IMG/VR virus record: IMGVR_UViG_2695420685_000015
Direction: 5' to 3' (one strand)
Length of the DNA: 50,864 nucleotides
Source: a virus
Lineage: Duplodnaviria; Heunggongvirae; Uroviricota; Caudoviricetes
Shown: positions 1 to 50,864 of the stretch, one piece after another
Layout: each line of letters opens with the position of its first letter
Numbering within the stretch: position 1 is the stretch's first letter
Position numbers and translations under genes: made by a program
Notes under the pieces: model-generated
What the model saw: only the letters and a program-made list of their open reading frames with translations
The model's database searches: none
What the model was told of the DNA's origin: nothing

Positions 1-3
1 CTA

Positions 4-324
<321 letters not shown>

Positions 325-328
<4 letters not shown>

Positions 329-513
329 ACTGGTTTTCAAATCACTTTGGAAAAATTTGGCTGGCAATTCTTGCCCTCATGGCCGCCGGTTGGGTATCGA
401 ACATTATAAAACTTGTTTGCTCTGGCGATCTCCAGTTTCAGGCTGGCATGACCTTGGCTCGTGTAGTTGGGATTTTTATTTTTCCAGTCGGTTCGGTACT
501 TGGTTATTTCTGA
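325..513 (+). CDS. small hydrophobic (membrane) protein
   Basis: ATG start, 62 aa, hydrophobic stretch WLAILALMAAGW and IFIFPVGSVLGYF. Confidence 0.4.
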
Positions 514-548
514 CGGTTGTTAGTGCATATGCATTGACCGTCTTTGCG

Positions 549-583
549 TAAGCAATTTATTTAACTAGAAAACAACTTGTTTT
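549..583 (+). promoter_or_regulatory. class-A promoter/operator copy 1
   Basis: AGAAAACAACTTGTTTT perfect palindrome at 567-583, 24 nt upstream of ATG 607. Confidence 0.55.
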
Positions 584-606
584 GACAAATAACAAAAGGA
601 AAACAC

Positions 607-1032
607 ATGTTAGGTTTCTTCAAAAAGAAAACTCGTAAAGCAGTTATCGAAGTCAAAAAAATGGAGAACCGTGATGCGGTTGAGGCCACCGTGTGGGGCG
701 CGTACATGATCTCCTATGCCGACGGCACATGTGACGCAAAAGAAATTGCCATTCTTGAGAAGACAATTGCAGCTCTGCCTGCGTTTTCTCCGTTTGCTGG
801 TGAAATTGCCCAAATGAGCGCCAATATCCGTGCTCGTTACGAAGCGTCCCCTCGTTCTGCTAATGCACAGGCTATTCGTGAGCTGTCTGATATTGCTGGT
901 ACTCCAGAGGCGGTCGATGTTCTGTGTCTGTGCCTTGATATTGCCGATCAGGATGGCATTGGTGAACAAGAAGAGCAGGCACTGAAAAAGATCGCCCAGG
1001 CGCTTCAGTTGTCACTGGATGCTTATCTCTAA
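607..1032 (+). CDS. TerB-like domain protein
   Basis: ATG with AAAGGA RBS; 141 aa; duplicated D-G-x-x-D-x-x-E-I/Q pattern (DGTCDAKEIAILEK and DQDGIGEQEEQALKKIA) typical of TerB family. Confidence 0.6.
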   Translation: MLGFFKKKTRKAVIEVKKMENRDAVEATVWGAYMISYADGTCDAKEIAILEKTIAALPAFSPFAGEIAQMSANIRARYEASPRSANAQAIRELSDIAGTPEAVDVLCLCLDIADQDGIGEQEEQALKKIAQALQLSLDAYL

Positions 1033-1190
1033 TGCTTGAGAGATTCCGGCTTGTGATCGTCATTGCTCTTCTGGTGATGGCGGTGTTGGTGGATTTTACG
1101 GGAAAGATGATGTCTGTCATTTCTGATGGCGTCCTCATTGGTTTGGCGATCTACTTCGCTTATCCGTTAGTTCGTAAAGCAAAGTGTTAA
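1032..1190 (+). CDS. small membrane protein (52 aa), translationally coupled to TerB-like gene
   Basis: ATG overlaps upstream TAA (TAATG); MLERFRLVIVIALLVMAVLVDFTGKMMSVISDGVLIGLAIYFAYPLVRKAKC; followed by terminator. Confidence 0.4.
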   Translation: MLERFRLVIVIALLVMAVLVDFTGKMMSVISDGVLIGLAIYFAYPLVRKAKC

Positions 1191-1193
1191 TGA

Positions 1194-1219
1194 CAAGGGC
1201 CATTTGGCCCTTGTGTTTC
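1194..1219 (+). terminator. rho-independent terminator
   Basis: caagggccatttggcccttg hairpin followed by tgtttcg. Confidence 0.6.
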
Positions 1220-1278
1220 GTTGACCGAAATAGAGAGTTTGCACCTTTACGTTTAGCTTGCTCCCCTTATATGCCACA

Positions 1279-1311
1279 TCACAATAAAACCAATAAGAAA
1301 ACAACTTGTTT
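1279..1311 (+). promoter_or_regulatory. class-A promoter/operator copy 2
   Basis: AGAAAACAACTTGTTT at 1296-1311 upstream of ATG 1330. Confidence 0.55.
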
Positions 1312-1329
1312 AAGCATTAAGGAAAACAC

Positions 1330-1896
1330 ATGTGCGAGAAATGCAAAGCAATAGCTGATGAACAAAACGCCCTATTCGAAGAAATGGATGCTAATGAACT
1401 TGTCAAAATGTTATCCATTCTTCGAGGAATAGAAGACGTTTCCATATTTGAGAGACTGTTTACAATACTTAATTTTAATTCCACCTTTGAAGAGCCAACT
1501 CAGATTGTAGCTTTGGCACACCATTTCGGTGTTCATTACCTTGCTGAAAAAGAGAGAGCTGATAAGTTGCAAGCGACTTTGGATATGGTGAGCGAGACTC
1601 AAGGAACTGATGACGGTAACAAAAGTGAGACGATTATTGCCAGCAAAGATCGTGAAATTGCCGGGCTTAAATCCTCTCTAACGATGTTGATGTCTGCAAT
1701 CAACCTTATGTCTTCTAAAGCAGGTTATAAAATGCCATCACTAAACAGCGACGATCCGATGGCCGTTCGCCAGCTTTTAGGTGCAATGGCCGACCAGCTC
1801 GACGACACAAAGAGTCGCCTTGAAGACATGATGCGGGAGCTCACGCATCGCCATGACTTGAATAAGCAGCCGCACAAAACGCAATACGCACTCTAA
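1330..1896 (+). CDS. hypothetical protein
   Basis: ATG start after conserved GGAAAACACATG initiation region; 188 aa; terminator downstream. Confidence 0.6.
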   Translation: MCEKCKAIADEQNALFEEMDANELVKMLSILRGIEDVSIFERLFTILNFNSTFEEPTQIVALAHHFGVHYLAEKERADKLQATLDMVSETQGTDDGNKSETIIASKDREIAGLKSSLTMLMSAINLMSSKAGYKMPSLNSDDPMAVRQLLGAMADQLDDTKSRLEDMMRELTHRHDLNKQPHKTQYAL

Positions 1897-1913
1897 TACT
1901 GCACCAGTCGACA

Positions 1914-1935
1914 GGGGGCGAAAGCCCCCATTTTT
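1914..1935 (+). terminator. rho-independent terminator
   Basis: gggggcgaaagccccc hairpin then attttta. Confidence 0.65.
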
Positions 1936-1990
1936 ACGCCTTAAATCTGCTGTAACGCCTATGAATGCAGCTTTTATGCCTTTTCAAGTT

Positions 1991-2025
1991 TGCGATAATT
2001 ACACCAATCAGAAAACAAATTATTT
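1991..2025 (+). promoter_or_regulatory. class-A promoter/operator copy 3 (degenerate palindrome)
   Basis: TGcGATAAT extended -10-like at 1991-1999, then AGAAAACAAATTATTT at 2010-2025. Confidence 0.5.
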
Positions 2026-2037
2026 AATGGTGTAATT

Positions 2038-3723
2038 ATGAATACAGCCCTTTCTATCATCGACGATGCCAGCTCAAACACGGCTATCGACTATCGTCAG
2101 GAAATGAATGTCATCCACGAAATCGTGGCCGAGTGCGAGAAAGAGATCGCCTTCATGTATCAGGTACACGACTTCGTTTATGGCGACGAACGCCACAACA
2201 TGATTAATCGCCTGCTGAGACTAAACCATCGACCAGATGAAGATCGCTCGCGTTTAAATCGAGGTTGGTTGGATAAAGTCGATCTGGAATGGGTGAAACA
2301 GAATATTTGGGCCGAGTACTGGAGGAAGGTCACGGACATGACTAACGTTTTGCTGATCATGCCAGCTTCCCGTCGAGATGAGTGGCGCGAGCAGTTTATA
2401 GAGGGCAAACAGGAAGTCATCAAAACTGACAGAACCGGCTACCAGATGAAGGTTAAAGAGTTCGTTGGTGTACCGGAGTTCAAAGCAGAAACGGTCATAC
2501 CCACGATGCTTAATTTGCTGAATGACAGGCACAAATATCTCTCTGAGCGCGTGTATGGCTTGTTTAAGGCGCTGAGTCCTGCGCACAAGACAAATAAGAC
2601 AAACGGTTTCAGCGAGCGGCTGATAATCGCTGACTGCATTTCTGATTTCTGGCGGGACAGCGTTAGCGTGAACTATCGCAAAGAGGACTACATCGACGAT
2701 CTGCGTGTCTTGCTTCATTTCTTCGCGCACAAAGAATTTATTACCATCAACCGCACTGCTGAGGTGCTATCAGCTGCGTATAGGGCAAACGACTGCCAGA
2801 CCGGTGACTGGATGAACGTCGATGGAAATCTGATGCGCGTGAAGATGTTCAAGAACGGCAACGTTCACTTTGAAATACATCCTGACGTGGCCTGGAAGTT
2901 GAATGAGGTGCTGGCTTACAGTATGCCTGCTGCAATCCCCGCGCCATGCCGAACTGCGCCAAAAACACGGGCACCAAAGCAGTTCGGGTTAATCCAGAAG
3001 ACGATCTCCGTGCCGGTTCGCACTGCGCTTCGTGACGGGCGATTGAGCAAAGACAAAGGCGTATGGTACTTCTCTGATTCAGCTCTCCAGAAGTCGCAGG
3101 TGGAAGAGCTTGAGCGCACACTGAGCTTCATTGGCGGCGTGCAGGAGAAAAAGCACTGGCAGTTCCCGTATGACATCGGCCATACGCTAAATACGATTGT
3201 GGCTACCGGTTTAATACCGGATACTAAATCACACCAGTTCTACCCTACCCCACGCTTGATTGCTGAGTACGTTGCCAGAGCCACTGAATTGAAGTCTGGT
3301 GAGAAGCTGCTGGAGCCTCAAGCCGGACGTGGGGATCTTCTGGCCTATATTAACGCCGATCTGGAAGATGTTACCTGCATAGAAATCGCACCTCTCTTCG
3401 CTGATATCCTGCGTGGAAAAGGGTATACGAACACGATTTGCTGCGACTTCATAAAGTGGTCTGAGGACAACGCAGGTTATCAGTTCGACAAAATCGTTAT
3501 GAACCCGCCGTACTCGCTTGGTCGTCATAGAGAGCACACGATGGCTGCGCTGGGGCATCTGAAAGTCGGCGGGCGTCTTGTAGCAGTATTGCCGGGCACT
3601 GCGCCAATACTGGACTGGATGACGATGGATAATTACGTTTATGCCAGAGGGAAGTCGTTTACCAACGAGTTTGAAGACACAGGGATCACAGTCAGCGTAT
3701 ACGTTTTCAAACGCGTTAAATGA
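2038..3723 (+). CDS. orphan N6-adenine DNA methyltransferase with large N-terminal domain of unknown function
   Basis: C-terminal region has motif order FYPTP (motif X), LLEPQAGRGDL (motif I, SAM binding), VMNPPY (motif IV), i.e. gamma-class amino-MTase layout; no adjacent restriction gene. Confidence 0.8.
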   Translation: MNTALSIIDDASSNTAIDYRQEMNVIHEIVAECEKEIAFMYQVHDFVYGDERHNMINRLLRLNHRPDEDRSRLNRGWLDKVDLEWVKQNIWAEYWRKVTDMTNVLLIMPASRRDEWREQFIEGKQEVIKTDRTGYQMKVKEFVGVPEFKAETVIPTMLNLLNDRHKYLSERVYGLFKALSPAHKTNKTNGFSERLIIADCISDFWRDSVSVNYRKEDYIDDLRVLLHFFAHKEFITINRTAEVLSAAYRANDCQTGDWMNVDGNLMRVKMFKNGNVHFEIHPDVAWKLNEVLAYSMPAAIPAPCRTAPKTRAPKQFGLIQKTISVPVRTALRDGRLSKDKGVWYFSDSALQKSQVEELERTLSFIGGVQEKKHWQFPYDIGHTLNTIVATGLIPDTKSHQFYPTPRLIAEYVARATELKSGEKLLEPQAGRGDLLAYINADLEDVTCIEIAPLFADILRGKGYTNTICCDFIKWSEDNAGYQFDKIVMNPPYSLGRHREHTMAALGHLKVGGRLVAVLPGTAPILDWMTMDNYVYARGKSFTNEFEDTGITVSVYVFKRVK

Positions 3724-3725
3724 TA

Positions 3726-3742
3726 GGTAAATACTTACTTAA
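3726..3742. promoter_or_regulatory. class-B palindrome copy (TAAGTA-n-TACTTA family)
   Basis: ggtaaatacttacttaa, 43 nt upstream of ATG 3785. Confidence 0.4.
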
Positions 3743-3784
3743 TTTGTGTAAGAGTTTAGTGGCTAAACGATAAGAGAAAAACAC

Positions 3785-4489
3785 ATGAACAACCTCCAGT
3801 TAGAGCATTTTAACGTCACAGGCCATTCTGATTTTCCTTTCAAGTTTACATTGAAAGGTTATGCAGAGGATGCGGTAGGCCAGATCATTATTGATAAAGG
3901 CATCGTTAAGTTTGAGGGGAATTTTGATGAATCCGCGAAAACATTCATAGACTTCGTTGCCAAACGTTGGAGCGAGCAATGGAAAGACCTGGAAAAGCGC
4001 GCTAGTGAGTTTGATCGGTTCATGGATGCAATGGATACAGCAAAAGAGGCTCTTGCTGCCGGGACTCCGTTAGATCTTGAGTCACTTTTCAACGGCGAAG
4101 TGGCCTCTGCGATGTTCGCCACCATGTTCGCGGGTGAGTTCGTCCGCAGCGGTGCCAAAAACTACCTTGAGCTGGATTACAACGTCTCTGCAATTGGCGA
4201 TTTCGTCGTTACCATCCAACGCAAAGAAGGTAAGACGCCAGGTGAACGCGTCGCAGAGCTTGAGGCCGTTGTGGATCAGCGTAACGGAGAGTGTGACCGT
4301 TTGATCAACGAGCTTCATGCACTTCGGGAAGAAAGAATATGTGCGGGTAGCAATACACGTAATGCAGCGGATATCTACTTCCAGTTAGTTGAGGAATGCC
4401 AGATTCCACCAGGTGGCTCTCTTGTCGATTACGTCAGACATTTAATGGCGGAAGTTAACTCCAGCCATAAAGATGGTGAGGTGCGCTGA
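3785..4489 (+). CDS. hypothetical protein
   Basis: ATG start, 234 aa, G/C-rich third codon positions. Confidence 0.6.
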   Translation: MNNLQLEHFNVTGHSDFPFKFTLKGYAEDAVGQIIIDKGIVKFEGNFDESAKTFIDFVAKRWSEQWKDLEKRASEFDRFMDAMDTAKEALAAGTPLDLESLFNGEVASAMFATMFAGEFVRSGAKNYLELDYNVSAIGDFVVTIQRKEGKTPGERVAELEAVVDQRNGECDRLINELHALREERICAGSNTRNAADIYFQLVEECQIPPGGSLVDYVRHLMAEVNSSHKDGEVR

Positions 4490-4869
4490 TGTTTGGCATT
4501 GACGCACAGCGTATAGCCGCTTTTGCAAAAAGCCCTCTTGATAATCCCTTGTCTCGTAGTGAGCAAATGGAGCTGGCAAGGCTTTTTCTTCACATTCAAA
4601 AACAGGCAGACATTTTCAATAACATGCCTAATCAACCTATTCTGGATGGTCACATCCAGATGGTCATTAACAGTCATGAGAAAGGCTGGGCTGCAATCGT
4701 CCCCTGCACAATTACATACAAGTTGGCGAAAGAGGTTCAAGAGTTTCGAAAAGCCAGTGTCGAATCGGAGTCTACCAAAGCCGCAATAAACACTCTTATT
4801 CGCATGGGGTTCACATGGAACGGTGGAGCCTACTGGCAAGCACCTCACCCCATTTTATCCGGCAATTAG
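4489..4869 (+). CDS. hypothetical protein
   Basis: ATG overlaps upstream TGA (translational coupling); 126 aa. Confidence 0.55.
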   Translation: MFGIDAQRIAAFAKSPLDNPLSRSEQMELARLFLHIQKQADIFNNMPNQPILDGHIQMVINSHEKGWAAIVPCTITYKLAKEVQEFRKASVESESTKAAINTLIRMGFTWNGGAYWQAPHPILSGN

Positions 4870-4924
4870 ACGCTACAAATCCTTCGGCATGAATAAATAA
4901 AGGCCATAAGTTGTGGCCTTAAAT

Positions 4925-4978
4925 AAATTGTTTTCTACCTTTTCTTATTTGTGAAAATAACCACAACTAGAAAACAAC
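4925..4978 (+). promoter_or_regulatory. class-A promoter/operator copy 4
   Basis: Upstream half-palindrome AATTGTTTTCTACC, TGtGAAAAT -10-like, then AGAAAACAAC at 4969-4978. Confidence 0.5.
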
Positions 4979-4988
4979 GGAGTTAAGA

Positions 4989-5630
4989 ATGTCTAGTATT
5001 TCCGAAGCTCATATGTTCGCCGCTGGCGCTCATGGTGGCGTTGGTCAGAAAAGAAAATATACCGGCGAAGACTACATCAACCACCCGGTTGCTGTCCGAG
5101 AGATTGTTGCATTGCATGACGGAACCGTGGAGATGCAAATCGCGGCGCTTCTGCATGATGTGGTCGAAGACACCCATGTAACCATAGAGATGGTTCGTGA
5201 TCACTTCGGTGAGCGCGTAGCTGAAATGGTTCAGGCTCTGACCAACATTGCAAGGCCAGAAGACGGCAATCGAATACAGCGTTTCATCATCAATGTCCGG
5301 GAGCTGGAGCAAAATCTCGACATGCAGACGCGCATGATCAAGCTGGCTGACCTGCTCGACAATACCTCTTCTATCGTGAGTCGCGATCCCGAGTTTTCAG
5401 CTGTCTACCTCGCAGAGAAAGAACTGATGCTGGACGTACTCTTTCACGGCAAAGAGATTGGTGCCAACGCTGATGTTGTCGAGTACATGGAGAGGATAGG
5501 AATAGAACACCCGTTGCTATTAAGCGCAATGGCGAAAGTCACTGAAGGTATTGCGCTTCTGAAACCGGTACACATCAAACGTTATGAAAAACACAAATCG
5601 CTGATCTGGAGCGCGTGGGAGGCTGCATGA
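4989..5630 (+). CDS. HD-domain (p)ppGpp hydrolase-like protein (small alarmone hydrolase, SpoT/Mesh1 family)
   Basis: YINHPVAVREIVAL...AALLHDVVEDT matches the RelA/SpoT hydrolase HD signature; 213 aa, no synthetase domain. Confidence 0.8.
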   Translation: MSSISEAHMFAAGAHGGVGQKRKYTGEDYINHPVAVREIVALHDGTVEMQIAALLHDVVEDTHVTIEMVRDHFGERVAEMVQALTNIARPEDGNRIQRFIINVRELEQNLDMQTRMIKLADLLDNTSSIVSRDPEFSAVYLAEKELMLDVLFHGKEIGANADVVEYMERIGIEHPLLLSAMAKVTEGIALLKPVHIKRYEKHKSLIWSAWEAA

Positions 5631-6169
5631 AGGTCGAAAAAATAGATGTTCTTTCCTTTGTGCTGACGGATCTGGAACGCCTCGATCCGGTTCGAGTAAT
5701 GATTGAAAACTACGAACCTGGTAAGGGAAGAATCACCATCATCTGCTACGGAAAAGCGTGGACTGCGGCTTGGTTTGCTATGGGCGGTGATGATGTGCAG
5801 ACGTTCATTAAGCGGGTCAGCAACGAGTATCTAATCGGCTATTTCGACTCTCAACTGCGAAGCACGGTCGACGATGACAACGATGCAAATCTGCTTTTCG
5901 TGAAGTCAGAAATCATAAAGTTACGAAGAGAGAGAGAAATCGACGCCGTACTGGCTCGTGAAATGTGGGACGAGGCGGAAAACGCCGATGACGTAAAAGA
6001 AAGCTGCTGTTGTTTCGGCGTCGGTAACAAACTGCTGAATCTCTTTGGTGATGATCCGTGGTATGCCGACTGGCCAACGGTACCAAACCCGAAATACCAG
6101 TATCTGGAACGCATTGTGAACGCGGTACGTGAAGGGCTGAAAGAGTTAGATAAGTTAGAGGCATCGTAA
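5627..6169 (+). CDS. hypothetical protein
   Basis: ATG overlapping upstream TGA with GGGAGG RBS; track start 5615 is GTG. Confidence 0.55.
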   Translation: MKVEKIDVLSFVLTDLERLDPVRVMIENYEPGKGRITIICYGKAWTAAWFAMGGDDVQTFIKRVSNEYLIGYFDSQLRSTVDDDNDANLLFVKSEIIKLRREREIDAVLAREMWDEAENADDVKESCCCFGVGNKLLNLFGDDPWYADWPTVPNPKYQYLERIVNAVREGLKELDKLEAS

Positions 6170-6669
6170 TGAGAGAGAAAATCAAGAACCCGGTCGTCGT
6201 ATTGTATAAACGGGAAACCAGCGATTCTTATGCGGTATCCATCACTGATGGAAGCCAGAACATGCACGATGGTCTGCTAATGGCCTCCGTATCTCCTGAT
6301 GATTCTGACTACCCTTTCGCCACTTTCGCTATGGTTGGTTACTACATGGCTGCCGAAATTGAGAAGTTGCGAGCGCAGAGAGACGCATTAGCGGCGGAGA
6401 ATGCAGCCCTGAAAGAATCTGAGCGAGCATTCGATGCGATGTGTGCCGAGGAACACGGAGATAATTGGGTTAGCGAATTAACGGAGACTCCAGCCACCGA
6501 TGCTTTTCTGGCTGAAGTACGTGCGCAGGGCGTGGATATGGCTCGTAACGCGATGATTGATTTTGTTGATGGTGAAGTTGGGCCAAACAAGAACGTTCCG
6601 GGGCTGATTAGAGGCGCAGAGATATGCGTAAGTATTGCTGAACAGCTTCGTAAAGGAGTCATCCAGTGA
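6169..6669 (+). CDS. hypothetical protein
   Basis: ATG overlaps upstream TAA; 166 aa. Confidence 0.55.
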   Translation: MREKIKNPVVVLYKRETSDSYAVSITDGSQNMHDGLLMASVSPDDSDYPFATFAMVGYYMAAEIEKLRAQRDALAAENAALKESERAFDAMCAEEHGDNWVSELTETPATDAFLAEVRAQGVDMARNAMIDFVDGEVGPNKNVPGLIRGAEICVSIAEQLRKGVIQ

Positions 6670-7067
6670 GCAAGATTGACTATCAGGCACTGCGTGAGGC
6701 GGCAGAGCGTGCAATTCCGGCAATGGAACGCCTGTTAATGTTGCCAGTTGATGATGATCTGATAAGCGAACAGGAACTTAAAGATAGCGGTGTTGATATT
6801 GATGCCCTCAACGCCTTCAAATTTCTGGCCGGACCAGAAACCGTGCTGGCACTACTGGATGAGATCAACGCATTAGAGGAAACGCGTATCAACGATGTTT
6901 GCCGTATTGCGGAACTAACAAAACAACTGGAGTTGGCAAAATCAAAACTCAACGAGCAGCGTGAGTATTACGAGGGCGTTATCTCGGATGGAAGTAAGCG
7001 CATAGCCGCTCTTCTTCGCAAGGACAATCTTGCCAGCGCCACGAACATTGAAGGTGAAAGAAAATGA
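6666..7067 (+). CDS. hypothetical coiled-coil protein
   Basis: GTG start with AAGGAG RBS 7 nt upstream; 133 aa. Confidence 0.5.
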
Positions 7068-7912
7068 CCACATCGCACTCTGCTATTACCCAAGAAAAAG
7101 CCTTCAACATACTCGAACGACTAGAGACGCTCGCTACGGAGGAGGAGATATCCCCGGAGAAACTGGTTGAGTTCAGCCGTGTGATATTGCGTCGCAAGAA
7201 CGATATGGAGCGGCTGACATCTGGCGCTCCATCCTTATCAGTCAGGCGAACACTTTGTTGCAGCTTCTGCAACAAATCCCAGTACGCCGTCAAAAAGTTA
7301 ATTGCTGGGGACGCCGTTTTCATCTGCGACGAGTGTGGATGTGTGCAACAGAATTATCCGGGGAGAGAAAGAGGGATCAGCATGAAATTATCCAAATTTT
7401 CTGAGTTGGTGAATCGTATTTTGTCCAACAACCACAGCCATCGTCGCGATATGGATGTAACGATCGTTGTTCATTCGCCTGGTCGCATCGGTTCAACACC
7501 ATCAGTTGAGGTTCAGTCAATTAAGGCGGGTTTTGATTGGGATGCCGGGCAAGTGATGATTTTTCCATCACAGCCACTGACCACGCTAACACCAGAGCAG
7601 GTTGCTGATATCACTGATAGTGTGCGCAAAGGTCAGTCTTGGCACGCGTATCAGGAATACAAGAAGCATAAAGAGCAGTTGGAAAAATTGTCGATGGAGT
7701 TGGAAGCCGCTAAACAGCGGGAAAAAGATCTGTTTATGGAAAATGTTCGACTTAAGTCAGGTATAGCCGGTCTGATACACCTCGGTATTCGATATGCGGA
7801 TGTTGAGGTCATGAAAATTGCTGGAGATGCCCAGCTTTCTACTCCATGCACTGACAGCATCATAAACAGCATTGCAGCAGGCATTTTCACCAAAGAGGGG
7901 GCAGCACGATGA
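7064..7912 (+). CDS. ClpX-type C4 zinc-finger domain protein (ClpX N-terminal zinc-binding-domain homolog fused to unknown C-terminal region)
   Basis: [31 protein letters not shown] closely matches ClpX N-domain [29 protein letters not shown]; no AAA+ module in this 282-aa protein. Confidence 0.65.
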
Positions 7913-8094
7913 GAACACTAGAGGTTCGCGCTGAAGACGTAATCCCTGGTGATGTGCTCATAACATCTAAAGGTCAACAATGTGCGGTTAAATCTTTTTG
8001 GATGGAAAATGACAAAGTGACTCTGTTCGGTACGGATGGTTCCGAAACTGATTATGACTACGACGAATTGCTTGTTGTTGAGAGAGCTGCCTAA
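7909..8094 (+). CDS. hypothetical small protein
   Basis: ATG overlaps upstream TGA; 61 aa. Confidence 0.45.
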
Positions 8095-8747
8095 TGACCA
8101 CCGTTAACAATAAGAAATGCTACCCAAGCGAGAAATATCTTAATGAGCTGATCACCAACATTGAGTTTGCTGCAAGGGCACCAGTTGAAGTCGTGAGAGC
8201 GATTGCAGCAGAGCTACAGAAGCACCGTAAGGCCTATGCCAATACAGCCGCATCTAAGGATGGTTGGATAAGCTGTAGTGAGCGAATGCCTGTAATTGGC
8301 GAGCTAAATTGGAGAACTAGTTTTCCTTTACTGGTTACGTGTGAGATCGGCGTTATACCTGCTTATTACGGCTTTGTGAGCGTTAATGGTAATAGGCATT
8401 ATGGCTTTATGGAGAGTCTTAAATACGGAGACGATAACGGCAACCATCCTCAAACTAATGAATATGGTCTGATTAGCAATGTCACACACTGGATGCCACT
8501 ACCAGAACGCCGCAGGAGTCGAACAGTGAATAATGCAGAGTTATTTCAGAAAATATCGGCTCTCGCGACTGAATGCCACGCTATAGCATCTGAGCTTGAT
8601 GTTGGCGATGAACGAACCGAGATGTTCGAAATATACAGTGTGCTGCGCAATCTCTGTCGGCGTGGCTACGCCACTCAAGTAGGGCGAATGACTAACCCAC
8701 TACTCTCATCCTGTGATGAGGATGACTCGGATGAGGATGACGAATGA
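8094..8747 (+). CDS. DUF551-like phage protein with poly-acidic C-terminal tail
   Basis: DGWISCSERMP resembles the DUF551 W-I-S-x-x-x-R-x-P core; C-terminus SCDEDDSDEDDE. Confidence 0.45.
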   Translation: MTTVNNKKCYPSEKYLNELITNIEFAARAPVEVVRAIAAELQKHRKAYANTAASKDGWISCSERMPVIGELNWRTSFPLLVTCEIGVIPAYYGFVSVNGNRHYGFMESLKYGDDNGNHPQTNEYGLISNVTHWMPLPERRRSRTVNNAELFQKISALATECHAIASELDVGDERTEMFEIYSVLRNLCRRGYATQVGRMTNPLLSSCDEDDSDEDDE

Positions 8748-9415
8748 TGCATAAATCAGTAGCCGGTGAGTTTCAGAAGGAAGTCGATAATACTACCGTT
8801 CTATTGGACGATATTTTAAGCATTCTCGCGCTTCTTGAGGCTGGCGATTGGTCAGAACATTGCACTAAAACGGAGTTAGGCGGTCGGCTTGAAAGAGAGA
8901 TTACACGACTTATTGGTGATGCGCAGGAAGCTACAGTCACTAGTTATGAGTTAATCGCTGAAGCCTGGCGTTTGATGGATGGACAAGATCCTAAAACCAG
9001 CGATTGGCATAGCAAGGCTTCGAAGTATTTAAATTCCGATAGGGTAGAAAAAGTTGATGATGTGAAACCGAAGCCAGTAGATCACGGTTTCCGCGATAAC
9101 TGCGAATGCTCTAGTTGCCAGACCACGGCCCGTATTTGTTCCGAATTGACAGATAAGTCCAGCCTAATCTACGAAGTTAATGTAGGCGGTAATACATGGG
9201 TCGAATGCACAAGAGCTGCATACGTAAGAGCAAAAGACAAGGGTGAATTAACCAGAGTTGTTGCCCATCACCCAAATAATGAGCTTAAAGATCACCAGAT
9301 TAGAGAACTGGTGAATGAGTTGCGGGATATTGCGGTTCAGTACCACGGAACGCAGCAATTGCGGGAGAAAATTGCCAGAGCAGTGAACAACTCAATTAGA
9401 TCAGAAAGTATGTAG
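8744..9415 (+). CDS. hypothetical protein
   Basis: ATG overlapping upstream stop; 223 aa. Confidence 0.55.
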   Translation: MMHKSVAGEFQKEVDNTTVLLDDILSILALLEAGDWSEHCTKTELGGRLEREITRLIGDAQEATVTSYELIAEAWRLMDGQDPKTSDWHSKASKYLNSDRVEKVDDVKPKPVDHGFRDNCECSSCQTTARICSELTDKSSLIYEVNVGGNTWVECTRAAYVRAKDKGELTRVVAHHPNNELKDHQIRELVNELRDIAVQYHGTQQLREKIARAVNNSIRSESM

Positions 9416-9517
9416 TCAATACAATAAAATGGCCCCATTTGGATGGGGCCGGTAACAACTAGCATTATGGGCGCTGGTTGACGTACTCAATGATCGCTTC
9501 GATGATTGCGAACATAG

Positions 9518-9825
9518 GCGGCACGATTTTGAAAAGTAAGTTAAGCACTATAGGCCTCACTTAGTTTTATCGCACCTAGCTGCAAATACCTTTGAGCTTG
9601 CCTTTGCAGTTGCAATATCTGTAGTCGCCAGATACTTACGGCACGATTTCGAGTTAAGGTAAGGTTTTAGAGTCACCAAAAACCTGGACTTAAATCTTCT
9701 TTGAGAACAACGATGTTTGGTAAATGGTCATTATTACCTAGCATGACGGCTCAACGTTTCTTGATGAATCCAGTACATTCGGTTAATCTTAGCTCAGTCG
9801 CCAGATACTTATGGCTCAGGAACAG
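9518..9825. repeat. intergenic direct repeats (CGCCAGATACTTAyGG and CGGCACGATTTyGAr)
   Basis: cggcacgattttgaaaag at 9519 and cggcacgatttcgag at 9639; gtcgccagatacttacgg at 9623 and gtcgccagatacttatgg at 9797. Confidence 0.5.
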
Positions 9826-9840
9826 AGGCGCAAACTCTGT

Positions 9841-9880
9841 TTCCTTTTAAAAAGCCCAGCCTAGTCAACTGGGCTTTTTT
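9841..9880. terminator. bidirectional rho-independent terminator
   Basis: aaaaagcccagcctagtcaactgggctttttt, A-run and T-run flanking a 7-bp GC stem. Confidence 0.7.
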
Positions 9881-10175
9881 AATGTCCGTTTTTAACCAAA
9901 TGTACCCACAATACCGCAACATCAGTGTCTTGCGAATTAAGATAGGATTTATAGAGACTATGTGCAAGTGCATAACTTTGTGGATAACTCGTAAAGGAAA
10001 AAGTGGTTTCCGCGGACATTAGTTCAGACAAGGAGTCTGGGAAAGTCAATGGGAAGTAAAAATTTGTTAAAAATAACGTTTGTTGGAATTGTATATATTT
10101 ATGCCTTTCAATAGTTAGCATCTTATTAACATCTTTTTTAAGAGATAGAGTTCAAAAATATATAGCTTCAACATG

Positions 10176-10195
10176 TACTGTATGCATATACAGTA
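10176..10195. promoter_or_regulatory. LexA (SOS) box
   Basis: tactgtatgcatatacagta matches TACTGT-(AT)4-ACAGTA consensus; 17 nt upstream of ATG 10212. Confidence 0.8.
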
Positions 10196-10211
10196 TTAAG
10201 AGGCGAGTATT

Positions 10212-10601
10212 ATGGGCTTCCCTTCTCCTGCGGCGGATTATGCTGAGAGCCGTATTTCTCTTGATCAGCAGATAATTAGACATCCTTCAGCGACCTACTT
10301 CATGAGGGCGGCTGATAGTCATCATCGTGAGGGAATATTGCAGGGTGCATTGCTGGTGGTCGATTCCTCACTGACTCCTGTTGATGGATCTCTTCTTGTA
10401 TGTGCTCTGGATGGGGAATATCGCGTAAAAAGATACCGGAAGTATCCACGTCAGCATCTGGAGGATTTAAGAACTGGTAAGAAGGAAGCATTGCCAAAGG
10501 ATGATGATGGATGCACGGGCAGCAATGCCGTGTTTGGTGTGATCACTCACATTATCAACGACGCAAGAAGTGGCGAGTTTGATGATTGTCCTGTGATGTA
10601 G
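10212..10601 (+). CDS. UmuD-prime-like (pre-cleaved UmuD / HumD-like) S24-family protein
   Basis: Starts MGFPSPAADY, corresponding to the UmuD-prime N-terminus after the Cys24-Gly25 cleavage site; HPSATYF and DS/K catalytic positions retained; C-terminus divergent; no umuC partner. Confidence 0.75.
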   Translation: MGFPSPAADYAESRISLDQQIIRHPSATYFMRAADSHHREGILQGALLVVDSSLTPVDGSLLVCALDGEYRVKRYRKYPRQHLEDLRTGKKEALPKDDDGCTGSNAVFGVITHIINDARSGEFDDCPVM

Positions 10602-10612
10602 GAGAACTGTTT

Positions 10613-10639
10613 AGGTGGTGCATTGCACCACCTTTTTAT
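10613..10639. terminator. bidirectional terminator between UmuD-prime-like gene and apbC
   Basis: aggtggtgcattgcaccacct hairpin then ttttta. Confidence 0.65.
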
Positions 10640-11739
10640 CACACTGCGCGGAATGCGATTTCGCCAGGTATTACTTCACCTTGCCAATACATTTGGGCAG
10701 CAACGCGATCTGCGAGGTCACGATAAATAGCCGTAAATTCGCTATCTGGACGACTAATAACGGTTGGTGTTCCGTTATCCAGATCTTCACGAAGAGAGAT
10801 ATGAAGTGGCATTTGGCCTAACAACTGCGTGTTGTATTTCTCGGCCAGTTTCTGTGCGCCACCGGTGCCAAAAATTGGCTCGTGATGACCGCAGTTACTG
10901 CAAATATGCACACTCATGTTTTCGACGATACCTAGTACCGGCACTTCGACTTTTTCGAACATCACAATGCCTTTCTTCGCATCGATCAGCGCGATGTCTT
11001 GCGGCGTAGTTACCACAACCGCACCAGTTACAGGAATGTTCTGCGCCAGCGTCAACTGAATATCACCAGTGCCCGGCGGCATATCGAGAACGAGATAGTC
11101 CAGATCAGGCCATAGAGTTTCCTGCAACATCTGCATCAGCGCCTTGCTGGCCATCGGTCCACGCCACACCATTGCATTGTCGTCGGTGACCAGATAACCA
11201 ATAGAGTTGGTTGCCAGGCCATGAGACATGATAGGTGCCATGTGAGTACCGTCAGGTGAGGTTGGACGTTGGTTTTCCGCGCCCAGCATGGTTGGAATTG
11301 ATGGACCATAGATATCGGCATCCAAAATACCAACTTTCGCACCTTCAGCAGCCAAAGCCAGTGCCAAGTTTACTGCTGTGGACGATTTGCCTACACCGCC
11401 CTTGCCTGAGCTTACGGCGATAATATTCTTAACACCATTAATGCCTGGTTGGTTTTTGACGCGCTTAAGCGTGGCAATGTTGTACGACAGCTTCCAGTCA
11501 ATAGCCTTTGCGCCAGTGATACGGAGCAGATCACCACTACATTGCTCTTTCAGGTCTTCAAAAGGCTTATTCCACACGAAAGGCATGATTAGTTCGACAT
11601 GCAGTGTGTCATCCATCAACGCAACATGGTGTAACGCTTTAAGCGTAGTCAGGTTGTGTTTCAGGGTTGGGTGCTGAAAATTAGCCAGCGTACCGGCTAC
11701 CATTGCTCTCAGGGCATCCGGCGATTTGGACTCGCTCAT
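10639..11739 (-). CDS. apbC: iron-sulfur cluster carrier ATPase ApbC/Mrp
   Basis: 366 aa; deviant Walker A SSGKGGVGKSSTAVNLA, C-terminal CSNCGH motif; AAGGAGA RBS; from memory near-identical to E. coli Mrp. Confidence 0.95.
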   Translation of the reverse strand: MSESKSPDALRAMVAGTLANFQHPTLKHNLTTLKALHHVALMDDTLHVELIMPFVWNKPFEDLKEQCSGDLLRITGAKAIDWKLSYNIATLKRVKNQPGINGVKNIIAVSSGKGGVGKSSTAVNLALALAAEGAKVGILDADIYGPSIPTMLGAENQRPTSPDGTHMAPIMSHGLATNSIGYLVTDDNAMVWRGPMASKALMQMLQETLWPDLDYLVLDMPPGTGDIQLTLAQNIPVTGAVVVTTPQDIALIDAKKGIVMFEKVEVPVLGIVENMSVHICSNCGHHEPIFGTGGAQKLAEKYNTQLLGQMPLHISLREDLDNGTPTVISRPDSEFTAIYRDLADRVAAQMYWQGEVIPGEIAFRAV

Positions 11740-11896
11740 CCCGTCTCCTTTATTTTAATTTGCGCAATTGTCGCCTTGTAGTGTACTCCAGCTGCGACAT
11801 TTAATCATTTATGAGAAATGCTGTTATCACATGGCAGACATAAGGCCATTTTGTTACTATCAAGCCCCTTTTCACTACAAAGAAGTAATGCCTACT

Positions 11897-13930
11897 ATGA
11901 CCCAAGTCGCGAAGAAAATTCTGGTGACGTGCGCGCTGCCGTACGCTAACGGCTCAATCCACCTCGGCCATATGCTGGAGCACATCCAGGCTGATGTCTG
12001 GGTTCGTTACCAGCGAATGCGCGGCCACGAGGTTAATTTCATCTGTGCCGACGATGCCCACGGTACGCCGATCATGCTGAAAGCACAGCAACTTGGTATC
12101 ACACCGGAGCAGATGATTGGCGAAATGAGTCAGGAACACCAGACTGATTTCGCAGGCTTTAACATCAGCTATGACAACTATCACTCGACGCACAGCGAAG
12201 AGAACCGTCAGTTGTCTGAGCTTATCTATACTCGCCTGAAAGAGAACGGTTTTATTAAAAATCGCACTATCTCTCAGTTGTACGACCCGGAAAAAGGCAT
12301 GTTCCTGCCGGATCGTTTTGTGAAAGGCACCTGCCCGAAATGTAAAGCGCCAGATCAATACGGCGATAACTGTGAAGTTTGCGGCGCGACCTACAGCCCG
12401 ACTGAACTGATCGAGCCGAAATCGGTGGTTTCTGGTGCTACCCCGGTAATGCGTGATTCTGAACACTTCTTCTTTGATCTGCCCTCTTTCAGCGAAATGT
12501 TGCAGGCATGGACCCGCAGCGGTGCGTTGCAGGAGCAGGTGGCAAACAAAATGCAGGAGTGGTTTGAATCTGGTCTGCAACAGTGGGATATCTCCCGCGA
12601 CGCACCTTACTTCGGTTTTGAAATTCCGAACGCGCCGGGTAAATATTTCTACGTCTGGCTGGACGCACCGATTGGCTACATGGGTTCCTTCAAGAATCTG
12701 TGCGACAAGCGCGGCGACACTACCAGCTTCGATGAATACTGGAAGAAAGACTCCACCGCCGAGCTGTACCACTTCATCGGTAAAGATATCGTTTACTTCC
12801 ACAGCCTGTTCTGGCCTGCCATGCTGGAAGGCAGCAACTTCCGCAAGCCGACCAACCTGTTTGTTCACGGCTATGTGACGGTGAACGGCGCGAAGATGTC
12901 CAAGTCTCGCGGCACCTTTATTAAAGCCAGCACCTGGTTGAATCATTTTGACGCTGACAGCCTGCGTTACTACTACACTGCGAAACTCTCTTCGCGCATT
13001 GATGATATCGATCTCAACCTGGAGGATTTCGTTCAGCGTGTGAATGCCGATATCGTGAACAAAGTGGTTAACCTGGCGTCCCGTAACGCTGGCTTTATCA
13101 ATAAGCGTTTTGACGGTGTGCTGGCAAGCGAGCTGGCTGACCCGCAGTTGTACAAAACCTTCACTGATGCCGCTGAAGTGATTGGTGAAGCGTGGGAAAG
13201 CCGCGAATTTGGTAAAGCTATCCGTGAAATCATGGCACTGGCTGACCTGGCTAACCGCTATGTCGACGAGCAGGCTCCTTGGGTAGTCGCAAAACAGGAA
13301 GGTCGCGATGCTGACCTGCAGGCGATTTGCTCAATGGGCATCAACCTGTTCCGCGTGCTGATGACTTACCTGAAACCGGTACTGCCGAAACTGACAGAAC
13401 GTGCGGAAGCATTCCTGAATACGGAACTGACCTGGGATGGCATCCAGCAACCGCTGCTGGGCCATAAAGTGAATCCGTTCAAAGCACTGTATAACCGTAT
13501 CGACATGAAACAGGTGGAAGCATTGGTGGAAGCGTCTAAAGAAGAAGTGAAAGCTACTGCCGCGCCAGTTACTGGCCCGCTGGCAGACGACCCGATTCAG
13601 GAAACCATCACCTTTGACGACTTTGCCAAAGTTGACCTGCGCGTGGCACTGATCGAAAACGCAGAGTTTGTTGAAGGTTCTGACAAACTGCTGCGCCTGA
13701 CGCTGGATCTCGGCGGTGAAAAACGCAATGTCTTCTCAGGCATCCGTTCTGCTTATCCAGACCCACAGGCACTGATTGGTCGTCACACCATTATGGTGGC
13801 TAACCTGGCTCCGCGTAAGATGCGCTTCGGCATCTCCGAAGGTATGGTGATGGCTGCTGGCCCCGGCGGGAAAGATATCTTCCTGTTAAGCCCGGATGCT
13901 GGTGCTAAACCTGGCCACCAGGTTAAGTAA
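11897..13930 (+). CDS. metG: methionyl-tRNA synthetase
   Basis: 677 aa from ATG 11897 (track start 11768 is an upstream extension); [15 protein letters not shown] motif, KMSKS motif, CPKC...CEVC zinc knuckles, C-terminal tRNA-binding domain; from memory ~99% identical to E. coli MetG. Confidence 0.97.
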
Positions 13931-13950
13931 TTAAGCAACCTCTGTTCGCA

Positions 13951-13978
13951 ATGCCCGGCAACACGCTGGGCATTTTTC
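13951..13978 (+). terminator. metG terminator
   Basis: atgcccggcaacacgctgggcat hairpin followed by ttttc. Confidence 0.55.
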
Positions 13979-14014
13979 ATATAGACACAATCCCTCCTGA
14001 TTTACACAAGCCCT

Positions 14015-14079
14015 AAAACAATTTGTTTTCTACCTTTTGTTGATTGAGATAATAAGCCACATAAGAAAACAAATTGTTT
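14015..14079 (+). promoter_or_regulatory. class-A promoter/operator copy 5 (both palindrome copies)
   Basis: AAAACAATTTGTTTT at 14015-14029, TGaGATAAT, then AGAAAACAAATTGTTT at 14064-14079. Confidence 0.55.
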
Positions 14080-14092
14080 CGGAGTGGTTGAA

Positions 14093-14392
14093 ATGTTGAA
14101 CATTACCCAAGCCTACCAGGTGGCATTGATCAGTTCATCTCATACATCAGAGGAAGATGCTCGCCGATTCATGATCGCAAGCAATGAGCTGGATTGGGTT
14201 TCACAAATTGATGGCGGTTGTATTGTCCACGCCGGGTTACAGGATGATGTCTGGAAAGACGACTTGCGTCGATATGGTATATCCGAAGGCGCGATTGCTA
14301 ACATTCAGAAAGTACTTGATGTAGGCTTTGACTCTGTACATTTTGATTGTGGTGCGCCGATCGTTGAAGGGCTTGAGTGCTGGTGTTGGTAG
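14093..14392 (+). CDS. hypothetical protein
   Basis: ATG 14093 with GGAG RBS (track start 14084 is GTG); 99 aa. Confidence 0.5.
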   Translation: MLNITQAYQVALISSSHTSEEDARRFMIASNELDWVSQIDGGCIVHAGLQDDVWKDDLRRYGISEGAIANIQKVLDVGFDSVHFDCGAPIVEGLECWCW

Positions 14393-14523
14393 AGTGTATA
14401 AGCGGATCAATGAGTTACGGAAACAGTTAATAATGAGGAGCTTGTAATAAGCTGTATACCCTAGAAAAGCTAGACTAGGGAATAAAATGACGTGAAACTG
14501 GGCGAGACAGTAAATAATTCCGA

Positions 14524-15753
14524 ATGATAATTGAACAAATAACCCCTTGCTCGGAGCTTGGAATGACTGATACCGCTTTTTCAAAATCGTTACAAAAAGA
14601 AGTCGATCCTGAGCAGTACTTGGCGCTAAAGAATTTAGATGACAGCTCGGTTCATGCTATTGCCCGTGACGATATCATCTGCCCCATTTGCAAAGTTGGA
14701 GGTGGTTCGTTCGTTAGAGCCACTAGGAATGGTGGCTATCACAAGAAGGCGCATTTCAGATTTACCGGTGAAGATGGTCAAGGCCATCATCCATCATGTG
14801 ATTTCTATGGAGATAGACTAACATCTGAGGTGAAGCAGCACCTTGTCTCATTCACAAAAGATCGAACAAAGTATTCGCAGGTAATACGAAAGCTGGTCTG
14901 TGCCGGCATACAGGAAGGGATATTTACTCAAGAAAAAATGTGGCAGATGAGGGAATGGTTCTTCAATAAGCGAAAGGATTCCACATTTGAAATATGGTTA
15001 GAAAGCGAGCATTTAGACTGGCTTTATTATATTAGTGGGTTACGTGATGCATATCTAGCATGGACAACTCCTGATATTCTACCTTTCGCGCCCATTCAGG
15101 TTACTGTGCCTGGTTTTTCTTGGAAGCGTGCGATTGACAAAGAGGTGCTAAGAGTTCACATCAAGACTCTCCAGCAATTGCGTGAAATTTCAGTCTCACA
15201 TAGAGACATTGCTGTAATCTTAGAACACATAAACAATAATCGTGACCGCACAATTCTCGATCCATCGCATTTGGAGGACGAGATAAGTAAGACCTGTAAG
15301 CTTACTAGTTTTGTGATGGGCAATTACATTGAGTTTCAGACAAAAACGGTTAGCGACAGAGCATACGGGGAAGCTAAGTTTCTGGCATTTGCAGCACTTT
15401 TGTTGTTCGTGTCAGATTGGGACCTCAACATTGCTATTGGTAAGTTTTCTAAGATTGCCAGAGTGAAGGAGGTTGATGACATGCTGGCTGGTAATTTCAT
15501 TGGTCTTAATCCTTACTTCCGATACGACCTGGCTAATGCAGTGAAGAGATTGCAGGATAACTGGCCGATTGAATACCAAGAGTTGGAGCATTGGAATGTT
15601 GAGAAATCCATGCGTGACGCATATGAAAAGTGGCGTGCGACAGAGCCTGAATTCGCTCCACCCCTATTGCCAGACTTGTATATTGCCAAACATGAGAAAG
15701 AAGTCGCACAAGACGAGCAAGTCAGGCAGTGGATTAAGAACGGGGATGTTTGA
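14524..15753 (+). CDS. hypothetical protein with Cys/His zinc-ribbon-like motif
   Basis: 409 aa; CPICK...HHPSCDFY cluster; start could instead be ATG 14563. Confidence 0.55.
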   Translation: MIIEQITPCSELGMTDTAFSKSLQKEVDPEQYLALKNLDDSSVHAIARDDIICPICKVGGGSFVRATRNGGYHKKAHFRFTGEDGQGHHPSCDFYGDRLTSEVKQHLVSFTKDRTKYSQVIRKLVCAGIQEGIFTQEKMWQMREWFFNKRKDSTFEIWLESEHLDWLYYISGLRDAYLAWTTPDILPFAPIQVTVPGFSWKRAIDKEVLRVHIKTLQQLREISVSHRDIAVILEHINNNRDRTILDPSHLEDEISKTCKLTSFVMGNYIEFQTKTVSDRAYGEAKFLAFAALLLFVSDWDLNIAIGKFSKIARVKEVDDMLAGNFIGLNPYFRYDLANAVKRLQDNWPIEYQELEHWNVEKSMRDAYEKWRATEPEFAPPLLPDLYIAKHEKEVAQDEQVRQWIKNGDV

Positions 15754-15884
15754 GTGTAATTAGCTTAATCAATCAGTTGATAATGGCGGTCACAATTTGA
15801 TTCTTTTCTATAAGAATCCGTTGATCGCCACTACTCTTCTTCCATACCTGCAATCACACCTTTAAATATCAATAGGTTAACGTT

Positions 15885-16640
15885 GTTTATACCAATAATA
15901 AAACAACTAAATAACAGATCAACGAAACGTCAACGCTTTCACCCGATTTGGTCTAAAAAATTGACGTATTCACACATCACTTCTTATACCCGTAATTCTA
16001 CGCAGCAGACAGCGCCACAGCGTCCAATTTTCACCACAGACGACCCAACACACTACCAACAAAAACACACGCTCAAAATCACTCCCATTGCGTTACATAA
16101 CTATATAAACAACTTATTTTCAGCTATAACAAAACAACTAAATAACACACATGCCATTCCCCAAAACAACCAACCTCTTTATGGCAGGCTACCGAAAAGA
16201 CCCACCTCTTCTCCCCAGGCTACCGGACAGCCAACCTAACTTTCACAGGCAATCCGAAAACATTCATACGCGCGATACCCACGACACGCCATTCCCCAAA
16301 CAGCGAAGAAACACCAGAATCACTGAAAACCCAACGAAGCCTGTAACCGCAAGGATTCTCTCAATCCCAAAAGACACGAAACATAACAATCACGGGAAAC
16401 GCCATTACCCAATACACGAATAACTACAAAAGCCCTTCACACACTCCAGACAAACAACTCAAACACAATAACGAAAGGATTCGCCCACCTGCCATTACTC
16501 CATACATGGAGAAGAACAATCACCAAAACGACGAGAACACCCCATAGAAGAACCACCGCAAAACGAACGAAACCACATACACCGACAGAGAAAACAACAC
16601 ACCCAATTCACCAACAGAAATAGTCGCCGTATAGAACATT
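15885..16640 (+). other. A+C-rich strand-asymmetric ORF-free tract (candidate noncoding RNA or structural DNA element)
   Basis: About 75-80% A+C on the + strand over ~760 bp in sampled 60-nt blocks; no ATG-initiated ORF; internal short repeats (aaaacaactaaataaca twice, ccattccccaaa twice). Confidence 0.6.
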
Positions 16641-16736
16641 CTGGAAGGAGTGAGCATTAACGCCTATAGAGAGGTTGAGACAGATAAAACACAACATGCA
16701 TAGCGAAGAAGCCAGGTATGTATAAGTGGGGAGGGA

Positions 16737-16759
16737 AGGAGGGGTGTCGCCTCCTTTTT
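16737..16759 (+). terminator. rho-independent terminator downstream of A+C-rich tract
   Basis: aggaggggtgtcgcctcct hairpin followed by tttt. Confidence 0.55.
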
Positions 16760-16822
16760 CGTATTTATTCAACTCCTGATTTTATCCCCCGTAACACCCC
16801 TACGGTCAGCCTTCGGTCCATA

Positions 16823-16960
16823 CAGGGAAAAGGCTGCATCCCGCTACAGAAACGGCTGGGTTGCCTTCGGGGAACGGCTGGAGGTTTTCAGGGAAACGGT
16901 CGAGTTGCCTGTGTGGATTTCGGGAGAAGGCTCGATGCCGGTTCAGGAACGGTGGCGTAC
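16823..16960. repeat. iteron-like direct repeat cluster (core GGAAACGGC)
   Basis: cagggaaaaggctgcatccc, cagaaacggctggg, gggaacggctgga, gggaaacggtcgag, gggagaaggctcga, caggaacggtggcg at about 21-30 bp spacing. Confidence 0.6.
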
Positions 16961-17257
16961 CGGTATAGCGAGAGGGAGAGTTGCGGCTACCCACCTGTAA
17001 TGTGCGGGAAGAAGAGAGGCGCTCACGTAGGCGGACTTGCTTACCGCTGGATTCCCTCTGAATGCCCAGCTACAGCGTAATTGTGCCAGACAGCCAACGG
17101 GTCACAATCGATTTCAGTAGGTTTTCGGGGAGAGGATTATTCTGCCCACCAGCCACTAAATCAGAATAATGTAAAAAGTGTACTCGGTACTGAACCTGAA
17201 AACTCACTACCAAAACCACATTCACCGGAATAAAATCCTTTTTCGCCTGTGCGTTAT

Positions 17258-17292
17258 TGCGATAATAACACCATCAAGAAAACATGTTGTTT
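17258..17292 (+). promoter_or_regulatory. class-A promoter/operator copy 6
   Basis: TGcGATAAT then AGAAAACATGTTGTTT at 17277-17292; first in-frame ATG 17284 lies inside the motif. Confidence 0.55.
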
Positions 17293-17304
17293 AAGGATTG
17301 CTTT

Positions 17305-17634
17305 ATGTTTGCAAATATCGACATCAACCAAATCAAGAAATTAACTCAAAAAGAGTTTGATCAGTTTTATGAGTTAGAAGGTTGGTCTTCCACTCTGATC
17401 AATTCGCGGTGGGTGCTTGAGCTGATGACTCGTGATGACGCACCTGCTTTGATGATTTGCGACATGGGTGAAGATGCTGACTTTATGGATATGAGCGAAT
17501 TTTGTGTGGACACATACAACCGCAGCCAGAAGTACTACTTCACATGCGATAGCGAAAATGACGTGATTTCTAAGGTCTATCTTCACCTCGTCCAGCATTG
17601 GGACGTTCAGGAGTTTCTTGAGATATTCGCGTAA
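17305..17634 (+). CDS. hypothetical protein
   Basis: Second in-frame ATG with AAGGAT RBS; 109 aa. Confidence 0.5.
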   Translation: MFANIDINQIKKLTQKEFDQFYELEGWSSTLINSRWVLELMTRDDAPALMICDMGEDADFMDMSEFCVDTYNRSQKYYFTCDSENDVISKVYLHLVQHWDVQEFLEIFA

Positions 17635-17740
17635 TCCCAACCAAAGCCAGCATTGCTGGCTTAATTTCTCTATAGCCGCTGGGAGGAACCTGCATATCGA
17701 TCATGCACCTGATCATTATGCTTTGTAGCCGTTTTCTTAC

Positions 17741-17776
17741 TGGTATTATTTACGCCATTGAGAAAACAAGTTGTTT
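17741..17776 (+). promoter_or_regulatory. class-A promoter/operator copy 7
   Basis: TGgTATTAT then AGAAAACAAGTTGTTT at 17761-17776. Confidence 0.55.
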
Positions 17777-17787
17777 ACGGAGTTGTG

Positions 17788-18099
17788 ATGAAAAAATCAT
17801 TGGTTCTTGGTCTGGACAAAGACCAGAAGAGAAAAGAGAAGCCTGCACTGGTTGCTCAATTAACTTTGCTAGACATCGTTGCCAATGGAACTTCTATTCG
17901 TCTGTTCCGTGAAACAGCGGTGTCTTTCGATAAAAACACCTTTACTCGTTATGTAATGAATGTTCGTCGCCAGCGTGGAAAAGGATGGGTGGCATTTCAA
18001 AGAATGTGGCCGGAACATCAGCTCGAACTGGCCTTGATGGAAGTTAACCGCGTGGCCCAGCAAGAAATTCAGAGAGCATCAGTGATGGCAATAGCCTGA
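17788..18099 (+). CDS. hypothetical protein
   Basis: ATG 17788 with ACGGAG RBS (track start 17758 is TTG inside the promoter); 103 aa. Confidence 0.5.
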   Translation: MKKSLVLGLDKDQKRKEKPALVAQLTLLDIVANGTSIRLFRETAVSFDKNTFTRYVMNVRRQRGKGWVAFQRMWPEHQLELALMEVNRVAQQEIQRASVMAIA

Positions 18100-18133
18100 T
18101 AATGTGCAAGTGGTAATTAGTCGACAGTACGAC

Positions 18134-18161
18134 AGCCCCGCCATCCTTACGGGGCTTTTTT
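18134..18161 (+). terminator. rho-independent terminator
   Basis: agccccgccatccttacggggct then tttttt. Confidence 0.7.
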
Positions 18162-18166
18162 GTATT

Positions 18167-18182
18167 GTAAGTACATACTTAC
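18167..18182. promoter_or_regulatory. class-B palindrome copy
   Basis: gtaagtacatacttac perfect palindrome, 44 nt upstream of ATG 18226. Confidence 0.45.
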
Positions 18183-18225
18183 GATCATAGAATATAAAAA
18201 TAACCAATACACTACGGAGAGTGAA

Positions 18226-18621
18226 ATGACCGTTAAACGCGAAAAACTGACAGTTGATGTTTACTATGCCTCTGAAACCGCCGAAGGTAAGAATGTGGCA
18301 AAAATCACCGTTGTTACGTACAACACCGAAACTGGTGCCGAAGTCCAGGCCAGTACGATCGTGCGTAAAGGTGATGCCTCCGGCGGCGAGTACGCGACTC
18401 AATACCAGTCCATTCTCGATGCAACTGACCCGCTGCTGCTGAAAATCGAGAACTACTTCCGCCAGGTTGATGAAGAGGTGTTTGAAACCATGATGAATAT
18501 GGTTAACACCGTATTCGCCTCCAGCCTGAACACCAGCACCACCTGGATTGGCCAGTACGGTCTGCGCATTACCTCTGGCATTCCTGCCGGCACCTTAATC
18601 CCTGAAAGCGTATTCGCTTAA
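18226..18621 (+). CDS. hypothetical protein
   Basis: ATG 18226 with GGAGAG RBS; 131 aa; terminator downstream. Confidence 0.5.
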   Translation: MTVKREKLTVDVYYASETAEGKNVAKITVVTYNTETGAEVQASTIVRKGDASGGEYATQYQSILDATDPLLLKIENYFRQVDEEVFETMMNMVNTVFASSLNTSTTWIGQYGLRITSGIPAGTLIPESVFA

Positions 18622-18631
18622 TCCTCTTTGA

Positions 18632-18658
18632 ATGGCGCGTAAACCGCGCCATTTTCTT
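18632..18658 (+). terminator. rho-independent terminator
   Basis: atggcgcgtaaaccgcgccat then tttctt. Confidence 0.65.
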
Positions 18659-18667
18659 ATGCCCGAT

Positions 18668-18730
18668 AACAATTTGTTTTCTGCCTTTATCTCGCTGCGA
18701 TAATTACAACAACAAGAAAACAACATGTTT
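18668..18730 (+). promoter_or_regulatory. class-A promoter/operator copy 8 (both palindrome copies)
   Basis: AACAATTTGTTTT at 18668-18680, TGcGATAAT, AGAAAACAACATGTTT at 18715-18730. Confidence 0.55.
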
Positions 18731-18749
18731 ACGCAGTGAGGATATGCTC

Positions 18750-19031
18750 ATGACTGATTTCACCATTACCACCAAAGCACAAAATGTATTCCTCGAATCA
18801 TGGCTGGACTTGCCGGAAACAGAACAGCAAGAAATGGATCATGTGGATTATGATGAGCAGGTAAGCACGCGATTCTTCCACTTTGAGGGATGCGTTTACG
18901 ACATTGCCGACTTCATGCGAGATGACCGCTTCCCTGAATGGCACGCAAGCTATCCACTAAACGCCTTTGCCATGCTGATGATCCGTGTGGATGATTCAGG
19001 GGATACCATCGACATCGGTCTGCTCCACTGA
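18750..19031 (+). CDS. hypothetical protein
   Basis: Second ATG (18750) has GAGGAT RBS at proper spacing; 93 aa. Confidence 0.5.
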   Translation: MTDFTITTKAQNVFLESWLDLPETEQQEMDHVDYDEQVSTRFFHFEGCVYDIADFMRDDRFPEWHASYPLNAFAMLMIRVDDSGDTIDIGLLH

Positions 19032-19081
19032 AGAATAAGGTCACCAATGCTGGTGGCCTTAAATGACCATCCTGCTTCCCT

Positions 19082-19160
19082 CAGGCTAAAAACACCAACC
19101 TCTTACCTCCAGGCAACCGACAAACCCACCTGTTCCCGTCCGGCTACCGCAACTTTCCAC
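19082..19160 (+). repeat. partial second copy of the A+C-rich tract
   Basis: caggctaaaaacaccaacctcttacctccaggcaaccgacaaacccacct...ggctaccgcaactttccac resembles 16185-16246 (caggctaccgaaaagacccacctcttctccccaggctaccggacagccaacctaactttcac). Confidence 0.5.
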
Positions 19161-19182
19161 TTTGACGCCTTATTCGTACAAC

Positions 19183-19215
19183 GATAATTAACACAAACAA
19201 GAAAACAATTTGTTA
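19183..19215 (+). promoter_or_regulatory. class-A promoter/operator copy 9
   Basis: GATAAT at 19183-19188 then AGAAAACAATTTGTTA at 19200-19215. Confidence 0.55.
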
Positions 19216-19235
19216 TTTACGATAAGGAATTAATC

Positions 19236-19718
19236 ATGAATTTTATCGCTACTGTAAACGCACCCGCACATGGCAATATCGCTGTAACGTTCTCTGACAT
19301 TGAAAAACGAGTACTTGGTGCATGGCGCGACAATGAGACGGTAGAACTGTCAGCACAAGAAAAATGCATTATTGCACGCGACATCATTGGCAATCGTCGT
19401 TACTCGCGGGTATTTGAGAAAGCGTATGTGGTAAATTCTGGATTCGGAACGTTCGTCTTTCCGGTGCGCTCCGGGCGATTCTGCCAGTCCAAGCTGATTG
19501 AGTTCGCTACGCAGATTTCTTTCTGGATTAAAACTCAATCGTCGTTCAAATTTTCCGACGATGAAGCAGTATCGCAGGGGATGCGGATCGCCAACAATGC
19601 GATTAAATGCAAAAACATTACGTATACCGCTGGCGTTGACACATGGAAACTGTTTTGCGCTAACTTTATGCTGAATGTATACGCAAGCAACCGCATCCAC
19701 ATCCTTGATGGCGTGTAA
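19236..19718 (+). CDS. hypothetical protein
   Basis: ATG with AAGGAAT RBS; 160 aa; terminator-like hairpin agggccagaaacggccct downstream. Confidence 0.55.
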   Translation: MNFIATVNAPAHGNIAVTFSDIEKRVLGAWRDNETVELSAQEKCIIARDIIGNRRYSRVFEKAYVVNSGFGTFVFPVRSGRFCQSKLIEFATQISFWIKTQSSFKFSDDEAVSQGMRIANNAIKCKNITYTAGVDTWKLFCANFMLNVYASNRIHILDGV

Positions 19719-19726
19719 CTGAGAAG

Positions 19727-19856
19727 AGGGCCAGAAACGGCCCTTTATCTATAGCCACCAGCTGCCGCAGGGAAATTTTCAGAAACGGCGAGGAAAGCAT
19801 TCATGAGCCGACGGGAAACGGCCAGGATTTTTTCGGGAAACGGCTGCATTCGCCTT
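19727..19856. repeat. second iteron-like repeat cluster (GGAAACGGC family)
   Basis: ccagaaacggccc, cagggaaattttcagaaacggcgagg, cgggaaacggccagg, cgggaaacggctgcattcgcc; last unit closely matches cagggaaaaggctgcatccc at 16824. Confidence 0.55.
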
Positions 19857-20304
19857 TATGTAGAAAAAACATCGGGAAGCTGGTGGAATCCAACCAGCGG
19901 TTGTCGGACAGGTGAGCGGGGAAAATTATGATGACTTTCGTCGCCTGAGACATCCAGATTTCTTTCGTAGCATAATCACATACGTGATTAAGTGGTGTGA
20001 TTATGTGAAAAATCACGCGCACATAATACGCGAGCGGATACGGAACAAAACAAAATGCCGATCCGCGCCGACAAATAAACGCGGATCATAAAGCAAGACT
20101 AAAAGCCAATGATTAACCATACTCTATAGCGCAATATAACGCGTTTTAAGCGCGTTAATGTGTTAAGTAATGGGTATGTACTGGTAAGGATATAAAAGCG
20201 CGTCTATGGCGTTATTTTGGCGCTTATTTTTATGTTGTTGGAGTGAGTTAAAGACAATAAAAAACGCGCTAATGATGGCGCGTTATGGTGGGAGTATTGG
20301 AAAC

Positions 20305-20335
20305 GAAAAAAGCGCCCATAGTGGGCGCTCGATTT
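20305..20335 (-). terminator. terminator with conserved AGCGCCCA-yrT-GGGCGCT hairpin
   Basis: aaaaaagcgcccatagtgggcgctcgatttta; A/T runs on both sides; same stem sequence recurs at 20806-20824. Confidence 0.6.
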
Positions 20336-20565
20336 TATTTGTGTAAACTGATTTTAAATCCCATTTCTACAAACGCTTTTAACATTAAAAATATATCAGC
20401 GTCGTTCACGTCTGCTTTTTTTCGCTCCTGGTCGCTCAATAAGTCAATTTTGCGCGTCGTTTCATCTATAAGCTCGACTGCGCGCCCAGCGTAACCAGCG
20501 ATCCCAGCGATGCGATTAACATAATATTCATTATGGACGTTAACGCCAGCGATAAGAACAAACAT
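20335..20565 (-). CDS. hypothetical protein
   Basis: ATG with AAGGAG RBS; 76 aa; AT-rich local composition. Confidence 0.55.
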   Translation of the reverse strand: MFVLIAGVNVHNEYYVNRIAGIAGYAGRAVELIDETTRKIDLLSDQERKKADVNDADIFLMLKAFVEMGFKISLHK

Positions 20566-20584
20566 GATTAAGCTCCTTAAAAAA

Positions 20585-20788
20585 TTAAATAGAATTTTGA
20601 AGTTTTCCGATTAATGCGCTTAAACGTAAGTATTCACGTTTGCGCTTGCAATCTCGCTTGCTGTTAAGCAAATCAGAAAACGTAAAATTTAATTGGTCGC
20701 GTTGCGCGATCAAATCATCGATTAATTCCAGTTTATAAGCGCGATACTTTGCGCGATATTCCGCGCGGATCTTGTCATAGCTGACCAT
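20585..20788 (-). CDS. hypothetical small basic protein
   Basis: Start moved to second ATG (20788) with AAAGGAG RBS because the track N-terminus runs through the conserved hairpin; 67 aa. Confidence 0.5.
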   Translation of the reverse strand: MVSYDKIRAEYRAKYRAYKLELIDDLIAQRDQLNFTFSDLLNSKRDCKRKREYLRLSALIGKLQNSI

Positions 20789-20805
20789 CTTTAAAGCTCC
20801 TTTAA

Positions 20806-20824
20806 AGCGCCCACTATGGGCGCT
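20806..20824 (-). repeat. second copy of conserved hairpin AGCGCCCAyTrTGGGCGCT
   Basis: agcgcccactatgggcgct between genes 20837-21487 and 20585-20788. Confidence 0.5.
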
Positions 20825-20836
20825 TGATTCCATTTA

Positions 20837-21487
20837 TTACGCTTTGAAAGCATCAGCTAAATAATTGTAGAAATCATTTTTAATGAAGCGATATTGCTGA
20901 GTACCAGCTTTCGCGCTCCCAGCTCCTTTGACTTTTTCAACAAGTCCAAGACGTTCGCAAAGATTGATCAACTGGTTGGCTTGAGTATAGCCAGCGTCCA
21001 ATTTAATTTCACACGCTTTTTTAGCTTCATTCATTAAATCGAAAACAGCGCCATTGGTGAACGTGTCGATCTCGTCGTTAATCATATCGATTAAAGCGAA
21101 TACACGAGATCCTGACATATCAGCGATGGAATAAACGCATTTACCAGATTTAATTGATTTAACCAGATAAACCAGTTTTTCCAGAGAATAACTATTAGTC
21201 ATTGCATCACGGAAAAATACTTCTGGCGCTTGTTTGCTTGCTTTAATCGCATAGTAGAAAACAGAGCATAATTTTTCGTCTTCTACTGCGTTTACGACGT
21301 TGTTGATGAAGTAAGCAAGTTTAGTGGTCGCAGCTTGCATATTTGCTTTGTCTGCTTTAGTGTGCGTACCATTTTTATAATGTTCGTTATATGTTTGAGT
21401 TGCCAGATCTGCTTTTTCGCGCAGTTCATCGGATACAATGGAAGCAGCTTCAATGATGGATTTTTTAGAAATGATAATGTTAGCCAT
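20837..21487 (-). CDS. hypothetical protein, possible C-terminal winged-helix DNA-binding domain
   Basis: ATG with AAGGAAAAA RBS; 216 aa; C-terminal LINLCERLGLVEKVKGAGSAKAGTQQYRFIKN looks winged-helix-like (weak). Confidence 0.5.
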   Translation of the reverse strand: MANIIISKKSIIEAASIVSDELREKADLATQTYNEHYKNGTHTKADKANMQAATTKLAYFINNVVNAVEDEKLCSVFYYAIKASKQAPEVFFRDAMTNSYSLEKLVYLVKSIKSGKCVYSIADMSGSRVFALIDMINDEIDTFTNGAVFDLMNEAKKACEIKLDAGYTQANQLINLCERLGLVEKVKGAGSAKAGTQQYRFIKNDFYNYLADAFKA

Positions 21488-21734
21488 GATAATTTTTCCT
21501 TATGTAAATTTAAAATTTATTGTCGTTAGCGTCTTCGCTTTCGACGAGTTCAATTATCGATACGCGAAAAAAGATTGCAAGTGTTTTTTTTAAAATTTTT
21601 TGCAGGGATGAAAGTCCTAGAAATAAAAGCGAGATCGTCGAAGGTGTTCCCTAAATAAATAATCGATTGCGGCTTTAGACCTTATATATATTTAGGTTAT
21701 TTGATTTGTAGATATAAAGAAGTGATGTGAAAAA

Positions 21735-21758
21735 TAATAACCGGACTTAGCCGGTTAT
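21735..21758 (-). terminator. rho-independent terminator (minus strand)
   Basis: aataaccggacttagccggttatt with T-run on the minus strand. Confidence 0.6.
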
Positions 21759-21771
21759 TAACCTTATAGAT

Positions 21772-22080
21772 TTATTGAACAGACTCTACAGCCTTACGAT
21801 TGGTGTCAAATAGCGCATCAACGAACTGTGCCGATGACTCGCTAGATTCGCAATCCAACATTGCCCTTTCTTCATTTGCCACTTTCTTACACAGTTCCAC
21901 ATTCTCACCTATCGCTTTTCCTGCTTTTACGGCTGCCGAAAATTGATACATGCAAACTGATACATTCTGAGACGTTGAGCACACGTCATTCATCAGCGAC
22001 TGAATGACAGGCTTATAGTCCATTGCATTTGCCGCAACTGAGCAAAGTAAAAATAATGGTGGTAACAATATCGATTTCAT
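21772..22080 (-). CDS. predicted secreted/periplasmic protein
   Basis: N-terminal signal peptide MKSILLPPLFLLCSVAANA; 102 aa. Confidence 0.55.
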   Translation of the reverse strand: MKSILLPPLFLLCSVAANAMDYKPVIQSLMNDVCSTSQNVSVCMYQFSAAVKAGKAIGENVELCKKVANEERAMLDCESSESSAQFVDALFDTNRKAVESVQ

Positions 22081-22083
22081 AAC

Positions 22084-22608
22084 TCAAAAAGGCAAAATTC
22101 GTTCAACCCAATCGAACAAAACAACTATTTTTCTACCGTTCTCGACACGTAGTGTAACCTGACAAGCATCTGCGCCTGCTGACACCCCCTCAATTTCACG
22201 GCCATCCGCCATGTACACCCTTATAGATTTGTTTGCTTTGTAGGCTTGGTTGCAAATTGCAAAAAAATCGCGGCGTGATGGCCGATTATCGACATAATCA
22301 GGGTGAACTGTTAGTCGACCTTTGAAATCGTGAGCGATACTGTCAACCACACCTGATTCAATTGTACTAATGCGTTCAAGTGGGAGCCTTATACGATTTT
22401 CTTTGTCAAAAGGGGCTGGGCAAAGGTCAACTTTGTTACGAGATGGCATGAGGCCATAAACGTACATGCAAAACGCCTGGCCATCTTCGAGAGTGACCCT
22501 TACAGGAATTTGTTCTCTGCGCCAGAACATCAGTAGTTTTTCAACGTTAGTGTAATCTCGCGGCCAGAGTTCAGCTTGGATACCGTAGGTAATATCTTTG
22601 GTTGTCAT
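22084..22608 (-). CDS. hypothetical protein
   Basis: Start set at MTTKD ATG 5 nt after upstream stop (track start 22686 overlaps upstream gene); 174 aa. Confidence 0.5.
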   Translation of the reverse strand: MTTKDITYGIQAELWPRDYTNVEKLLMFWRREQIPVRVTLEDGQAFCMYVYGLMPSRNKVDLCPAPFDKENRIRLPLERISTIESGVVDSIAHDFKGRLTVHPDYVDNRPSRRDFFAICNQAYKANKSIRVYMADGREIEGVSAGADACQVTLRVENGRKIVVLFDWVERILPF

Positions 22609-22612
22609 GTCA

Positions 22613-23077
22613 TCACAGAGTTGTTGGCAGAATGTCGATGTCACCAGAATTGCTGGTGAACACCCTGAACGCTTTTGTGTCTCCATTCTTCAGAGTCGTT
22701 TCTCGCTCTTGACGAGCGGGGTTTAGAGCACATAAACCTGCACCTTCAAGAGATGCACCCACAATTAATTCTCCGGCATTTAAATGGAAAGTCGCTTTTT
22801 CGCCTGTAGCCAGTTTTGCGACAGTTTCGCCGTTGATGAAAATGGAAGCATCACATCCAGCTCCTACAAAACCTGTGTCTCTCATTACCACCAACGTAGC
22901 TGGCGCTGCGCTTTGATACTTGAACACTTTGGCCTGCGGTGCTGGTTTGGCGTCATGGATTGATATTGGGCGTGATTGGCACGCGGTAAGCATCAACACT
23001 GGTAACGTTAGTAGAGGGAGAAGCGAGTATTTCATGATAGTTTTAGAACAGAAAGTGAACAGTATGGGAGACTTCAT
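22613..23077 (-). CDS. predicted lipoprotein
   Basis: MKYSLLPLLTLPVLMLTAC signal peptide with LTAC lipobox; start may be ATG 23035 rather than 23077. Confidence 0.6.
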   Translation of the reverse strand: MKSPILFTFCSKTIMKYSLLPLLTLPVLMLTACQSRPISIHDAKPAPQAKVFKYQSAAPATLVVMRDTGFVGAGCDASIFINGETVAKLATGEKATFHLNAGELIVGASLEGAGLCALNPARQERETTLKNGDTKAFRVFTSNSGDIDILPTTL

Positions 23078-23103
23078 CTTTGTCTCCCTAATTGATAGCG
23101 TGA

Positions 23104-23382
23104 TTATTTTAATCTGCTTAATAGCGTTTCGAGATCTTCCTTTGTCATATTAGAGTTCTCATAGATACGCATGATTTTCTCACGAGTCTTAGCGGAAGCC
23201 CCGACAGAAGATATAACCTTGTCAAAGTCGGCCATTGTCAATTGTTCCAGAATGGTATTTATGACTTCAGCCTTAGACATTTTGATATTTTTTTCTTTTA
23301 GTTTCACTTGAAACTTTCCAAGTTTGTCATTGGCCTTATCAGACAATGCTACCTGACAATAAGTTGTTTTCTTTTCGCTCAT
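23104..23382 (-). CDS. small hypothetical protein, possibly ribbon-helix-helix DNA-binding
   Basis: 92 aa, immediately downstream of helicase; N-terminal beta-strand plus helix pattern is only suggestive. Confidence 0.4.
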   Translation of the reverse strand: MSEKKTTYCQVALSDKANDKLGKFQVKLKEKNIKMSKAEVINTILEQLTMADFDKVISSVGASAKTREKIMRIYENSNMTKEDLETLLSRLK

Positions 23383-23384
23383 AA

Positions 23385-24944
23385 CTAATCTCGTTTCAGA
23401 ACTCCAAAATCGAATGCTCCATCAATAGGCAATACACCTTCTGCAAAGCCAGGTGTGGTGTCGATGATGTGTTTTCGCTCATAAGAGTGAGACAACAGGT
23501 ATTTGTTGCTAATGTCAATGAAATCAGTGATAAAACACACGTTTGCCTGATTTTTTTTGGCTCGTAAGCCACGACCGACACGCTGCCTCATTTCAACTTC
23601 TGCTTTCCCACCACCAGCAAGAATGACCGCACCAACGCTTGGCACATCAACACCGACATCCAGAATAGTCGAGCCTATTAAAACATCTATTTCTCCAGAC
23701 GCTAAACTGTTCAGCTTTGCTTGCCTTGTCGCCTGGTTAGATTCCCCATAGATGAAGTCAACTCTAAGGCCGGACTCTTTCATCATTTCCATCAGGATTT
23801 GCCCGTGGCGTTTAAGACGAACCAGAGTCATACAATTGAGAGAATGTTGCTTATAGAGCAATGCTTCGCGAACAATGGCCTCGTTACGTCCCAAATTATA
23901 CACGATCCCCAACTGATAAGCCTTTTGGTAGGCGGTGCTCATACCAACTCTAAAATTGAGGTGTTTGTTGGCAAGTTCGGCCTTGATTCTGGCCTCGTCT
24001 GGCTTGTAGGCAACTTTATGATAAAGGAAGTACGGCTTTGCCAGAATGCCTCGATCAATCAGGTACTTTTCTGTGACTTTAATTTCAATTCGCCCGGCCA
24101 CCGCCATCAGGCGCATGTTGGCTTCCGTCGAATCCTTCATGAACGGCGTGGCTGTAAGCGCCAGACGATAGTCTGCGTTCACACATAATCTGGCGATGTC
24201 ATAGAAATTTGAGCCTGAAGACTCATGCGCCTCTTCCAGAATAAGAAGAGAGACACTTGAAAGGAAGCGTTTCACCAACTCCCGACGTTTGAGGTGGTAG
24301 CTTTTCTTATCTGGTGTTGCATCGCGTGGTGGTTCTTCGAGGAAACTTGCAAGAGTTTGAACTGTAGCGACGTTGATATGTCGTGATACCTGGAACTCAC
24401 CCGAGCCAATGACTCCAACCTTTTGGTCTTTTAACCACGGTTCGCCATTTTCGGCGCGGTAGTCGATGGATCTCTGGAAGTTTTCGGCCATTTGAAACAT
24501 CAGAACAGAGCGGGTTGTTAAAAATAATGTCATTCGACCGATACGTGCAGCTGCTTTGCAGGCAACGTTAGATTTCCCGCCACCAGTAGCGATCTGCGCA
24601 ATCATCATTCCCTCTCGAACCAGTGTTTCCACAGTCTGATCCTGATACGCATAATCAGGATTGTATGGGAATGGGTTAACCGCCGGATTTGGTTTACCAA
24701 GCGCCGGGGCTTTGTCTTTGCGGATATGAACACATTTGATGCCCGCCTTGTTCAAGTTCGCCGCTACAGGCTTGGCAAAGCCAGCAGGGAACGAGTTTTT
24801 ACTCCAGTTGAACATCGTGCTTGTGCCCTTCCAGTCGCCAGTCTCGACTTCGTAGCTCAACATTTGCTGCACCAGTTGCTTTACCTTGTCATCTGCGCCA
24901 GAAATAAGCGCATTTACTGCGTTAGATACAATCCGAACAGTCAT
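23385..24944 (-). CDS. superfamily-2 DEAD/DEAH-type helicase
   Basis: Walker A ATGGGKS, motif II LILEEAHES, motif III LTATP, motif VI QRVGRGLR; AAGGAAAGAGG RBS. Confidence 0.85.
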   Translation of the reverse strand: MTVRIVSNAVNALISGADDKVKQLVQQMLSYEVETGDWKGTSTMFNWSKNSFPAGFAKPVAANLNKAGIKCVHIRKDKAPALGKPNPAVNPFPYNPDYAYQDQTVETLVREGMMIAQIATGGGKSNVACKAAARIGRMTLFLTTRSVLMFQMAENFQRSIDYRAENGEPWLKDQKVGVIGSGEFQVSRHINVATVQTLASFLEEPPRDATPDKKSYHLKRRELVKRFLSSVSLLILEEAHESSGSNFYDIARLCVNADYRLALTATPFMKDSTEANMRLMAVAGRIEIKVTEKYLIDRGILAKPYFLYHKVAYKPDEARIKAELANKHLNFRVGMSTAYQKAYQLGIVYNLGRNEAIVREALLYKQHSLNCMTLVRLKRHGQILMEMMKESGLRVDFIYGESNQATRQAKLNSLASGEIDVLIGSTILDVGVDVPSVGAVILAGGGKAEVEMRQRVGRGLRAKKNQANVCFITDFIDISNKYLLSHSYERKHIIDTTPGFAEGVLPIDGAFDFGVLKRD

Positions 24945-24986
24945 AAACCTCTTTCCTTAGTGCCTTTTGTATGTTATTTGGCTATT

Positions 24987-25007
24987 ATAATAAGTAAGTG
25001 ATTACAT
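24987..25007. promoter_or_regulatory. class-B-like element in divergent helicase/ParB region
   Basis: ataataagtaagtgattacat, 20 nt upstream of ATG 25027. Confidence 0.35.
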
Positions 25008-25026
25008 AGTGGATTGTAGCAATAAA

Positions 25027-25707
25027 ATGGATGTAAAAATCACGATTTTGCAGGTTGATGTTGCCAACCTTCGCCCGAATACCTGGAACACCAATTCGGT
25101 TGGTGCGCAGAATTTTGAAAAACTGAAAGGTTCTATCGAAAAATTGGGCTTTTTTAAGCCAATTTTGGCTCGTGAACTTGAAGATGGATTTTTTGAAATC
25201 CTCGGCGGCGAACATCGCTGGCGTGCTGCTATTGAGCAAGGAATTTCAACGGTTCCGGTGCTTTCTGTGGGCAAAATTAGCGATGTCGTAGCTAAACAGA
25301 TGTCACTGGTGGACAACGAGCGATACGGTGAAGACGACCAAATCGCATTGCAACGCTTCATTGAAGAAATTCAGTCAGAACTTGACTATCAACTGTCTGA
25401 AATCGCCCCGTATGACGACGAAATCTCGATGGTTTTAGCAAAAGAGGCGGCAATCGACCTTGAAGCACTGGAGGCGTTGTCTCGTGGTAGTGATGAGCCT
25501 GTCGATACCGACAAACGAGAGAAAACCGAACGTGTGGGTGCGGAACATCAGACCATGCGCTTCAAAGTAACTTTCGATGCGTCAGATCGTGTTGCAGAAA
25601 CCATAAAAAACATCATCAAAGAGCAGGCTATTAACACCGGTAATGAAATGGAGAACGCTGGTGAGGCTCTGGTGTGGCTGGTCGACTACTACAAGGAGCG
25701 TATGTAA
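25027..25707 (+). CDS. ParB-like nuclease-domain protein 1
   Basis: ParB/Srx N-domain pattern KPILARELEDGFFEILGGEHRWRAAIEQGISTVPV; start ambiguous (GTG 25009 or ATG 25027). Confidence 0.6.
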   Translation: MDVKITILQVDVANLRPNTWNTNSVGAQNFEKLKGSIEKLGFFKPILARELEDGFFEILGGEHRWRAAIEQGISTVPVLSVGKISDVVAKQMSLVDNERYGEDDQIALQRFIEEIQSELDYQLSEIAPYDDEISMVLAKEAAIDLEALEALSRGSDEPVDTDKREKTERVGAEHQTMRFKVTFDASDRVAETIKNIIKEQAINTGNEMENAGEALVWLVDYYKERM

Positions 25708-26375
25708 TGACCAAAAAGTTTGAAATCGTATATCGCGACCCGGCAGATCTTATTCCCTATGAGATGAATGCCAAAAAGCATGATGAACAGCAGATCCGAG
25801 ATCTAGCCGCAGCCATTAAAAAGCGCGGATTTGACCAGCCAATTACGGTCGATAAGAACGACGTAATTATTACTGGCCACGGCCGCCGTGAGGCTGCAAT
25901 TTTTGCTGGACTTGAGCGCGTACCGGTTATTGTTCGCGATGATCTCAGTGATGACGAGGTTCGTGCGAAGCGCCTTGAAGATAACCGACTTGCCAGCATT
26001 GATTACGATGCAATTAAGCTACAGAAAGAGCTTGAGTCGCTTGTTCTGGACGATATCGAGGTTTTCGGCTTTGAAGAGCGTGAGTTGAATGTTCTCGTTG
26101 GCAGTATGACAGAAGAAATGGACACCGACTCGCTAGTTATCGATCTTGGCGAAGAAACTAAACGACAGAAGGATGAACACACCGAGATCAGTCGTGAAGT
26201 TGCAGCGGAAGAAGTACGTGTTGTCGACGTATTGGGCTTTAAAACGCTCCCTGCTGGCTCTGCCATTGTTGTTGGTGATTTGCTTGCCCACATGGAAGAA
26301 ATGACGGGAGAAAGCGGGGTAGACGCATTTGTGGCATATGCGGAGAAGATCTCTTCCGGGGAGATGGCTGCATGA
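25707..26375 (+). CDS. ParB-like nuclease-domain protein 2
   Basis: ATG overlaps upstream TAA; ITVDKNDVIITGHGRREAAIFAGLERVPVIV fits the ParB GxxRxxA box. Confidence 0.6.
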   Translation: MTKKFEIVYRDPADLIPYEMNAKKHDEQQIRDLAAAIKKRGFDQPITVDKNDVIITGHGRREAAIFAGLERVPVIVRDDLSDDEVRAKRLEDNRLASIDYDAIKLQKELESLVLDDIEVFGFEERELNVLVGSMTEEMDTDSLVIDLGEETKRQKDEHTEISREVAAEEVRVVDVLGFKTLPAGSAIVVGDLLAHMEEMTGESGVDAFVAYAEKISSGEMAA

Positions 26376-27037
26376 GCAAATACATCATCAACGTATCGTT
26401 TCAGACACGCGTAAATAAAACCACGCGCACGTTGGAAATCGCTGAGTCGTTCGGGCTTGGCCTGGACGAAAAAGAGTGGACGCTTTACGACAATCTGGAG
26501 CTGGAAGTGAAGCAGGGCGATGTGGTGTACATCACCGGCCAATCCGGTTCCGGCAAATCCGTTGTGCTGCGCGAGTTGCAACGACAGATGAAGGATGAAG
26601 GGCTGTCTGTAGCCTCCATCGATGATTTTACCTTCGATAATGAGGTTAACGTCATCGATCAGTTGGGCAAAACGACCAGTGATGCGCTTGGGTTGTTATC
26701 TATGGCTGGTCTGAACGATGCATATCTGTTTGTTCGCAAGCCTTCTGAAATGTCAGACGGCCAGAAATATCGTCTCAAGATTGCCAAACTGATTGAGTCA
26801 GGCGCTAAAGTGTGGGCTGCTGACGAGTTCGGCGCTGTTCTCGACCGTGTAACCGCTCAGGTTGTGGCGTCTAACCTCCAGCGTGCCGCTCGAAAGGTTG
26901 GTGCGACGGTAATGGTGGCGACGACTCACGAAGACCTGAAGAACGCGCTGCGCCCGGATATGCAGATCACCAAGCACTACAAAGAACGCGTGAAGGTGGA
27001 ATATCACAATGGTAGTCACGATGAGGTCCATTCATGA
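26372..27037 (+). CDS. ABC-type P-loop ATPase
   Basis: Walker A GQSGSGKS, signature-like MSDGQKYRLKIA, Walker B VWAADEFG; 221 aa; coupled ATGA start. Confidence 0.65.
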   Translation: MSKYIINVSFQTRVNKTTRTLEIAESFGLGLDEKEWTLYDNLELEVKQGDVVYITGQSGSGKSVVLRELQRQMKDEGLSVASIDDFTFDNEVNVIDQLGKTTSDALGLLSMAGLNDAYLFVRKPSEMSDGQKYRLKIAKLIESGAKVWAADEFGAVLDRVTAQVVASNLQRAARKVGATVMVATTHEDLKNALRPDMQITKHYKERVKVEYHNGSHDEVHS

Positions 27038-27924
27038 CGGACATCATCATTAAACGCTACCGCCCTGAAGAGTTTCCGCGTCATCTGGACTTTCTGGAGC
27101 GAATGACTGTTACAAAGGGAACTGTAGAGGACTGGCACGCTCTTAAGTCGCTTCACTACAAAACAGACGGCAAACCTTTCGCGCCAACTTACTATCGCTG
27201 CGAACTTGATGACCGTCTGGTGGGCGTCGTGGTTATGGCTTACCCGAAACTACTGTTGGCACCTCGCCACCGCATGTTTCCTAAGTTGAAACCAACCACT
27301 AATACCACCGTGGCTAACCAGTACTGGGGTCGGTACGTGAATAACAACTTTGCGGTGATCAGTCGCTCAGTTGTGGATACTCAGTATCGTGGCGTAGGCG
27401 TCTCTTATCGAATGATTAACCTGGTTAGCAGGATGCATGACCGGCCAATCATTGAGATCCAGTCCTCGATGAGCAAATACAATCCCTTCGCCATGAAAGC
27501 AGGGTTTAAGTTCATCCGCCCTGAGCGACCGAAGAGCTATGAAAGTGCACTGCGTGTATTCCAGCGCCATTTCCGTTCCGACCCGGGTGATAACGAGGCG
27601 ATCGTCAAAGAGTTGTTCGCAATGAGCGAGTCTCGTCGTCGCCGTGCACTGCGTGATCTGGTGGCGGACTACCACAAGAACAGTTCCCTGGCAAAAGCTG
27701 GGCGGAATCGTGGCACGACGATTCAGGACATTGCCGACAGTCTGGTGGACGAGGCCAGCATTGTGAAGTTGCTCAAGGACATTCACAACCTGAGCTTTAC
27801 GTCTCCGTTGTATGGGGTGTATCGAAACCCTGACTTTGGTCGTCGACTGCCTGACACGCTGCCACTGCTGGCATTCGACAAACAACCTTTGGATAAACCG
27901 TTAGAAATTGCTTTACCGGCATAA
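27034..27924 (+). CDS. hypothetical protein (possible acetyltransferase-like N-terminal region)
   Basis: 296 aa; YRGVGVSYRMINLV loosely resembles GNAT motif A; weak. Confidence 0.45.
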   Translation: MTDIIIKRYRPEEFPRHLDFLERMTVTKGTVEDWHALKSLHYKTDGKPFAPTYYRCELDDRLVGVVVMAYPKLLLAPRHRMFPKLKPTTNTTVANQYWGRYVNNNFAVISRSVVDTQYRGVGVSYRMINLVSRMHDRPIIEIQSSMSKYNPFAMKAGFKFIRPERPKSYESALRVFQRHFRSDPGDNEAIVKELFAMSESRRRRALRDLVADYHKNSSLAKAGRNRGTTIQDIADSLVDEASIVKLLKDIHNLSFTSPLYGVYRNPDFGRRLPDTLPLLAFDKQPLDKPLEIALPA

Positions 27925-27933
27925 GGATTTGCC

Positions 27934-28200
27934 ATGACGTTAACCGATAAACAAAAGGACATCATCAAAACGCTCAATCTCGGTTATGAGCGAGGTCATC
28001 TACTTGATCTGGACGAATTGCTTGAAGTTTTGCCGTACAAGACAACCAAGCAAAGTATCCAGTTCTCAATTCGCGCTCTGATAAAAAAGGGGCTTGTGGA
28101 GAAAGGGCATACGCGCCAACGCAGTGACAATCGCTATCACCGCCGAACTCTTGGGTTAACCACTTTAGGTCGAGCCAAAGCGAAGTTACTGGTGATGTAA
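27934..28200 (+). CDS. small putative DNA-binding protein
   Basis: 88 aa, basic C-terminal half, AAGGAT RBS. Confidence 0.45.
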   Translation: MTLTDKQKDIIKTLNLGYERGHLLDLDELLEVLPYKTTKQSIQFSIRALIKKGLVEKGHTRQRSDNRYHRRTLGLTTLGRAKAKLLVM

Positions 28201-28244
28201 TCGGTCTGGGAGCTTATTTAAAGACCTGCTTCTGTATATAAATA

Positions 28245-28259
28245 ATAAGTAACTTATTA
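28245..28259. promoter_or_regulatory. class-B palindrome copy
   Basis: ataagtaacttatta upstream of terminase promoter region. Confidence 0.4.
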
Positions 28260-28313
28260 AATATATACGGAAGCAGGCTTAATAAGACATGCCCAGACCT
28301 AATTAAACAACCC

Positions 28314-28355
28314 AGAAAACAAGTTGGTTAGAAAATGCAGTAAACAAGTTGTTTT
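28314..28355 (+). promoter_or_regulatory. class-A motif pair upstream of terminase small subunit
   Basis: AGAAAACAAGTTGGTT at 28314-28329 and AAACAAGTTGTTTT at 28342-28355. Confidence 0.5.
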
Positions 28356-28386
28356 AGAGCGCATGGACGCGCTCTGTGTGTTTTAG
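28356..28386 (+). terminator. promoter-proximal terminator-like hairpin in terS leader
   Basis: agagcgcatggacgcgctct hairpin followed by gtgtgtttt, about 10 nt before ATG 28395. Confidence 0.45.
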
Positions 28387-28394
28387 AGGGATCT

Positions 28395-29027
28395 ATGACG
28401 GTCGAAAAAGACGAGGTAAAAACTCGCCTGACACCAGCGGAGTGGGCCGAAGCTGAAGCCAAATGGACGTCAGGCGAATATACACTCTCAAAGCTGGAGG
28501 AAGAGTACGGCATTCGTCGTGAAACACTCTCCAGACATTTCAAAAAGCGAGGATTAGAGAAAGGCGCGGACTCTGTTGGGAAGATGGTTCGTGAGTCTCT
28601 TAAATCTGACGCAGAGCTTCGCGCTAAAGCCCGTGCGGAAAAGATAGAAGAACGTCGTACACGTTATGACGGCTGGGCGTATGCGTTGGGGCAGATGGTG
28701 ATGGTCGAAGTCACTACGGCCAAACGTGAGGGTAAGCCTTTAGGGGCGATTGAGGATTCTCTCAAGAGCTTACAGAGAGCCAGTAATACCCTTGCAAAAT
28801 GCTTTGAAGTTTCGTCCAAAGCATTGGGCATGGATCATGCGGAAAATGACGAGGAAGAAATTCCGAACCTGGTATTTGGTGAGCTTACGCCTTCCCAGGT
28901 GGCGAAATTACGTCAGGAAGACGACGAGCCTGAAATCATCGATGACGAATTGCTTGAGACGTTGGAAGAAGAAGCTCTAAGCGAATTTGATGCGACAGAT
29001 GATGGAAGTGAAGGGGAGGACGAATAA
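28395..29027 (+). CDS. terminase small subunit
   Basis: 210 aa, N-terminal HTH-like segment, highly acidic C-terminus, immediately upstream of and coupled to the large subunit. Confidence 0.7.
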   Translation: MTVEKDEVKTRLTPAEWAEAEAKWTSGEYTLSKLEEEYGIRRETLSRHFKKRGLEKGADSVGKMVRESLKSDAELRAKARAEKIEERRTRYDGWAYALGQMVMVEVTTAKREGKPLGAIEDSLKSLQRASNTLAKCFEVSSKALGMDHAENDEEEIPNLVFGELTPSQVAKLRQEDDEPEIIDDELLETLEEEALSEFDATDDGSEGEDE

Positions 29028-30283
29028 TGGCAATCCCGTCCTCGCTCAGTCTTGTGCAACTGCATTCTGGACAGATGAAAGTCTTCCAGTCTCCGCATCG
29101 ATTTAAAGTTGTTTGTGCTGGTCGACGCTGGGGAAAATCCCGGTTGTCGATCTCCACTATTATTCGTGCGGCGGCAAAGGAAAAAAAGCAAAGGGTCTGG
29201 TATGTCGCTCCTACTTACCAGATGGCTCGCCAGATTTTGTGGGACGATCTACAGGAAGTTCTGCCTCGTAAGTGGGTTAGGAAAAAGAACGACACCACGA
29301 TGACAATCGTGTTGAAGAACGGTTCGGAGATCGCCCTCAAAGGTGCTGATAAGCCTGACACTCTGCGCGGCGTAGCGTTGCATTTTGTAGTGCTTGATGA
29401 ATTTCAGGATATGAAGGCTGACACCTGGTACAAGGTGTTACGACCTACTCTTTCATCGACACGCGGCGGTGCACTTATCATTGGTACGCCAAAAGGTTTC
29501 TCGGAATTTCACAAACTGTGGACTATAGGCCAGAACGTAGAGCTGCAAAGAAAGGGACAGTGGAAGAGCTGGCAGTTTGTAACTGCCGATTCTCCGTTTG
29601 TGCCTACGGCGGAAATTGAAGCTGCTAAGAACGATATGGACCCGAAATCGTTCGCTCAGGAGTACCTGGCGAGCTTTGAGAACATGTCCGGGCGCGTTTA
29701 CTACCCGTTCGATCGTAACGTGCATGTAAAACCGCTTCAGTTCAACCCTCGGTTGCCTATATGGGTAGGGCAGGACTTCAACATTGACCCGATGTCTTCA
29801 GTAATTTTGCAACCTCAGCCAAATGGTGAGCTATGGGCAATTGATGAATTGGTGCTCTTTTCCTCTAACACGGCAGAGGTTTGTGATGAGCTTGAGAGAC
29901 GCTTCTGGCGCTGGAAATCACAGATAACGGTATTTCCAGATCCGGCAGGTGCTTATCGCCAACATGCTCGCGGGGAGTCTGACGTCGACATATTCAAAGA
30001 GAAGGGATTCTTACGTGTCGATTATTCGAAAAAGCACCCGCCAATTGCGGATCGTGTTAATGCTGTTAACCGAATGCTGATGACCGCATCTGGAGATATC
30101 CGGTTGTATATCGATCCGAAGTGCAAGCATTTGATTGATTCACTGGAAAAAGTCATCTACAAGCCTGGAACACGAGATATGGATAAGACAGGTGGCATTG
30201 AGCATAGTGCAGACGCATTGGGCTATCCAGTACATCGTAGGTATCCAGTCAAAAACCGTGTTATTCTTGGTGGTTCTAGATAG
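29027..30283 (+). CDS. terminase large subunit
   Basis: Walker A VVCAGRRWGKS, Walker B HFVVLDEF; 418 aa; followed by portal. Confidence 0.8.
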   Translation: MAIPSSLSLVQLHSGQMKVFQSPHRFKVVCAGRRWGKSRLSISTIIRAAAKEKKQRVWYVAPTYQMARQILWDDLQEVLPRKWVRKKNDTTMTIVLKNGSEIALKGADKPDTLRGVALHFVVLDEFQDMKADTWYKVLRPTLSSTRGGALIIGTPKGFSEFHKLWTIGQNVELQRKGQWKSWQFVTADSPFVPTAEIEAAKNDMDPKSFAQEYLASFENMSGRVYYPFDRNVHVKPLQFNPRLPIWVGQDFNIDPMSSVILQPQPNGELWAIDELVLFSSNTAEVCDELERRFWRWKSQITVFPDPAGAYRQHARGESDVDIFKEKGFLRVDYSKKHPPIADRVNAVNRMLMTASGDIRLYIDPKCKHLIDSLEKVIYKPGTRDMDKTGGIEHSADALGYPVHRRYPVKNRVILGGSR

Positions 30284-30300
30284 GTAAGTAATTATCTAAG
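30284..30300. promoter_or_regulatory. class-B palindrome copy
   Basis: gtaagtaattatctaag, 10 nt upstream of portal ATG. Confidence 0.4.
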
Positions 30301-30309
30301 GTTATTCAA

Positions 30310-31884
30310 ATGGAATTGAACGACAAACAAATTAAGGATCTGGTGGCGCGACGCCACCCGGAATACGAAAAGAAAAAAGAACATTGGGACTTCCTCGCCA
30401 GCACTTACGCTGGCGGGCGTGGTTGGTTTACAGACAATATCTTTCGTTACTTTAAAGAGGGAGATCAGGAGTTTAAGGAGCGAGTTGAGCGTGCTTATCG
30501 CTTCAACCACACTCGTGAGGTGGTAAACCTCATCAACAAATATCTCTTTAAAGAAGACATTCATAGAAATATCGAAGAGGCACCAGAGCAGATCCGCAAT
30601 TTCTGGAAACGTGCGACTCGCCAGAATGCCTCTATTGACTCATTTATGGCCGCTATTGATTTGCAGTCGTCTATTTACGGTCGCATATGGGTTGTTGTCG
30701 ATAGCACGATGAGTGGTGATGTTGAGTCAGTAGCTGACGAGAAAAAGAAAGATGCTCGCGCCTACGCCTACTGGATTTCACCTCAGCAAATGCTGGATGT
30801 GGCATGGGACGACGACGGGAATATGTTGTGGGCGTTAATTGTGGAAGTCGCTCGTGATGACGCAGATCCTTTTACTTCTACAGGTCAGGAATACCAACGT
30901 TATCGTCTGTGGACACAAAACGAGTGGTATCTGTTCCGTGAGGAAGTGAAGAAGGGCGCTGGTGGAGCAGGTCGCCGTCAGGCAAAAGTTATTTTAGAGG
31001 ATAGCGGTGAGCATAATCTCGGCGTAGTTCCTGTGTTTCCTGTTGATTGTATTGGAGAAAGTGAATCACCGTATTTCAGCCCATCGTTGATCGATGATAT
31101 CGCTTATCTTGATCGTGCGGTTGCAAACTATCTGTCAAACCTTGATGCCATTATTCAGGATCAGACATTTAGCCAGTTGGCTATACCGGTACAGTCGCTT
31201 TTACCTGGTGATGAAAACCACACTAAAGTGCTTGAAATGGGCACAAAGCGAGTCTTCACCTACGATTCTGAAGGTGGAAACCAGCCGTTTTATTTGTCAC
31301 CAGACCCGAAACAAGCTCAGATGATCATCACTACGATTAAGACGGTGATTAACGAAATCTACCATTCAGTTGGTGTCGCTGGTGAGCGAACGAAGCAGGA
31401 CAACGCACAGGGAATTGATAACTCATCTGGTGCCGCAAAAATGTATGACTTCCAGCGTGTAAATAGCTTGCTTGTCACAAAAGCAGAGCGTCTGGAAAGG
31501 GCTGAACGCCAAATCATGCTACTGGTTGCGAAATGGATGGGGGTAGATCTGGACGAAGACCACTCTTTAATTGCGTATCCAGAAAGTTTCGATATTCGTG
31601 GCCTTACAGATGAATTTTCTGTTGCCGAGAAACTGTCATTACTTCAGGCACCGGACTCTGTACGTCGTCACCAGATGGAAATGCTTATTGAGAAGATTTT
31701 CCCGAACATTACTGAGGCGATGAAAAAGGAATTTGATAAAGATCTCTTGAATTTTCCGCCAAAAAATGATCTAAACACCCTTGAAAATAAGTCAGTACTT
31801 ACTTATGATCGTGGTGCAGCCCAAGAAAGCGGGCAAGATCAACCCCGAGGGAATGGGGACTCATCTACTCAAGAGAACGAGTGA
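30310..31884 (+). CDS. portal protein
   Basis: 524 aa, position between terminase and scaffold, acidic C-terminus. Confidence 0.7.
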   Translation: MELNDKQIKDLVARRHPEYEKKKEHWDFLASTYAGGRGWFTDNIFRYFKEGDQEFKERVERAYRFNHTREVVNLINKYLFKEDIHRNIEEAPEQIRNFWKRATRQNASIDSFMAAIDLQSSIYGRIWVVVDSTMSGDVESVADEKKKDARAYAYWISPQQMLDVAWDDDGNMLWALIVEVARDDADPFTSTGQEYQRYRLWTQNEWYLFREEVKKGAGGAGRRQAKVILEDSGEHNLGVVPVFPVDCIGESESPYFSPSLIDDIAYLDRAVANYLSNLDAIIQDQTFSQLAIPVQSLLPGDENHTKVLEMGTKRVFTYDSEGGNQPFYLSPDPKQAQMIITTIKTVINEIYHSVGVAGERTKQDNAQGIDNSSGAAKMYDFQRVNSLLVTKAERLERAERQIMLLVAKWMGVDLDEDHSLIAYPESFDIRGLTDEFSVAEKLSLLQAPDSVRRHQMEMLIEKIFPNITEAMKKEFDKDLLNFPPKNDLNTLENKSVLTYDRGAAQESGQDQPRGNGDSSTQENE

Positions 31885-31905
31885 TAAGTAACAAAGGGAA
31901 TTTTT

Positions 31906-32793
31906 ATGAAACTGTGGCAAATGCTTTTGGCCCGTCGTGGTCTGATGGATGTTGCTGAAGCGCATGAGCGTGGGGGCGCTGGCGGTGTAGCTGCTGATAA
32001 TGAGCAGAGTACACAAGATCCTGACAAGCAGGGTGAACAAAAAGAGCAGCCGAAGGGTGATGACGAATACGCTGGCATGACTCATGAAGAGTTACTGGCC
32101 GAACTTCGCAAAACCAAGAAAGCTGGTGCTGAACTGCTGAAAGAGAACATGAAGCGCAAAGAGAAAGAGCGCACATTGGCCGATCAGCTTGCTCAGTACG
32201 GTGAAATCGACCCGGCGCGTGCTCGCCAGCTTTTAGAAGCTGAACAGGCCGCAGAAAACGCACGTCGTGAGGCGGAGCAAGCTGAACTGGAGCGTCGTGG
32301 TGAGTTCGATGCTGTTAAAAAACAGATGATCGAAGCACACCAGGCAGAGCTGGCACAGCGTGACGAACGTTATGCAGCACTGGAAAGTGAAAACGCATCA
32401 CTGAAATCTCAATTAGTCGAGATGACCGTGGGCGCTTCCTTCAGTAACTCTCTCTTCCTACGTGACAAAGTTCTGATGACTCCGGCAAAAGCCCGCGTGA
32501 TCTACGGTTCTCATTTTGAAGTGGGTGAAGACGGTAGCGTAGTGGGTTATGACAAACCGGCAGGTCATAAAGAACGAGCTGTTCTGGTTGACGGTGAAGG
32601 TAAGCCGTTGCCGTTTGAATCCGCGATTGAACGCATTGTGCGGGCAGATCCGGAAGCTGACGCATTGATGCGTAGCGAAGCCAAGCAGGGTGTAGGCTCA
32701 CATTCCAAATCGACCTACACAATATCCCAACCGAAGAACAAGTCGACTATGGATAAGTTGGCCTCCGGTCTGGGGAAAATTGGACTTAAGTAA
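31906..32793 (+). CDS. scaffolding protein
   Basis: 295 aa; A/E/K/R-rich predicted coiled coil; located between portal and major capsid. Confidence 0.65.
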   Translation: MKLWQMLLARRGLMDVAEAHERGGAGGVAADNEQSTQDPDKQGEQKEQPKGDDEYAGMTHEELLAELRKTKKAGAELLKENMKRKEKERTLADQLAQYGEIDPARARQLLEAEQAAENARREAEQAELERRGEFDAVKKQMIEAHQAELAQRDERYAALESENASLKSQLVEMTVGASFSNSLFLRDKVLMTPAKARVIYGSHFEVGEDGSVVGYDKPAGHKERAVLVDGEGKPLPFESAIERIVRADPEADALMRSEAKQGVGSHSKSTYTISQPKNKSTMDKLASGLGKIGLK

Positions 32794-32818
32794 CATCTAA
32801 ATCAAAGGGAATTGATAG

Positions 32819-33694
32819 ATGCCATTACTGCGTGAAGAAGCTGAAAAGCTGTCTAACAACGAACTTGAACAGGGCGTGATTGAAACCATCATCGATCGCG
32901 ATGACCTGTTTGCCATCCTGCCTTTTATGAAAATTACTTCAAAGGCATATCTGTACAACCGTGAAAAAACGCTGAGTGAAGCTACCTTCATCGACGTTAA
33001 CGACACCATCCCGGAAGGTGCAGCAACCTTCGAAGAATGCGTTGCGAAACTGCGTATTCTGGCTGGTGACGTAGACGTTGATAAATTCCTGGCAACCACT
33101 ATGGCCGACACCAATAACCAGTTGGCTATTCAGGTTCGTCAGAAAGTTAAAGGTCTGGCTCGTGCGTTCCGTCGCAATCTGATTTTGGGTGACTCCAGCA
33201 CCAACAACAAAGCGTTTGACGGCATTCCACGCCTGATGCACGCAGATCAGAAGATCGATATCGCCGGTGCATCTATGACTTTCTCTATGTTCGACGAACT
33301 GGTCGATGCGGTGAAAGATCTTGGTGCTGACTGCATCATGATGCGTTCAGAGCACCTTCGTGCTTACCGTGCGCTGCTGCGTACAGTAAACGTAGGTCCG
33401 TCTGAAATCATGATGGAGAACTTCGGTCGTCCGATGCTGTGTCATAACGGCGTTCCGTTCATCATCAACGACTTCATCCCGACTGATTCTGGCAAAGCAA
33501 GCATCTACTGCTTGCATCTGTCAGAAGAGAACGGCGTTACTGGTCTGTATGGCGGCGATAACGCAGGTATCGTTGTTGAAAACATTGGTACTGTACAGAA
33601 CAAAGACGCAGTACGTACCCGTGTGAAGTGGTACTGCTCTCTGGCGAATAAGCACGATAAGGCTATCGCTGCACTGACCAATGTAAAAATTTAA
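32819..33694 (+). CDS. major capsid protein
   Basis: 291 aa, position after scaffold, followed by a very strong terminator. Confidence 0.7.
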   Translation: MPLLREEAEKLSNNELEQGVIETIIDRDDLFAILPFMKITSKAYLYNREKTLSEATFIDVNDTIPEGAATFEECVAKLRILAGDVDVDKFLATTMADTNNQLAIQVRQKVKGLARAFRRNLILGDSSTNNKAFDGIPRLMHADQKIDIAGASMTFSMFDELVDAVKDLGADCIMMRSEHLRAYRALLRTVNVGPSEIMMENFGRPMLCHNGVPFIINDFIPTDSGKASIYCLHLSEENGVTGLYGGDNAGIVVENIGTVQNKDAVRTRVKWYCSLANKHDKAIAALTNVKI

Positions 33695-33706
33695 TCAGTG
33701 CAGTAG

Positions 33707-33722
33707 ATAAGTAGTTATCTAT
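33707..33722. promoter_or_regulatory. class-B palindrome copy
   Basis: gataagtagttatcta after major capsid gene. Confidence 0.4.
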
Positions 33723-33725
33723 GTT

Positions 33726-33757
33726 AAAGGGTGGGCTATACGCCCACCCTTTTTGTA
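33726..33757 (+). terminator. strong rho-independent terminator after major capsid gene
   Basis: aaagggtgggctatacgcccacccttt followed by ttgt. Confidence 0.75.
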
Positions 33758-33767
33758 GGAGCGAGAA

Positions 33768-34688
33768 ATGCCAGAACAAAAGATGAAGATTACGGAAGAG
33801 GCATTTTCGGATTTTACGGGGCATATGTGCCGTGCCGGATTTACCAATTCTATCTCCGATGAACCTTTAACCGAGCGGCAACAAAGTCAGCTATCTGCTT
33901 GTTTGCAGGCGGTTCCCCTCTCCCAATCCGTAAACATAACCCCGGCTTCACCGTCAGTTTTGGTTGGGAAAACTGTTCAACTTAGTGCAGGTATTAGTAT
34001 GGGTAAGAGTGCCAGTTCATTCACCTGGAAGTCAGCCAATGACCAAATTGCAACCGTTAACGGCACTGGATTAGTAACTGGCGTAGCACCAGGCAAAGTA
34101 AAAATTACTGCAACTGATCAGGAAACCCAGCTTTCCGCTTCAGTGGAAGTCACCGTAAATCCGGTAGCCGTTCAATCCGTAACGGTAACGCCAGAATCAA
34201 CGTCTGTTGAGAAAGGGAAATCAGTCAGTCTGAAAGCGAATGTTCAGCCGTCAAATGCGACGAATAAGGCTGTTACCTGGTCTTCCAAAAATGAAGATAA
34301 GGCAACGGTAGACCAGAGCGGGAACGTTACTGGTGTAGAAGTTGGCACTGCGACGATTGAGATCGTTTCCCAAGATGGCAGCAAAAAGGCAACTGCAACG
34401 GTGGAAGTAACTGCGCCTGTTGTGGCTGTTACCGGCGTCGAAATCGACCCAAATAGCACAACCGTTGAGGCAAACAAAACTGTTCAGCTGACAGCAAATG
34501 TCGAGCCGGCAGGAGCCACAAATAAAACCGTTACTTGGGAATCCAAAAATACCGAGTTTGCAACGGTTGACAGCGAAACCGGTGTTGTAACTGGTGTTGC
34601 GGCTGGTACTGCCACAATCGAGGTTACTACCCAAGATGGTAGCCACAAAGCGACAGCAACTGTAGAAGTTACTGCCGCACAGGAATAA
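33768..34688 (+). CDS. Ig-like (Big_2) domain protein, probable capsid decoration protein
   Basis: Three tandem ~85-aa repeats of the V-T-V-x-P...ATV-x-V-T pattern characteristic of bacterial Ig-like group 2 domains. Confidence 0.65.
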   Translation: MPEQKMKITEEAFSDFTGHMCRAGFTNSISDEPLTERQQSQLSACLQAVPLSQSVNITPASPSVLVGKTVQLSAGISMGKSASSFTWKSANDQIATVNGTGLVTGVAPGKVKITATDQETQLSASVEVTVNPVAVQSVTVTPESTSVEKGKSVSLKANVQPSNATNKAVTWSSKNEDKATVDQSGNVTGVEVGTATIEIVSQDGSKKATATVEVTAPVVAVTGVEIDPNSTTVEANKTVQLTANVEPAGATNKTVTWESKNTEFATVDSETGVVTGVAAGTATIEVTTQDGSHKATATVEVTAAQE

Positions 34689-34732
34689 CCGATATTGGGC
34701 GGCTTTCGCCGCCCAAGTGGAGAGAAAGCGTT

Positions 34733-35167
34733 ATGAAACCAGCAAAAATTGTTTTATTAGAACCGCAATTTTCCGGTTATTCGGGAATGCTGTGTGGCGT
34801 TCAGTTCGAGAACGGGGTATCCGTAGCGGAGTTGCCTTTTATCGATCAGCAGAGGATTTGTGCTTCAATGCGAGCGTCAACAGTAGAGGGCAAAAATGTT
34901 TCTCCGTCTGCCGCATACAGTGATCGTGGTGAATTGACAGCAGACCTGATTACCGAGCCAGCAGCGCCTGACATTGTGCCAATGAAACGTGGGACACCAG
35001 ATGAACCGGCCAAACAGATCCAGACTTTCACACGAGAAGAGCTGGAGTCAATTGCAGACAACGAAGGTATTGCCGGTCTACGAGTTATTGGTAATCAGGT
35101 TGGTGTCAAAGCGAAAGGAATTGTCGAAATGATTGACGGCATCCTGAAAGCACAAGGCGGTGAGTAA
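34733..35167 (+). CDS. head-associated hypothetical protein
   Basis: 144 aa, GGAGAGAAAG RBS. Confidence 0.5.
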   Translation: MKPAKIVLLEPQFSGYSGMLCGVQFENGVSVAELPFIDQQRICASMRASTVEGKNVSPSAAYSDRGELTADLITEPAAPDIVPMKRGTPDEPAKQIQTFTREELESIADNEGIAGLRVIGNQVGVKAKGIVEMIDGILKAQGGE

Positions 35168-36000
35168 TGGCGCAGATCGACTCGTATCGTAGCGGTGAAG
35201 CTGTTTCTCTTTCATTTGCCTTCAACGTGCTGGATATCGAATCTGCCACCTACACAGTAAAGGACAGCACCGGGGCTATTCTCGTTGATGGCGAGCCGCT
35301 AGAAATTACCAGCGGTCAAATGTCGATTCCGGTTGTCGTGTCGGCTGAATATAACCAGCTCTCTGTGAAAGAGCGAGATCTGCGGTACGTCATTGTGAAG
35401 GCTGTTGCATCGGGTCTGACGCATGAAGAGCGGCAAATGTATGTTCTGCTGAATAGTTTTGAACTGTCGATACCAGAACAGTCGTTTGCAACTGTCGCTG
35501 ATGCTCAAATGCAGGCGATCGATATGCTGAATGGGGACACTTTGCTGTCGGATGGTGAAGGCTTAATGCGCAAGCGTCTCATTGAGGCTACCAGACGAAT
35601 TAAAACTTTACCGTTCTCAATCCGCAAAATTCTACGTATCGACTTTGACCGATACGATCGCCCTCAAAATATGCTGAATGTGTATGACATTCCGTGGGGA
35701 GCAGATGGAGCGTACCGGCATGATTTAGTCGATTGGGAAAAGATGACGCAGGAGAAGTTTGAAGAGTTCCCTGACTACTTCAAAGAAGCGTTGATGCTTG
35801 CCGTTGTCAACGAAGCGTGTGAGATCGCAAATGGCAATGATGTAGCCGCAGCACGAGAGGATGGCATTTTGTCAGAGTCCATCGGTGAAACAACCAACAT
35901 GTACCGTACCGGTAAAGCTGCAAACGTGCATGTGGCTCGTAGTACCTGGCGCTTGCTGGTCAGTTACATCAACAACCGTATGATTGTTCGCCGTGCGTAA
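35167..36000 (+). CDS. head-tail joining / head completion protein (hypothetical)
   Basis: 277 aa, coupled ATG. Confidence 0.5.
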   Translation: MAQIDSYRSGEAVSLSFAFNVLDIESATYTVKDSTGAILVDGEPLEITSGQMSIPVVVSAEYNQLSVKERDLRYVIVKAVASGLTHEERQMYVLLNSFELSIPEQSFATVADAQMQAIDMLNGDTLLSDGEGLMRKRLIEATRRIKTLPFSIRKILRIDFDRYDRPQNMLNVYDIPWGADGAYRHDLVDWEKMTQEKFEEFPDYFKEALMLAVVNEACEIANGNDVAAAREDGILSESIGETTNMYRTGKAANVHVARSTWRLLVSYINNRMIVRRA

Positions 36001-36079
36001 CGCCAGTCGCATTATTTACTTTTGGTCTAAAGGGTTTTTGGCCAGTAATGAGAGCGACCGACAACAACAGGGAGAGAGC

Positions 36080-36424
36080 ATGAATATTTCATGGCAAACA
36101 GAAATTGCGATCTACCGCTTTGGCGCAAAGAACGTTTACGGTGAGGCGCAATTACAATTCGTCAGGAAGACGAATGTCGGCGTGGTTAAGTTCGAACAGA
36201 GTAATGAGAAATCGTCAGTTCGTGCTGATAGCTCTGGTAGTCGTGGTAAGGCGAGTCTGGAGCTGTTTGATGCTGTGTTAGTTGTCCCTTTGGAAGCGGC
36301 TGTACAACTTGATGATGTACTGATCCTTGAAGGTCAAAAATTAAAGGTGTCCAGTGTTCATCGCCGCTGGGGGCTACGAGGAAGACCTGGGCATCTTGAA
36401 GTAGGGGCGAATATATGGGTCTGA
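36080..36424 (+). CDS. head-tail adaptor (hypothetical)
   Basis: ATG 36080 with GGGAGAGAG RBS; 114 aa. Confidence 0.5.
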   Translation: MNISWQTEIAIYRFGAKNVYGEAQLQFVRKTNVGVVKFEQSNEKSSVRADSSGSRGKASLELFDAVLVVPLEAAVQLDDVLILEGQKLKVSSVHRRWGLRGRPGHLEVGANIWV

Positions 36425-36888
36425 AATACGATGCGCATCAGTTCAAACGTGCGGGGAATAGACTCAACAACAGCCAGAAAGCATTTAAGCGATATCTTAT
36501 TCGGGACATGGAAAAGCTGGCGCGTTTGGTTGAGCGTCTCAGCCGTGCAATGGCCCCGCTGGAAACCGGATCTCTGGAGACAGCCATCTTTGCCAGGGTG
36601 ATTAAAGAAGGTTATTCAGGGCTGCGTATTGAGCTTTCTGTGTCTGGAGCAAAACCACGTCAGGGGCATCCGGGCGTAGAAGTAGGTGACTATGCTAAGT
36701 ACATGGAGCTGGGTAAATACCGACTCGGTTATCTTTCTCGAATGAAGAACGTGACAAACCCACCAATTGCCGGTGTTAAACCCCGTGTTGGGCCACACTT
36801 TCTGGAAAGAGCGGTGGAAATTAGCGAGAAGCAGTTCTCAGAAGCGATTCTTGAGGCTGCCAGAAAAGCCGGATTTACGAGAGGTTAA
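36415..36888 (+). CDS. head-tail joining protein (hypothetical)
   Basis: 157 aa, overlapping start. Confidence 0.5.
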   Translation: MGLKYDAHQFKRAGNRLNNSQKAFKRYLIRDMEKLARLVERLSRAMAPLETGSLETAIFARVIKEGYSGLRIELSVSGAKPRQGHPGVEVGDYAKYMELGKYRLGYLSRMKNVTNPPIAGVKPRVGPHFLERAVEISEKQFSEAILEAARKAGFTRG

Positions 36889-36889
36889 T

Positions 36890-37273
36890 GTGTTTATTGA
36901 AGCGTTTGCAAGTTTGATGCAGAAGGCAAAGATTGGCACGGTCGGGACTGACATTTTCTGTCACTACTTGCCTGCCAATGTGAAATCTGGCGTCCTGCTT
37001 ATTAACCCAAATACCGGTATCAGCATCGATCATGAGCTACAGGGCTTTTATCTCGAATCATTCACAATCATTGTGCGTGGTTCGTCAATTACTACGACGG
37101 TTGAGAAAGCCAATAAAATCATTGAGATGTTTCCAGTAGAGGAAACGGAATCTGGTGGTGTTTATTTTCGACTTGTACGACCGATGGCGATGCCAATCAT
37201 TTATCCCAAAAATGATGGGGCATTAATAGAAGCAGGCATTCCTGTTGAATTTGCTGGCTATTTATTGAATTAA
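36890..37273 (+). CDS. tail completion / tail terminator-like protein (hypothetical)
   Basis: GTG start with GAGAGG RBS; 127 aa; directly upstream of major tail gene. Confidence 0.45.
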   Translation: MFIEAFASLMQKAKIGTVGTDIFCHYLPANVKSGVLLINPNTGISIDHELQGFYLESFTIIVRGSSITTTVEKANKIIEMFPVEETESGGVYFRLVRPMAMPIIYPKNDGALIEAGIPVEFAGYLLN

Positions 37274-37280
37274 CTCAATT

Positions 37281-37298
37281 AGTAAGTATATACTTACT
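37281..37298. promoter_or_regulatory. class-B palindrome copy
   Basis: agtaagtatatacttact perfect palindrome, 50 nt upstream of major tail ATG. Confidence 0.45.
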
Positions 37299-37347
37299 AT
37301 TAGCGCAATGAATGCGTAGAATTAACGGAAAAAGGAGTTTTCCATCA

Positions 37348-38094
37348 ATGTCTAATACCCATGTAAAAAACATCAAACTTGGTGCCTGTAAGGTGTCGTT
37401 TGGTGGTGTGGATTTGGGTTACACCAAAGGTGGTGTTCAGGTTGAAGTAGCCACTGAAACGCTGAAAGTCACCGTCGATCAGTTGGGGCAGACCGTAATT
37501 TCCGAATTAGTTCAGGGGCGCAACATTACCATCACCGCGCCTCTGGCTGAGTCTGTACTCCAAAACATGGTTGACCTGATGCCTGGTTCTACTCTGAGCG
37601 AAGATGACAACTCTGTCACGATCACATCTGCACAGGGCGTTAACCTGATTGATGTGGCGAAGGAGCTGGTTCTGACTCCGCAGGACACCACCGACTATGT
37701 GTTGACCATCCCGAAAGCGGCAACCGCGGGCAACTTCACTATGACCTACCAGTCTGATGATGTTCGTGTGTTCTCTGTTCAGTTCAGCGCATACCCTGAT
37801 GACGAAGGCGTTCTGGGAAGAATGAGCGGCCCTAAACCGGTAAAAACTGTGTCGATCGCACCGGAATCTCCAACCGTAAAAGCTGGAGAAACTGTGCAAC
37901 TGACAGCCGAAATCACTCCAGCTGATGCCGCAGACAAAACCGGTGTTTGGGAATCCGAAGACCAGGAAAAGGCCACGGTAGATCAAACGGGTCTTGTGCG
38001 CGGTGTGGCGCAGGGTACTGCAAACATCTCCTTCACCAGCAATAGCGGTTCTAAGAAGGCTACTAAGTCAGTAACGATTAACTCCGCAGGTTAA
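37348..38094 (+). CDS. major tail protein with C-terminal Ig-like (Big_2) domain
   Basis: ATG with AAAAGGAG RBS; 248 aa; C-terminal VKTVSIAPESPTVKAGETVQLTAEI...ATKSVTI Big_2-type repeat, as in lambda gpV. Confidence 0.7.
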   Translation: MSNTHVKNIKLGACKVSFGGVDLGYTKGGVQVEVATETLKVTVDQLGQTVISELVQGRNITITAPLAESVLQNMVDLMPGSTLSEDDNSVTITSAQGVNLIDVAKELVLTPQDTTDYVLTIPKAATAGNFTMTYQSDDVRVFSVQFSAYPDDEGVLGRMSGPKPVKTVSIAPESPTVKAGETVQLTAEITPADAADKTGVWESEDQEKATVDQTGLVRGVAQGTANISFTSNSGSKKATKSVTINSAG

Positions 38095-38107
38095 TCAGTA
38101 ATTAAGC

Positions 38108-38133
38108 AGAGGCTCAGGATGAGCCTCTCTTTT
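38108..38133 (+). terminator. terminator between major tail and chaperone genes
   Basis: agaggctcaggatgagcctct then cttttaaaa. Confidence 0.6.
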
Positions 38134-38149
38134 AAAAGGATTTTAACCA

Positions 38150-38467
38150 ATGACCAAATTACTCGATCTCGATTCCATTCTGCCTCCGAAGAAAAGCATC
38201 AAATTTGGCGGTCAGGAATATCCCATCGTTGAAATGACGGTAGGTTTGTTCGTTTCCATCAAGCAGATGGAAGGCAAAGATCTCATGAACATGTCTCCTG
38301 TTGAGCAAGTGACAGCTTATGCAGATCTGGTTCGTAAGGTTATCCCTTCAGTGCCTGATGAAGTTCTTGAAAAACTGACTGTTCCGCAACTCCAGCAGAT
38401 CTTCACCTTCGCTATGGAAGTGATTGATGAAGAAAACGAAAAAGCGGCTGGCGAAGGGGCAAAGTAA
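38150..38467 (+). CDS. tail assembly chaperone (lambda G-like)
   Basis: 105 aa, acidic C-terminus, position between major tail and tape measure. Confidence 0.65.
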   Translation: MTKLLDLDSILPPKKSIKFGGQEYPIVEMTVGLFVSIKQMEGKDLMNMSPVEQVTAYADLVRKVIPSVPDEVLEKLTVPQLQQIFTFAMEVIDEENEKAAGEGAK

Positions 38468-38817
38468 TTTCCCGTGATGAATCCGGGACAAGGACCGTCT
38501 CAATAGATCTCGGATTCTATTTCAGTCGTGTAGTTGCTCACTACGCCGTGTCGCCATTAGAGCTACTGAACGTTCCTCTCACGATGTTCTGGATGCTCAG
38601 TCGCAATATAGACCGTCTGCGTGCGGAAGAGGATGTCCGCAACTTACAAGTCGCTCGTGCGTCCCAGGCGGATGGCGAGGCTGTGAAGGCGTTCATGGAG
38701 GGTTTGCAACTCAGGATTGGAAGACCAGTCGTAACAGATAAAGTCTACGATCCAAGCCAGGATAAGGCAGACCCTGACGCCAAAGAGCAACTGATGCAAA
38801 TATTTGGCAGAGGATGA
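38431..38817 (+). CDS. tail assembly chaperone frameshift extension (lambda GT-like, -1 frame)
   Basis: The -1 frame is open from 38431, overlapping the last 12 G codons, and runs to TGA 38817; slip site not identified. Confidence 0.5.
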   Translation, partial: RKRKSGWRRGKVISRDESGTRTVSIDLGFYFSRVVAHYAVSPLELLNVPLTMFWMLSRNIDRLRAEEDVRNLQVARASQADGEAVKAFMEGLQLRIGRPVVTDKVYDPSQDKADPDAKEQLMQIFGRG

Positions 38818-38824
38818 CAAGGGA

Positions 38825-41800
38825 ATGTCACAAAACGTAGAGTTTATCCTGTCGCTGGAAGACAAACAGTTTACAGCGTCAATCGATCGTGCGGGGAAAC
38901 TGCTTACTCGATTTGGTGAGCAGGTAACAAAGCCTGCTCAAAAAATCCAAACCTTTGAACGCTCTTTGGGTTCGGTCGCCCGTATCATTCGCGTTCTGGA
39001 AAGCAAGCTCGATTCTACGGCAGATAAACTACAGGATGTAGCTGCCGGTTTTGAGCTTGCTTCAGATGCTACGCGTAAAATGCGTGGTAACATCACCAGC
39101 CTCAATTCTGGTCTTAAAGCCCTGATTGAGCGCGTCGATACGACAACTTCTTCAGTAGATAAACTCACCGCGTCATTACGTAAAGTGCAATCAGAGCTAA
39201 ATGATTTCTCTGATTGGTCGACCTATGCAAGCAAAAGCGCAAGCCGCTTTGGTACGGAGGTCAAAGAGGCCTCTGCGTCCGTGAGTGGCATGAATACGCG
39301 CCTTAATACCACGACGAAGCGACTCAGTAATTGGGGTGTCACAACGAGCCAGGCTGCCGAGGGACTGAAAAAGGTTCGTGAGCAGATGGACGAAGTTATC
39401 GGACGTCAGCAACTGATTAGCAAGCCGGTACGCGTTCGTACATCTGGCAGTGGCGATGGTGGCAGCGGGCGGCGTAGCGGCTCTGGCCATAGCGGTAAAA
39501 GTAACGAAGGAGGTATGTTCTCTGGCCTTCGTGGCAACATTTTCCTGCTTGGCGAGATCGGAGATGCAGCCAGAACGGTTACTGACATCATGTTTGGATG
39601 GCAGAAGCCTATTGTTGAAGCTGCGGCCGAAATGGAACGTATGCGGGTGATGCTTCGTGGGTTGAATAAGGAGAAGTCTAACCCTGGCCAGGCTGCCGCC
39701 GATGACATGAAGTACATCGTAGACATGGCTCAAAATGCGCCGTTCGCGATGCAGGCGTTAACAGATTCCTTCGTGAAGTTTCGTTCTGCTGGCTTAGATC
39801 CAACCGATGGCTCTCTGAAGGCGCTGGTGGACTCCGTTGCTCGTTTTGGTGGTGATAGTGAGCTGTTGAAACGTGCGGCTGTGGCCGTTCAGCAGATGTC
39901 CGGTAAGGGCGTCGTGTCAATGGAAGAGCTACGTCAGCAATTAGGTGAAGCCGTTCCTAACGCGATGCAGGCAATGGCAGACGCCGCAGGCATCACTATG
40001 GGGGAACTGACTAAAGCCGTTGCCAGCGGTACGGTTGAGGCAAAACAGGCGTTGTCTCTGATGTTTGTTGGTCTGCGTGCGGAGAATGAGAACGCAGCGA
40101 AAGACATGATGCAAACCTACACAGGTGCGCTGGCGCAACTTCAGACGTCATTCACGTTATTTGCTGATCGGGTTGGTCAGGCCGGATATCTGGATTCTCT
40201 ATCGAAGGGGATGAAAGAACTGGCTTCAATCATGAATAGCGCCGAAGGGATTTCGTTTGCTAATTCTTTAGGTTCGGGGTTAACGACGGCAATCGATGGG
40301 TTGCGTCAGCTTGCTCAATGGTTAGCAAAGAACCAAGAGCTGGTAATTAATCTCGGTAAGGTCGTGGCCGCGATGGTTGCGTTCAAACTGATGCGTGCAG
40401 GGATTATGGGCGTAGTTGGTGCTGGCGGCCAGATGGTTAGTACCTTCGCCACGATGGCAACCGCCATACAGACTCCATTTAACCTCGGCGCTACAGCAGT
40501 AACTCGATTCAATCGTGCGGCACGTATGGGGTTGGCTCCGATCCCCTCTCTCATTTTCGCCATCCGTGGGGCGATTACGGGGCTGAAAGGCGCTTTTGCA
40601 GGATTAACGGCGTTCATTGCAGCAAACCCTATAGGGGCAGCATTTACAGTTGCCACTGTAGCTGTTGCTGGCCTAATCACGTACATGACCATGCTCCGCA
40701 GCGAAACTTCAAAGGTCGTTGACGAGATTAGGAAAATACCAGAAGCGATGACAGCGGCCAAACGTGCACAAATGGCCGACCGCGCAGAAAAGCTCGAAAA
40801 GCAGATTCTTGCTGATCAACGAGCATTAAAAACTGGTGAGGGTGTTAATTACGTATCTAACTCTGCCGGTGTTATTACTCACAAAGAGTCGAAGGCTGAC
40901 ATCGAAGCACGCCTGAAAAAAAATCAGGAAGAGTATCAAAAGATAACCGGCACGATAGCTCTTGGTGACGGCGCTGTAGCAAAGCGTTTGGCTAAAGAGG
41001 CTGCCGAATCTCAGATTGAGAAAATTCGAGCGGAAAACCAGATTTTCGCGGCAACATTCGTGAAAGCCCGGCAGGAGGCTCTGGATAAGATCCAGAAAAT
41101 CAATGATGACGGTTCACTTTCAGATGACGAAAAGAACAAGCTATTGGCACCGTTACGTGAAACGGTAAACAAAAGCTATCTGGAGCCTGCGCAAAAACTG
41201 GTTGATTCACTTTCTTCTCGTAAGAATGCTACCGAGAAGCAAATAGCGACTCTTAATGATCAGCTTGAAAAAGCCAAAAAAGATGGCAATACCGAGCAAA
41301 TCCAGAAACTGCAAGGCAGTATTCGTGGTTATCAGGAGCATTTGGAAGCCGTTGCTCAGGAACTGACACAGGCAGAGTTCGAGAGAGATAACGCGGCCAA
41401 AACTGGTAAGGGCGTAATGTCAAACCAGGGGACGGTTCTTGGGTTAGGTACAACTGATAAAGCTGCTCAGAAGGCGCTGGCGCAATATATGCGAAACCAG
41501 ATGGATTCTGCGACTTATCAGCGTACTTTGCCTGATGGCACTCCGATGAAGGACTTCGAAGGTAAGCCGATTATTGGGCCTAAACAACTCAAGACGCAGC
41601 TTAATTTGCAGAAAGCATCCAGTGCCAGCTCTCTGGAGAAAATGAGCGATGAAGAGCGTGCCGCAGCCATTGCCGCACTGACTAAAGCTCGTGAACAGGA
41701 TGCCGCAGCCGCCGAGAAAGCAGCCCAACGATCAGCTAATGCCTCGCAGCGTGCGGCCAAGAAAGAACAGGCAGCGCAACAGAAACTGGCGGCCGGATAT

Positions 41801-43393
41801 CAGAAGGCTCTGGATAAAGCCGATCAGCTTATGGGGCAAATGGGTGAAAGCTCTAAGGCTACGGTATCGTTTGATCAGTCTCTTCGCGATACAACGAAAT
41901 CGCTAACTGATTTGGCTAATGCGGTTCCTAACGAGTTCATCACTCAAGAGATGATCGACAAGGCGAAAAAACGTCTTGAAGACCTCAAAAATGCGACACC
42001 TGAATATCGCGAGATGTTTAATCGCCGCAATGTTGAGCAGATGATCTCCACTTGGGCACCGGAGGCGGATTCCATTATTAGTGCTGGCTATACGCCGTCT
42101 CGTGAAGAGAAAGTTGCTGATTTCGAAGACACCTACAACCGCAATCTCAAAGCGTTGATAGAACTTCGTGATAAGGCGTCTGATCCTAAAGTCGTGGCGC
42201 TTTATACAAAGAAAATCAATCAACTTATTGCTGCTGGCAATACCGCGCTTATTAAAGAGACGGGGACTGCGACGCAGAAGTTGGCACTGGAATACGAAAA
42301 CCTGGCAGAGCAGATTGAAAGCACCTGGACTGATTTGTTTAGTGGCTTAACTGATGTCCTGACTGATTTCGTTATTAACGGGAAGATGAGCTTCTCCAGC
42401 CTATCTCAGTCCATTTTGAAAGATATCACCAATATGGTCGTGAAGTCGCAAATCACGCTGCCTCTAATGAACATGTTGGGGATGGGAACCACCGCAGCTG
42501 GTAGTTCACAGAGTGGCAATTTGCTGACCGGGGTTGCTTCTGCCGTTGCCAATCAAGGTGTACGAATGGGCAACACTGTTAATGGCGACAAGTCGGTAGG
42601 AGAAGCCACGAAGGAGACGTCCAGTTCGGTAACTGGATTGGGGCAAACAACACAGCAGACCACCAGCGCAATTGGCACAGCAACAAATGCGATTGGTAGC
42701 TGGGTATCGGGGCTATTTGATAGCACCGAAGCCAAAGATGCTGAGACAAAAGCAGTGAAGGACTCCATCTTCTCGATGCAGAATCTCAGCTCTGTTACCG
42801 GCGCTCTGTCAGCCGCGTTTGCAATGCTTGGAGCTAATGCTTCCGGCTCTGGTAATAAGTGGTTGAATTTCGGCGCGACAGTTGCATCTGGTTTGGTTTC
42901 AGTATGGGCTGGTGGTGGATTCGATGGATTGATGTCCGGTTCTTCTGGCTCAACTTCCGGCTTCAACAATCTGACCAGTTCTGCTGCCGATGGCACGAAT
43001 GGTATTCCTGCAATTCCGAAGTTTGCAAATGGTGGCATATTTGGAAAAGACGGCGTGATCCCGCTCCGGGCATACCAGAAAGGCGGTATCGCCAACTCAC
43101 CTCAATTGGCGTTGTTTGGGGAAGGCGATATGAATGAGGCGTATGTTCCATTGCCTGATGGTCGAACAATCCCTGTAACGCTCAGTACCGATGGTATGAG
43201 TGGAGGAGGAAATGTTCTTTCTCCGGTATCAATTGAGATCAACGTCCATAGTGACGGTAGCACAACTGAATCCGGCGATACAGAAAGCATATGGAACAAT
43301 GCCGCTCAACGGATGAAAGCAATCGCGCTTGAGACTATCGCTCAAGAGAAACGCCCTGGCGGATCACTCAACCCAAACACTCAACGTAACTAA
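38825..43393 (+). CDS. tail tape measure protein
   Basis: 1522 aa from ATG 38825 (track start 38804 is TTG); long coiled-coil regions, Gly-rich hydrophobic segment, C-terminal Ser/Gly-rich region. Confidence 0.85.
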   Translation: MSQNVEFILSLEDKQFTASIDRAGKLLTRFGEQVTKPAQKIQTFERSLGSVARIIRVLESKLDSTADKLQDVAAGFELASDATRKMRGNITSLNSGLKALIERVDTTTSSVDKLTASLRKVQSELNDFSDWSTYASKSASRFGTEVKEASASVSGMNTRLNTTTKRLSNWGVTTSQAAEGLKKVREQMDEVIGRQQLISKPVRVRTSGSGDGGSGRRSGSGHSGKSNEGGMFSGLRGNIFLLGEIGDAARTVTDIMFGWQKPIVEAAAEMERMRVMLRGLNKEKSNPGQAAADDMKYIVDMAQNAPFAMQALTDSFVKFRSAGLDPTDGSLKALVDSVARFGGDSELLKRAAVAVQQMSGKGVVSMEELRQQLGEAVPNAMQAMADAAGITMGELTKAVASGTVEAKQALSLMFVGLRAENENAAKDMMQTYTGALAQLQTSFTLFADRVGQAGYLDSLSKGMKELASIMNSAEGISFANSLGSGLTTAIDGLRQLAQWLAKNQELVINLGKVVAAMVAFKLMRAGIMGVVGAGGQMVSTFATMATAIQTPFNLGATAVTRFNRAARMGLAPIPSLIFAIRGAITGLKGAFAGLTAFIAANPIGAAFTVATVAVAGLITYMTMLRSETSKVVDEIRKIPEAMTAAKRAQMADRAEKLEKQILADQRALKTGEGVNYVSNSAGVITHKESKADIEARLKKNQEEYQKITGTIALGDGAVAKRLAKEAAESQIEKIRAENQIFAATFVKARQEALDKIQKINDDGSLSDDEKNKLLAPLRETVNKSYLEPAQKLVDSLSSRKNATEKQIATLNDQLEKAKKDGNTEQIQKLQGSIRGYQEHLEAVAQELTQAEFERDNAAKTGKGVMSNQGTVLGLGTTDKAAQKALAQYMRNQMDSATYQRTLPDGTPMKDFEGKPIIGPKQLKTQLNLQKASSASSLEKMSDEERAAAIAALTKAREQDAAAAEKAAQRSANASQRAAKKEQAAQQKLAAGYQKALDKADQLMGQMGESSKATVSFDQSLRDTTKSLTDLANAVPNEFITQEMIDKAKKRLEDLKNATPEYREMFNRRNVEQMISTWAPEADSIISAGYTPSREEKVADFEDTYNRNLKALIELRDKASDPKVVALYTKKINQLIAAGNTALIKETGTATQKLALEYENLAEQIESTWTDLFSGLTDVLTDFVINGKMSFSSLSQSILKDITNMVVKSQITLPLMNMLGMGTTAAGSSQSGNLLTGVASAVANQGVRMGNTVNGDKSVGEATKETSSSVTGLGQTTQQTTSAIGTATNAIGSWVSGLFDSTEAKDAETKAVKDSIFSMQNLSSVTGALSAAFAMLGANASGSGNKWLNFGATVASGLVSVWAGGGFDGLMSGSSGSTSGFNNLTSSAADGTNGIPAIPKFANGGIFGKDGVIPLRAYQKGGIANSPQLALFGEGDMNEAYVPLPDGRTIPVTLSTDGMSGGGNVLSPVSIEINVHSDGSTTESGDTESIWNNAAQRMKAIALETIAQEKRPGGSLNPNTQRN

Positions 43394-43435
43394 CTATCGA
43401 CTGCCCCGGTCGGGGCAGTCTCACAAGGATGTGAG

Positions 43436-43771
43436 ATGGAAAGACAAACGTTTAATTGGTATCCAGATTACGAATCTGAAAAAAGCGTAAAACCGAATGT
43501 AACGGTACTTAATTTTGGTGATGACTACGAGCAGCGACAGGCTCAAGGTCTTAATCGTATTAAAGAAGAATGGTCGTTAACCTTTACCAGATCATACAAC
43601 GAAATTAATGCAATCGATGACTTCCTGACTGAGCGATCAGGCGTTGAATCGTTCTATTGGGTTAATCCAAGAGGCAAGCAGATTGTAGTTGTATGTGACA
43701 GTCATACGGTCAAGCGATATCAGGGGCACTGTGTCTTAACTGCTACATTCAGACAAGTATTTGAGGCTTAA
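43436..43771 (+). CDS. minor tail protein (lambda M-like)
   Basis: 111 aa, position immediately after tape measure. Confidence 0.6.
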   Translation: MERQTFNWYPDYESEKSVKPNVTVLNFGDDYEQRQAQGLNRIKEEWSLTFTRSYNEINAIDDFLTERSGVESFYWVNPRGKQIVVVCDSHTVKRYQGHCVLTATFRQVFEA

Positions 43772-43779
43772 GTATCTGG

Positions 43780-43800
43780 ATAAGTAAGTACTAATTTACT
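43780..43800. promoter_or_regulatory. class-B element
   Basis: ataagtaagtactaatttact followed by hairpin ggcgctgacaggatgttagcgcc. Confidence 0.4.
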
Positions 43801-43853
43801 ATCATTGTGGCGCTGACAGGATGTTAGCGCCTACTTATTTCAAGGATGAAACA

Positions 43854-44552
43854 ATGGGAATTAAAGCTGATATTCAGAGCTTATCTCCCTCTGCACTCAT
43901 TGAGTTGTTCGTACTGGATATGTCGAACACAACTTCAGGGGGGAAGCTATTCTTCCACGCCGGAACAAACGAACTGATGCAACCGGTCGTCTGGCAAGGG
44001 GTGACATACGAGCCGTGGCCAATCAAAGCATCAGGCTTTGACAAAACGGGCCAGGGAACGTTGCCACGTCCAAAAATTCAGGTATCGAACTTTGCCGGAA
44101 CCGTCTCTGCGGAAGTTCAGGCGAACGACGATCTTGTTGGCTGCCGCATTATTCGCAAGATGACGCTGGCTCGCTTCCTCGATGCCGTTAATTTTAAAGA
44201 CGGCAACCCAACAGCAGATCCAAACCAACATTTCCCTGATGAAATGTGGTTTATCGAACAGAAAACTCTCGAAACTCATCAGGTTGTCGAGTTTGAATTG
44301 TCCAGTGTGTTCGATTTGATGGGGGTGCAACTGCCGTATCGTCAGATCATTAAAAACACCTGCCCGTGGAAATACCGAGGGCCAGAATGCGGATATACCG
44401 GTCCATATTTCGACAAAAATAACCAGCAGACGTCTATGTCTGGTGCGGATTACTGCACAAAACGTTATGACGCCTGTAATGCGCGTCGGAATTATTTTGC
44501 CGACGGTGTGATCCATTTTGGCGGATTTATTGGAGCTACGCGGTATGGGTAA
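43854..44552 (+). CDS. minor tail protein L (lambda L-like)
   Basis: 232 aa; ARFLDAVNF and NTCPWKYRGPECGYTGP match conserved lambda gpL segments; first track ATG lies inside a hairpin. Confidence 0.8.
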   Translation: MGIKADIQSLSPSALIELFVLDMSNTTSGGKLFFHAGTNELMQPVVWQGVTYEPWPIKASGFDKTGQGTLPRPKIQVSNFAGTVSAEVQANDDLVGCRIIRKMTLARFLDAVNFKDGNPTADPNQHFPDEMWFIEQKTLETHQVVEFELSSVFDLMGVQLPYRQIIKNTCPWKYRGPECGYTGPYFDKNNQQTSMSGADYCTKRYDACNARRNYFADGVIHFGGFIGATRYG

Positions 44553-45342
44553 TAAAGCAATCCCTGAGCTTGGCTCTGACGTTATGCAGCAAATCTATCT
44601 CTGCGCCATAAATCGCTACCCTAATGAAGCGTGTGGCTTTCTGGTTAGAACTAATGGCGACAAATATCGCTTTATGGAAGCGCGGAATGTTTCGGAGAAC
44701 CCGCAGAACACTTTTGTAATGCACGTTGACGACATTATGGCGGCAGAGGATGCGGGTGATGTTATCGCAATCTGGCATTCACATACTGATGAATCAGCAG
44801 AAGCATCTGATGCCGATCGTGCAGGCTGCGAAGCGACGGAAGTTCCGTGGATGATTCTGGCTATTCGCAAGAATGTTGAGGGAGATGCCCCTTTCCATTT
44901 TAGCGAGATGAATGTGATCACACCTGATGGTTTCGAAATGCCATACCTGGGCAGACCGTATGTATTTGGCGTATTCGATTGCTGGATGTTGTGTCGGGAC
45001 TATTTGAAGCGTGAGTTTAACGTCGAACTAAACCCGAACGCACACCTGCATATTCCATCGTGGTACACCGGCGATAACGACATTCTCGACCAGAACTACC
45101 GAAACGAAGGATTGGTACGGCTTGCGCCCGGAACAGAGCCTCAACGTGGGGACATCTTCTTTATCCAATACGGGAAAATGCCTGACCACTGCGCGGTTTA
45201 TATCGGCGATGGAATGATTCTTCATCACCAGATCGACCGCCTTAGTTGTCGTGCTTATTACGGCGGAATGTATCAGAAACATACGACGCATCACTTGCGT
45301 CACAGAGACTTGCTCAAGGGAGATGAGACGTGTCTGAGTTAG
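44545..45342 (+). CDS. tail assembly protein K-like (MPN/JAMM plus NlpC/P60-like domains)
   Basis: ATG overlaps L stop; EACGFLV...AIWHSHTDESAEASDAD JAMM motif; C-terminal Cys/His region. Confidence 0.7.
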   Translation: MGNKAIPELGSDVMQQIYLCAINRYPNEACGFLVRTNGDKYRFMEARNVSENPQNTFVMHVDDIMAAEDAGDVIAIWHSHTDESAEASDADRAGCEATEVPWMILAIRKNVEGDAPFHFSEMNVITPDGFEMPYLGRPYVFGVFDCWMLCRDYLKREFNVELNPNAHLHIPSWYTGDNDILDQNYRNEGLVRLAPGTEPQRGDIFFIQYGKMPDHCAVYIGDGMILHHQIDRLSCRAYYGGMYQKHTTHHLRHRDLLKGDETCLS

Positions 45343-45920
45343 TTCATGTGCAGCTTGGCGGCCCTATGGCCAAACATTTTGGCCGCCACTGGCATTTAAA
45401 GGTGCGCAATACAAAACAGGCTCTGGATTTAATTGAGGCCAACAAGCCTGGGTTTAAAGCATGGATGAAGCGCAACATCAAAACCTATGACAGATACCAC
45501 ATCCAGATCACCAATAAACAGGGCCACAAGTGGTCTGTGGACGAGAGTGAATATCAGATGATGGGGCAGTCTGACAACATTGCCAAAATCCGCATTACCC
45601 CTGTTCCGCGAGGAAGTGGTGGATCTGCTTTTGGGTGGTTTCAGACGGTTGTTGGAGCAGTATTAATGGTTGCCTCGATATGGGTGCCCGCTCTTGCGCC
45701 TCTCGGTTTGTCACTGATGATGGGTGGTATAGCGCAAATCATATCTCCGCAAGCCACTAACGAAAGTGTGAGGCAGGCGGATAACTCGAACTCTTATTAC
45801 TTCGATGGACCTCAAAACACAACAAACCAGGGGAACCCTGTACAGCTTATCTATGGTGAGGAAATTTTAGTTGGCTCACAGGTCGTGAGTTCTTCTATCA
45901 CCATCGACCAGCTTATGTAA
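45330..45920 (+). CDS. tail assembly protein I-like
   Basis: GTG start with AAGGGAG RBS; 196 aa; hydrophobic central segment; immediately upstream of J. Confidence 0.6.
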   Translation: MSELVHVQLGGPMAKHFGRHWHLKVRNTKQALDLIEANKPGFKAWMKRNIKTYDRYHIQITNKQGHKWSVDESEYQMMGQSDNIAKIRITPVPRGSGGSAFGWFQTVVGAVLMVASIWVPALAPLGLSLMMGGIAQIISPQATNESVRQADNSNSYYFDGPQNTTNQGNPVQLIYGEEILVGSQVVSSSITIDQLM

Positions 45921-45937
45921 TCAAGGATTTTTTGGAC

Positions 45938-48900
45938 ATGGAACAGTTCAAGAAGAAAAAATTACCGCTTCTTATTGCCGGTGCTGGTGGCAAGAAAAGT
46001 AAAAGCTCCAGCCGTACCCCGGTTGAAGCTGATGATACTGTAAATTCTCGTGCTATGGCAGCCATCCTCGACCTTCTTGGCGAGGGGGTTATCGGTGGCC
46101 TGGTAAATGGCGCAAAGTCGATCTTCATCGACGATTTACCGATCTTGAATGAAGATGGCTCTTCCAACTTCAGCGGTATTACATGGGATTTTCGTGACGG
46201 CTCACAAGACCAGACGCCAATGGCTGGTTTTGATTTTGTCGAAACGCCTAAGTCCGTAAATATTCAGCTTAAAAAAACACACGACGTTACGGTTTCAATC
46301 GATAACGATGAAGCTGATCGCGTTCGTGTCATCATGAAATTCCCCTCTTTACGTAGCGTTGATAAAAGCTCTGGCGATACAAATGGCACTACGGTGAAGT
46401 ACAAATTCCAGATCGCCAACGGAGACGCAACATTTTCTGATGTAGTGGCAGAAGGTGAGAAAAGCGTTGATATCACGCTAACGGCAAAGAAAACCGGCGT
46501 GTATTACCGTAGCTATGAGCTGAAACTGCCTAAACCTGGCCGTGCATACAAGGTTCGGGTGATTCGTCTTACGGATGATAACAGTAGCCAGTACCTCTAC
46601 AACGATACCTGGGTTGATTCCATCGGTGAGATTGTAGATACCCCCATGAACTACCCTAACTCTGCACTTGTTGGCTTAAAGGTCAATTCAGAGCAGTTTG
46701 GTAGCACAATGCCTTCCCGTTCGTATTTGGTGCGCGGTATCAAAATTCGAGTGCCGTCAAACTACAACGAATACACCAATACTTATGTCGGCGTATGGGA
46801 CGGTACTTTTAAGCTGTTGTCTTCTTCAAACCCTGCGTGGATTCTCTACGATTTGCTTACCAATACTCGGTATGGTCTTGGGCAATTTGTGTCGGAATCC
46901 ATGATTGACCTCGGCCAGCTCTACCAGATTGGTCGATATTGTGACGAAGAGGTCGATGATGGCTTTGGGGGTAAAGAGAAACGCTTTGCAATCAATACGC
47001 AGATCACCAGTCGACAAGACGCATACCGATTAATTCAGGATATTGCCGGTGCATTCCGCGGCATGGTGTTTTGGGCTGGTGGCATGGTTAACATCATGCA
47101 GGATAGCCCATCAGATCCAGTAATGATGTTTACCAACTCCAACGTCAAAGATGGACTGTTTACCTATAAAGGTTCTGCGCGTAAAGATCGCCCATCCGTT
47201 GCGCTCGTAACCTACAACAACAAGGAGGACGGTTATAAGCAAAACATCGAGTACGTTGAAGATCAGGACGCAATGCGCCGTTATGGTGAGCGTAAAACAG
47301 AAGTCGTAGCATTTGGATGTACAAGCCGAGGCCAGGCTCACCGAGTTGGTTTGTGGCTTTTGTATACCGCCAGAATGGAGTCGGATGTAATTACATTTAC
47401 TGCCGGCTTAGACGCCTCATTTCTGATGCCCGGTGAAACCGTTCTGATTCAGAACAAATATCGTGCAGGTAAACGTAACTCCGGTCGAATTGTGGAGTTT
47501 ACCAAAAACAGCATCACTCTCGATGCGCCTGTGTCGTTAGCTAAAAGCGGCAGCTTTATTCGGATATTGAATCAGGAAGGCAAAATCGTTGAGCGCGATG
47601 TTCTTGAAACTGGCGAAAACATAACAAAGGTTACGTTTTCAAAAGCTCTGTCGTCAGCGGAAACGCCTGTTTTGAACGGTGTCTGGACAATTACAGAACC
47701 AGATCTCGAACCTATGCGCGTTCGCATCGTTAACATCGCTCAGGGGGAAACGTCGGGTAGCTTTGACATCACCGCTGTTGAAAACAATCCGTCTAAATAT
47801 GAGGCGATCGACAATGGTGCAACGCTTATCCCGCAGAATACGACGGTATTGGACCCGACTTACTCCAAGCCGTCTAATTTGCAAATCACTGAAGGGACTT
47901 ACCTCTCAAGCCCGGGCAACCTGTCAGTAAAACTGACTGCAACATGGGAAGGGAAATCTCCAGAGTATTGGATCAGTTGGCGACGTTCTGATGAAAACAA
48001 TGTATCGAACTGGCAATCGGCGCGTGTAACCGAAGAGCAATACGAAATCGTTAATGTCGCGGAGAATGGACGCTACGACTTCCAACTGTATGCGGTTTCA
48101 TTCAACGGTAAAAAAACAGAAATTATCAGTACCGTTTATCAGGTGCTGGGCACAATGACACCGCCGGATGCACCAACGTCATTAACGGCCGTTGGAGACT
48201 ATCGTAATGTGATACTGAATTGGGTTAATCCAGATTCGGTAGACCTTGATCACATTAATGTTTACGCATCCCAGACCAACAATCTGGATACGGCGAAACT
48301 GATCGCAGAGTCTGCAAGCACCACCTTTACACATGCTGGTCTTGGGGATAGCGAAACGTGGTATTACTGGGTTCGAGCATCGAACAAGCGAGGTATGTTA
48401 AGCCCTCCGAACTCAAACTTGGGTACAGAGGCGACAACTCGCGATGTACTGTCGTTCCTGGCTGGCAAAATTACATCTTCCGAGCTTGGTCAGGCTCTGC
48501 TTGAGGACATCAACAGCAAAGCCTCTCAAGAAGCAGTTGACGAGTTAAATGAGCATATCAACCAGAGCGTCGAATCTTTGGAGGGGGCGGTAAACGACGT
48601 TAAGGAAGATATAGCTGAATTAGATAAGCAGTTCAGCGATAACCTCGCGGGTTTTGAAATAAAATTCAACGAGCGTAGCGATGCTTTGGAGAACGCACAA
48701 ACCGAGCTTAAAGGTGAGGTTTCGGCAACGATCGACAAGGTCAATGAAGCGTTTGAAAAAATTGATGCTACTGATGCTGCAATTGTTGAAATCGAAAACA
48801 CCGTATCTGAACACGATAAAGCTCTCGCTAATACAGTCGAGGCAATAAAGGCTGCAAGAGACGAAGCGGCGGCTCTTATTGCTAAGGAAAGCGAGGCTCG

Positions 48901-50662
48901 TGTTGAAGGTGATGCCGCAAACGCTAAACAACTGGAAGTGTTGCAGTCGACGGTAGAGGAAAGTTCCGCAGCCGTTGAAGAAATGAAAAAGACGGTTGCA
49001 GAGGTCGATCGTGCCAGTGCAGAACTGACTACGAACATTGAGGCGTTAGCTAAAACAAATATTGACCTGGCTCTTCGTCAAGATGAAGACCAGCACAAGC
49101 AGATGGTCAATAACGCGAAGATCGCAACAACACAGAAAACCTTTGCTGATGATATGTCTGCAATGGCCACGAAGGTTGAGGAAATTCGCGTAGAAATTGG
49201 CGAAGACATTAAGGCCAGTATTCTGGAAGAGTCCACCGCTCGTGCCGATGGCGATGAAGCGTTGGCAAAGCGTGTCACTCAGCTGCAATCTAAGTTTGAA
49301 GGAGATATCAGCGCGGCGATTAGTACAGAACAGGAGGCTCGTACATCTGCCGATGAAGCTTTGACGAAACAAATAACTCAGCTTGAGTCGAAAGTAAGCA
49401 ACGATATTGTCGCAGCCATTAAGGAAGAGCAAAAAGCCCGAGCAACGGAAGATTCGGCTCTGGCAAGCCAGATCACCCAACTTCAGGCAAAAGTTGATGA
49501 TGATATTTCTGCTGCAATACGCAGTGAGCAGGAGGCGCGTGCGAGCGGAGACTCTGCGTTAGCTAAACAAATAAACCAGCTTCAAGCAAAGGTTGACGGT
49601 GATATATCCGCCGCCATCACTCAGGAGCAGGAGGCTAGAGCAAGTGCTGACGAGGCGCTCTCACGAGAAATTAACAGCCTGCGGGCGCAGACCGGAACTG
49701 ACATTGTCGCAGCCGTTGCTGTAGAGACAAAGGCAAGGACTGACGCCGATAGTGCATTGTCCAGCCAGATTACATCTCTTACAGCAAAAGCTAATGATCT
49801 CGAGGCGTCTCTTGCCAAAGAAACAACGGCTCGTGCAGATGGCGATACCGCTTTAACAAAAGAGGTTTCAAGTTTAAAAGCACAGACTGCGAAAGATATT
49901 AGTGCGGCCGTTGCAGTGGAAACGCAGGCTCGAACTGATGCTGACTCGGCGTTGTCATCTCAGATCACCAAGCTGACCTCTCAATACAAAGAGGATATTA
50001 AAGCGGCTGTAGCAACCGAAACGAAAACGCGTACAGAGCAAGATGCGGCATTGGCGACTCAAATCACAAACTTAGAGTCTCAAACAGCAGCCAACATTTC
50101 TGCGGCGGTCACAACTGAAACGACAGCGAGAACGCAGGCAGATAATGCTCTAAGTGGGCGAATCGATACTCTGAAAGCAGAGGTGGATGGAAATACCGCG
50201 ACAATTCAACAGCAGGCAACAGCCATTGCTGATACCAACAAAAAAGTCTCAACCGCGTGGACGTTGAAAATGGAGACTTCAACGAGCGGAGGGCAGAAGT
50301 ATGTTGCCGGTATTGCGCTTGGTATCGACACCACCGGTCTTTCTCAGTTTTTGGTGCAGGCGGACAGATTTGGTTTGGTCAACTCTGTTAACGGGAAGAT
50401 CACCACGCCATTTGTTATCGAAAACAGTATCGCCTATATGAATGGTGCGTATATCAAGGATGGCACAATCACCAATGCAAAAGTAGGCGATCTGCAATCT
50501 ACCAATTTTGTTAGCGGTAGATCTGGATGGCGGTTCGGCAAAAATGGAACGCTTGAGATCAACGGTAATAGCGGCGGCAATGGGCGATTGGTTATAAATG
50601 GTCAGCGGATTGACGTTTATGACGATAACAACGTCTTACGAGTAAGAATTGGCCTTCTGTGA
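45938..50662 (+). CDS. host-specificity / central tail fiber protein (lambda J-like) with C-terminal fiber repeats
   Basis: 1574 aa from ATG 45938; position after M/L/K/I; about ten tandem ~33-aa repeats (E-T-x-A-R-x-x-A-D-x-A-L...I-x-x-L) in the C-terminal third. Confidence 0.8.
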   Translation: MEQFKKKKLPLLIAGAGGKKSKSSSRTPVEADDTVNSRAMAAILDLLGEGVIGGLVNGAKSIFIDDLPILNEDGSSNFSGITWDFRDGSQDQTPMAGFDFVETPKSVNIQLKKTHDVTVSIDNDEADRVRVIMKFPSLRSVDKSSGDTNGTTVKYKFQIANGDATFSDVVAEGEKSVDITLTAKKTGVYYRSYELKLPKPGRAYKVRVIRLTDDNSSQYLYNDTWVDSIGEIVDTPMNYPNSALVGLKVNSEQFGSTMPSRSYLVRGIKIRVPSNYNEYTNTYVGVWDGTFKLLSSSNPAWILYDLLTNTRYGLGQFVSESMIDLGQLYQIGRYCDEEVDDGFGGKEKRFAINTQITSRQDAYRLIQDIAGAFRGMVFWAGGMVNIMQDSPSDPVMMFTNSNVKDGLFTYKGSARKDRPSVALVTYNNKEDGYKQNIEYVEDQDAMRRYGERKTEVVAFGCTSRGQAHRVGLWLLYTARMESDVITFTAGLDASFLMPGETVLIQNKYRAGKRNSGRIVEFTKNSITLDAPVSLAKSGSFIRILNQEGKIVERDVLETGENITKVTFSKALSSAETPVLNGVWTITEPDLEPMRVRIVNIAQGETSGSFDITAVENNPSKYEAIDNGATLIPQNTTVLDPTYSKPSNLQITEGTYLSSPGNLSVKLTATWEGKSPEYWISWRRSDENNVSNWQSARVTEEQYEIVNVAENGRYDFQLYAVSFNGKKTEIISTVYQVLGTMTPPDAPTSLTAVGDYRNVILNWVNPDSVDLDHINVYASQTNNLDTAKLIAESASTTFTHAGLGDSETWYYWVRASNKRGMLSPPNSNLGTEATTRDVLSFLAGKITSSELGQALLEDINSKASQEAVDELNEHINQSVESLEGAVNDVKEDIAELDKQFSDNLAGFEIKFNERSDALENAQTELKGEVSATIDKVNEAFEKIDATDAAIVEIENTVSEHDKALANTVEAIKAARDEAAALIAKESEARVEGDAANAKQLEVLQSTVEESSAAVEEMKKTVAEVDRASAELTTNIEALAKTNIDLALRQDEDQHKQMVNNAKIATTQKTFADDMSAMATKVEEIRVEIGEDIKASILEESTARADGDEALAKRVTQLQSKFEGDISAAISTEQEARTSADEALTKQITQLESKVSNDIVAAIKEEQKARATEDSALASQITQLQAKVDDDISAAIRSEQEARASGDSALAKQINQLQAKVDGDISAAITQEQEARASADEALSREINSLRAQTGTDIVAAVAVETKARTDADSALSSQITSLTAKANDLEASLAKETTARADGDTALTKEVSSLKAQTAKDISAAVAVETQARTDADSALSSQITKLTSQYKEDIKAAVATETKTRTEQDAALATQITNLESQTAANISAAVTTETTARTQADNALSGRIDTLKAEVDGNTATIQQQATAIADTNKKVSTAWTLKMETSTSGGQKYVAGIALGIDTTGLSQFLVQADRFGLVNSVNGKITTPFVIENSIAYMNGAYIKDGTITNAKVGDLQSTNFVSGRSGWRFGKNGTLEINGNSGGNGRLVINGQRIDVYDDNNVLRVRIGLL
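49230..50200 (+). repeat. intragenic tandem repeat array in J-like gene (~99-bp units)
   Basis: Units such as TEQEARTSADEALTKQITQLESKVSNDIVAAIK, EEQKARATEDSALASQITQLQAKVDDDISAAIR, VETKARTDADSALSSQITSLTAK. Confidence 0.7.
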
Positions 50663-50692
50663 TGGTAGAAAAAAATATTTATATCGGTAAAA

Positions 50693-50711
50693 ATAAGTAT
50701 GTACTTACTTA
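50693..50711. promoter_or_regulatory. class-B palindrome copy after J
   Basis: ataagtatgtacttactta followed by hairpin ggtgggcaaggatagcccacc and an AAGGAG RBS. Confidence 0.4.
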
Positions 50712-50864
50712 ATGGTGGGCAAGGATAGCCCACCAAATCAAGGAGCATATTCATGTACTGACCCCAAAAAGTTGGACAGTTAAACACGAGGCATATAGGT
50801 CTGATTCCGATATTCAATTGGAGTCAGACCTTTTAATTTCAGGCTAATTCTTCTGCTGTTGTAG

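Follow-up and report, generated by a model that had tools for sequence, protein, structure and literature searches.

An orphan protein with a putative zinc site, carried as a single-gene cassette by an SSU5/pHCM2-type phage-plasmid, is a candidate anti-phage factor

The gene and its exchangeable slot

In the analysed stretch of DNA (50,864 nucleotides, hereafter the window), the region of interest is matched at ~95% by the records of Escherichia phage Cyrano and CMS-2020a. Numerous circular E. coli plasmids with a size of ~110 kb match it as well. A protein homologous to the one described here is present in Salmonella phage SSU5 and in the S. Typhi plasmid pHCM2. Together, these matches indicate that the window derives from an SSU5/pHCM2-type phage-plasmid of E. 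coli. The features of the locus are as follows:

14044..14071, + strand: nearest class-A promoter/operator module, upstream of the DUF5983 gene, which it serves
14392..15776, + strand: swappable cassette of 1385 bp, delimited by blastn of the window against Cyrano
14504..14531, + strand: weak sigma-70-like promoter candidate, GAGACA-16-GATAAT, inside the cassette, from a consensus scan only
14524..15753, + strand: longest open reading frame, 409 aa, from the ORF list
14524..14562, + strand: 13-codon 5′ extension of the longest open reading frame, probably untranslated
14553..14556, + strand: GGAG Shine–Dalgarno sequence, 6 nt before the ATG at 14563, read from the sequence
14563..15753, + strand: coding sequence including the stop codon, 396 aa, most likely the true gene

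The first-pass annotation described a protein of 409 aa. The corresponding open reading frame exists, but its length does not hold: the second ATG, at position 14563, is very probably the true start, and the encoded protein would be 396 aa long. This start is preferred to the rejected one at 14524 because of the position of the GGAG sequence, which has no counterpart ahead of 14524, and because 97% of 201 aligned homologues start at the methionine of 14563, with the sequence M-x-x-T-A-[FY]-S. Furthermore, the nucleotide homology to the copies in pHCM2 and Enterobacter starts exactly at this ATG, with unrelated DNA upstream, and the RefSeq/PGAP call is the 396-aa "hypothetical protein" WP_047659412.1, which is 99–100% identical to the protein of the window. 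The 13-codon extension is absent from the homologues, and its sequence coincides in part with the −10-like promoter element and with the ribosome-binding site. The dN/dS ratio is 0.13–0.14 relative to copies with 88–89% nucleotide identity. The 396-aa gene is real and under purifying selection, and is not a chance open reading frame.

In RefSeq, an identical copy of the gene is preceded by nucleotide-metabolism and replication genes, an apbC/minD-like gene, metG, and a short DUF5983 gene. Beyond it, ~1.6 kb are free of annotated genes, and then come several small hypothetical genes and the genes for a regulator, a helicase, ParB-like proteins, and the terminase. The short gene upstream in the window (14084–14392) likewise belongs to DUF5983 according to Pfam. 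The description of the studied gene as the largest of its array is borne out, since its open reading frame is the largest between metG and ~20.8 kb. The A+C-rich tract noted downstream was located at 15880–16700 (A 40%, C 30%, 70% A+C), and an Rfam scan of positions 13900–17400 identified no RNA family. The class-A module, reconstructed as TTGNGATAATAA-N7-AAGAAAACA, has five matches on the + strand (at 1990, 4949, 14044, 17257, and 18695) against 0.01 expected. None of them is located between 14392 and 14562, in agreement with the earlier observation that the gene has no class-A promoter of its own. No terminator is predicted between the module at 14044 and position 14563, and read-through into the cassette is therefore possible.

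The cassette contains this gene alone. In phage Cyrano, it is replaced by 785 bp with an unrelated 244-aa gene, and the flanks are 95–97% identical; kinship of the gene with the alternative cassette of Cyrano was tested and rejected. The cassette is present in 34 of the 299 plasmids that match this stretch through shared flanks, and in 34 plasmids of the plasmid collection it is 99–100% identical; one natural host is E. coli H89 (plasmid NC_023916.1). In the other plasmids among the 299, the slot is empty, occupied by two small genes (for 61 and 186 aa), or occupied by the Cyrano-type gene. A further layout was found among related plasmids, in which a 243-bp gene annotated as a DUF1380 family protein takes the place of the DUF5983 gene. 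Among the matches listed, 31 cassette plasmids are from E. coli or E. fergusonii. Of 5426 complete E. coli genomes, 36 contain the cassette, in every case on a plasmid. Another 29 plasmids, from Enterobacter, match it at 80–90%; a relative from Enterobacter hormaechei carries the gene, and a gene for a GIY-YIG nuclease is located directly upstream in the Enterobacter relative. The protein has 87% identity to that of pHCM2 and 57% to that of SSU5, and closely related Klebsiella phage-plasmids of ~110 kb, isolated from K. pneumoniae, encode a homologue with 69% protein identity. The copy in pHCM2 is also positioned after a DUF5983 gene and before a tract free of coding sequences. The gene thus forms a mobile single-gene cassette in a hypervariable slot of the phage-plasmid. 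Presence in a minority of elements, alternative cassettes, and an empty state are typical of accessory cargo, which is how the gene had been classified from the window alone.

An orphan family with a putative zinc site

The 396-aa protein is a member of PHROG 12525, a phage protein family without an annotated function (E = 1.5e-209; residues 14–408 in the 409-aa numbering correspond to positions 1–396 of the 399 in the profile). A profile search of 1.84 billion representatives retrieved 217 proteins only. Full-length members contain 340–440 aa, and none of those found with the full-length profile has extra domains. A profile of the N-terminal domain alone identified no other architecture and no domain fusions. 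The homologues, found in 86 clusters, have a patchy occurrence in Gamma-, Alpha-, and Betaproteobacteria, Cyanobacteria, and a Bacteroidota-like marine element, which points to horizontal transfer. In the numbering of the 396-aa form, the conserved sites and domains are:

14563..14862, + strand: N-terminal beta-rich domain, aa 1–100, from the alignment and AlphaFold secondary structure
14680..14799, + strand: segment with the putative CCHC zinc site, from the alignment of 201 homologues
14680–82, + strand: C40, putative CCHC ligand
14689–91, + strand: C43, putative CCHC ligand
14785–87, + strand: H75, putative CCHC ligand
14797–99, + strand: C79, putative CCHC ligand
14863..15750, + strand: C-terminal, mainly alpha-helical domain, aa 101–396, from the alignment and AlphaFold
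15490–15513, + strand: GNxIGLNP motif, aa 310–317, from the alignment

The zinc-ribbon-like cluster recognised in the first-pass annotation, which reads CPIC...AHFRF...HHPSC, is supported by the alignment, in which C40, C43, H75, and C79 are each kept in 99–100% of the 201 homologues. The four residues are arranged in two pairs, CxxC ... HxxxC, as is common to generic zinc ribbons and zinc knuckles, and from this conservation we infer a zinc-binding site of the CCHC type. Sequence comparisons gave weak, non-significant hints of the aIF2-beta zinc ribbon (E = 1.2) and, in single family members, of InsA and PaaD ribbons. Almost invariant besides the cluster are S7, E13, D15, Q18, D37, H64, R66, R130, W132, D233, W286, N311, and N316, and strong constraint extends across both domains.

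The AlphaFold2 model, calculated from an alignment of 37 sequences, is confident, with a mean pLDDT of 87.8 and a pTM of 0.80. Its first ~100 residues form a beta-rich N-terminal domain with the four putative metal ligands, and the remaining ~300 residues form a mostly helical one. The N-terminal domain holds the conserved N-terminus (S7, E13, D15, and Q18) and the HFRF strand (H64 and R66). The conserved features of the C-terminal domain are R130 and W132, D233, and the hydrophobic helix LLAFxALLLFVSxW (aa 271–286).

No significant match of the protein was found in Pfam, NCBIfam, or PADLOC, and scans of the same kind with all 37 aligned members gave only scattered matches below the threshold. 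Searches of PDB sequences with the single sequence and with the profile also returned nothing significant, in line with the statement in the first-pass annotation that no motif could be assigned. The structure prediction and Foldseek comparison suggested there were carried out, and the predicted model has no match at E < 0.1 among PDB structures or viral models. HNH, PD-(D/E)xK, and HEPN signatures are absent from the protein, and neither an HNH profile nor a beta-beta-alpha-metal fold with a catalytic histidine, as in His-Me finger nucleases, was detected. Inspection of the alignment by eye showed that no motif of HEPN, PD-(D/E)xK, pol-beta nucleotidyltransferase, ADP-ribosyltransferase, or Fic proteins fits it. 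No helix-turn-helix or known DNA-binding domain and no recognisable effector domain were detected in the protein. These sequence and fold searches provide no support for a nuclease, for another known effector, or for a likeness to a solved anti-defence protein. The earlier suggestion of a nuclease is therefore not supported. The searches also revealed no phage protein of structural or housekeeping function as a clear homologue.

The family is an orphan in both sequence and fold. PADLOC 2.0 has no model for it, and it appears in no paper that we found. It is a new family outside Pfam, NCBIfam, and PADLOC 2.0, with no solved or recognisable fold. The novelty lies in the family and its putative mechanism; immunity genes carried as cargo in the variable slots of temperate elements are already well known.

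Genomic neighbours of the distant relatives

The neighbourhoods of homologues were compared in 54 genome loci by clustering the neighbouring open reading frames and scanning selected neighbours with HMMs. The only recurrent neighbours are an integrase and two large proteins, which PADLOC and Pfam identify as GajA (OLD-type ATPase with TOPRIM) and GajB (UvrD-like helicase), that is, the Gabija system, with PADLOC E values down to 1e-279. GajA and GajB are located within ~4 kb of the homologue in 18 of the 54 loci. This is a raw count, and because many of the loci are mutually related, the associations correspond to ~9 independent lineages of about two dozen. In one additional locus (L010), there is only a UvrD-like gene, ~5 kb from the homologue. 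Three Gabija HMM pairs are involved in four arrangements:

Homologue, GajA, and GajB in the same direction, with gaps of 73–141 nt, in five lineages (Sphingomonas, Xanthobacter group, Pseudomonas antarctica, and Shewanella)
Homologue convergent with GajB and GajA, with 35 nt between the stop codons (L028 group)
Homologue convergent with GajB and GajA, with an insertion of about 1.9 kb (L040 group)
GajA, GajB, and homologue in the same direction, with offsets of 71–232 nt from the start of the match (L036, L045, and L051)

Members linked to Gabija are dispersed throughout the family tree, and some of their sister lineages are without Gabija. Three independent loci, additional to the 54, provide further cases: a Sphingobium island in which the homologue is accompanied by an integrase, Gabija, and genes of the CBASS type (L069); a metagenome-assembled genome with Olokun, the homologue, and Gabija (L072); and a metagenome contig with Lamassu-like genes, PDC-M01, the homologue, and Gabija (L077). 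Gabija is far commoner than any other neighbouring system found. In Rhizobiales islands, the homologue is kept more consistently than Gabija. In 11 loci, an integrase gene with the same orientation precedes the homologue at a distance of 1.4–4.4 kb, and the integrase cluster spans 14 loci. There is no conserved partner gene, and the upstream genes are unrelated between lineages.

Other defence systems also adjoin the homologues. The HamA-HamB genes of Hachiman end 53 nt upstream of the homologue in bacteria of the Halomonas group (L015 and L016, of which L015 was tested with HMMs), and Olokun and PDC-M01 are direct neighbours elsewhere. The SIR2 candidate PDC-S25 occurs in both gene orders, after the homologue with a gap of 92 nt (L098–L102) and before it with a gap of 51 nt (L097). 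It was tested with HMMs in L097 and L101, and the remaining loci contain an open reading frame of the same size at the same offset. A D5-type primase is encoded in L098–L100 and a DUF927 protein in L101 and L102. Further direct neighbours are genes for a dCTP deaminase and a DUF4365 protein, for a reverse transcriptase with SLATT, for caspase-like and trypsin-like proteases, and for RES-Xre toxin-antitoxin pairs. A DUF4145 protein shares a Xanthomonas island with a homologue. The association with defence neighbours is statistical and silent on mechanism.

The carriers of the distant relatives are plasmids, integrase islands of Xanthomonas and Burkholderia, and satellite-like elements with a D5-type primase; mobile elements of these kinds typically contain defence cargo. 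In some islands, the homologue follows AlpA/Rep-type or small genes. In Pseudomonas viridiflava, it is positioned at the end of a P2-type cluster of phage tail and baseplate genes, and in one integrative conjugative element (ICE), it is located between ArdC and a ParB-like gene. The phage collection contains four records with a homologue, all of them SSU5-like, and IMG/VR contains only phage-plasmids and 12 distant contigs, 11 of which were examined and have neighbours of the prophage, satellite, or island type. No virulent phage in the phage collection or IMG/VR carries the gene.

Possible function in phage-host conflict

The relatives live among phage-defence genes, and a role of the family in phage-host conflict is therefore well supported by its genomic setting. 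We consider the chances about even that the protein is a stand-alone, single-gene anti-phage protein of a previously undescribed family, carried as exchangeable cargo of the SSU5/pHCM2-like phage-plasmid. This function is ranked first because the gene is a lone, dispensable unit in hot spots of temperate elements and islands, is found beside several defence systems, and is missing from lytic phages, a pattern of the kind used to nominate new defence genes. The prophage exclusion genes tin and old of phage P2 are likewise carried as extra cargo.

As an anti-phage protein, it may be a superinfection-exclusion or abortive-infection factor. The beta-rich N-terminal domain with its putative CCHC site would recognise an infection cue, such as a phage protein or a nucleic-acid structure, and the fixed C-terminal helical domain would then act. 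The role of the zinc domain as a sensor is a reasonable guess from the sequence. The invariant polar residues R130, D233, N311, and N316 suggest that this domain either has an unrecognised catalytic activity or binds a target from phage or host stoichiometrically. The lysogen, and hence the phage-plasmid, would be protected from competing phages. Defence activity itself, the division into sensor and effector (by analogy), and any abortive outcome are all inferred. Several observations speak against a defence function: a PADLOC 2.0 model, a published account, and a recognisable effector domain were all not found; the ArdC/ParB-like neighbourhood in the ICE is one in which genes for anti-defence or establishment are typically located; and the array of small, individually promoted genes in the phage-plasmid could consist of early or establishment genes.

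The last two of these observations would fit a counter-defence or establishment protein that is produced on entry to neutralise a host system, most obviously Gabija. The protein could, for example, have originated from a host protein linked to Gabija and now serve as an inhibitor or decoy. The repeated and specific association with this system would provide the rationale for such a target, and one slot variant of related plasmids contains the gene of the DUF1380 family, members of which occur in the leading regions of plasmids. However, homologues are located 73–141 nt from intact GajA-GajB genes, in the same direction and in deep, separate branches of the family, and an inhibitor in such a stable position would work against itself. 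Hachiman, PDC-S25, and other systems are also neighbours, so the link is not exclusive to Gabija. The gene is absent from virulent phages, and the predicted model has no fold match among solved structures. Complexes of Gad1 with Gabija were deposited in 2024 and are thus expected in the structure library. The anti-defence role named in the first-pass annotation is therefore conceivable in kind, but it is the less likely direction, and we regard it as unlikely. The same operon-like spacing could instead indicate an accessory or regulatory partner of the neighbouring defence systems, especially Gabija. The protein would then serve as a sensor, adaptor, or regulator of expression and have little activity by itself, and its phage-plasmid copy would work in trans on a system of the host or of a plasmid. 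The distances are short both ahead of GajA (73–141 nt in five lineages) and after GajB (71–232 nt in three loci), as well as next to HamB (53 nt) and PDC-S25 (51–92 nt); the frequency of Gabija far above that of other neighbours leaves room for a specific functional tie; and the zinc domain could bind DNA or protein. Nevertheless, the arrangement with Gabija is variable and includes the convergent order (35 nt) and the insertion of ~1.9 kb, sister lineages are entirely without Gabija, many copies, including that in the present cassette, are partnerless, and the PADLOC models of Gabija require GajA and GajB only. Such a partner role appears quite improbable. Assigned a similarly low probability is the idea of the family as a previously unnoticed third component of Gabija-type immunity, in which the zinc-domain protein would sense or gate GajA-GajB and perhaps other nuclease-helicase or SIR2 effectors. 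The lone SSU5/pHCM2-like copy would then have been captured to silence host Gabija during establishment or to redirect it against rival phages, and the host immune-regulator fold, new to structural databases, would be active on both sides of the conflict.

Two further explanations dispense with immunity. The gene could belong to the housekeeping of mobile elements, as a DNA-binding regulator or a helper of replication, recombination, or partition, with the defence genes as mere neighbouring cargo. The co-directional integrase gene 1.4–4.4 kb ahead of the homologue in 11 loci, the AlpA/Rep-type or small genes that precede the homologue in some islands, its more consistent retention than that of Gabija in Rhizobiales, and the frequency of zinc-ribbon-type sites in DNA-binding proteins are in accord with this. 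Such a role is nonetheless unlikely, since the gene is dispensable in the phage-plasmid, where 34 of 299 elements carry it and the slot can be empty. Moreover, the single-gene cassette moves between elements of unrelated types, namely phage-plasmid, ICE, prophage end, and satellite-like element, and a helix-turn-helix or known DNA-binding domain was not detected. Least probable is selfish cargo without benefit to host or element, such as the remnant of an addiction module or a homing passenger. The clean boundaries of the cassette and the GIY-YIG nuclease gene directly upstream in the Enterobacter relative would be expected of it, but strong purifying selection, conservation across Proteobacteria, Cyanobacteria, and Bacteroidota, and the failure to find an antitoxin-like partner gene argue against it.

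Among described defence systems, RAZR (PD-T7-4) is a single protein that combines an N-terminal zinc-finger sensor with a C-terminal HEPN RNase (PMC13017515). The candidate anti-phage protein is analogous to it in architecture only: it too is a single protein from defence hot spots in which a small N-terminal putative zinc domain precedes a helical domain. A further link is that the DUF4145 protein in the Xanthomonas island belongs to the Pfam family of the RAZR HEPN domain. However, the 396-aa protein has no DUF4145/HEPN match, is ~150 aa longer, and does not have a histidine 4–6 residues after the conserved R109, R127, or R130, as the Rx4-6H motif demands. Kinship was rejected, as the hhalign probability against a DUF4145 protein is 0.8%. 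With Gabija, the most frequent direct neighbour of the family (18 of 54 loci and three further), the likeness is one of location. The 396-aa protein is without the ATPase, TOPRIM, and helicase domains and is a component in no published definition of Gabija. It has no PADLOC, Pfam, or NCBIfam match as GajA or GajB, which only neighbours in other genomes have, and there are no Gabija genes in the inspected stretch of the phage-plasmid. The "GajC" of type II Gabija is MazF-like (PMC13069673) and unrelated to the 396-aa protein, and this identity was ruled out. No likeness to the known anti-Gabija proteins Gad1 and Gad2 was found. The protein shares with the PDC-S series of PADLOC and with prophage exclusion genes the single-gene format, the location in variable slots of temperate elements, and the presence in a minority of near-identical elements; it differs from the PDC-S series in that its sequence is related to no PADLOC 2.0 model.

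If the protein defends against phages, its family is a new addition to single-gene immunity, with a fold that is not recognised and presumably a novel principle of sensing or effector action. If it is an inhibitor instead, it represents a new anti-defence family, the likely target of which is already named. The repeated pairing with Gabija raises a directly testable question of synergy between defence genes or of their regulation. An SSU5-like plasmid of Klebsiella is reported to lower the phage burst and plasmid uptake by an unexplained mechanism (PMC8969562), and a defensive function of the gene would help to explain the altered phage susceptibility conferred by such plasmids. The gene is already present in clinically common elements, namely the cryptic plasmid pHCM2 of S. 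Typhi and the ~110-kb phage-plasmids of E. coli.

Contents of the slot downstream of the DUF5983 gene

The slot 3' of the DUF5983 gene, which spans positions 14392-15776 of the window and has counterparts in the related plasmids L079, L080, L081, and L001, is hypervariable among approximately 300 related plasmids. The alternative contents are listed below. In one additional layout, the DUF5983 gene itself is replaced by a DUF1380 gene. Neither the 244-aa nor the 186-aa protein of the alternative cassettes matched Pfam or PADLOC models.

Contents of the slot among approximately 300 related plasmids
Empty
Genes for 61-aa and 186-aa proteins
Gene for a 244-aa coiled-coil protein
Gene under study, for the 396-aa protein with a CCHC zinc-type site

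The Enterobacter hormaechei plasmid L110 contains a gene of the GIY-YIG nuclease family (1526-2362) that lies 138 nt 5' of the homologue. This gene may encode a homing endonuclease that aids the movement of cassettes at the slot.

In the IMG/VR contigs L097-L102, members of the protein family are directly adjoined by PDC-S25, a PADLOC single-gene defence candidate encoding a SIR2_2 protein of approximately 500 aa. The pair occurs in both gene orders, and PDC-S25 together with the family member might constitute an independent unit of two genes. A D5-type primase is encoded on three of these contigs and a DUF927 protein on two.

The A+C-rich tract downstream of the gene

The region 3' of the gene consists of an A+C-rich tract followed by a G-rich stretch, and the latter contains a terminator-like hairpin (16733-16759).

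Region downstream of the gene
15880-17090, A+C-rich tract and G-rich stretch; the A+C-rich part is 0.8 kb long, with 40% A and 30% C

The E. coli plasmid has no annotated genes in this region in its RefSeq copy; a CDS-free stretch of approximately 1.4 kb is also located 3' of the homologue in pHCM2 and in the Enterobacter relative. The A+C-rich tract belongs to the conserved backbone outside the swapped cassette and is 95% identical to that of phage Cyrano. It contains the short direct repeats AAAACAACTAAATAACA (two copies) and ACGCCATTCCCCAAA (three copies), and an Rfam scan of the tract returned no match. The tract could be a non-coding RNA or a replication or partition site.

A repeated promoter-like module

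The promoter-like module TTGNGATAATAA-N7-AAGAAAACA occurs five times on the plus strand of the window, compared with 0.01 copies expected.

Copies of the module identified by motif search
1990, plus strand, just 5' of the ORF start at 2038
4949, plus strand, just 5' of the ORF start at 4989
14044, plus strand, just 5' of the ORF start at 14084
17257, plus strand, ends at the listed ATG at 17284; the RefSeq start of this gene is approximately 21 nt further downstream
18695, plus strand, just 5' of the ORF start at 18744

The AAACAAnTTGTTT palindromes that flank the copy at 14044 suggest a common repressor acting at a shared operator.

Other genes of the phage-plasmid

The phage-plasmid carries a full-length metG gene, encoding methionyl-tRNA synthetase, next to a gene for an apbC/minD-like ATPase (10639-13930); Cyrano and the RefSeq plasmids share these two conserved genes. 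Outside the region of focus, L074, which is the RefSeq copy of this phage-plasmid type, contains dfrA51 (1252-1728) next to a gene for thymidylate synthase; the annotation of dfrA51 is trimethoprim-resistant dihydrofolate reductase.

What the first reader, a model, noticed from the sequence alone, without database searches (positions are those of the whole stretch)
15885..16765. ~760-bp strongly A+C-rich, ORF-free tract ending at a terminator, with a partial second copy
The + strand is about 75-80% A+C over ~760 bp (G and T each ~10-15% in sampled blocks), which is extreme strand asymmetry for non-coding DNA. The only ORFs there start with TTG or are low-complexity. A class-A-like element precedes it (15791-15811, 15893-15915), an intrinsic terminator follows it (16737-16759), and a related ~80-bp fragment recurs at 19082-19160. 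The simplest reading is a long G/U-poor, largely unstructured RNA that could act as a protein sponge or decoy; alternatively a DNA-level element that binds single-stranded DNA or marks packaging or replication.
Basis: seen in the sequence. Interest (0 to 1): 0.75.

Follow-up and report, generated by a model that had tools for sequence, protein, structure and literature searches.

The report
Conserved unstructured A+C-rich non-coding tract
A roughly 700-base stretch of a phage-plasmid, kept almost free of G and T on one strand in hundreds of enterobacterial relatives, encodes no protein and would make an RNA that cannot fold or be translated; it most likely stops or gates transcription, but that is untested.

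Summary
Window 15990-16620 is 74% A+C on the + strand, about 7 SD from the window mean in 500-base windows, and it has no conserved ORF. The window is an SSU5-like phage-plasmid. The tract lies in a ~1.5 kb non-coding unit found in 839 plasmid records and in nearly every enterobacterial relative. The composition itself is under selection: A<->C is the commonest substitution, and variable columns remain 64% A+C.

The + strand RNA would be the least structured in the window. It forms one 777-nt C>G stretch, five times longer than any other. It starts at a conserved promoter-like site with repressor-type operator motifs and ends at a purine/pyrimidine hairpin.

Published RNA-seq of a 95%-identical relative shows zero reads over its 5' half in lysogens and very few when both neighbours are expressed. 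This argues against an abundant sponge RNA.

My best reading (confidence about 0.3) is a cis-acting, untranslated Rho-loading zone that acts as an attenuator or insulator ahead of the early-gene cluster. The main rivals are a DNA-level lytic origin or protein-binding array, and a lytic-phase decoy RNA. The conserved internal repeats are unexplained. No description of this element was found in the literature searched.

The parts
15784..15830 (+). Conserved imperfect hairpin (GGCGGTCA...TGATCGCC with an inner stem) at the left edge of the conserved unit. It is probably a terminator or barrier for upstream transcription.
   Evidence: It folds at -19.1 kcal/mol with z -4.9, and at z -1.5 to -3.4 in three other lineages. 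The mean majority fraction is 0.90 across 31 sequences. In Cyrano, expression falls from 57 FPKM (CYRAN_102) to 0 (CYRAN_103) across it.
15893..15960 (+). Regulatory block. It holds an AAAACAAcTAAATAACA operator-like half-site, TCAACG direct repeats, and a GTCAAC...GTTGAC inverted repeat.
   Evidence: It is one of the best-conserved stretches: 15899-15918 and 15946-15955 are above 92%. It is repeated at 16093-16147 (family D5).
15961..15990 (+). Sigma-70-like promoter candidate: -35 TTGACG (15961-15966), an 18-nt spacer, and -10 TATACC (15985-15990). The strong A+C bias starts directly after it.
   Evidence: GTTGAC is near-invariant and the spacing has no indel in 50 of 52 sequences. The -10 lacks the usual final T, so the site did not pass the consensus scan. 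The call is an inference.
15990..16620 (+). Core A+C-rich, G/T-poor tract with no conserved ORF. It is a continuous C>G stretch and would be unstructured as + strand RNA.
16106..16149 (+). Operator-like palindrome (consensus TAAACAAGTTGTTTTC) followed by TATAAG-AAAACAAGTTAACAAC. The same motif lies in front of the small genes at 17277, 17761, 18715 and 19200.
   Evidence: (D3, D5, D7).
16163..16260 (+). Three tandem copies of a C-rich 31-bp repeat (ACCnACCTCTT..CAGGCTACCGAAAAG), the third degenerate. This is the most conserved part of the tract.
   Evidence: D2. 16186-16205 is above 92% conserved. The motif CMGGCWACCG occurs only here and at 19110/19140 in the window, and nowhere else in the Cyrano sequence examined (101 of 108 kb).
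16151..16520 (+). Four dispersed copies (five in SSU5-type relatives) of the motif GCCATTmCnCCAnACAnGGAGAAGAACA, starting at 16153, 16288, 16401 and 16491.
   Evidence: 16494-16517 is among the five best-conserved blocks. Their function is unexplained.
16720..16769 (+). GTATAAG, then the purine tract AAGTGGGGAGGGAAGGAGGGG, which is the 5' arm of a hairpin closed by a pyrimidine arm (CCTCC) and followed by a T run. This is the 3' end of the tract.
   Evidence: The hairpin is kept in 7 lineages through G.U pairs. GTATAAG is the reverse complement of CTTATAC at 15983, with one compensatory change in Klebsiella.
16815..16965 (+). About six G-rich direct repeats with a period of roughly 22 bp (core GGrAAmGGCTGG), downstream of the hairpin.
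   Evidence: The region is no more structured than shuffles (z 0.07), so this is a repeat array and not a folded RNA domain.
19088..19153 (+). Second locus: two more copies of the C-rich 31-bp repeat. They lie just after the stop codon of gene 18744-19031 and just upstream of the promoter of gene 19236-19718.
   Evidence: They fall inside the third-longest C>G stretch on the + strand, 19019-19231.
19770..19848 (+). Second locus: four copies of the G-rich repeat (GGGAAACGGC type). They lie after the terminator hairpin (19728-19746) of gene 19236-19718.
   Evidence: The same arrangement, C-rich repeats followed about 700 bp later by G-rich repeats, occurs in Klebsiella relatives.

Best explanation
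The tract is the body of a conserved non-coding transcription unit of enterobacterial SSU5-like phage-plasmids. Its sequence is selected for composition more than for exact sequence, so that the + strand RNA cannot base-pair with itself, has few start codons and no conserved reading frame, and is C-rich and G-poor throughout. In E. coli and its relatives such naked, unstructured, C>G RNA is the natural loading substrate of the termination factor Rho.

I propose that the unit works in cis. Its position is at the head of the early-gene cluster, whose genes carry repressor-type operator motifs. RNA polymerase may enter from the unit's own operator-flanked promoter, or by read-through past the upstream hairpin. 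It transcribes an RNA onto which Rho loads, probably first on the conserved C-rich 31-nt repeats. Rho then travels along the obstacle-free A+C-rich RNA and releases the polymerase before or at the purine/pyrimidine hairpin. The result is a transcriptional attenuator or insulator.

Shown: the composition, its conservation, the predicted lack of structure, the absence of a gene, and near-absence of transcript in lysogens. Inferred: the promoter, Rho loading, termination, and the biological purpose.
For: 1. The tract is one continuous 777-nt stretch in which every 78-nt window has C/G above 1.5 (15876-16652). The next longest stretch on either strand spans 256 nt. Regularly spaced C residues are five times denser than in the rest of the window.
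2. The 11 least-structured 150-nt windows of the + strand RNA all lie in the tract, at -7.6 to -15 kcal/mol against a mean of -37.5 (sd 7.5). The - strand RNA is ordinary.
3. No ORF is conserved and indels are not multiples of three.
4. Selection acts on composition. A<->C is the commonest substitution class in comparisons at 70% identity or below (58-83 changes, against 35-46 for each transition type). Variable columns are still 64.5% A+C. The A+C profile is kept in all lineages examined: Escherichia, Salmonella, Enterobacter, Citrobacter, Cronobacter, Klebsiella and Kluyvera.
5. The bias begins right after a conserved TTGACG-N18-TATACC site and ends before a hairpin that needs G.U pairs, so only the + strand RNA forms it.
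6. The 31-nt C-rich repeat recurs at 19088-19153, immediately after a stop codon. That is the classic position of a Rho-dependent terminator.
7. In Cyrano the 5' half of the tract has 0 FPKM in LB and at most about 14 FPKM elsewhere, while the flanking genes reach about 590 and 220. A terminated and quickly degraded RNA would look like this.
8. The unit is present wherever the terminase gene is found in Escherichia, Salmonella, Enterobacter, Citrobacter, Cronobacter and Shigella plasmids. Record counts (tract/terminase) are 224/206, 49/49, 90/91, 25/25, 9/10 and 7/7, so it is a core part of the element and not cargo.
Against: - A Rho terminator needs about 100-200 nt, so 630 nt of maintained bias is unexplained unless length itself matters.
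- Uracil is depleted as strongly as guanine, which Rho binding does not require. YC dimers are not enriched beyond composition.
- In Klebsiella relatives the upstream neighbour is on the opposite strand, so insulation from upstream read-through cannot be the whole story.
- Each downstream gene has its own promoter.
- The Cyrano counts are already zero in the 5' half. The upstream hairpin or a silent promoter could explain this without Rho.
- The sequence-specific conserved blocks, namely the GCCATTAC repeats and the G-rich repeats beyond the hairpin, have no role in this model.
- The promoter's -10 lacks the conserved final T.
Confidence: 0.3

Rival explanations
1. DNA-level element. The 1.5 kb non-coding unit is a lytic-cycle origin of replication or another array of protein-binding sites, and the A+C tract is its transcribed or unwound part. 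Transcription from the operator-controlled promoter would activate it in cis. One route is an R-loop whose RNA ends in the purine tract, as in ColE1 or T4 oriF/oriG. Proteins bound to the direct repeats would then load the phage helicase on a displaced strand that cannot fold.
For: - Three families of same-strand direct repeats lie within 1 kb: 31 bp x3, about 28 bp x4-5, and about 22 bp x6. Two of these families recur as a pair 2.9 kb away, and nowhere else in the Cyrano sequence examined (101 of 108 kb). This resembles the ori/crr pair of phage P4 (my own knowledge).
- The transcript would end in a 21-nt purine tract (16724-16744). That is the kind of RNA that forms very stable RNA:DNA hybrids (hybrid stability is my own knowledge).
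- The element encodes UvsW, a gp32-like SSB, UvsY, RecA/UvsX, RNase H, helicase, primase and Pol III alpha.
- The unit is silent in lysogens.
- It is absent from Y. pestis pMT1, which still replicates as a plasmid.
- It is core to the family.
- There is no GATC site for 1.44 kb.
Against: - There is no DnaA box and no A+T-rich unwinding element, and GC content is 45%.
- The known initiator RepA sits about 33 kb away and has different iterons.
- C-rich RNA with negative GC skew is not what favours R-loops.
- The spacing of the GCCATTAC repeats is irregular.
- The boundaries of the bias coincide with transcription signals, which a DNA-level role does not require.
- The 160-aa protein between the second pair of repeat arrays has no recognisable DNA-binding or initiator fold.
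Confidence: 0.2
2. Trans-acting decoy RNA made in the lytic cycle. After repressor loss, the roughly 760-nt unstructured RNA accumulates and ties up a host factor that acts on naked single-stranded RNA. The most plausible target is Rho, which would give phage-wide antitermination by mimicking the phage's own rut-like repeats. Other candidates are single-strand-specific endoribonuclease toxins such as the MazF/PemK (Kid) family, S1, Hfq or the phage's own gp32-like SSB.
For: - Length and multivalency are what a decoy needs, and a cis terminator does not.
- The unit has its own promoter-like site, operator motifs and 3' hairpin.
- The RNA is predicted to be unstructured.
- The same C-rich repeat is used at a gene end elsewhere.
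- UUAC[UC], the best-known Kid/PemK cleavage core (my own knowledge), occurs 4-7 times in non-window lineages against about 0.9 expected.
- Silence in lysogens is expected for a lytic transcript.
Against: - Under conditions where the neighbouring early genes rise to about 220 FPKM, the tract stays at or below about 14 FPKM. That is far too low for a stoichiometric sponge.
- GGA, ARN runs, YC and ACA are not enriched beyond composition in most lineages.
- Pairing with the GU-rich seed of GcvB is no better than elsewhere in the window.
- The UUAC enrichment only reflects the GCCATTAC repeat.
- No Rfam family matches.
- No RNA-based Rho decoy is known (my own knowledge).
Confidence: 0.12
3. Recombination element. 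The G+T-rich complementary strand is a preferred substrate for RecA/UvsX-type strand exchange. It would serve as a hot spot that starts recombination-dependent replication or exchange between related phage-plasmids.
For: - RecA prefers GT-rich single strands (my own knowledge).
- The element encodes RecA/UvsX, UvsY, UvsW and SbcCD homologues.
- The genes immediately upstream differ between lineages, which marks a mosaic boundary.
Against: - No Chi site lies in the tract.
- The boundaries of the bias match transcription signals.
- The model explains none of the repeats or the hairpins with G.U pairs.
Confidence: 0.05
4. A decayed or unusual protein-coding gene, for example one for a Thr/Asn/Pro/Gln-rich disordered protein.
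For: - Stop trinucleotides are depleted relative to dinucleotide-preserving shuffles, at z -3 to -4.8 in non-window lineages.
- Open frames of up to 218 codons occur in some relatives.
- The phage-plasmid carries tRNA-Asn, tRNA-Thr and tRNA-Ser genes and a MetRS gene.
Against: - No frame stays open across lineages and the open stretches lack start codons.
- Indels of 1, 2 and 11 nt separate close relatives.
- A<->C changes dominate, with no third-position pattern.
- PGAP calls nothing there.
- The stop depletion is explained by TA almost always being part of the conserved UAC-containing repeats.
Confidence: 0.03

Closest known systems
Rho-dependent terminators (rut regions), e.g. lambda tR1, and long untranslated leaders attenuated by Rho
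   Same: The RNA is C-rich, G-poor, unstructured and untranslated. One copy of the repeat sits just after a stop codon. Almost no transcript is seen downstream of an expressed gene.
   Different: The tract is about 5-8 times longer than a usual rut region. U is depleted as much as G. It has its own promoter-like site with operators and conserved internal repeats. Rho dependence has not been tested.
Protein-sponge RNAs (CsrB/CsrC, RsmY/Z, CrcZ)
   Same: It is a non-coding RNA candidate with repeated motifs in single-stranded context, with its own promoter and terminator.
   Different: GGA and A-rich Hfq/Crc motifs are not enriched beyond composition, GGA excepted in one lineage of six. There are no hairpin-presented motifs and no Rfam match. 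It is two to three times longer than these RNAs. It is not expressed in the conditions for which data exist.
Transcription-activated or R-loop origins (ColE1 RNA II, T4 oriF/oriG) and split iteron origins (P4 ori/crr)
   Same: It is a non-coding region with a regulated promoter and an RNA ending in a purine tract. Direct-repeat arrays occur at two loci a few kb apart. The element carries UvsW, RNase H and gp32-type genes.
   Different: There is no A+T-rich unwinding element and no adjacent initiator gene. The GC skew has the wrong sign for R-loop formation. There is no experimental origin mapping.
Unstructured translational operator of the T4 gene 32 mRNA
   Same: It is selected for lack of secondary structure, which allows cooperative coating by a single-strand-binding protein. 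A gp32-like gene is present in the element.
   Different: The T4 operator is about 40 nt, A+U-rich, and part of a translated mRNA. This tract is over 600 nt, A+C-rich, and followed by no gene.

Membership tests
Rho-dependent terminator / rut region | A C>G stretch of at least about 80 nt in the transcript | tested here: met
   C/G is above 1.5 in every 78-nt window from 15876 to 16652. The median ratio is 2.4 and the maximum 8.
Rho-dependent terminator / rut region | Little secondary structure in the RNA | tested here: met
   The 11 least-structured 150-nt windows of the window lie in the tract. The whole transcript folds at -0.16 kcal/mol per nt.
Rho-dependent terminator / rut region | RNA not covered by ribosomes (untranslated) | tested here: met
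   There is no conserved ORF. Only 7 ATG/GTG/TTG triplets occur in 718 nt. The conclusion rests on sequence alone.
Rho-dependent terminator / rut region | Termination that depends on Rho (bicyclomycin, rho or nusG mutants) | not testable with these tools
   Only indirect evidence exists: 0-14 FPKM in Cyrano between expressed genes.
Intrinsic terminator (3' end of the tract) | G+C-rich hairpin followed by a U run | tested here: met
   In the window lineage there is a stem at 16733-16754 followed by TTTTT. In SSU5-type relatives the hairpin is kept but the U run is poor.
CsrB/RsmZ-type or CrcZ-type protein sponge RNA | Many GGA (CsrA) or A-rich ARN/CA (Hfq/Crc) motifs beyond chance | tested here: not met
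   GGA has z between -1.3 and +1.4 in five of six lineages. ARN runs have z between -0.4 and 1.6.
CsrB/RsmZ-type or CrcZ-type protein sponge RNA | Abundant transcript | tested here: not met
   There are 0 FPKM in LB and at most about 14 FPKM in macrophage or DMEM conditions for the 5' half in Cyrano. The lytic cycle has not been sampled.
Any curated RNA family (Rfam 15) | Match to a covariance model | tested here: not met
   No hit reaches the gathering threshold in the whole window. The only hit with E up to 5 is a chance-level one at E = 2.
Iteron-type replication origin | Arrays of direct repeats at helical spacing | tested here: inconclusive
   Repeats of 31 bp (x2-3) and about 22 bp (x6) are present. 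The third family is irregularly spaced. No binding protein is known.
Iteron-type replication origin | Adjacent initiator gene, DnaA boxes and an A+T-rich unwinding element | tested here: not met
   RepA lies about 33 kb away with different iterons. There is no DnaA box in 15500-17500. GC content is 0.40-0.51.
Type III toxin-antitoxin RNA antitoxin (ToxI-like repeats) | Tandem repeats of about 34-36 nt followed by a terminator and a ToxN-type toxin gene | tested here: not met
   There are only 2-3 copies of 31 nt. TRF finds no tandem array. The gene after the second copy has no Pfam match and no PDB fold match.
Protein-coding gene | Reading frame conserved among relatives | tested here: not met

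The most novel reading that the evidence does not exclude
The tract encodes a lytic-phase 'naked RNA' decoy. This would be a long transcript selected to use a non-pairing A/C alphabet, so that it soaks up Rho or single-strand-specific defence ribonucleases of the MazF/PemK type. A phage-plasmid would thereby gain RNA-based, protein-free antitermination or anti-defence.
Probability: 0.12. Interest if true: 0.85.

Novelty: new variant of a known kind. Interest (0 to 1): 0.6.

Why it matters
SSU5-like phage-plasmids are common in clinical Escherichia, Klebsiella, Salmonella and Enterobacter isolates and can carry resistance genes. How they switch between plasmid life and lytic growth is poorly understood.

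This unit is one of their most conserved non-coding regions. It shows a rare kind of constraint, selection on a two-letter non-pairing alphabet over 600 bases, and not on exact sequence.

If it is a Rho-loading firewall, it would show how such elements keep expressed accessory genes from leaking into lytic genes. If it is a lytic origin or a decoy RNA, it would identify either the missing lytic replicon of this family or a new class of phage RNA.

In each case it gives a precise target for deletion and for bicyclomycin experiments.

Tried and rejected
- **CsrA, Hfq or Rho-dimer motif enrichment.** GGA, ANGGA, ARN runs and YC were tested against mono- and dinucleotide shuffles in six lineages. 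None is enriched except GGA in one lineage.
- **Sponge for the GU-rich sRNA GcvB.** Duplex energies with the R1 seed are no better in the tract (mean -21.8) than across the window (-19.1, sd 4.1; top hits lie elsewhere).
- **MazF (ACA) decoy.** ACA is enriched only in the window lineage (z 2.1), not in the others.
- **Folded RNA domain in the G-rich region 16762-17010.** The MFE equals that of shuffles (z 0.07). RNAalifold gives only -13 kcal/mol and no convincing consensus.
- **RepA iteron array for copy control.** The RepA iterons (CTATAGTGGAT type) are unrelated.
- **Paralogy between the tract and the gene in the second locus.** Only the two flanking repeat families match. tblastn of the 160-aa protein against the tract finds nothing.
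- **Invertible segment flanked by CTTATACC/GGTATAAG.** All 52 extracted relatives have the same orientation. Three truncated copies (L014, L026, L045) break at different points.
- **GGTATAAG as a phage-specific promoter.** The motif is not repeated across the genomes.
- **Function of the neighbouring small proteins.** Pfam gives only DUF5983 and the PHROG families are all 'unknown function'. The AlphaFold model of the 160-aa protein is confident (pLDDT 88) but has no Foldseek match in the PDB.
- **Analogous tract in distant relatives.** Y. pestis pMT1 has lost the region. An Acinetobacter phage-plasmid has no comparable bias or unstructured zone.
- **Literature.** Six full-text searches found no description of this element. 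One preprint on an SSU5-like phage-plasmid could not be read.
Full report
**What the window is**

The region 15800-16800 matches Escherichia phages CMS-2020a, Cyrano and PhiR41_1 at 94-96% identity. These are genomes of about 108 kb. At lower identity it matches Salmonella phage SSU5 and Klebsiella phage-plasmids. The window is therefore part of an SSU5-like phage-plasmid. In Cyrano the tract lies at 94.4-95.2 kb. Upstream are accessory genes that are expressed in lysogens. Downstream is a run of small + strand genes that ends at a divergent transcriptional regulator.

**Checking the observation**

The strand bias is real and extreme.
- The core 15990-16620 is A 0.41, C 0.33, G 0.12, T 0.14.
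- The best 500-base window has 0.75 A+C, against a window-wide mean of 0.499 (sd 0.036) and a maximum of 0.576 elsewhere.
- 100-base windows reach 0.84.
- GC skew is -0.49 and AT skew +0.42.

The terminator, the partial second copy at 19088-19153 and the lack of convincing ORFs are all confirmed.

**It is conserved, and the composition is what is conserved**

- blastn finds the tract in 839 plasmid records from Klebsiella, Escherichia, Enterobacter, Salmonella, Citrobacter, Cronobacter and Shigella. It also finds 61 viral contigs and Kluyvera genomes.
- Record counts per genus match those of the large terminase gene almost one to one in the Enterobacteriaceae, except Klebsiella (431 against 342). 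The unit is therefore core to this family.
- In ten, and then 35, non-redundant relatives the A+C profile is the same, although identity to the window falls to 59-68%.
- Between the window and each relative at 70% identity or below, A<->C transversions are the most frequent change (58-83, against 42-46 A<->G and 34-42 C<->T).
- Variable alignment columns are still 64.5% A+C.
- No reading frame stays open between lineages. Indels of 1, 2 and 11 bases separate close relatives. PGAP annotates no gene over about 1.5 kb.

A mutational origin is unlikely. The skew has sharp edges and is several times larger than any other in the window.

**Anatomy of the ~1.5 kb unit, 15784-17280**

1. A conserved hairpin at 15784-15830 (z -4.9).
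2. A conserved regulatory block at 15893-15960 with an AAAACAA half-site and TCAACG repeats.
3. A promoter-like TTGACG-N18-TATACC at 15961-15990 with fixed spacing. The bias starts directly after it.
4. An operator-like palindrome (consensus TAAACAAGTTGTTTTC) at 16106-16121. The same GAAAACAAnnTGTT motif lies between the extended -10 (TGCGATAAT) and the ribosome-binding site of each small gene downstream, at 17277, 17761, 18715 and 19200.
5. Three C-rich 31-bp tandem repeats at 16163-16260. This is the best-conserved part of the tract.
6. Four or five dispersed copies of GCCATTAC..ACGGAGAAGAACA.
7. GTATAAG followed by a 21-nt purine tract. The purine tract is the 5' arm of a hairpin whose 3' arm is all pyrimidine. 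Every lineage keeps this hairpin through G.U pairs, so it can form only in + strand RNA. In the window lineage it is a good intrinsic terminator.
8. About six G-rich direct repeats of roughly 22 bp at 16815-16965. These are not a folded RNA domain (z 0.07).

Two further points go beyond the finding.
- The C-rich and G-rich repeat families occur together a second time, at 19088-19153 and 19770-19848. They have the same order, strand and spacing of about 700 bp. There they bracket a promoter, a 160-aa gene of unknown function and its terminator. Klebsiella relatives have the same arrangement, and the motifs occur nowhere else in the Cyrano sequence examined (101 of 108 kb).
- CTTATAC(C) at 15983 and GTATAAG at 16720 are reverse complements flanking the tract. 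Klebsiella relatives have CTTATATC and GATATAAG, a compensatory change, and one relative has the T.G intermediate. This is a single covarying pair. It is suggestive but not proof of pairing or of a shared binding protein.

**Properties of the RNA**

- Folded in 150-nt windows, the + strand RNA of the tract gives the 11 least stable windows of the entire 50.9 kb. Values are -7.6 to -15 kcal/mol against a mean of -37.5 (sd 7.5). The - strand RNA is ordinary because G.U pairs are available to it.
- The tract is one continuous 777-nt stretch with C/G above 1.5. The next longest stretch on either strand spans 256 nt.
- The second-locus repeats form the third-longest stretch on the + strand and sit right after a stop codon.
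- No Rfam family matches.

**Expression evidence**

The LF82 study (PMC9928086) re-analysed RNA-seq of a Cyrano lysogen. Its S1 Table gives log2(FPKM+5) values.
- CYRAN_103, an annotated ORF covering the first 357 nt of the unit, has 2.32 in both LB replicates. That is 0 FPKM. In DMEM and macrophage samples it has 2.7-4.3, or at most about 14 FPKM.
- The co-directional upstream gene CYRAN_102 has 57 FPKM in LB and about 590 in macrophages.
- The first downstream gene, CYRAN_105, reaches about 220 FPKM.

The tract is thus a near-silent island between expressed genes in every condition sampled. No data exist for full lytic induction.

**Interpretation**

The sponge function is not supported.
- The RNA is absent or very rare where data exist.
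- GGA, ARN runs and YC dimers are not enriched beyond composition, GGA excepted in one lineage of six.
- ACA is not enriched outside the window lineage.
- Complementarity to the GU-rich sRNA GcvB is unremarkable.

An untranslated, unstructured, C>G RNA is the textbook substrate of Rho (established knowledge). An RNA that Rho terminates and that is then degraded would be nearly invisible in RNA-seq.

I therefore favour a cis-acting Rho-loading zone, at a confidence of about 0.3. It would be an attenuator or insulator at the head of the early-gene cluster, whose genes carry repressor-type operator motifs. The conserved C-rich repeats would be the likely entry site, and the same repeat would serve as a gene-end terminator at 19088-19153.

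This model has clear weaknesses.
- The tract is far longer than a terminator needs to be.
- U depletion is not required by Rho.
- In Klebsiella the upstream gene is divergent.
- The GCCATTAC and G-rich repeats are left unexplained.

**Rivals**

- *DNA-level role (about 0.2).* This would be a lytic origin or other protein-binding array. In favour: three direct-repeat families, their duplication at a second locus, the terminal purine tract, the T4-like replication and recombination genes (UvsW, UvsY, gp32-like SSB, RNase H), silence in lysogens, and loss from Y. pestis pMT1, which still replicates as a plasmid. Against: no DnaA box, no A+T-rich region, RepA and its different iterons lie elsewhere, and the GC skew has the wrong sign for R-loops.
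- *Lytic-phase decoy RNA for Rho or for single-strand-specific ribonucleases (about 0.12).* This would explain the length and remains open.
- *Recombination hot spot (0.05) and cryptic coding (0.03).* Both are unlikely.

The remaining probability is for a function not listed here.

**Distribution limits**

An Acinetobacter phage-plasmid with the same gene order has no comparable A+C tract or unstructured zone. The syntenic non-coding gap there is A/G-rich. It has ATGTAGAAA-type repeats and two copies of ACAGGTATAAGGA, which recall the AGGTATAAG-purine end of the enterobacterial tract. I treat this as a lead only.

**Novelty**

Six full-text searches found no description of this element. If the Rho reading is right, it is an unusually long, composition-selected variant of a known kind of signal. 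If the decoy or origin readings are right, it would be more novel.

Noticed in passing
window 568, 1297, 14065, 17762, 18716, 19201 (+) and 14017, 18668 (-): The motif GAAAACAAnnTGTT lies next to extended -10 promoters (TGCGATAAT) in front of many small genes. This looks like a regulon of one repressor that covers the whole early or accessory cluster. The tract carries two related copies.
   Followed up: partly
window 16163-16260 with 16815-16965, and 19088-19153 with 19770-19848: Two unrelated direct-repeat families (C-rich 31 bp, G-rich about 22 bp) occur only as a pair. They appear twice, about 640-710 bp apart on the same strand, and the arrangement is conserved in Klebsiella relatives. 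One pair brackets the A+C tract. The other brackets a gene (phrog_1641) with its promoter and terminator.
   Followed up: partly
window 15983-15990 and 16719-16726: The 8-mers CTTATACC and GGTATAAG (7 of 8 in the window itself) flank the tract as inverted repeats. Klebsiella relatives carry the compensatory pair CTTATATC/GATATAAG, and one relative (L058) has a T.G intermediate.
   Followed up: partly
window 15918-17358: No GATC (Dam) site occurs for 1.44 kb, although the window averages 4.2 per kb. 6-bp palindromes are three times rarer in the tract than elsewhere.
   Followed up: no
window 19236-19718: This 160-aa protein (phrog_1641) is confined to SSU5-like phage-plasmids. Its AlphaFold model is confident (pLDDT 88, pTM 0.77), but it has no Pfam match and no Foldseek match in the PDB.
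   Followed up: partly
window 19049-19056 and others: A Chi octamer (GCTGGTGG) sits inside the hairpin just after gene 18744-19031. Chi occurs 8 times on the + strand and 4 times on the - strand of the window.
   Followed up: no
L079 (NZ_CP016301.1) 93,900-95,260: An Acinetobacter baumannii phage-plasmid has a 1.35 kb unannotated, A/G-rich gap at the syntenic position. It contains ATGTAGAAA-type repeats and two copies of ACAGGTATAAGGA. This may be a distant analogue of the unit.
   Followed up: partly
L076 (NC_017158.1, Y. pestis pMT1) about 36.9-39.3 kb: pMT1 keeps the terminase gene (82% identity) and the phrog_1641-sized gene. It lacks the tract and most of the small-gene cluster, and an IS1541 sits at the junction.
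   Followed up: partly
L014, L026, L045 (IMG/VR contigs): In these three relatives the unit is cut short by unrelated DNA. The breakpoints differ, at about window 16797, 16319 and 16060. These are probably insertions or rearrangements.
   Followed up: partly
L013 10,143-10,633 and 11,688-12,432 (Cyrano 60.1-62.4 kb): The plasmid replicon has CTATAGTGGAT-type iterons on both sides of repA, plus GATC clusters and TGTGGATAA boxes. The layout resembles the P1 plasmid replicon.
   Followed up: no
window about 11.7-13.8 kb (by synteny with Cyrano CYRAN_100) and Cyrano 39.0-39.3 kb: The element encodes a methionyl-tRNA synthetase about 2 kb upstream of the tract, and tRNA-Asn, tRNA-Thr and tRNA-Ser genes elsewhere.
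   Followed up: no

What the first reader, a model, noticed from the sequence alone, without database searches (positions are those of the whole stretch)
19860..21487. AT-rich leftward three-gene cassette with duplicated hairpin and a repeat-dense convergence zone
19900-20330 is a convergent intergenic zone dense in short inverted and direct repeats (aatcacatacgtgatt, cacataat/tgattatgtg, and GCGCGTTAA/AACGCGCT variants). The adjoining genes 20335-21487 are visibly more AT-rich than the rest of the element, and the identical hairpin AGCGCCCAyTrTGGGCGCT occurs twice (20313, 20806). This suggests a separately acquired module with its own regulatory hairpins, or an origin or regulatory hub. The 216-aa protein has a winged-helix-like C-terminus.
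Basis: seen in the sequence. Interest (0 to 1): 0.5.

Follow-up and report, generated by a model that had tools for sequence, protein, structure and literature searches.

The report
Terminator-bracketed gene slot beside conserved repeats
This is an old, core part of SSU5-type phage-plasmids, not a recent import: a DNA-binding-protein gene followed by a swappable small-gene slot bracketed by two copies of one terminator hairpin, next to a deeply conserved 600-bp non-coding stretch full of repeats whose role is still unknown.

Summary
The window is an SSU5-like phage-plasmid (relatives include pHCM2 and Y. pestis pMT1). The cassette at 20335-21487 is the most AT-rich 1.15 kb of the window. The hairpin AGCGCCCA-N3-TGGGCGCT occurs exactly twice. 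The 216-aa protein models with a C-terminal winged helix.

The "separately acquired module" reading fails. The 216-aa gene, its AT-richness, its promoter and the ~600-bp non-coding gap recur in over 800 plasmids, and the gene-plus-gap arrangement persists in relatives at about 31% protein identity.

The hairpins are intrinsic terminators: the outer one strong, the inner one followed by only a short U stretch. They bracket a polymorphic slot that is empty or holds a 67-aa gene, a 76-aa gene, both, or two 76-family paralogs. Hairpin number usually equals cassette number plus one. The stem is essentially invariant, while the 3-nt loop varies and occurs in both orientations.

The gap holds back-to-back terminators and two conserved repeat families. 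One is GGGAAACGG(CTG), on the + strand only, 22-bp phased, with a second cluster at 16823-16960. The other is AAACGCGC. No Rfam family, conserved RNA fold, DnaA box or IHF site was found. In a Cyrano lysogen the cassette is transcriptionally silent. I infer cis-acting protein-binding DNA, but an origin or a + strand RNA role is not excluded.

The parts
19236..19718 (+). 160-aa gene (phrog_1641, unknown function). It is the last gene of the rightward five-gene unit that converges on the zone.
   Evidence: ORF list; PHROG hit 1.6e-96; annotated in all relatives.
19727..19752 (+). Intrinsic terminator of the 160-aa gene: AGGGCC-AGAAAC-GGCCCT followed by TTATCTAT. The U tract is short and interrupted, so it is probably leaky.
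   Evidence: Fold -16.0 kcal/mol, z -4.5; conserved helix in RNAalifold; the stem changes between lineages (GGGCC/GGCCC against GGGGC/GCCCC) while pairing is kept.
19767..19890 (+). Array of iteron-like units (t)CgGGAAACGGCTG..TTGCC. GAAACGG cores lie at 19782, 19815 and 19837 (the last two exactly 22 bp apart), plus one in the terminator loop at 19734. Degenerate copies lie at 19768 and 19873.
   Evidence: 4 GAAACGG within 120 bp, never seen in 300 shuffles. There are 1-4 copies on the + strand and 0 on the - strand in all 73 distinct relatives' gaps. Nearly invariant in alignments. Retained at the same place and in the same orientation in relatives at 31-62% protein identity.
19970..20032 (.). 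Inverted repeats specific to the E. coli lineage: CATAATCACA (19971), TGTGATTATG (19996), CACATAAT (20020) and AATCAC-N4-GTGATT (19974-19989). Only TGTGATTATGTGAA is shared with other lineages.
   Evidence: The alignment shows this middle part diverged between lineages.
20059..20088 (-). GC-rich hairpin GATCCGCG..CGCGGATC with a short T tail on the minus strand. Its structure is not conserved outside the E. coli lineage.
   Evidence: -18.6 kcal/mol, z -3.6. Other lineages have a different sequence here.
20132..20219 (.). AAACGCGC-type repeats in both orientations (28-nt imperfect inverted repeat 20132-20159 / 20192-20219) flanking the conserved core GTAATGGGTATGTAC (20167-20181). In other lineages the left arm is a variable-copy 11-bp tandem repeat, CGCGCTAAAAC (2-5 copies).
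   Evidence: (D3, I2). The block AAACGCGCTGTAAGCG is conserved in K. oxytoca, Pectobacterium and the 31%-identity relative L104.
20207..20235 (+). Small + strand terminator-like hairpin (GGCGT-N7-GCGCT) followed by TATTTTT. It marks the right end of any rightward transcript through the gap.
   Evidence: Five pairs are kept in 12 lineages, with C-G to U-G changes that pair only on the + strand. GGCGCTTATTTTT is nearly invariant and present in L104.
20252..20284 (-). Back-up minus-strand terminator T2: AACGCGC-loop-GCGCGTT followed by TTTTTATTGTC. It is probably the ancestral terminator of the 216-aa gene.
   Evidence: (-10.2 kcal/mol, z -3.8). The loop varies while the stem is kept. In L104 this hairpin directly follows the 216-like gene and the AGCGCCCA hairpin is absent.
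20300..20329 (-). Outer copy of the conserved hairpin (stem-loop 20311-20329) followed by UUUUUUCGUUUC on the minus strand. It is a strong intrinsic terminator of the leftward operon and is also terminator-like on the + strand.
   Evidence: The tail TTTTTTCGTTTC is identical in all 10 relatives printed.
20335..20565 (-). 76-aa gene (phrog_1585), one of the two families that occupy the slot. The AF2 model has low confidence (pLDDT 59) with beta-alpha-beta-beta-alpha-alpha-beta order.
   Evidence: (374 plasmid records).
20585..20788 (-). 67-aa gene (phrog_6145; the PHROG label 'MIT family metal ion transporter' is implausible for a 67-aa helical protein). This is the second slot family.
   Evidence: (517 plasmid records).
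20806..20824 (-). Inner copy of the hairpin, 13 nt after the 216-aa stop codons and immediately before the Shine-Dalgarno sequence of the 67-aa gene (GCGC-UUUAAAGGAGC). The short U stretch suggests a leaky terminator or an mRNA 3'-end protector.
   Evidence: It sits 15-25 nt after the 216-aa gene (mostly 17) in nearly all of the ~97 loci; three loci differ, two with truncated matches and one lacking the inner copy.
20837..21487 (-). 216-aa gene (phrog_1513). The protein has an N-terminal long helical hairpin, a helical middle part and a C-terminal winged-helix domain. The putative recognition helix, Y167-TQANQLI, is conserved down to 22-30% identity.
21553..21580 (-). Sigma-70-type promoter of the 216-aa operon: TTGCAA, 16 nt, GATAAT.
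   Evidence: The -35 and -10 blocks are conserved in relatives down to 62% protein identity. The upstream 102-aa gene ends in its own terminator at 21735-21760.
21611..21690 (-). Conserved upstream boxes ATATATAAGG, TTTATTTAGGGAACACCTTCGA and TTTATTTCTAGGACTTT. These are candidate operator or activator sites; the second contains GGGAAC.
   Evidence: Alignment of 80 upstream regions; sequence.
16823..16963 (+). Second cluster of the same 22-bp unit, with starts at 16823, 16845, 16867, 16889, 16920 and 16942. It lies upstream of the five-gene unit whose 3' end abuts the first cluster.
   Evidence: It is conserved in Cyrano, PhiR41_1, SSU5, pUTAK-6-1 and K. oxytoca. These two clusters are the only ones in a complete 111-kb relative.

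Best explanation
The flagged region is the downstream half of an ancestral transcription unit of SSU5-type phage-plasmids, plus the conserved non-coding module that insulates it from the converging unit.

Shown:
- A conserved sigma-70-type promoter (21580-21553) lies upstream of a 216-aa winged-helix protein gene.
- Thirteen nt after its stop codons sits a GC-rich hairpin with only a short U stretch. Then come one or more small genes, then the same hairpin with a U6 tract, backed by a second terminator (20263-20284).
- Across about 97 related loci the space between the hairpins is a polymorphic slot. It can be empty (one hairpin), or hold a 67-aa gene, a 76-aa gene, both, or two 76-family paralogs (three hairpins).
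- In the window's arrangement, what is missing from the 67/76 junction is exactly the palindrome.
- The stem has no mismatch in all but two of the ~170 copies scored, while the 3-nt loop varies and appears in both orientations.
- The cassette is AT-rich in all relatives and is at the detection floor in transcriptomes of an E. coli LF82 (Cyrano) lysogen.

Inferred:
- The inner hairpin is a leaky terminator or 3'-end stabiliser that sets a high ratio of 216-aa to small-protein expression. The outer hairpin ends the operon.
- The ~21-25-bp identical hairpin-plus-flank acts as the short homology at which related phage-plasmids gain, lose and duplicate small-gene cassettes by unequal or illegitimate recombination. 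Palindrome instability explains the loop flips and the precise loss.
- The operon is a lytic-cycle or otherwise repressed function.
- The adjacent 615-bp gap is cis-acting DNA. It has a terminator for each converging unit plus two repeat families (22-bp-phased GGGAAACGGCTG units, AAACGCGC units) that serve as binding sites for a phage-plasmid protein.
- The co-inherited 216-aa winged-helix protein is the most economical candidate for that protein.
For: Identity of the element and synteny.

Hairpin positions, tails and number against cassette number.

Only two slot protein families. Record counts are 815 (216-aa), 517 (67-aa) and 374 (76-aa).

Terminator character.

Promoter and conserved upstream boxes.

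Winged helix. The recognition helix is conserved to 22-30% identity.

Silence in the lysogen: S1 table of PMC9928086, with CYRAN_112 at 4.99 and CYRAN_113 at 5.93 against a prophage median of 9.8.

AT-richness conserved in relatives.

Gap conservation and repeat statistics.

Co-inheritance of the gap with the 216-like gene at 31-49% identity:
- Pectobacterium keeps one TTCGGGAAACGGC unit.
- L104 keeps five GGAAACGG in the same orientation.
- K. oxytoca keeps one slightly diverged unit, CGGGATACGGCTGG.
- In Pectobacterium and L104 the AGCGCCCA hairpin is absent while the repeats persist. This separates the two features.

No conserved RNA fold other than terminators. No Rfam family.
Against: Nothing here shows termination, read-through or protein binding directly.

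Invariance of the hairpin stem at 49-62% protein identity is stronger than a plain terminator needs. It could mean sequence-specific recognition by a protein or recombinase rather than short-homology recombination.

Assigning the repeats to the 216-aa protein rests only on co-inheritance and on the protein being a winged helix. The repeats also flank the rightward five-gene unit, so one of its products, or the neighbouring FljA-like RNA-binding protein, could be the ligand.

All GAAACGG copies are in the sense orientation of the rightward unit. A + strand terminator closes the gap at 20235, and long hairpins in 20118-20240 fold 6-15 kcal/mol better on the + strand in 9 of 10 lineages. All of this fits an RNA role as well.

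The lysogen silence comes from one strain and from a relative, not from this element.
Confidence: 0.55

Rival explanations
1. The gap (19719-20334), alone or together with the second cluster at 16823-16963, is a replication origin or copy-control locus. On this reading the 22-bp-phased GGGAAACGGCTG units are iterons, the 11-bp AAACGCGC repeats form a bent or unwinding region, and a phage-plasmid protein acts as initiator. That protein could be the 216-aa winged helix or a product of the five-gene unit the arrays flank, as in P1 or F, where iterons flank the rep gene.
For: - Direct repeats of about 19-22 bp lie in exact 22-bp register in two clusters, all in one orientation.
- These are the only such clusters in a complete 111-kb relative, and they differ from the RepB-type iterons TATGCTGTCAGCGGT.
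- The 11-bp tandem repeats vary in copy number.
- Terminators insulate the gap on both sides.
- An adjacent gene for a DNA-binding fold is silent in the lysogen.
- The element encodes its own DnaE, a DnaB-like helicase, a ligase and RNase H, but no lytic initiator is annotated.
Against: - There is no DnaA box within one mismatch of the consensus and no IHF consensus site. GATC density is not raised (2 in 615 bp against 4.2 per kb). The most AT-rich 40 bp reaches only 77.5% A+T.
- The 216-aa model has a single winged helix preceded by a coiled-coil-like hairpin. No significant match to Rep-type initiators was found.
- Spacing of the units is not kept in distant relatives; L104 has 7, 19, 48 and 49 nt.
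- GC skew of the complete relative turns about 5 kb away, at a divergence of transcription units.
Confidence: 0.15
2. The gap is transcribed rightward, either as a long 3' UTR of the five-gene unit or as a separate RNA of about 220-500 nt ending at 20235. The GGGAAACGG copies would then be RNA motifs that bind or titrate an RNA-binding protein. One candidate is the FljA-like Hfq-fold repressor encoded at 22084-22686. The cluster at 16823-16963 would be the matching 5'-leader sites.
For: - All motif copies, in 73 distinct gaps and in the second cluster, are on the sense strand of the rightward unit.
- The 160-aa gene's terminator has a weak U tract.
- A conserved + strand terminator with + strand-only wobble pairs closes the gap.
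- 20118-20240 folds better on the + strand in 9 of 10 lineages.
- The FljA-like gene (Flag1_repress 2.5e-84) is kept in phage-plasmids of Klebsiella and Y. pestis, and in Pectobacterium and K. oxytoca relatives. That these two hosts lack flagella is from my own knowledge. If so, the protein needs a target other than flagellin mRNA.
- The E. coli fliC 5' leader shares the 12-mer TGAGCCGACGGG with the unit at 19804.
Against: - RNAalifold finds no conserved structure beyond terminators, and there is no Rfam hit.
- A Y. pestis small-RNA survey lists two pMT1 sRNAs and both map elsewhere (PMC3770706).
- The conserved unit is 19-22 nt long and helically phased, which is more typical of DNA sites.
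- The motifs are not consistently presented in hairpin loops (read from the sequence).
- About 0.4 chance 12-mer matches between the fliC leader and a 50.9-kb window are expected, and three unrelated 11-mer matches occur elsewhere. That lead is therefore weak.
- Non-E. coli lineages have AACCGAAGGG at that unit.
Confidence: 0.15
3. The hairpin AGCGCCCA-N3-TGGGCGCT is a site for a site-specific recombinase, so the small genes are true mobile cassettes in the manner of an integron.
For: - Hairpin number tracks cassette number. Empty slots exist: one hairpin in nine loci, and two hairpins 43 bp apart in K. oxytoca.
- The stem is essentially invariant while the central 3 nt vary and invert.
- The element carries a tyrosine integrase elsewhere.
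Against: - No recombinase gene lies next to the slot.
- A 3-nt spacer between 8-bp arms does not resemble the 6-8-bp overlap regions of tyrosine-recombinase core sites or the imperfect, bulged attC fold (established knowledge, not tested here).
- Only two protein families ever occupy the slot, unlike a cassette pool.
- The hairpin occurs nowhere else in the 111-kb genome.
- The outer copy has a textbook U6 terminator tail.
Confidence: 0.07
4. One reading: 20335-21487 is a recently and separately acquired foreign module, as marked by its low GC.
For: The lowest GC in the window is here. The small genes vary between relatives.
Against: The 216-aa gene, its promoter and the gap are present and syntenic in every relative examined, down to 31% identity. 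Low GC is shared by all orthologues. No mobility gene, tRNA or flanking direct repeat bounds the block.
Confidence: 0.03

Closest known systems
Intrinsic (Rho-independent) terminators, including leaky intra-operon terminators and the terminator-bounded 'moron' units of temperate phages
   Same: GC-rich 8-9-bp stem with a 3-nt loop, placed 5-13 nt after a stop codon. The outer copy carries a U6 tract and a second terminator backs it up. Accessory genes are bounded by terminators and vary between otherwise syntenic genomes.
   Different: The same 19-nt sequence is reused at every boundary and is held almost invariant across genera, which ordinary terminators are not. The inner copy has only 3-5 U and abuts the next gene's ribosome-binding site. 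The slot genes lack their own promoter and are not expressed in the lysogen, whereas classical morons are.
REP/BIME-type intercistronic palindromes (for example malE-malF) that protect upstream mRNA from 3' exonucleases
   Same: An identical stable palindrome repeated at gene 3' ends inside an operon, which could raise the yield of the upstream gene relative to downstream genes.
   Different: There are only two to three copies, confined to this one locus of one phage-plasmid family. The stem is perfect and there is no chromosomal family.
Iteron arrays of plasmid and phage origins and their control loci (P1 oriR/incA, F ori2/incC, R6K 22-bp iterons, lambda ori)
   Same: About 19-22-bp direct repeats in exact 22-bp register, in two clusters in the same orientation that flank a gene block.
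   Different: The element's known RepB-type replicon has other iterons. There are no DnaA or IHF sites and no marked AT-rich unwinding element next to the repeats. No initiator has been identified. Spacing is not kept in distant relatives.
Winged-helix DNA-binding proteins of the ArsR/SmtB, MarR and TubR/AspA kinds
   Different: There is no sequence-level membership in any Pfam, NCBIfam or PDB family. The protein has an extra N-terminal long helical hairpin and a helical middle domain. The family is tiny: 23 representative clusters among 1.84 billion proteins.
Protein-titrating RNAs with repeated GGA-containing motifs (CsrB/RsmZ type)
   Same: Many copies of a short G/A-rich motif, all on one strand, lying between a weak and a stronger terminator.
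   Different: The conserved core is GAAACGG rather than GGA in a hairpin loop. The units are 19-22 nt long and helically phased. No RNA has been detected and there is no covariation support.

Membership tests
Intrinsic terminator (outer hairpin, 20300-20329, minus strand) | Stable GC-rich stem-loop (stem of at least 5 bp, loop of 3-8 nt) immediately followed by a U-rich tract, placed downstream of a stop codon | tested here: met
   9-bp stem, 3-nt loop, tail UUUUUUCGUUUC, 5 nt after the stop of the 76-aa gene. Fold -15.6 kcal/mol, z -4.2.
Intrinsic terminator (inner hairpin, 20806-20824, minus strand) | U-rich tract (at least 5 U within 8 nt) after the stem | tested here: inconclusive
   The window has UUUAAAGG (3 U). 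Relatives have UUUUAAGG, UAUUUUUAAGG or UUAUUCAAAA. The scan scores the site on the + strand, not the - strand.
Intrinsic terminator (both hairpins) | Transcript 3' ends form at the site in vivo or in vitro | not testable with these tools
   Needs Term-seq, 3'-RACE or an in-vitro termination assay.
   GC 0.387 against 0.470, the lowest in the window.
   The 216-aa gene is in 815 plasmid records and is syntenic in all loci examined. Only the 67-aa and 76-aa genes are patchy.
   Orthologues are AT-rich relative to their own flanks in 72 of 86 loci and in distant relatives.
Iteron-type replication origin | Several direct repeats of about 17-22 bp with helical phasing | tested here: met
   Units at 19811 and 19833, and at 16823, 16845, 16867 and 16889, in 22-bp register. 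Enrichment over shuffles.
Iteron-type replication origin | Adjacent AT-rich unwinding element and host-factor sites (DnaA box, IHF) | tested here: not met
   No DnaA box within one mismatch of the consensus and no IHF consensus. The maximum is 77.5% A+T over 40 bp.
Iteron-type replication origin | Cognate initiator protein that binds the repeats; autonomous replication of the cloned fragment | not testable with these tools
   The 216-aa protein has a winged helix, but binding and replication need experiments.
Integron-like gene cassette array | Adjacent integrase gene and attC-type imperfect, bulged recombination sites at cassette 3' ends | tested here: not met
   No recombinase gene lies within the locus. 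The repeat is a perfect 8-bp palindrome with a 3-nt spacer.
Known RNA family (Rfam 15) | Covariance-model match at or near the gathering score | tested here: not met
   The best hits in 18500-23000 are isrK at 19.9 bits (gathering 50, E 0.4) over the two terminators and bxd_5 at 20.4 bits (gathering 50, E 0.11) inside the 216-aa gene. There are none in 15600-17300.
Winged helix-turn-helix DNA-binding fold (216-aa protein) | Three-helix bundle plus beta-hairpin wing, recognised by structure comparison | tested here: met

The most novel reading that the evidence does not exclude
The two GGGAAACGGCTG arrays (16823-16963 and 19767-19890) and the AAACGCGC block are the cis half of an undescribed control circuit shared by all SSU5/pHCM2/pMT1-type phage-plasmids. 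Two forms are possible. In one, they are a second, lytic-phase origin or handcuffing pair read by the orphan 216-aa winged-helix protein. In the other, they are sense-strand RNA operators or sponges for the FljA-like Hfq-fold protein, which these elements retain even in hosts (Klebsiella, Y. pestis) that, to my knowledge, lack flagella. In either form the terminator-bracketed slot supplies interchangeable small modulators (67-aa or 76-aa) of that circuit.
Probability: 0.2. Interest if true: 0.7.

Novelty: new variant of a known kind. Interest (0 to 1): 0.4.

Why it matters
SSU5-type phage-plasmids are common in clinical Enterobacteriaceae: over 800 PLSDB records carry this locus, including S. 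Typhi pHCM2 and Y. pestis pMT1. The papers I reached describe neither their lysis-lysogeny control nor a lytic-replication origin.

This locus offers three concrete handles:
- an orphan winged-helix protein that is silent in the lysogen;
- a deeply conserved non-coding module with two strand-specific repeat families, which is an obvious candidate for its binding site or for an origin;
- a natural terminator-bracketed slot whose alleles (empty, 67, 76, 67+76, 76+76') form a ready-made comparative series for finding out what the small proteins do.

The invariant palindrome with a recurrently flipping loop is also a clean natural example of palindrome dynamics at a module boundary.

If the region is only terminators plus a regulator, the finding is ordinary. 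Even then, the 'foreign module' reading should be dropped from any annotation.

Tried and rejected
- Family searches. Pfam, NCBIfam and PADLOC gave no significant family for the 216-, 67-, 76- or 160-aa proteins. PHROGs gave only unknown-function families plus one implausible label.
- Structure-based searches. PDB sequence searches were empty. The BFVD fold search had no hit at E <= 0.001. The afdb50 library was unavailable. The AF2 model of the 76-aa protein was too poor (pLDDT 59) to justify a fold search.
- Known RNA families. The weak isrK match (E 0.4) covers only the two tandem terminators.
- A conserved structured RNA in the gap. RNAalifold on 73 and on 12 sequences kept only terminators. 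The long hairpins seen in single sequences use different registers in different lineages.
- Plasmid Rep iterons. Rejected, because the RepB-type gene of a complete relative is flanked by a different repeat and GATC/AGATCC boxes.
- Published sRNAs. The two pMT1 sRNAs of Yan et al. 2013 lie near ymt and the plasmid end.
- GC skew as an origin marker. It follows gene orientation.
- The fliC-leader 12-mer identity. Kept only as a weak lead after calculating about 0.4 expected chance matches.
- Sigma-70 promoters inside the gap. The two candidates at 19905-19932 and 19947-19976 are not conserved outside the E. coli lineage. The shared TGTGATTAT (an extended -10-like string) is missing in the pKPHS1 lineage.
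- Literature. A 2026 preprint on phage-plasmid heteroresistance could not be opened. The K. pneumoniae p2 paper has no gene-level data.

Full report
**What the element is**

Megablast of 19700-21800 finds Escherichia phage-plasmids CMS-2020a, PhiR41_1 and Cyrano at 93-97% identity and Salmonella phage SSU5 at 83%. In PLSDB the stretch matches 812 plasmids of Klebsiella, Escherichia, Enterobacter, Yersinia pestis, Salmonella (pHCM2), Citrobacter and Cronobacter, nearly all non-mobilizable. A 99%-identical complete relative, pUTAK-6-1 (111 kb), carries a RepB-type replicon, its own replication genes, and siphovirus structural genes. The window is therefore an SSU5-type phage-plasmid.

**Checking the observation**

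The sequence and ORF list show the following layout:
- a rightward 160-aa gene ending at 19718;
- a 615-bp ORF-free gap (19719-20334);
- three leftward genes: 76 aa (20335-20565), 67 aa (20585-20788, as annotated in relatives) and 216 aa (20837-21487).

GC content. The three genes have GC 0.387 against a window mean of 0.470 (sd 0.029). The fifteen lowest-GC 1153-bp windows of the whole 50.8 kb all lie here (profiles).

The hairpin. It is at 20311-20329 and 20806-20824, with identical stems and loops TAG and CTA, which are reverse complements. There is no other copy in the window or in the 111-kb relative.

The short repeats.

**The 'acquired module' reading fails**

tblastn finds the 216-aa gene in 815 plasmid records. 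In every annotated relative it lies between the FljA-like gene and a gap of about 590-640 bp that faces the 160-aa gene. A survey of about 97 loci confirms this.

More distant relatives keep the arrangement:
- K. oxytoca pCAV1335-118, 49% protein identity;
- Pectobacterium Drgb1, 39%;
- two metagenomic contigs at 31%.

All have the gene followed by a 590-745-bp non-coding gap and converging small genes. Most also have the same upstream neighbours (two ParB_N genes, a DEAD helicase).

The orthologues are AT-rich relative to their own surroundings: SSU5 0.397 against 0.514, K. oxytoca 0.389 against 0.501, L104 0.414 against 0.545, and 72 of 86 loci overall. Low GC is thus an old, maintained trait.

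The promoter TTGCAA-16-GATAAT (21580-21553) and three upstream boxes are conserved down to 62%-identity relatives.

**What the hairpins are**

Read on the minus (sense) strand, the outer copy is GCGCCCA-CUA-UGGGCGC followed by UUUUUUCGUUUC in every relative printed. That is a canonical intrinsic terminator.

About 25 nt further on lies a second terminator, AACGCGC-loop-GCGCGTT followed by UUUUUAUUGUC. Its loop varies while its stem is kept. In the 31%-identity relative L104 this second hairpin directly follows the 216-like gene and the AGCGCCCA hairpin is absent. It is therefore probably the ancestral terminator, with the AGCGCCCA hairpin and its slot a later addition of the SSU5 group proper.

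The inner copy sits 13 nt after the 216-aa stop codons. It is followed by only 3-5 U and then directly by the next gene's Shine-Dalgarno sequence. I read it as a leaky terminator or 3'-end protector. This is inference.

**The slot**

Offsets below are from the end of the 216-aa gene.

| Slot content | Hairpin positions | Loci |
|---|---|---|
| Empty | one hairpin | nine loci |
| 67-aa gene | +17 and +264 | many |
| 76-aa gene | +17 and +288/291 (+324 for a 51%-identical variant in pMT1 and pHCM2) | many |
| 67-aa and 76-aa genes | +17 and +513, none between | window type |
| Two 76-family paralogs | three hairpins, +17, +287, +558 | L037, L042 |
| Gene-sized first interval, content not examined; second interval about 30 bp | +25, +272, +319 | 62%-identity relatives |
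| Empty, 43 bp between hairpins | two full copies plus a degenerate third | K. oxytoca |

Only two protein families were found in the slots of loci with 67-100% protein identity to the query. They are present in 517 records (67-aa) and 374 records (76-aa). Hairpin number is therefore usually cassette number plus one.

In the window type, the 67/76 junction reads TAA-TTTTTTAAGGAGCTTAATC-ATG. This is what follows the hairpin in 76-only genomes, so exactly the palindrome is missing.

Across about 170 copies the stem has no mismatch in all but two. The loop, by contrast, is CTA, TAG, TTA, TAA, CAA, TTG, TCA, TGA, ATA and others, with each variant also seen as its reverse complement.

Recurrent loop inversion and precise loss are what palindromes do through strand-switching or slippage. 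That is established knowledge, not tested here. The simplest account is that the 21-25 bp of identical hairpin plus flank serves as short homology for unequal exchange between related phage-plasmids. A dedicated recombinase is not excluded, but none is adjacent, and the site geometry is unlike known core sites.

**Expression**

In the published LF82 transcriptomes the Cyrano orthologues of the 76-aa and 216-aa genes are at the detection floor (4.99 and 5.93; prophage median 9.8). They are absent from the list of genes expressed in the lysogen (PMC9928086). The cassette is therefore repressed or silenced in lysogeny in that relative.

**The gap**

An alignment of 73 distinct versions shows five conserved blocks: 19719-19860, 20016-20090, 20166-20182, 20190-20235 and 20252-20334.

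Block 1 holds the 160-aa gene's terminator and units of consensus (t)CgGGAAACGGCTG..TTGCC.
- Two units are exactly 22 bp apart (19811, 19833) and others lie nearby.
- GAAACGG occurs 1-4 times on the + strand and never on the - strand in all 73 gaps. Four copies within 120 bp never arose in 300 shuffles.
- The same unit forms a six-copy cluster at 16823-16963 with spacings of 22, 22, 22, 31 and 22 nt. That cluster is conserved in SSU5, Cyrano, PhiR41_1 and K. oxytoca.
- These two clusters are the only ones in the 111-kb relative. The RepB-type replicon uses a different iteron.
- The motif survives at the same place and in the same orientation in the 62%, 39% and 31% relatives, and in slightly diverged form (CGGGATACGG) in the 49% K. 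oxytoca relative.

The right half carries AAACGCGC-type repeats in both orientations. In some lineages this includes a variable-copy 11-bp tandem repeat. There is also a small + strand terminator at 20207-20235 whose wobble pairs work only on the + strand.

Several searches were negative:
- No Rfam family matches.
- RNAalifold retains only the terminators.
- A Y. pestis sRNA survey reports nothing here.
- No DnaA box within one mismatch of the consensus, IHF site, GATC clustering or strongly AT-rich stretch is present.

**Interpretation and its limits**

The terminator and slot architecture is well supported by comparative data. The function of the gap is not.

I favour cis-acting protein-binding DNA because the units are long, phased and co-inherited with a winged-helix protein. 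That protein's putative recognition helix is conserved to 22-30% identity. In Pectobacterium and L104 the repeats persist where the AGCGCCCA hairpin does not.

Two rivals remain open:
- An origin or copy-control locus: iteron-like arrays flanking a gene block, as in P1 or F.
- A rightward non-coding RNA or 3' UTR whose sense-strand motifs bind an RNA-binding protein. One candidate is the neighbouring FljA-like repressor, which these elements keep even in Klebsiella and Y. pestis; that these hosts lack flagella is from my own knowledge.

A 12-nt identity between the unit at 19804 and the E. coli fliC leader is suggestive, but it is within chance expectation for a window of this size.

**Verdict**

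The acquisition hypothesis is refuted. The hairpins are explained as terminators and cassette boundaries. The convergence zone is a genuinely conserved, uncharacterised cis module. Interest is moderate.

Noticed in passing
window 15760-17100: A ~1.3-kb ORF-poor region. On the + strand, 15990-16610 is 40% A, 33% C, 12% G and 14.5% T. A + strand terminator-like hairpin follows (GGAGGGGTGTCGCCTCC then TTTTTCG, about 16740-16768). G-poor stretches also occur in Cyrano, PhiR41_1, SSU5 and pUTAK-6-1. There is no Rfam hit. It could be a long C/A-rich non-coding RNA or a DNA element.
   Followed up: partly
window 16823-16963: Six copies of the 22-bp unit CAGGGAAACGGCTG.., with spacings of 22, 22, 22, 31 and 22 nt. 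This is the same motif as in the convergence zone 2.9 kb away. The two clusters flank the five-gene rightward unit 17284-19718, all in the same orientation.
   Followed up: partly
window 22084-22686 (-): FljA-like protein (Pfam Flag1_repress 2.5e-84, with a weak Hfq-like C-terminal match). It is conserved next to the 216-aa gene in phage-plasmids of Klebsiella and Y. pestis, which to my knowledge lack flagella, and in Pectobacterium and K. oxytoca relatives. Its target there is unlikely to be host flagellin mRNA.
   Followed up: partly
window 21772-22080 (-): 102-aa ORF with a signal-peptide-like N-terminus (phrog_9536), inserted between the FljA-like gene and the 216-aa promoter. It has its own terminator at 21735-21760. 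The corresponding position is empty in Cyrano, PhiR41_1, SSU5, pMT1 and pHCM2 (pKPHS1 has a 59-aa ORF there), so this is a second variable spot.
   Followed up: no
window 19804-19815 (+): The 12-mer TGAGCCGACGGG is identical to part of the E. coli K-12 fliC 5' leader (GAGCCGACGGGTGGAAACCC). It is the longest exact match between that leader and the window, but about 0.4 such matches are expected by chance.
   Followed up: yes
L070 and L008 (relatives), homologous to window ~20125-20150: Variable-copy 11-bp tandem repeat CGCGCTAAAAC (2-5 copies) with A-tracts phased at about one helical turn. The E. coli lineage has a single diverged copy.
   Followed up: no
window 14524-15753 (+): 409-aa ORF (phrog_12525, unknown function, no Pfam hit). 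It replaces the metG/apbC region found at the corresponding place in pUTAK-6-1, Cyrano and PhiR41_1, so the left flank of the non-coding region is a variable cargo site.
   Followed up: no
L011 12600-14640 (pUTAK-6-1, outside the window's homologous span): The RepB-type replicon has at least 11 TATGCTGTCAGCGGT iterons downstream of rep, and AGATCC/GATC-rich boxes upstream. I used it only as a contrast to the GGGAAACGG units.
   Followed up: yes

Follow-up and report, generated by a model that had tools for sequence, protein, structure and literature searches.

Cor, a small lipoprotein of the outer membrane encoded by phages N15, phi80, T1, HK022 and mEp167, inactivates FhuA and excludes the phages that depend on it. 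Llp, the lytic conversion lipoprotein of T5 (PDB 8A60), attaches to the periplasmic side of FhuA, so that pb5 can no longer bind, and in T5 the llp gene is linked to the gene for pb5. In T4, the membrane protein Imm and the small periplasmic protein Sp (Spackle) together block the DNA entry of superinfecting T-even phages; Spackle inhibits the gp5 tail lysozyme. A post-transcriptional repressor of fliC is known as FljA in Salmonella, as FljA-z66 on pBSSB1 and from the flk/fll/flm islets of E. coli.

The locus that we compare with these systems belongs to an SSU5-type phage-plasmid that is 99.5% identical to Escherichia phage CMS-2020a and is represented by the window, i.e., the whole stretch of 50,864 nucleotides that was analyzed. 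The region closes the helicase gene cluster of this element at its distal end (Table 1). Positions 21772-23077 of the minus strand are occupied by three tightly packed genes and not by two, coding for a lipoprotein, a protein of the FljA family and a 102-aa exported protein; the initial annotation had described the two exported products as encoded back to back and had overlooked the 525-bp FljA-family gene lying between them. The limits it had given are exact ORF ends: a 154-aa ORF has its first ATG at 23077, and the 102-aa one has its stop at 21772. Four nucleotides separate the stop of the lipoprotein gene from the start of the FljA-like gene, and three separate the stop of the latter from the ATG of the 102-aa gene. 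The same genes (102, 174, 140 and 92 aa) are called by PGAP on a 99.8%-identical plasmid, with the lipoprotein starting at 23035. Purifying selection acts on each of the three genes, with dN/dS below 0.1 where computable; elsewhere, dS is saturated and dN ranges from 0.11 to 0.35. The transcription unit probably ends at the terminator-like hairpin, and the promoter match that immediately precedes the lipoprotein gene could serve as an internal promoter. Scanning the region against Rfam and for repeats yielded nothing relevant, and the three proteins have no match in NCBIfam and none among the PADLOC-DB 2.0 defence-protein models at E up to 0.01; sequence-profile searches of the PDB with each of them gave only signal-peptide matches.

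Table 1. Features at the distal end of the leftward helicase gene cluster, listed in the direction of transcription (window coordinates).
Feature	Position	Strand	Description	Basis
DEAD/DEAH-box (UvsW-like) helicase gene	23385..24944	-	first gene of the leftward cluster	Pfam ResIII, DEAD, Helicase_C
p92 gene	23104..23382	-	92 aa, unassigned function; upstream, same leftward cluster	
sigma-70-like promoter match, weak	23103..23132	-	TCGAAA-18-AATAAT, 9/12	consensus match only
lipoprotein gene	22613..23035	-	140 aa, predicted mature form 122 aa	ORF, lipobox and PGAP start
FljA-family gene ("repressor of phase-1 flagellin")	22084..22608	-	174 aa, 525 bp, cytoplasmic	PF03614
predicted small exported protein	21772..22080	-	102 aa, predicted mature form 83 aa	ORF, signal peptide, phrog_9536
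terminator-like hairpin	21735..21760	-	10-bp stem then T-run, directly after the 102-aa gene	

Within the leftward cluster, an N-terminal hydrophobic segment is found only in the lipoprotein and in the 102-aa product, so that the earlier picture of two exported proteins in an otherwise cytoplasmic cluster holds. The export calls are based, for both proteins, on pattern, hydrophobicity and conservation. The N-terminus of the lipoprotein, MKYSLLPLLTLPVLMLTAC, fits the PROSITE PS51257-type pattern, that is, [LIVMFWSTAG]2-[LIVMFYSTAGCQ]-[AGS]-C preceded by six uncharged residues, with the cysteine at position 15-35 and a K or R within the first seven residues; the segment LTLPVLMLTAC leads to Cys19 (Cys33 if counted from the upstream ATG; codon at 22979-22981), and a lysine is present at position 2 (K2). 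The LTAC lipobox recognized initially is therefore confirmed, its cysteine being invariant in 58/58 aligned family members. The alternative ATG at 23077, which is accompanied by an AGGGAG Shine-Dalgarno-like motif, would yield a product of 154 aa and leave the mature lipoprotein unchanged. Judging from these sequence features, the lipoprotein is genuinely exported, and since residue +2 is Gln, sorting to the outer membrane is to be expected.

In the 58-sequence alignment, the core of the family consists of C19, R52, D53 and C61, all invariant, and of C102, which is nearly so and is predicted to form a disulfide with C61, and the AlphaFold model based on this alignment is a beta-sandwich with a pLDDT of 91.6 (an earlier model from nine sequences was poor, with a pLDDT of 52). 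The protein matches phrog_890 ("lipoprotein") strongly (9e-52, residues 9-140 against positions 6-136 of the 136 of the profile) and DUF2846 (PF11008) weakly (18.1 bits, E 0.0028, below the gathering cut-off of 34.3 bits); weak DUF2846 matches occur in 11 of the 58 family members, the best having an E of 2e-5. Neither family has a known function, and a search of the literature on DUF2846 and on mEp390 returned nothing about function. A reading of the lipoprotein as an o-spanin was rejected by argument, as the protein has 140 aa and is folded, no lysis genes were found in its immediate neighbourhood and its homologues reside in tail modules.

The 102-aa protein begins with MKSILLPPLFLLCSVAANA followed by MDYK, with one positive charge, a 13-residue hydrophobic core and A-x-A, and its predicted signal peptide comprises residues 1-19 (22024-22080). 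The hydrophobic N-terminal segment is kept in 7/7 homologues, as one would expect of the signal-peptide protein annotated initially. The members of phrog_9536 begin at an internal Met of the 102-aa protein; two homologues lack this residue, so that translation must begin at M1. On these grounds, the protein is considered genuinely exported, and its four conserved cysteines (C34, C43, C64 and C77) probably form two disulfides. A divergent homologue lies downstream of the FljA-like gene in the Klebsiella elements, and the protein is absent from SSU5 and pMT1. One source labels a homologue "periplasmic protein".

The middle gene encodes a full-length member of the FljA family (Pfam PF03614, Flag1_repress, 2.5e-84, 281.7 bits against a cut-off of 24, model positions 1-170 of 170), which also matches phrog_1444 at 1.9e-100. 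It shares its Pfam family and a similar length with FljA of the hin-fljB-fljA locus of Salmonella enterica, with FljA-z66 of pBSSB1 and with the proteins of the E. coli flk/fll/flm islets; its full-length identity with the sequence that we take to be S. Typhimurium FljA is about 34%, a value that serves as a lead only. Differently from canonical FljA, it is an "orphan", flanked by the lipoprotein and 102-aa genes with no adjoining invertase, and a tblastn search of the 50.9-kb window with what is presumably the N-terminus of FliC found no alternative flagellin gene at E up to 10. A plasmid-borne fljA lacking its flagellin gene made E. coli and S. Typhi non-motile, and its action was post-transcriptional (PMC2652032). 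A literature search found no paper connecting FljA with SSU5 or with phage-plasmids.

In SSU5-type elements, the FljA-like gene is conserved in the manner of a core gene. It occurs in 831 PLSDB plasmids, including those of S. Typhi (pHCM2-type) and Y. pestis pMT1; in Klebsiella it is counted on 341 plasmids and in Y. pestis on 62, the corresponding helicase counts being 346 and 62, and its 4-nt spacing from the lipoprotein gene is kept in SSU5 and pMT1. Klebsiella and Y. pestis are without flagella, and the retention of the gene in these hosts suggests another, or an additional, RNA target; flagellin may thus not be the target here. One chromosomal FljA-like copy of E. coli lies inside a heavily degraded element, and a scan of the genome collection with the FljA alignment recovered five close relatives only and did not reach chromosomal fljA loci.

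The lipoprotein belongs to a large, uncharacterized family (1174 representative clusters by profile search) that is repeatedly found in the tail-gene clusters of temperate phages. Among 80 IMG/VR loci, 25 exhibit the SSU5 arrangement helicase-p92-Lpp-FljA-(S)-p216, whereas 47 of the 55 non-SSU5 viral loci belong to temperate siphophages and have the gene among their tail-tip genes gpL/gpK/gpI; at least five of the remaining eight have it just upstream of the tape-measure gene. The cultured phage mEp390 also has the gene between gpK and gpI, as have phages of P. aeruginosa and a Klebsiella phage-plasmid of 54 kb, and in lambdoid phages the gene usually follows gpK (Prok-JAB + NLPC_P60), either directly or behind other cargo. 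The gpK of the window has the same domains, and the lipoprotein gene of the window is placed outside the tail module, about 21 kb from gpK/gpI/gpJ. The family thus behaves as phage cargo in a Cor-like position of the kind evoked in the initial annotation, but the gene to which this position had been attributed does not have it. A membrane protein of the Imm_superinfect family (PF14373) is encoded by the neighbouring gene in at least three loci (in one of them as detected by tblastn), and other neighbours are zinc-ribbon membrane proteins, further lipoproteins and a secreted TonB_C protein. A 61%-identical copy stands alone in a chromosomal islet, which may point to a general envelope role of the family, and in short metagenomic contigs another lipoprotein, with 60% identity, again has a FljA-like gene linked to it.

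The comparison of related elements revealed that the lipoprotein and the periplasmic protein of SSU5-type elements diverge fast or are swapped as alleles. The FljA-like protein of the Klebsiella elements shares 79% identity with the window copy; their lipoprotein, encoded by an inverted gene, shares 26% with its family consensus, and their small exported protein about 26% with the consensus of its own family; in another locus (L048), the backbone is 98-100% identical and the lipoprotein allele only 61%. In Cyrano, the receptor-binding end of gpJ is 99.5% identical to that of the window and this lipoprotein is absent or replaced, so the lipoprotein is not an obligatory partner of the receptor-binding protein of its own phage; the idea that it tracks the receptor-binding end of gpJ was rejected for the same reason. 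The Cyrano homologue of the p92 gene is 86% identical, and expression data, which come from this relative with a different cargo in the lipoprotein slot, place its transcription in lysogens (CYRAN_117) 12-fold above the prophage background (PMC9928086, Table 1). In Cyrano/pLF82, the structural genes are silent, and transcription covers the helicase gene, the p92 homologue and the FljA-like gene, whose log2 value rises from 4.2 in LB to 7-8 in DMEM and in macrophages (PMC9928086, S1 Table).

The similarity to Cor concerns the general features of the protein and the placement of its relatives. Indeed, both are phage-encoded, carry a classical lipobox and come from temperate siphophages with lambda-like tails, and the homologues of the window lipoprotein are embedded in the tail-gene cluster, as is cor in N15. 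On the other hand, the window gene adjoins the helicase and FljA-like genes and not tail genes, and Cor counts 78 aa against 140 (154 from the upstream ATG), in agreement with the initial statement that this lipoprotein is larger than the Cor and Llp type. An hhalign comparison of the family profile with N15 gp24 aligned 18 columns, corresponding to signal peptide and lipobox, with a probability of 36%, and no Cor-type PHROG was matched by the lipoprotein in the PHROG search. As for Llp, both lipoproteins are expected at the inner leaflet of the outer membrane, and family members in other phages are linked to host-recognition genes in a way comparable to the linkage of llp and pb5; however, size and predicted fold differ, the window lipoprotein is not linked to the receptor-binding domain of its own phage, and in the search of the family profile against the PDB 8a60_B was matched over residues 1-19 only (E 0.46). 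The likeness to Imm/Sp is in logic only: the family adjoins Imm_superinfect genes in several prophages and the 102-aa protein is Spackle-like in size, but the window is without an Imm-like gene, and neither exported protein has sequence similarity to Sp.

We suggest that the cassette might be a conversion module, lysogenic or lytic, that alters the cell surface, a reading to which we assign a probability of roughly 0.42. For the lipoprotein, the likeliest role would be superinfection exclusion, which we propose tentatively and at somewhat less than even odds: it may bind an envelope component and so prevent the adsorption or the DNA entry of incoming phages, as a functional analogue, and not a homologue, of Cor and Llp. 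No link between the family and exclusion emerged by homology in the comparisons with Cor, Llp and PADLOC. The receptor of SSU5 is reportedly the LPS core (Kim et al. 2014), which a lipoprotein would not easily mask, and this counts against exclusion. The 102-aa periplasmic protein may act in the same compartment as the lipoprotein. The FljA-like protein, by homology, would bind the leader of the flagellin mRNA and block its translation; with no partner flagellin gene present, such a repression would strip the filament.

Other explanations have to be weighed against this one. Envelope proteins of other phages and plasmids, such as Bor, Lom and TraT, help the host through serum or complement resistance, stress tolerance or adhesion, and the two exported proteins might be host-fitness morons of this kind. 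The occurrence of the cassette in SSU5-type plasmids of pathogens, i.e., S. Typhi (pHCM2-type), Y. pestis (pMT1) and clinical Enterobacter and E. coli, the increase in expression of neighbouring genes of Cyrano in DMEM and macrophages, the solitary chromosomal copy of the lipoprotein and the generic nature of its beta-sandwich fold are all consistent with this possibility, which we nevertheless regard as unlikely, as the placement in tail modules, the pairing with Imm_superinfect and the allelic replacement fit a conflict between phages better, and Pfam reveals no similarity to Bor, Iss or TraT. Placement also speaks for another reading, in which the lipoprotein, and possibly the 102-aa protein, would be a periplasmic inhibitor or immunity protein directed against an envelope-acting phage enzyme, for instance the NlpC/P60 peptidase of gpK, by analogy with T4 Spackle and the gp5 tail lysozyme: lambdoid copies usually follow gpK, whose domains are shared by the gpK of the window, and the 102-aa protein may resemble Spackle, though in size and compartment only. 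Neither exported protein resembles known peptidase or lysozyme inhibitors in sequence or structure, the window gene is far from gpK, and gpK-type peptidases are not known to act in the periplasm during infection; this reading appears improbable to us.

The tight spacing of the three genes might instead suggest a single flagellum-directed unit, in which the FljA-like protein would stop the synthesis of flagellin and the exported proteins would target flagellar parts in the periplasm or the outer membrane, or cope with the loss of the flagellum. The spacers of 3-4 nt, the lipoprotein-FljA spacing conserved in three lineages, the three genes being all recognizable in the Klebsiella elements and the renewed linkage of a 60%-identical lipoprotein to a FljA-like gene speak for such a unit, but all the linked cases derive from one element lineage and are not independent. 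Moreover, the lipoprotein is missing or replaced in Cyrano and inverted in Klebsiella, the periplasmic protein is missing in SSU5 and pMT1, most members of the family reside in tail modules devoid of a FljA gene, and Klebsiella and Y. pestis offer no flagella as a target; this explanation, too, appears improbable to us. Finally, the ORFs or the signal peptides might be chance features, and the products cytoplasmic or never made, as the start of phrog_9536 members at the internal Met and the two candidate start codons of the lipoprotein could suggest; this is hardly credible, given that it is contradicted by the conservation of the lipobox cysteine, of the hydrophobic N-terminus and of the cysteine pairs, by the dN/dS values, by the two 102-aa homologues without the internal Met and by the fact that either start gives the same mature lipoprotein.

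Returning to a conversion module altering the cell surface, a more elaborate form of it can be imagined, a three-layer "surface cloaking" module of SSU5-type phage-plasmids, although it is doubtful that all its steps hold jointly. The orphan FljA-family protein would be an ancestral RNA-binding regulator of the phage-plasmid that silences flagellin, and other mRNAs in non-flagellate hosts; silencing of flagellin would remove both a phage receptor and a ligand of innate immunity under host-like conditions. The fast-evolving lipoprotein and periplasmic protein would block the entry of competitors through a mechanism unrelated to that of Cor and Llp, one possibility being the inhibition of incoming tail-tip enzymes. 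The chromosomal fljA of Salmonella would then be a domesticated phage-plasmid gene.

If the lipoprotein family does exclude phages, it would represent a new and widespread class of exclusion factors, one that many temperate siphophages of Escherichia, Klebsiella, Pseudomonas and Vibrio have in their tail modules, with a bearing on host-range prediction and phage therapy. If flagellin is silenced by the orphan FljA homologue, then carriage of the plasmid would alter motility, H-antigen expression, the susceptibility to flagellotropic phages and the detection by innate immunity; whichever reading holds, its conservation in non-flagellate hosts points to an unrecognized RNA target. SSU5-type phage-plasmids are common in Enterobacteriaceae, and the exact cassette is found on plasmids of 90 of the 5,426 complete E. 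coli genomes.

Between 21500 and 23400, the sequence shares 99.5% identity with Escherichia phage CMS-2020a and, along a portion of this region only, 78% identity with Salmonella phage SSU5. In PLSDB, 454 plasmids match the region; they come from Escherichia, Enterobacter, Yersinia, Salmonella, and Citrobacter, nearly all of them non-mobilizable and about 100-115 kb in size. Elsewhere, the window harbors terminase, portal, tape-measure, and lambda-like gpL, gpK, gpI, and gpJ genes. On the basis of these plasmid and phage matches and of the structural genes, we class it as an SSU5-type phage-plasmid. The cassette downstream of the helicase gene embeds three co-oriented, closely packed genes ending at a terminator-like hairpin, and the GenBank record of a 99.8%-identical plasmid reports the same four gene calls. 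The initial annotation, whose interval is bounded by the far ends of the 154-aa ORF and the 102-aa ORF, described an exported pair encoded back to back. Two products do appear to be exported, but their genes are not adjacent, since a 174-aa FljA-like gene lies between them, starting 4 nt 3' of the lipoprotein stop and ending 3 nt before the next ATG.

Coordinates of the cassette and of its neighboring features
Feature	Position	Strand	Basis
Helicase ORF	23385-24944	-	ORF listing
92-aa ORF	23104-23382	-	ORF listing
154-aa ORF (lipoprotein, upstream ATG)	22613-23077	-	ORF listing
200-aa ORF (in reality the 174-aa FljA-like gene, 22084-22608)	22084-22686	-	ORF listing
102-aa ORF	21772-22080	-	ORF listing
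Terminator-like hairpin, 3' of the third (102-aa) gene	21760-21735		Hairpin scan

Both exported products suggested by the initial annotation are borne out. The lipoprotein read from its second ATG, at 23035 (MKYSLLPLLTLPVLMLTAC), satisfies the PROSITE-type lipobox rule and has its hydrophobic maximum at the N-terminus. The upstream ATG (23077) is preceded by a better Shine-Dalgarno-like motif; relatives and PGAP place the start at the equivalent of 23035, and the mature 122-aa lipoprotein is identical from either codon. According to the +2 rule, the residue following the lipobox Cys directs sorting, and the Gln found there predicts localization in the outer membrane. The 102-aa protein has a classical signal peptide ending in A-N-A; since its hydrophobic N-terminus is kept in seven homologues and two of these lack the internal Met, a shorter, PHROG-style start is unlikely. 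Its four Cys are conserved, one being lost in a homologue carrying a deletion. The other products of the cluster have no N-terminal hydrophobic segment.

A word-indexed search retrieved only close relatives of the lipoprotein, which show 55-100% identity across the aligned portion and are located almost exclusively on contigs near 100 kb in length. At E <=1e-3, an exhaustive profile search yielded 1174 representative clusters, of which 445 also pass E <=1e-10; nearly all of the clusters are lipoproteins with a length near 140 aa. In an alignment of 58 sequences, three features do not vary, namely the lipobox Cys, an Arg-Asp pair, and a second Cys, and a third Cys is nearly invariant, as would suit an exported protein containing a single disulfide. 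Run with the 58 sequences, AlphaFold returned a confident all-beta model (pLDDT 91.6, pTM 0.84), for which Foldseek searches of PDB and BFVD gave generic beta-sandwiches only and no specific structural neighbor. The Pfam match (DUF2846) is sub-threshold, PHROGs assigns phrog_890 ("lipoprotein"), and PADLOC and NCBIfam gave no match. Cor and Llp, which the initial annotation named, are not homologous to it: N15 Cor and T5 Llp (PDB 8A60) align to the family profile through the signal peptide only, and the protein belongs to neither family.

The distribution of the family was analyzed on 80 fetched viral contigs with lipoprotein relatives, on which reference genes were located by tblastn. The SSU5 arrangement, i.e., helicase, 92-aa gene, lipoprotein, FljA-like, (102-aa gene), and 216-aa gene, was found in 25 loci. 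Of the 55 non-SSU5 loci, 47 have the lipoprotein gene among lambda-type tail-tip genes gpL/gpK/gpI, usually as the last gene before gpI (just after gpI in four loci, before gpL in one); among the eight located elsewhere, all five inspected have it directly upstream of the tape-measure gene. The gpK-gpI slot holds a homologue in the cultured phage mEp390, whose depositors noted the similarity to a Y. pestis pMT1 lipoprotein, and it is also used in P. aeruginosa temperate phages, a 54-kb Klebsiella phage-plasmid, and metagenomic prophages. Further relatives occur in Vibrio anguillarum and other Pseudomonas phages, and a solitary 61%-identical copy lies beside a degraded integrase in a chromosomal islet. 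The lipoprotein family is thus shown to be recurrent cargo of temperate-phage tail modules, with the distribution of a mobile, envelope-directed phage accessory gene, and its placement resembles the position of cor in the tail cluster of N15.

The slot itself is a cargo hot-spot, whose other occupants include Imm_superinfect (PF14373) membrane proteins (56-65 bits vs. a cut-off of 27.9), membrane proteins with a zinc ribbon, and a secreted protein with a TonB C-terminal domain, together with extra lipoproteins and an IS element. In lambdoid prophages (contigs L051-L101), examples of such envelope-directed cargo are the TonB-type protein (L067, 2404-2829, +; PF03544, 5.6e-15), lipoproteins of 159-214 aa, and the IS element. 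Small membrane proteins whose zinc ribbon (CxxC...CxxC) is either C-terminal or central adjoin lipoprotein-family genes in contigs L009 (695-1213, +), L094 and L103 (3923-4333, +), and L007 (3555-4004, +); this recurrence in three genomic contexts hints at a two-gene module. Within the literature searched, the family-wide tail-module placement, the pairing with Imm-type genes, and the allelic turnover beside a core, orphan FljA homologue are apparently undescribed.

As for the SSU5-type elements, tblastn searches of PLSDB matched the helicase in 1002 records (788 at an identity of at least 80%), the FljA-like gene in 831, the lipoprotein in 421, and the 102-aa protein in 259. The genus counts of the FljA-like gene track those of the helicase almost exactly (Klebsiella 341 and 346, Escherichia 229 and 228, Enterobacter 92 and 92, Yersinia 62 and 62, respectively), and it is therefore effectively a core gene of the SSU5-type phage-plasmids of enterobacteria. 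The 102-aa gene directly follows it in every case inspected. The slot between the 92-aa and FljA-like genes differs among elements. It holds this lipoprotein (about 76-83% identity outside the window's own group) in the window, SSU5, pMT1, pHCM2-type, and Enterobacter elements. In Klebsiella elements, it is filled by a 145-aa lipoprotein encoded in the inverse orientation, which belongs to this family and has diverged (hhalign 99.7%, E 1.5e-26, 26% identity); there, the FljA-like protein is 79% identical to the window's copy, and its gene is followed by one for a 99-aa protein that is distantly homologous to the 102-aa protein and shares the four aligned Cys with it. In Cyrano/pLF82, the slot is occupied by a 199-aa protein and an unrelated 266-aa lipoprotein. 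Contig L048 matches the window at 98-100% identity in its helicase, FljA-like, and 102-aa genes; its lipoprotein allele is only 61% identical, and an extra 180-aa gene is present. Both exported proteins thus evolve, or are replaced, much faster than the conserved genes beside them, as is typical of surface-interaction or conflict genes.

The 266-aa Cyrano lipoprotein (L022, 2659-3459, +) has no Pfam match, its Asp at +2 predicts inner-membrane retention, and its transcript level goes up in DMEM and macrophages, to log2 about 9 from about 4.8 in LB. A heavily degraded SSU5-like segment is integrated in an E. coli chromosome (L006; CP125919, 385158-397682); its helicase and 216-aa genes are fragmented and its FljA-like gene is only 52% identical, a density of changes that looks unusual for simple decay.

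The 174-aa product is a full-length FljA-family protein (Pfam Flag1_repress, 2.5e-84; phrog_1444, 1.9e-100), with about 34% identity to FljA of S. Typhimurium, a value to be taken as a lead only. A weak Hfq (Sm-like) Pfam match (residues 146-188 of the 200-aa ORF; E 0.001, below cut-off) in its C-terminal part would fit an RNA-binding fold. In Salmonella and when encoded on plasmid pBSSB1, FljA acts post-transcriptionally to block fliC expression; E. coli becomes non-motile with a pBSSB derivative that retains fljA and lacks its flagellin gene, and S. Typhi with fljB deleted and fljA intact makes no flagellin (PMC2652032). No flagellin gene was found within the window, and loss of the filament would be the expected effect of an orphan FljA. 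Klebsiella and Y. pestis are non-flagellate. The conservation of the gene in their plasmids (341 and 62, respectively; dN/dS about 0.08-0.10) suggests a target other than flagellin mRNA, so that an RNA target different from it, or additional to it, is likely. We found no paper linking FljA to SSU5 or phage-plasmids in the literature searched.

Some data on expression come from Cyrano in E. coli LF82. In LB, CYRAN_117, the homologue of the 92-aa protein, is transcribed 12-fold above prophage background, and the helicase reaches about 46 normalised counts in LF82 (PMC9928086). The FljA-like CYRAN_114 has about 18 in LB; in DMEM and within macrophages it climbs to log2 7-8, from 4.2. Most values for terminase, portal, and capsid lie near log2 3-5, the capsid gene reaching about 7.5 at 6 h in macrophages (PMC9928086). 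As these homologues are transcribed in LF82, the gene cluster is active in lysogeny in this close relative and, by homology, may be so in the window. The 92-aa protein is 86% identical to its Cyrano homologue, whose gene is among the most transcribed of that phage-plasmid in lysogens.

As for the role of the cassette, we favor, with a probability of about 0.4, the idea that it changes the surface of the carrier cell: located at the outer membrane or in the periplasm, the lipoprotein would serve in superinfection exclusion or lytic conversion, its mechanism being unrelated to that of Cor/Llp, the 102-aa protein perhaps acting alongside it, and the FljA-like protein would repress translation of flagellin or another mRNA. 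The gpJ of the window ends in a C-terminal Phage_Tail_Tip domain. Over the final 200 aa of gpJ, identity is 99.5% with Cyrano, where this lipoprotein is absent, and 89.5% with SSU5, where it is present. Because Cyrano combines a near-identical gpJ end with the lack of this lipoprotein, the latter is not obligatorily tied to the receptor-binding protein of its own phage. A strict Llp-like model, in which the phage masks its own receptor, is weakened by this result, with which exclusion of other phages remains compatible. The earlier observation is partly confirmed, and the proposal of superinfection exclusion is partly supported, through the exported proteins and the mobile, envelope-directed gene, and not through adjacency or Cor/Llp homology.

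Different readings deserve comparison with this surface-modification hypothesis. That the exported proteins are morons serving host fitness is the least improbable of them, although we regard it as unlikely. We give still less credit to the lipoprotein as an inhibitor of a phage envelope enzyme, e.g., the gpK peptidase. Slightly less probable again is a single flagellum-directed module of three genes. An artefact is highly improbable: all three genes are under purifying selection (dN/dS 0.05-0.10 where dS is unsaturated), and this range also covers the FljA-like genes found on plasmids of Klebsiella and Y. pestis. The cassette genes themselves are not new, since SSU5 and pHCM2-type records have been annotated with "lipoprotein" and "repressor of phase-1 flagellin" for years; if the lipoprotein is indeed an exclusion factor, it would add a structurally new variant to an already known kind of system.

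Other features of the window were also observed. Two copies of a GC-rich palindromic hairpin (AAAGCGCCCA..TGGGCGCT), at 20309-20340 and 20804-20835, score as terminator-like on both strands and bracket small genes at 20335-20565 and 20585-20833. The latter (minus strand) encodes an 82-aa product (67 aa in relatives) matching phrog_6145, "MIT family metal ion transporter", a label that is probably a propagated misannotation, since the product has no hydrophobic segment (maximum KD15 0.49). Lastly, a 720-aa ORF lies at 11768-13930 (+), and the annotation of a near-identical plasmid places metG (methionine-tRNA ligase) at an equivalent distance leftward from the cassette; an aminoacyl-tRNA synthetase of its own may thus be encoded by the phage-plasmid.
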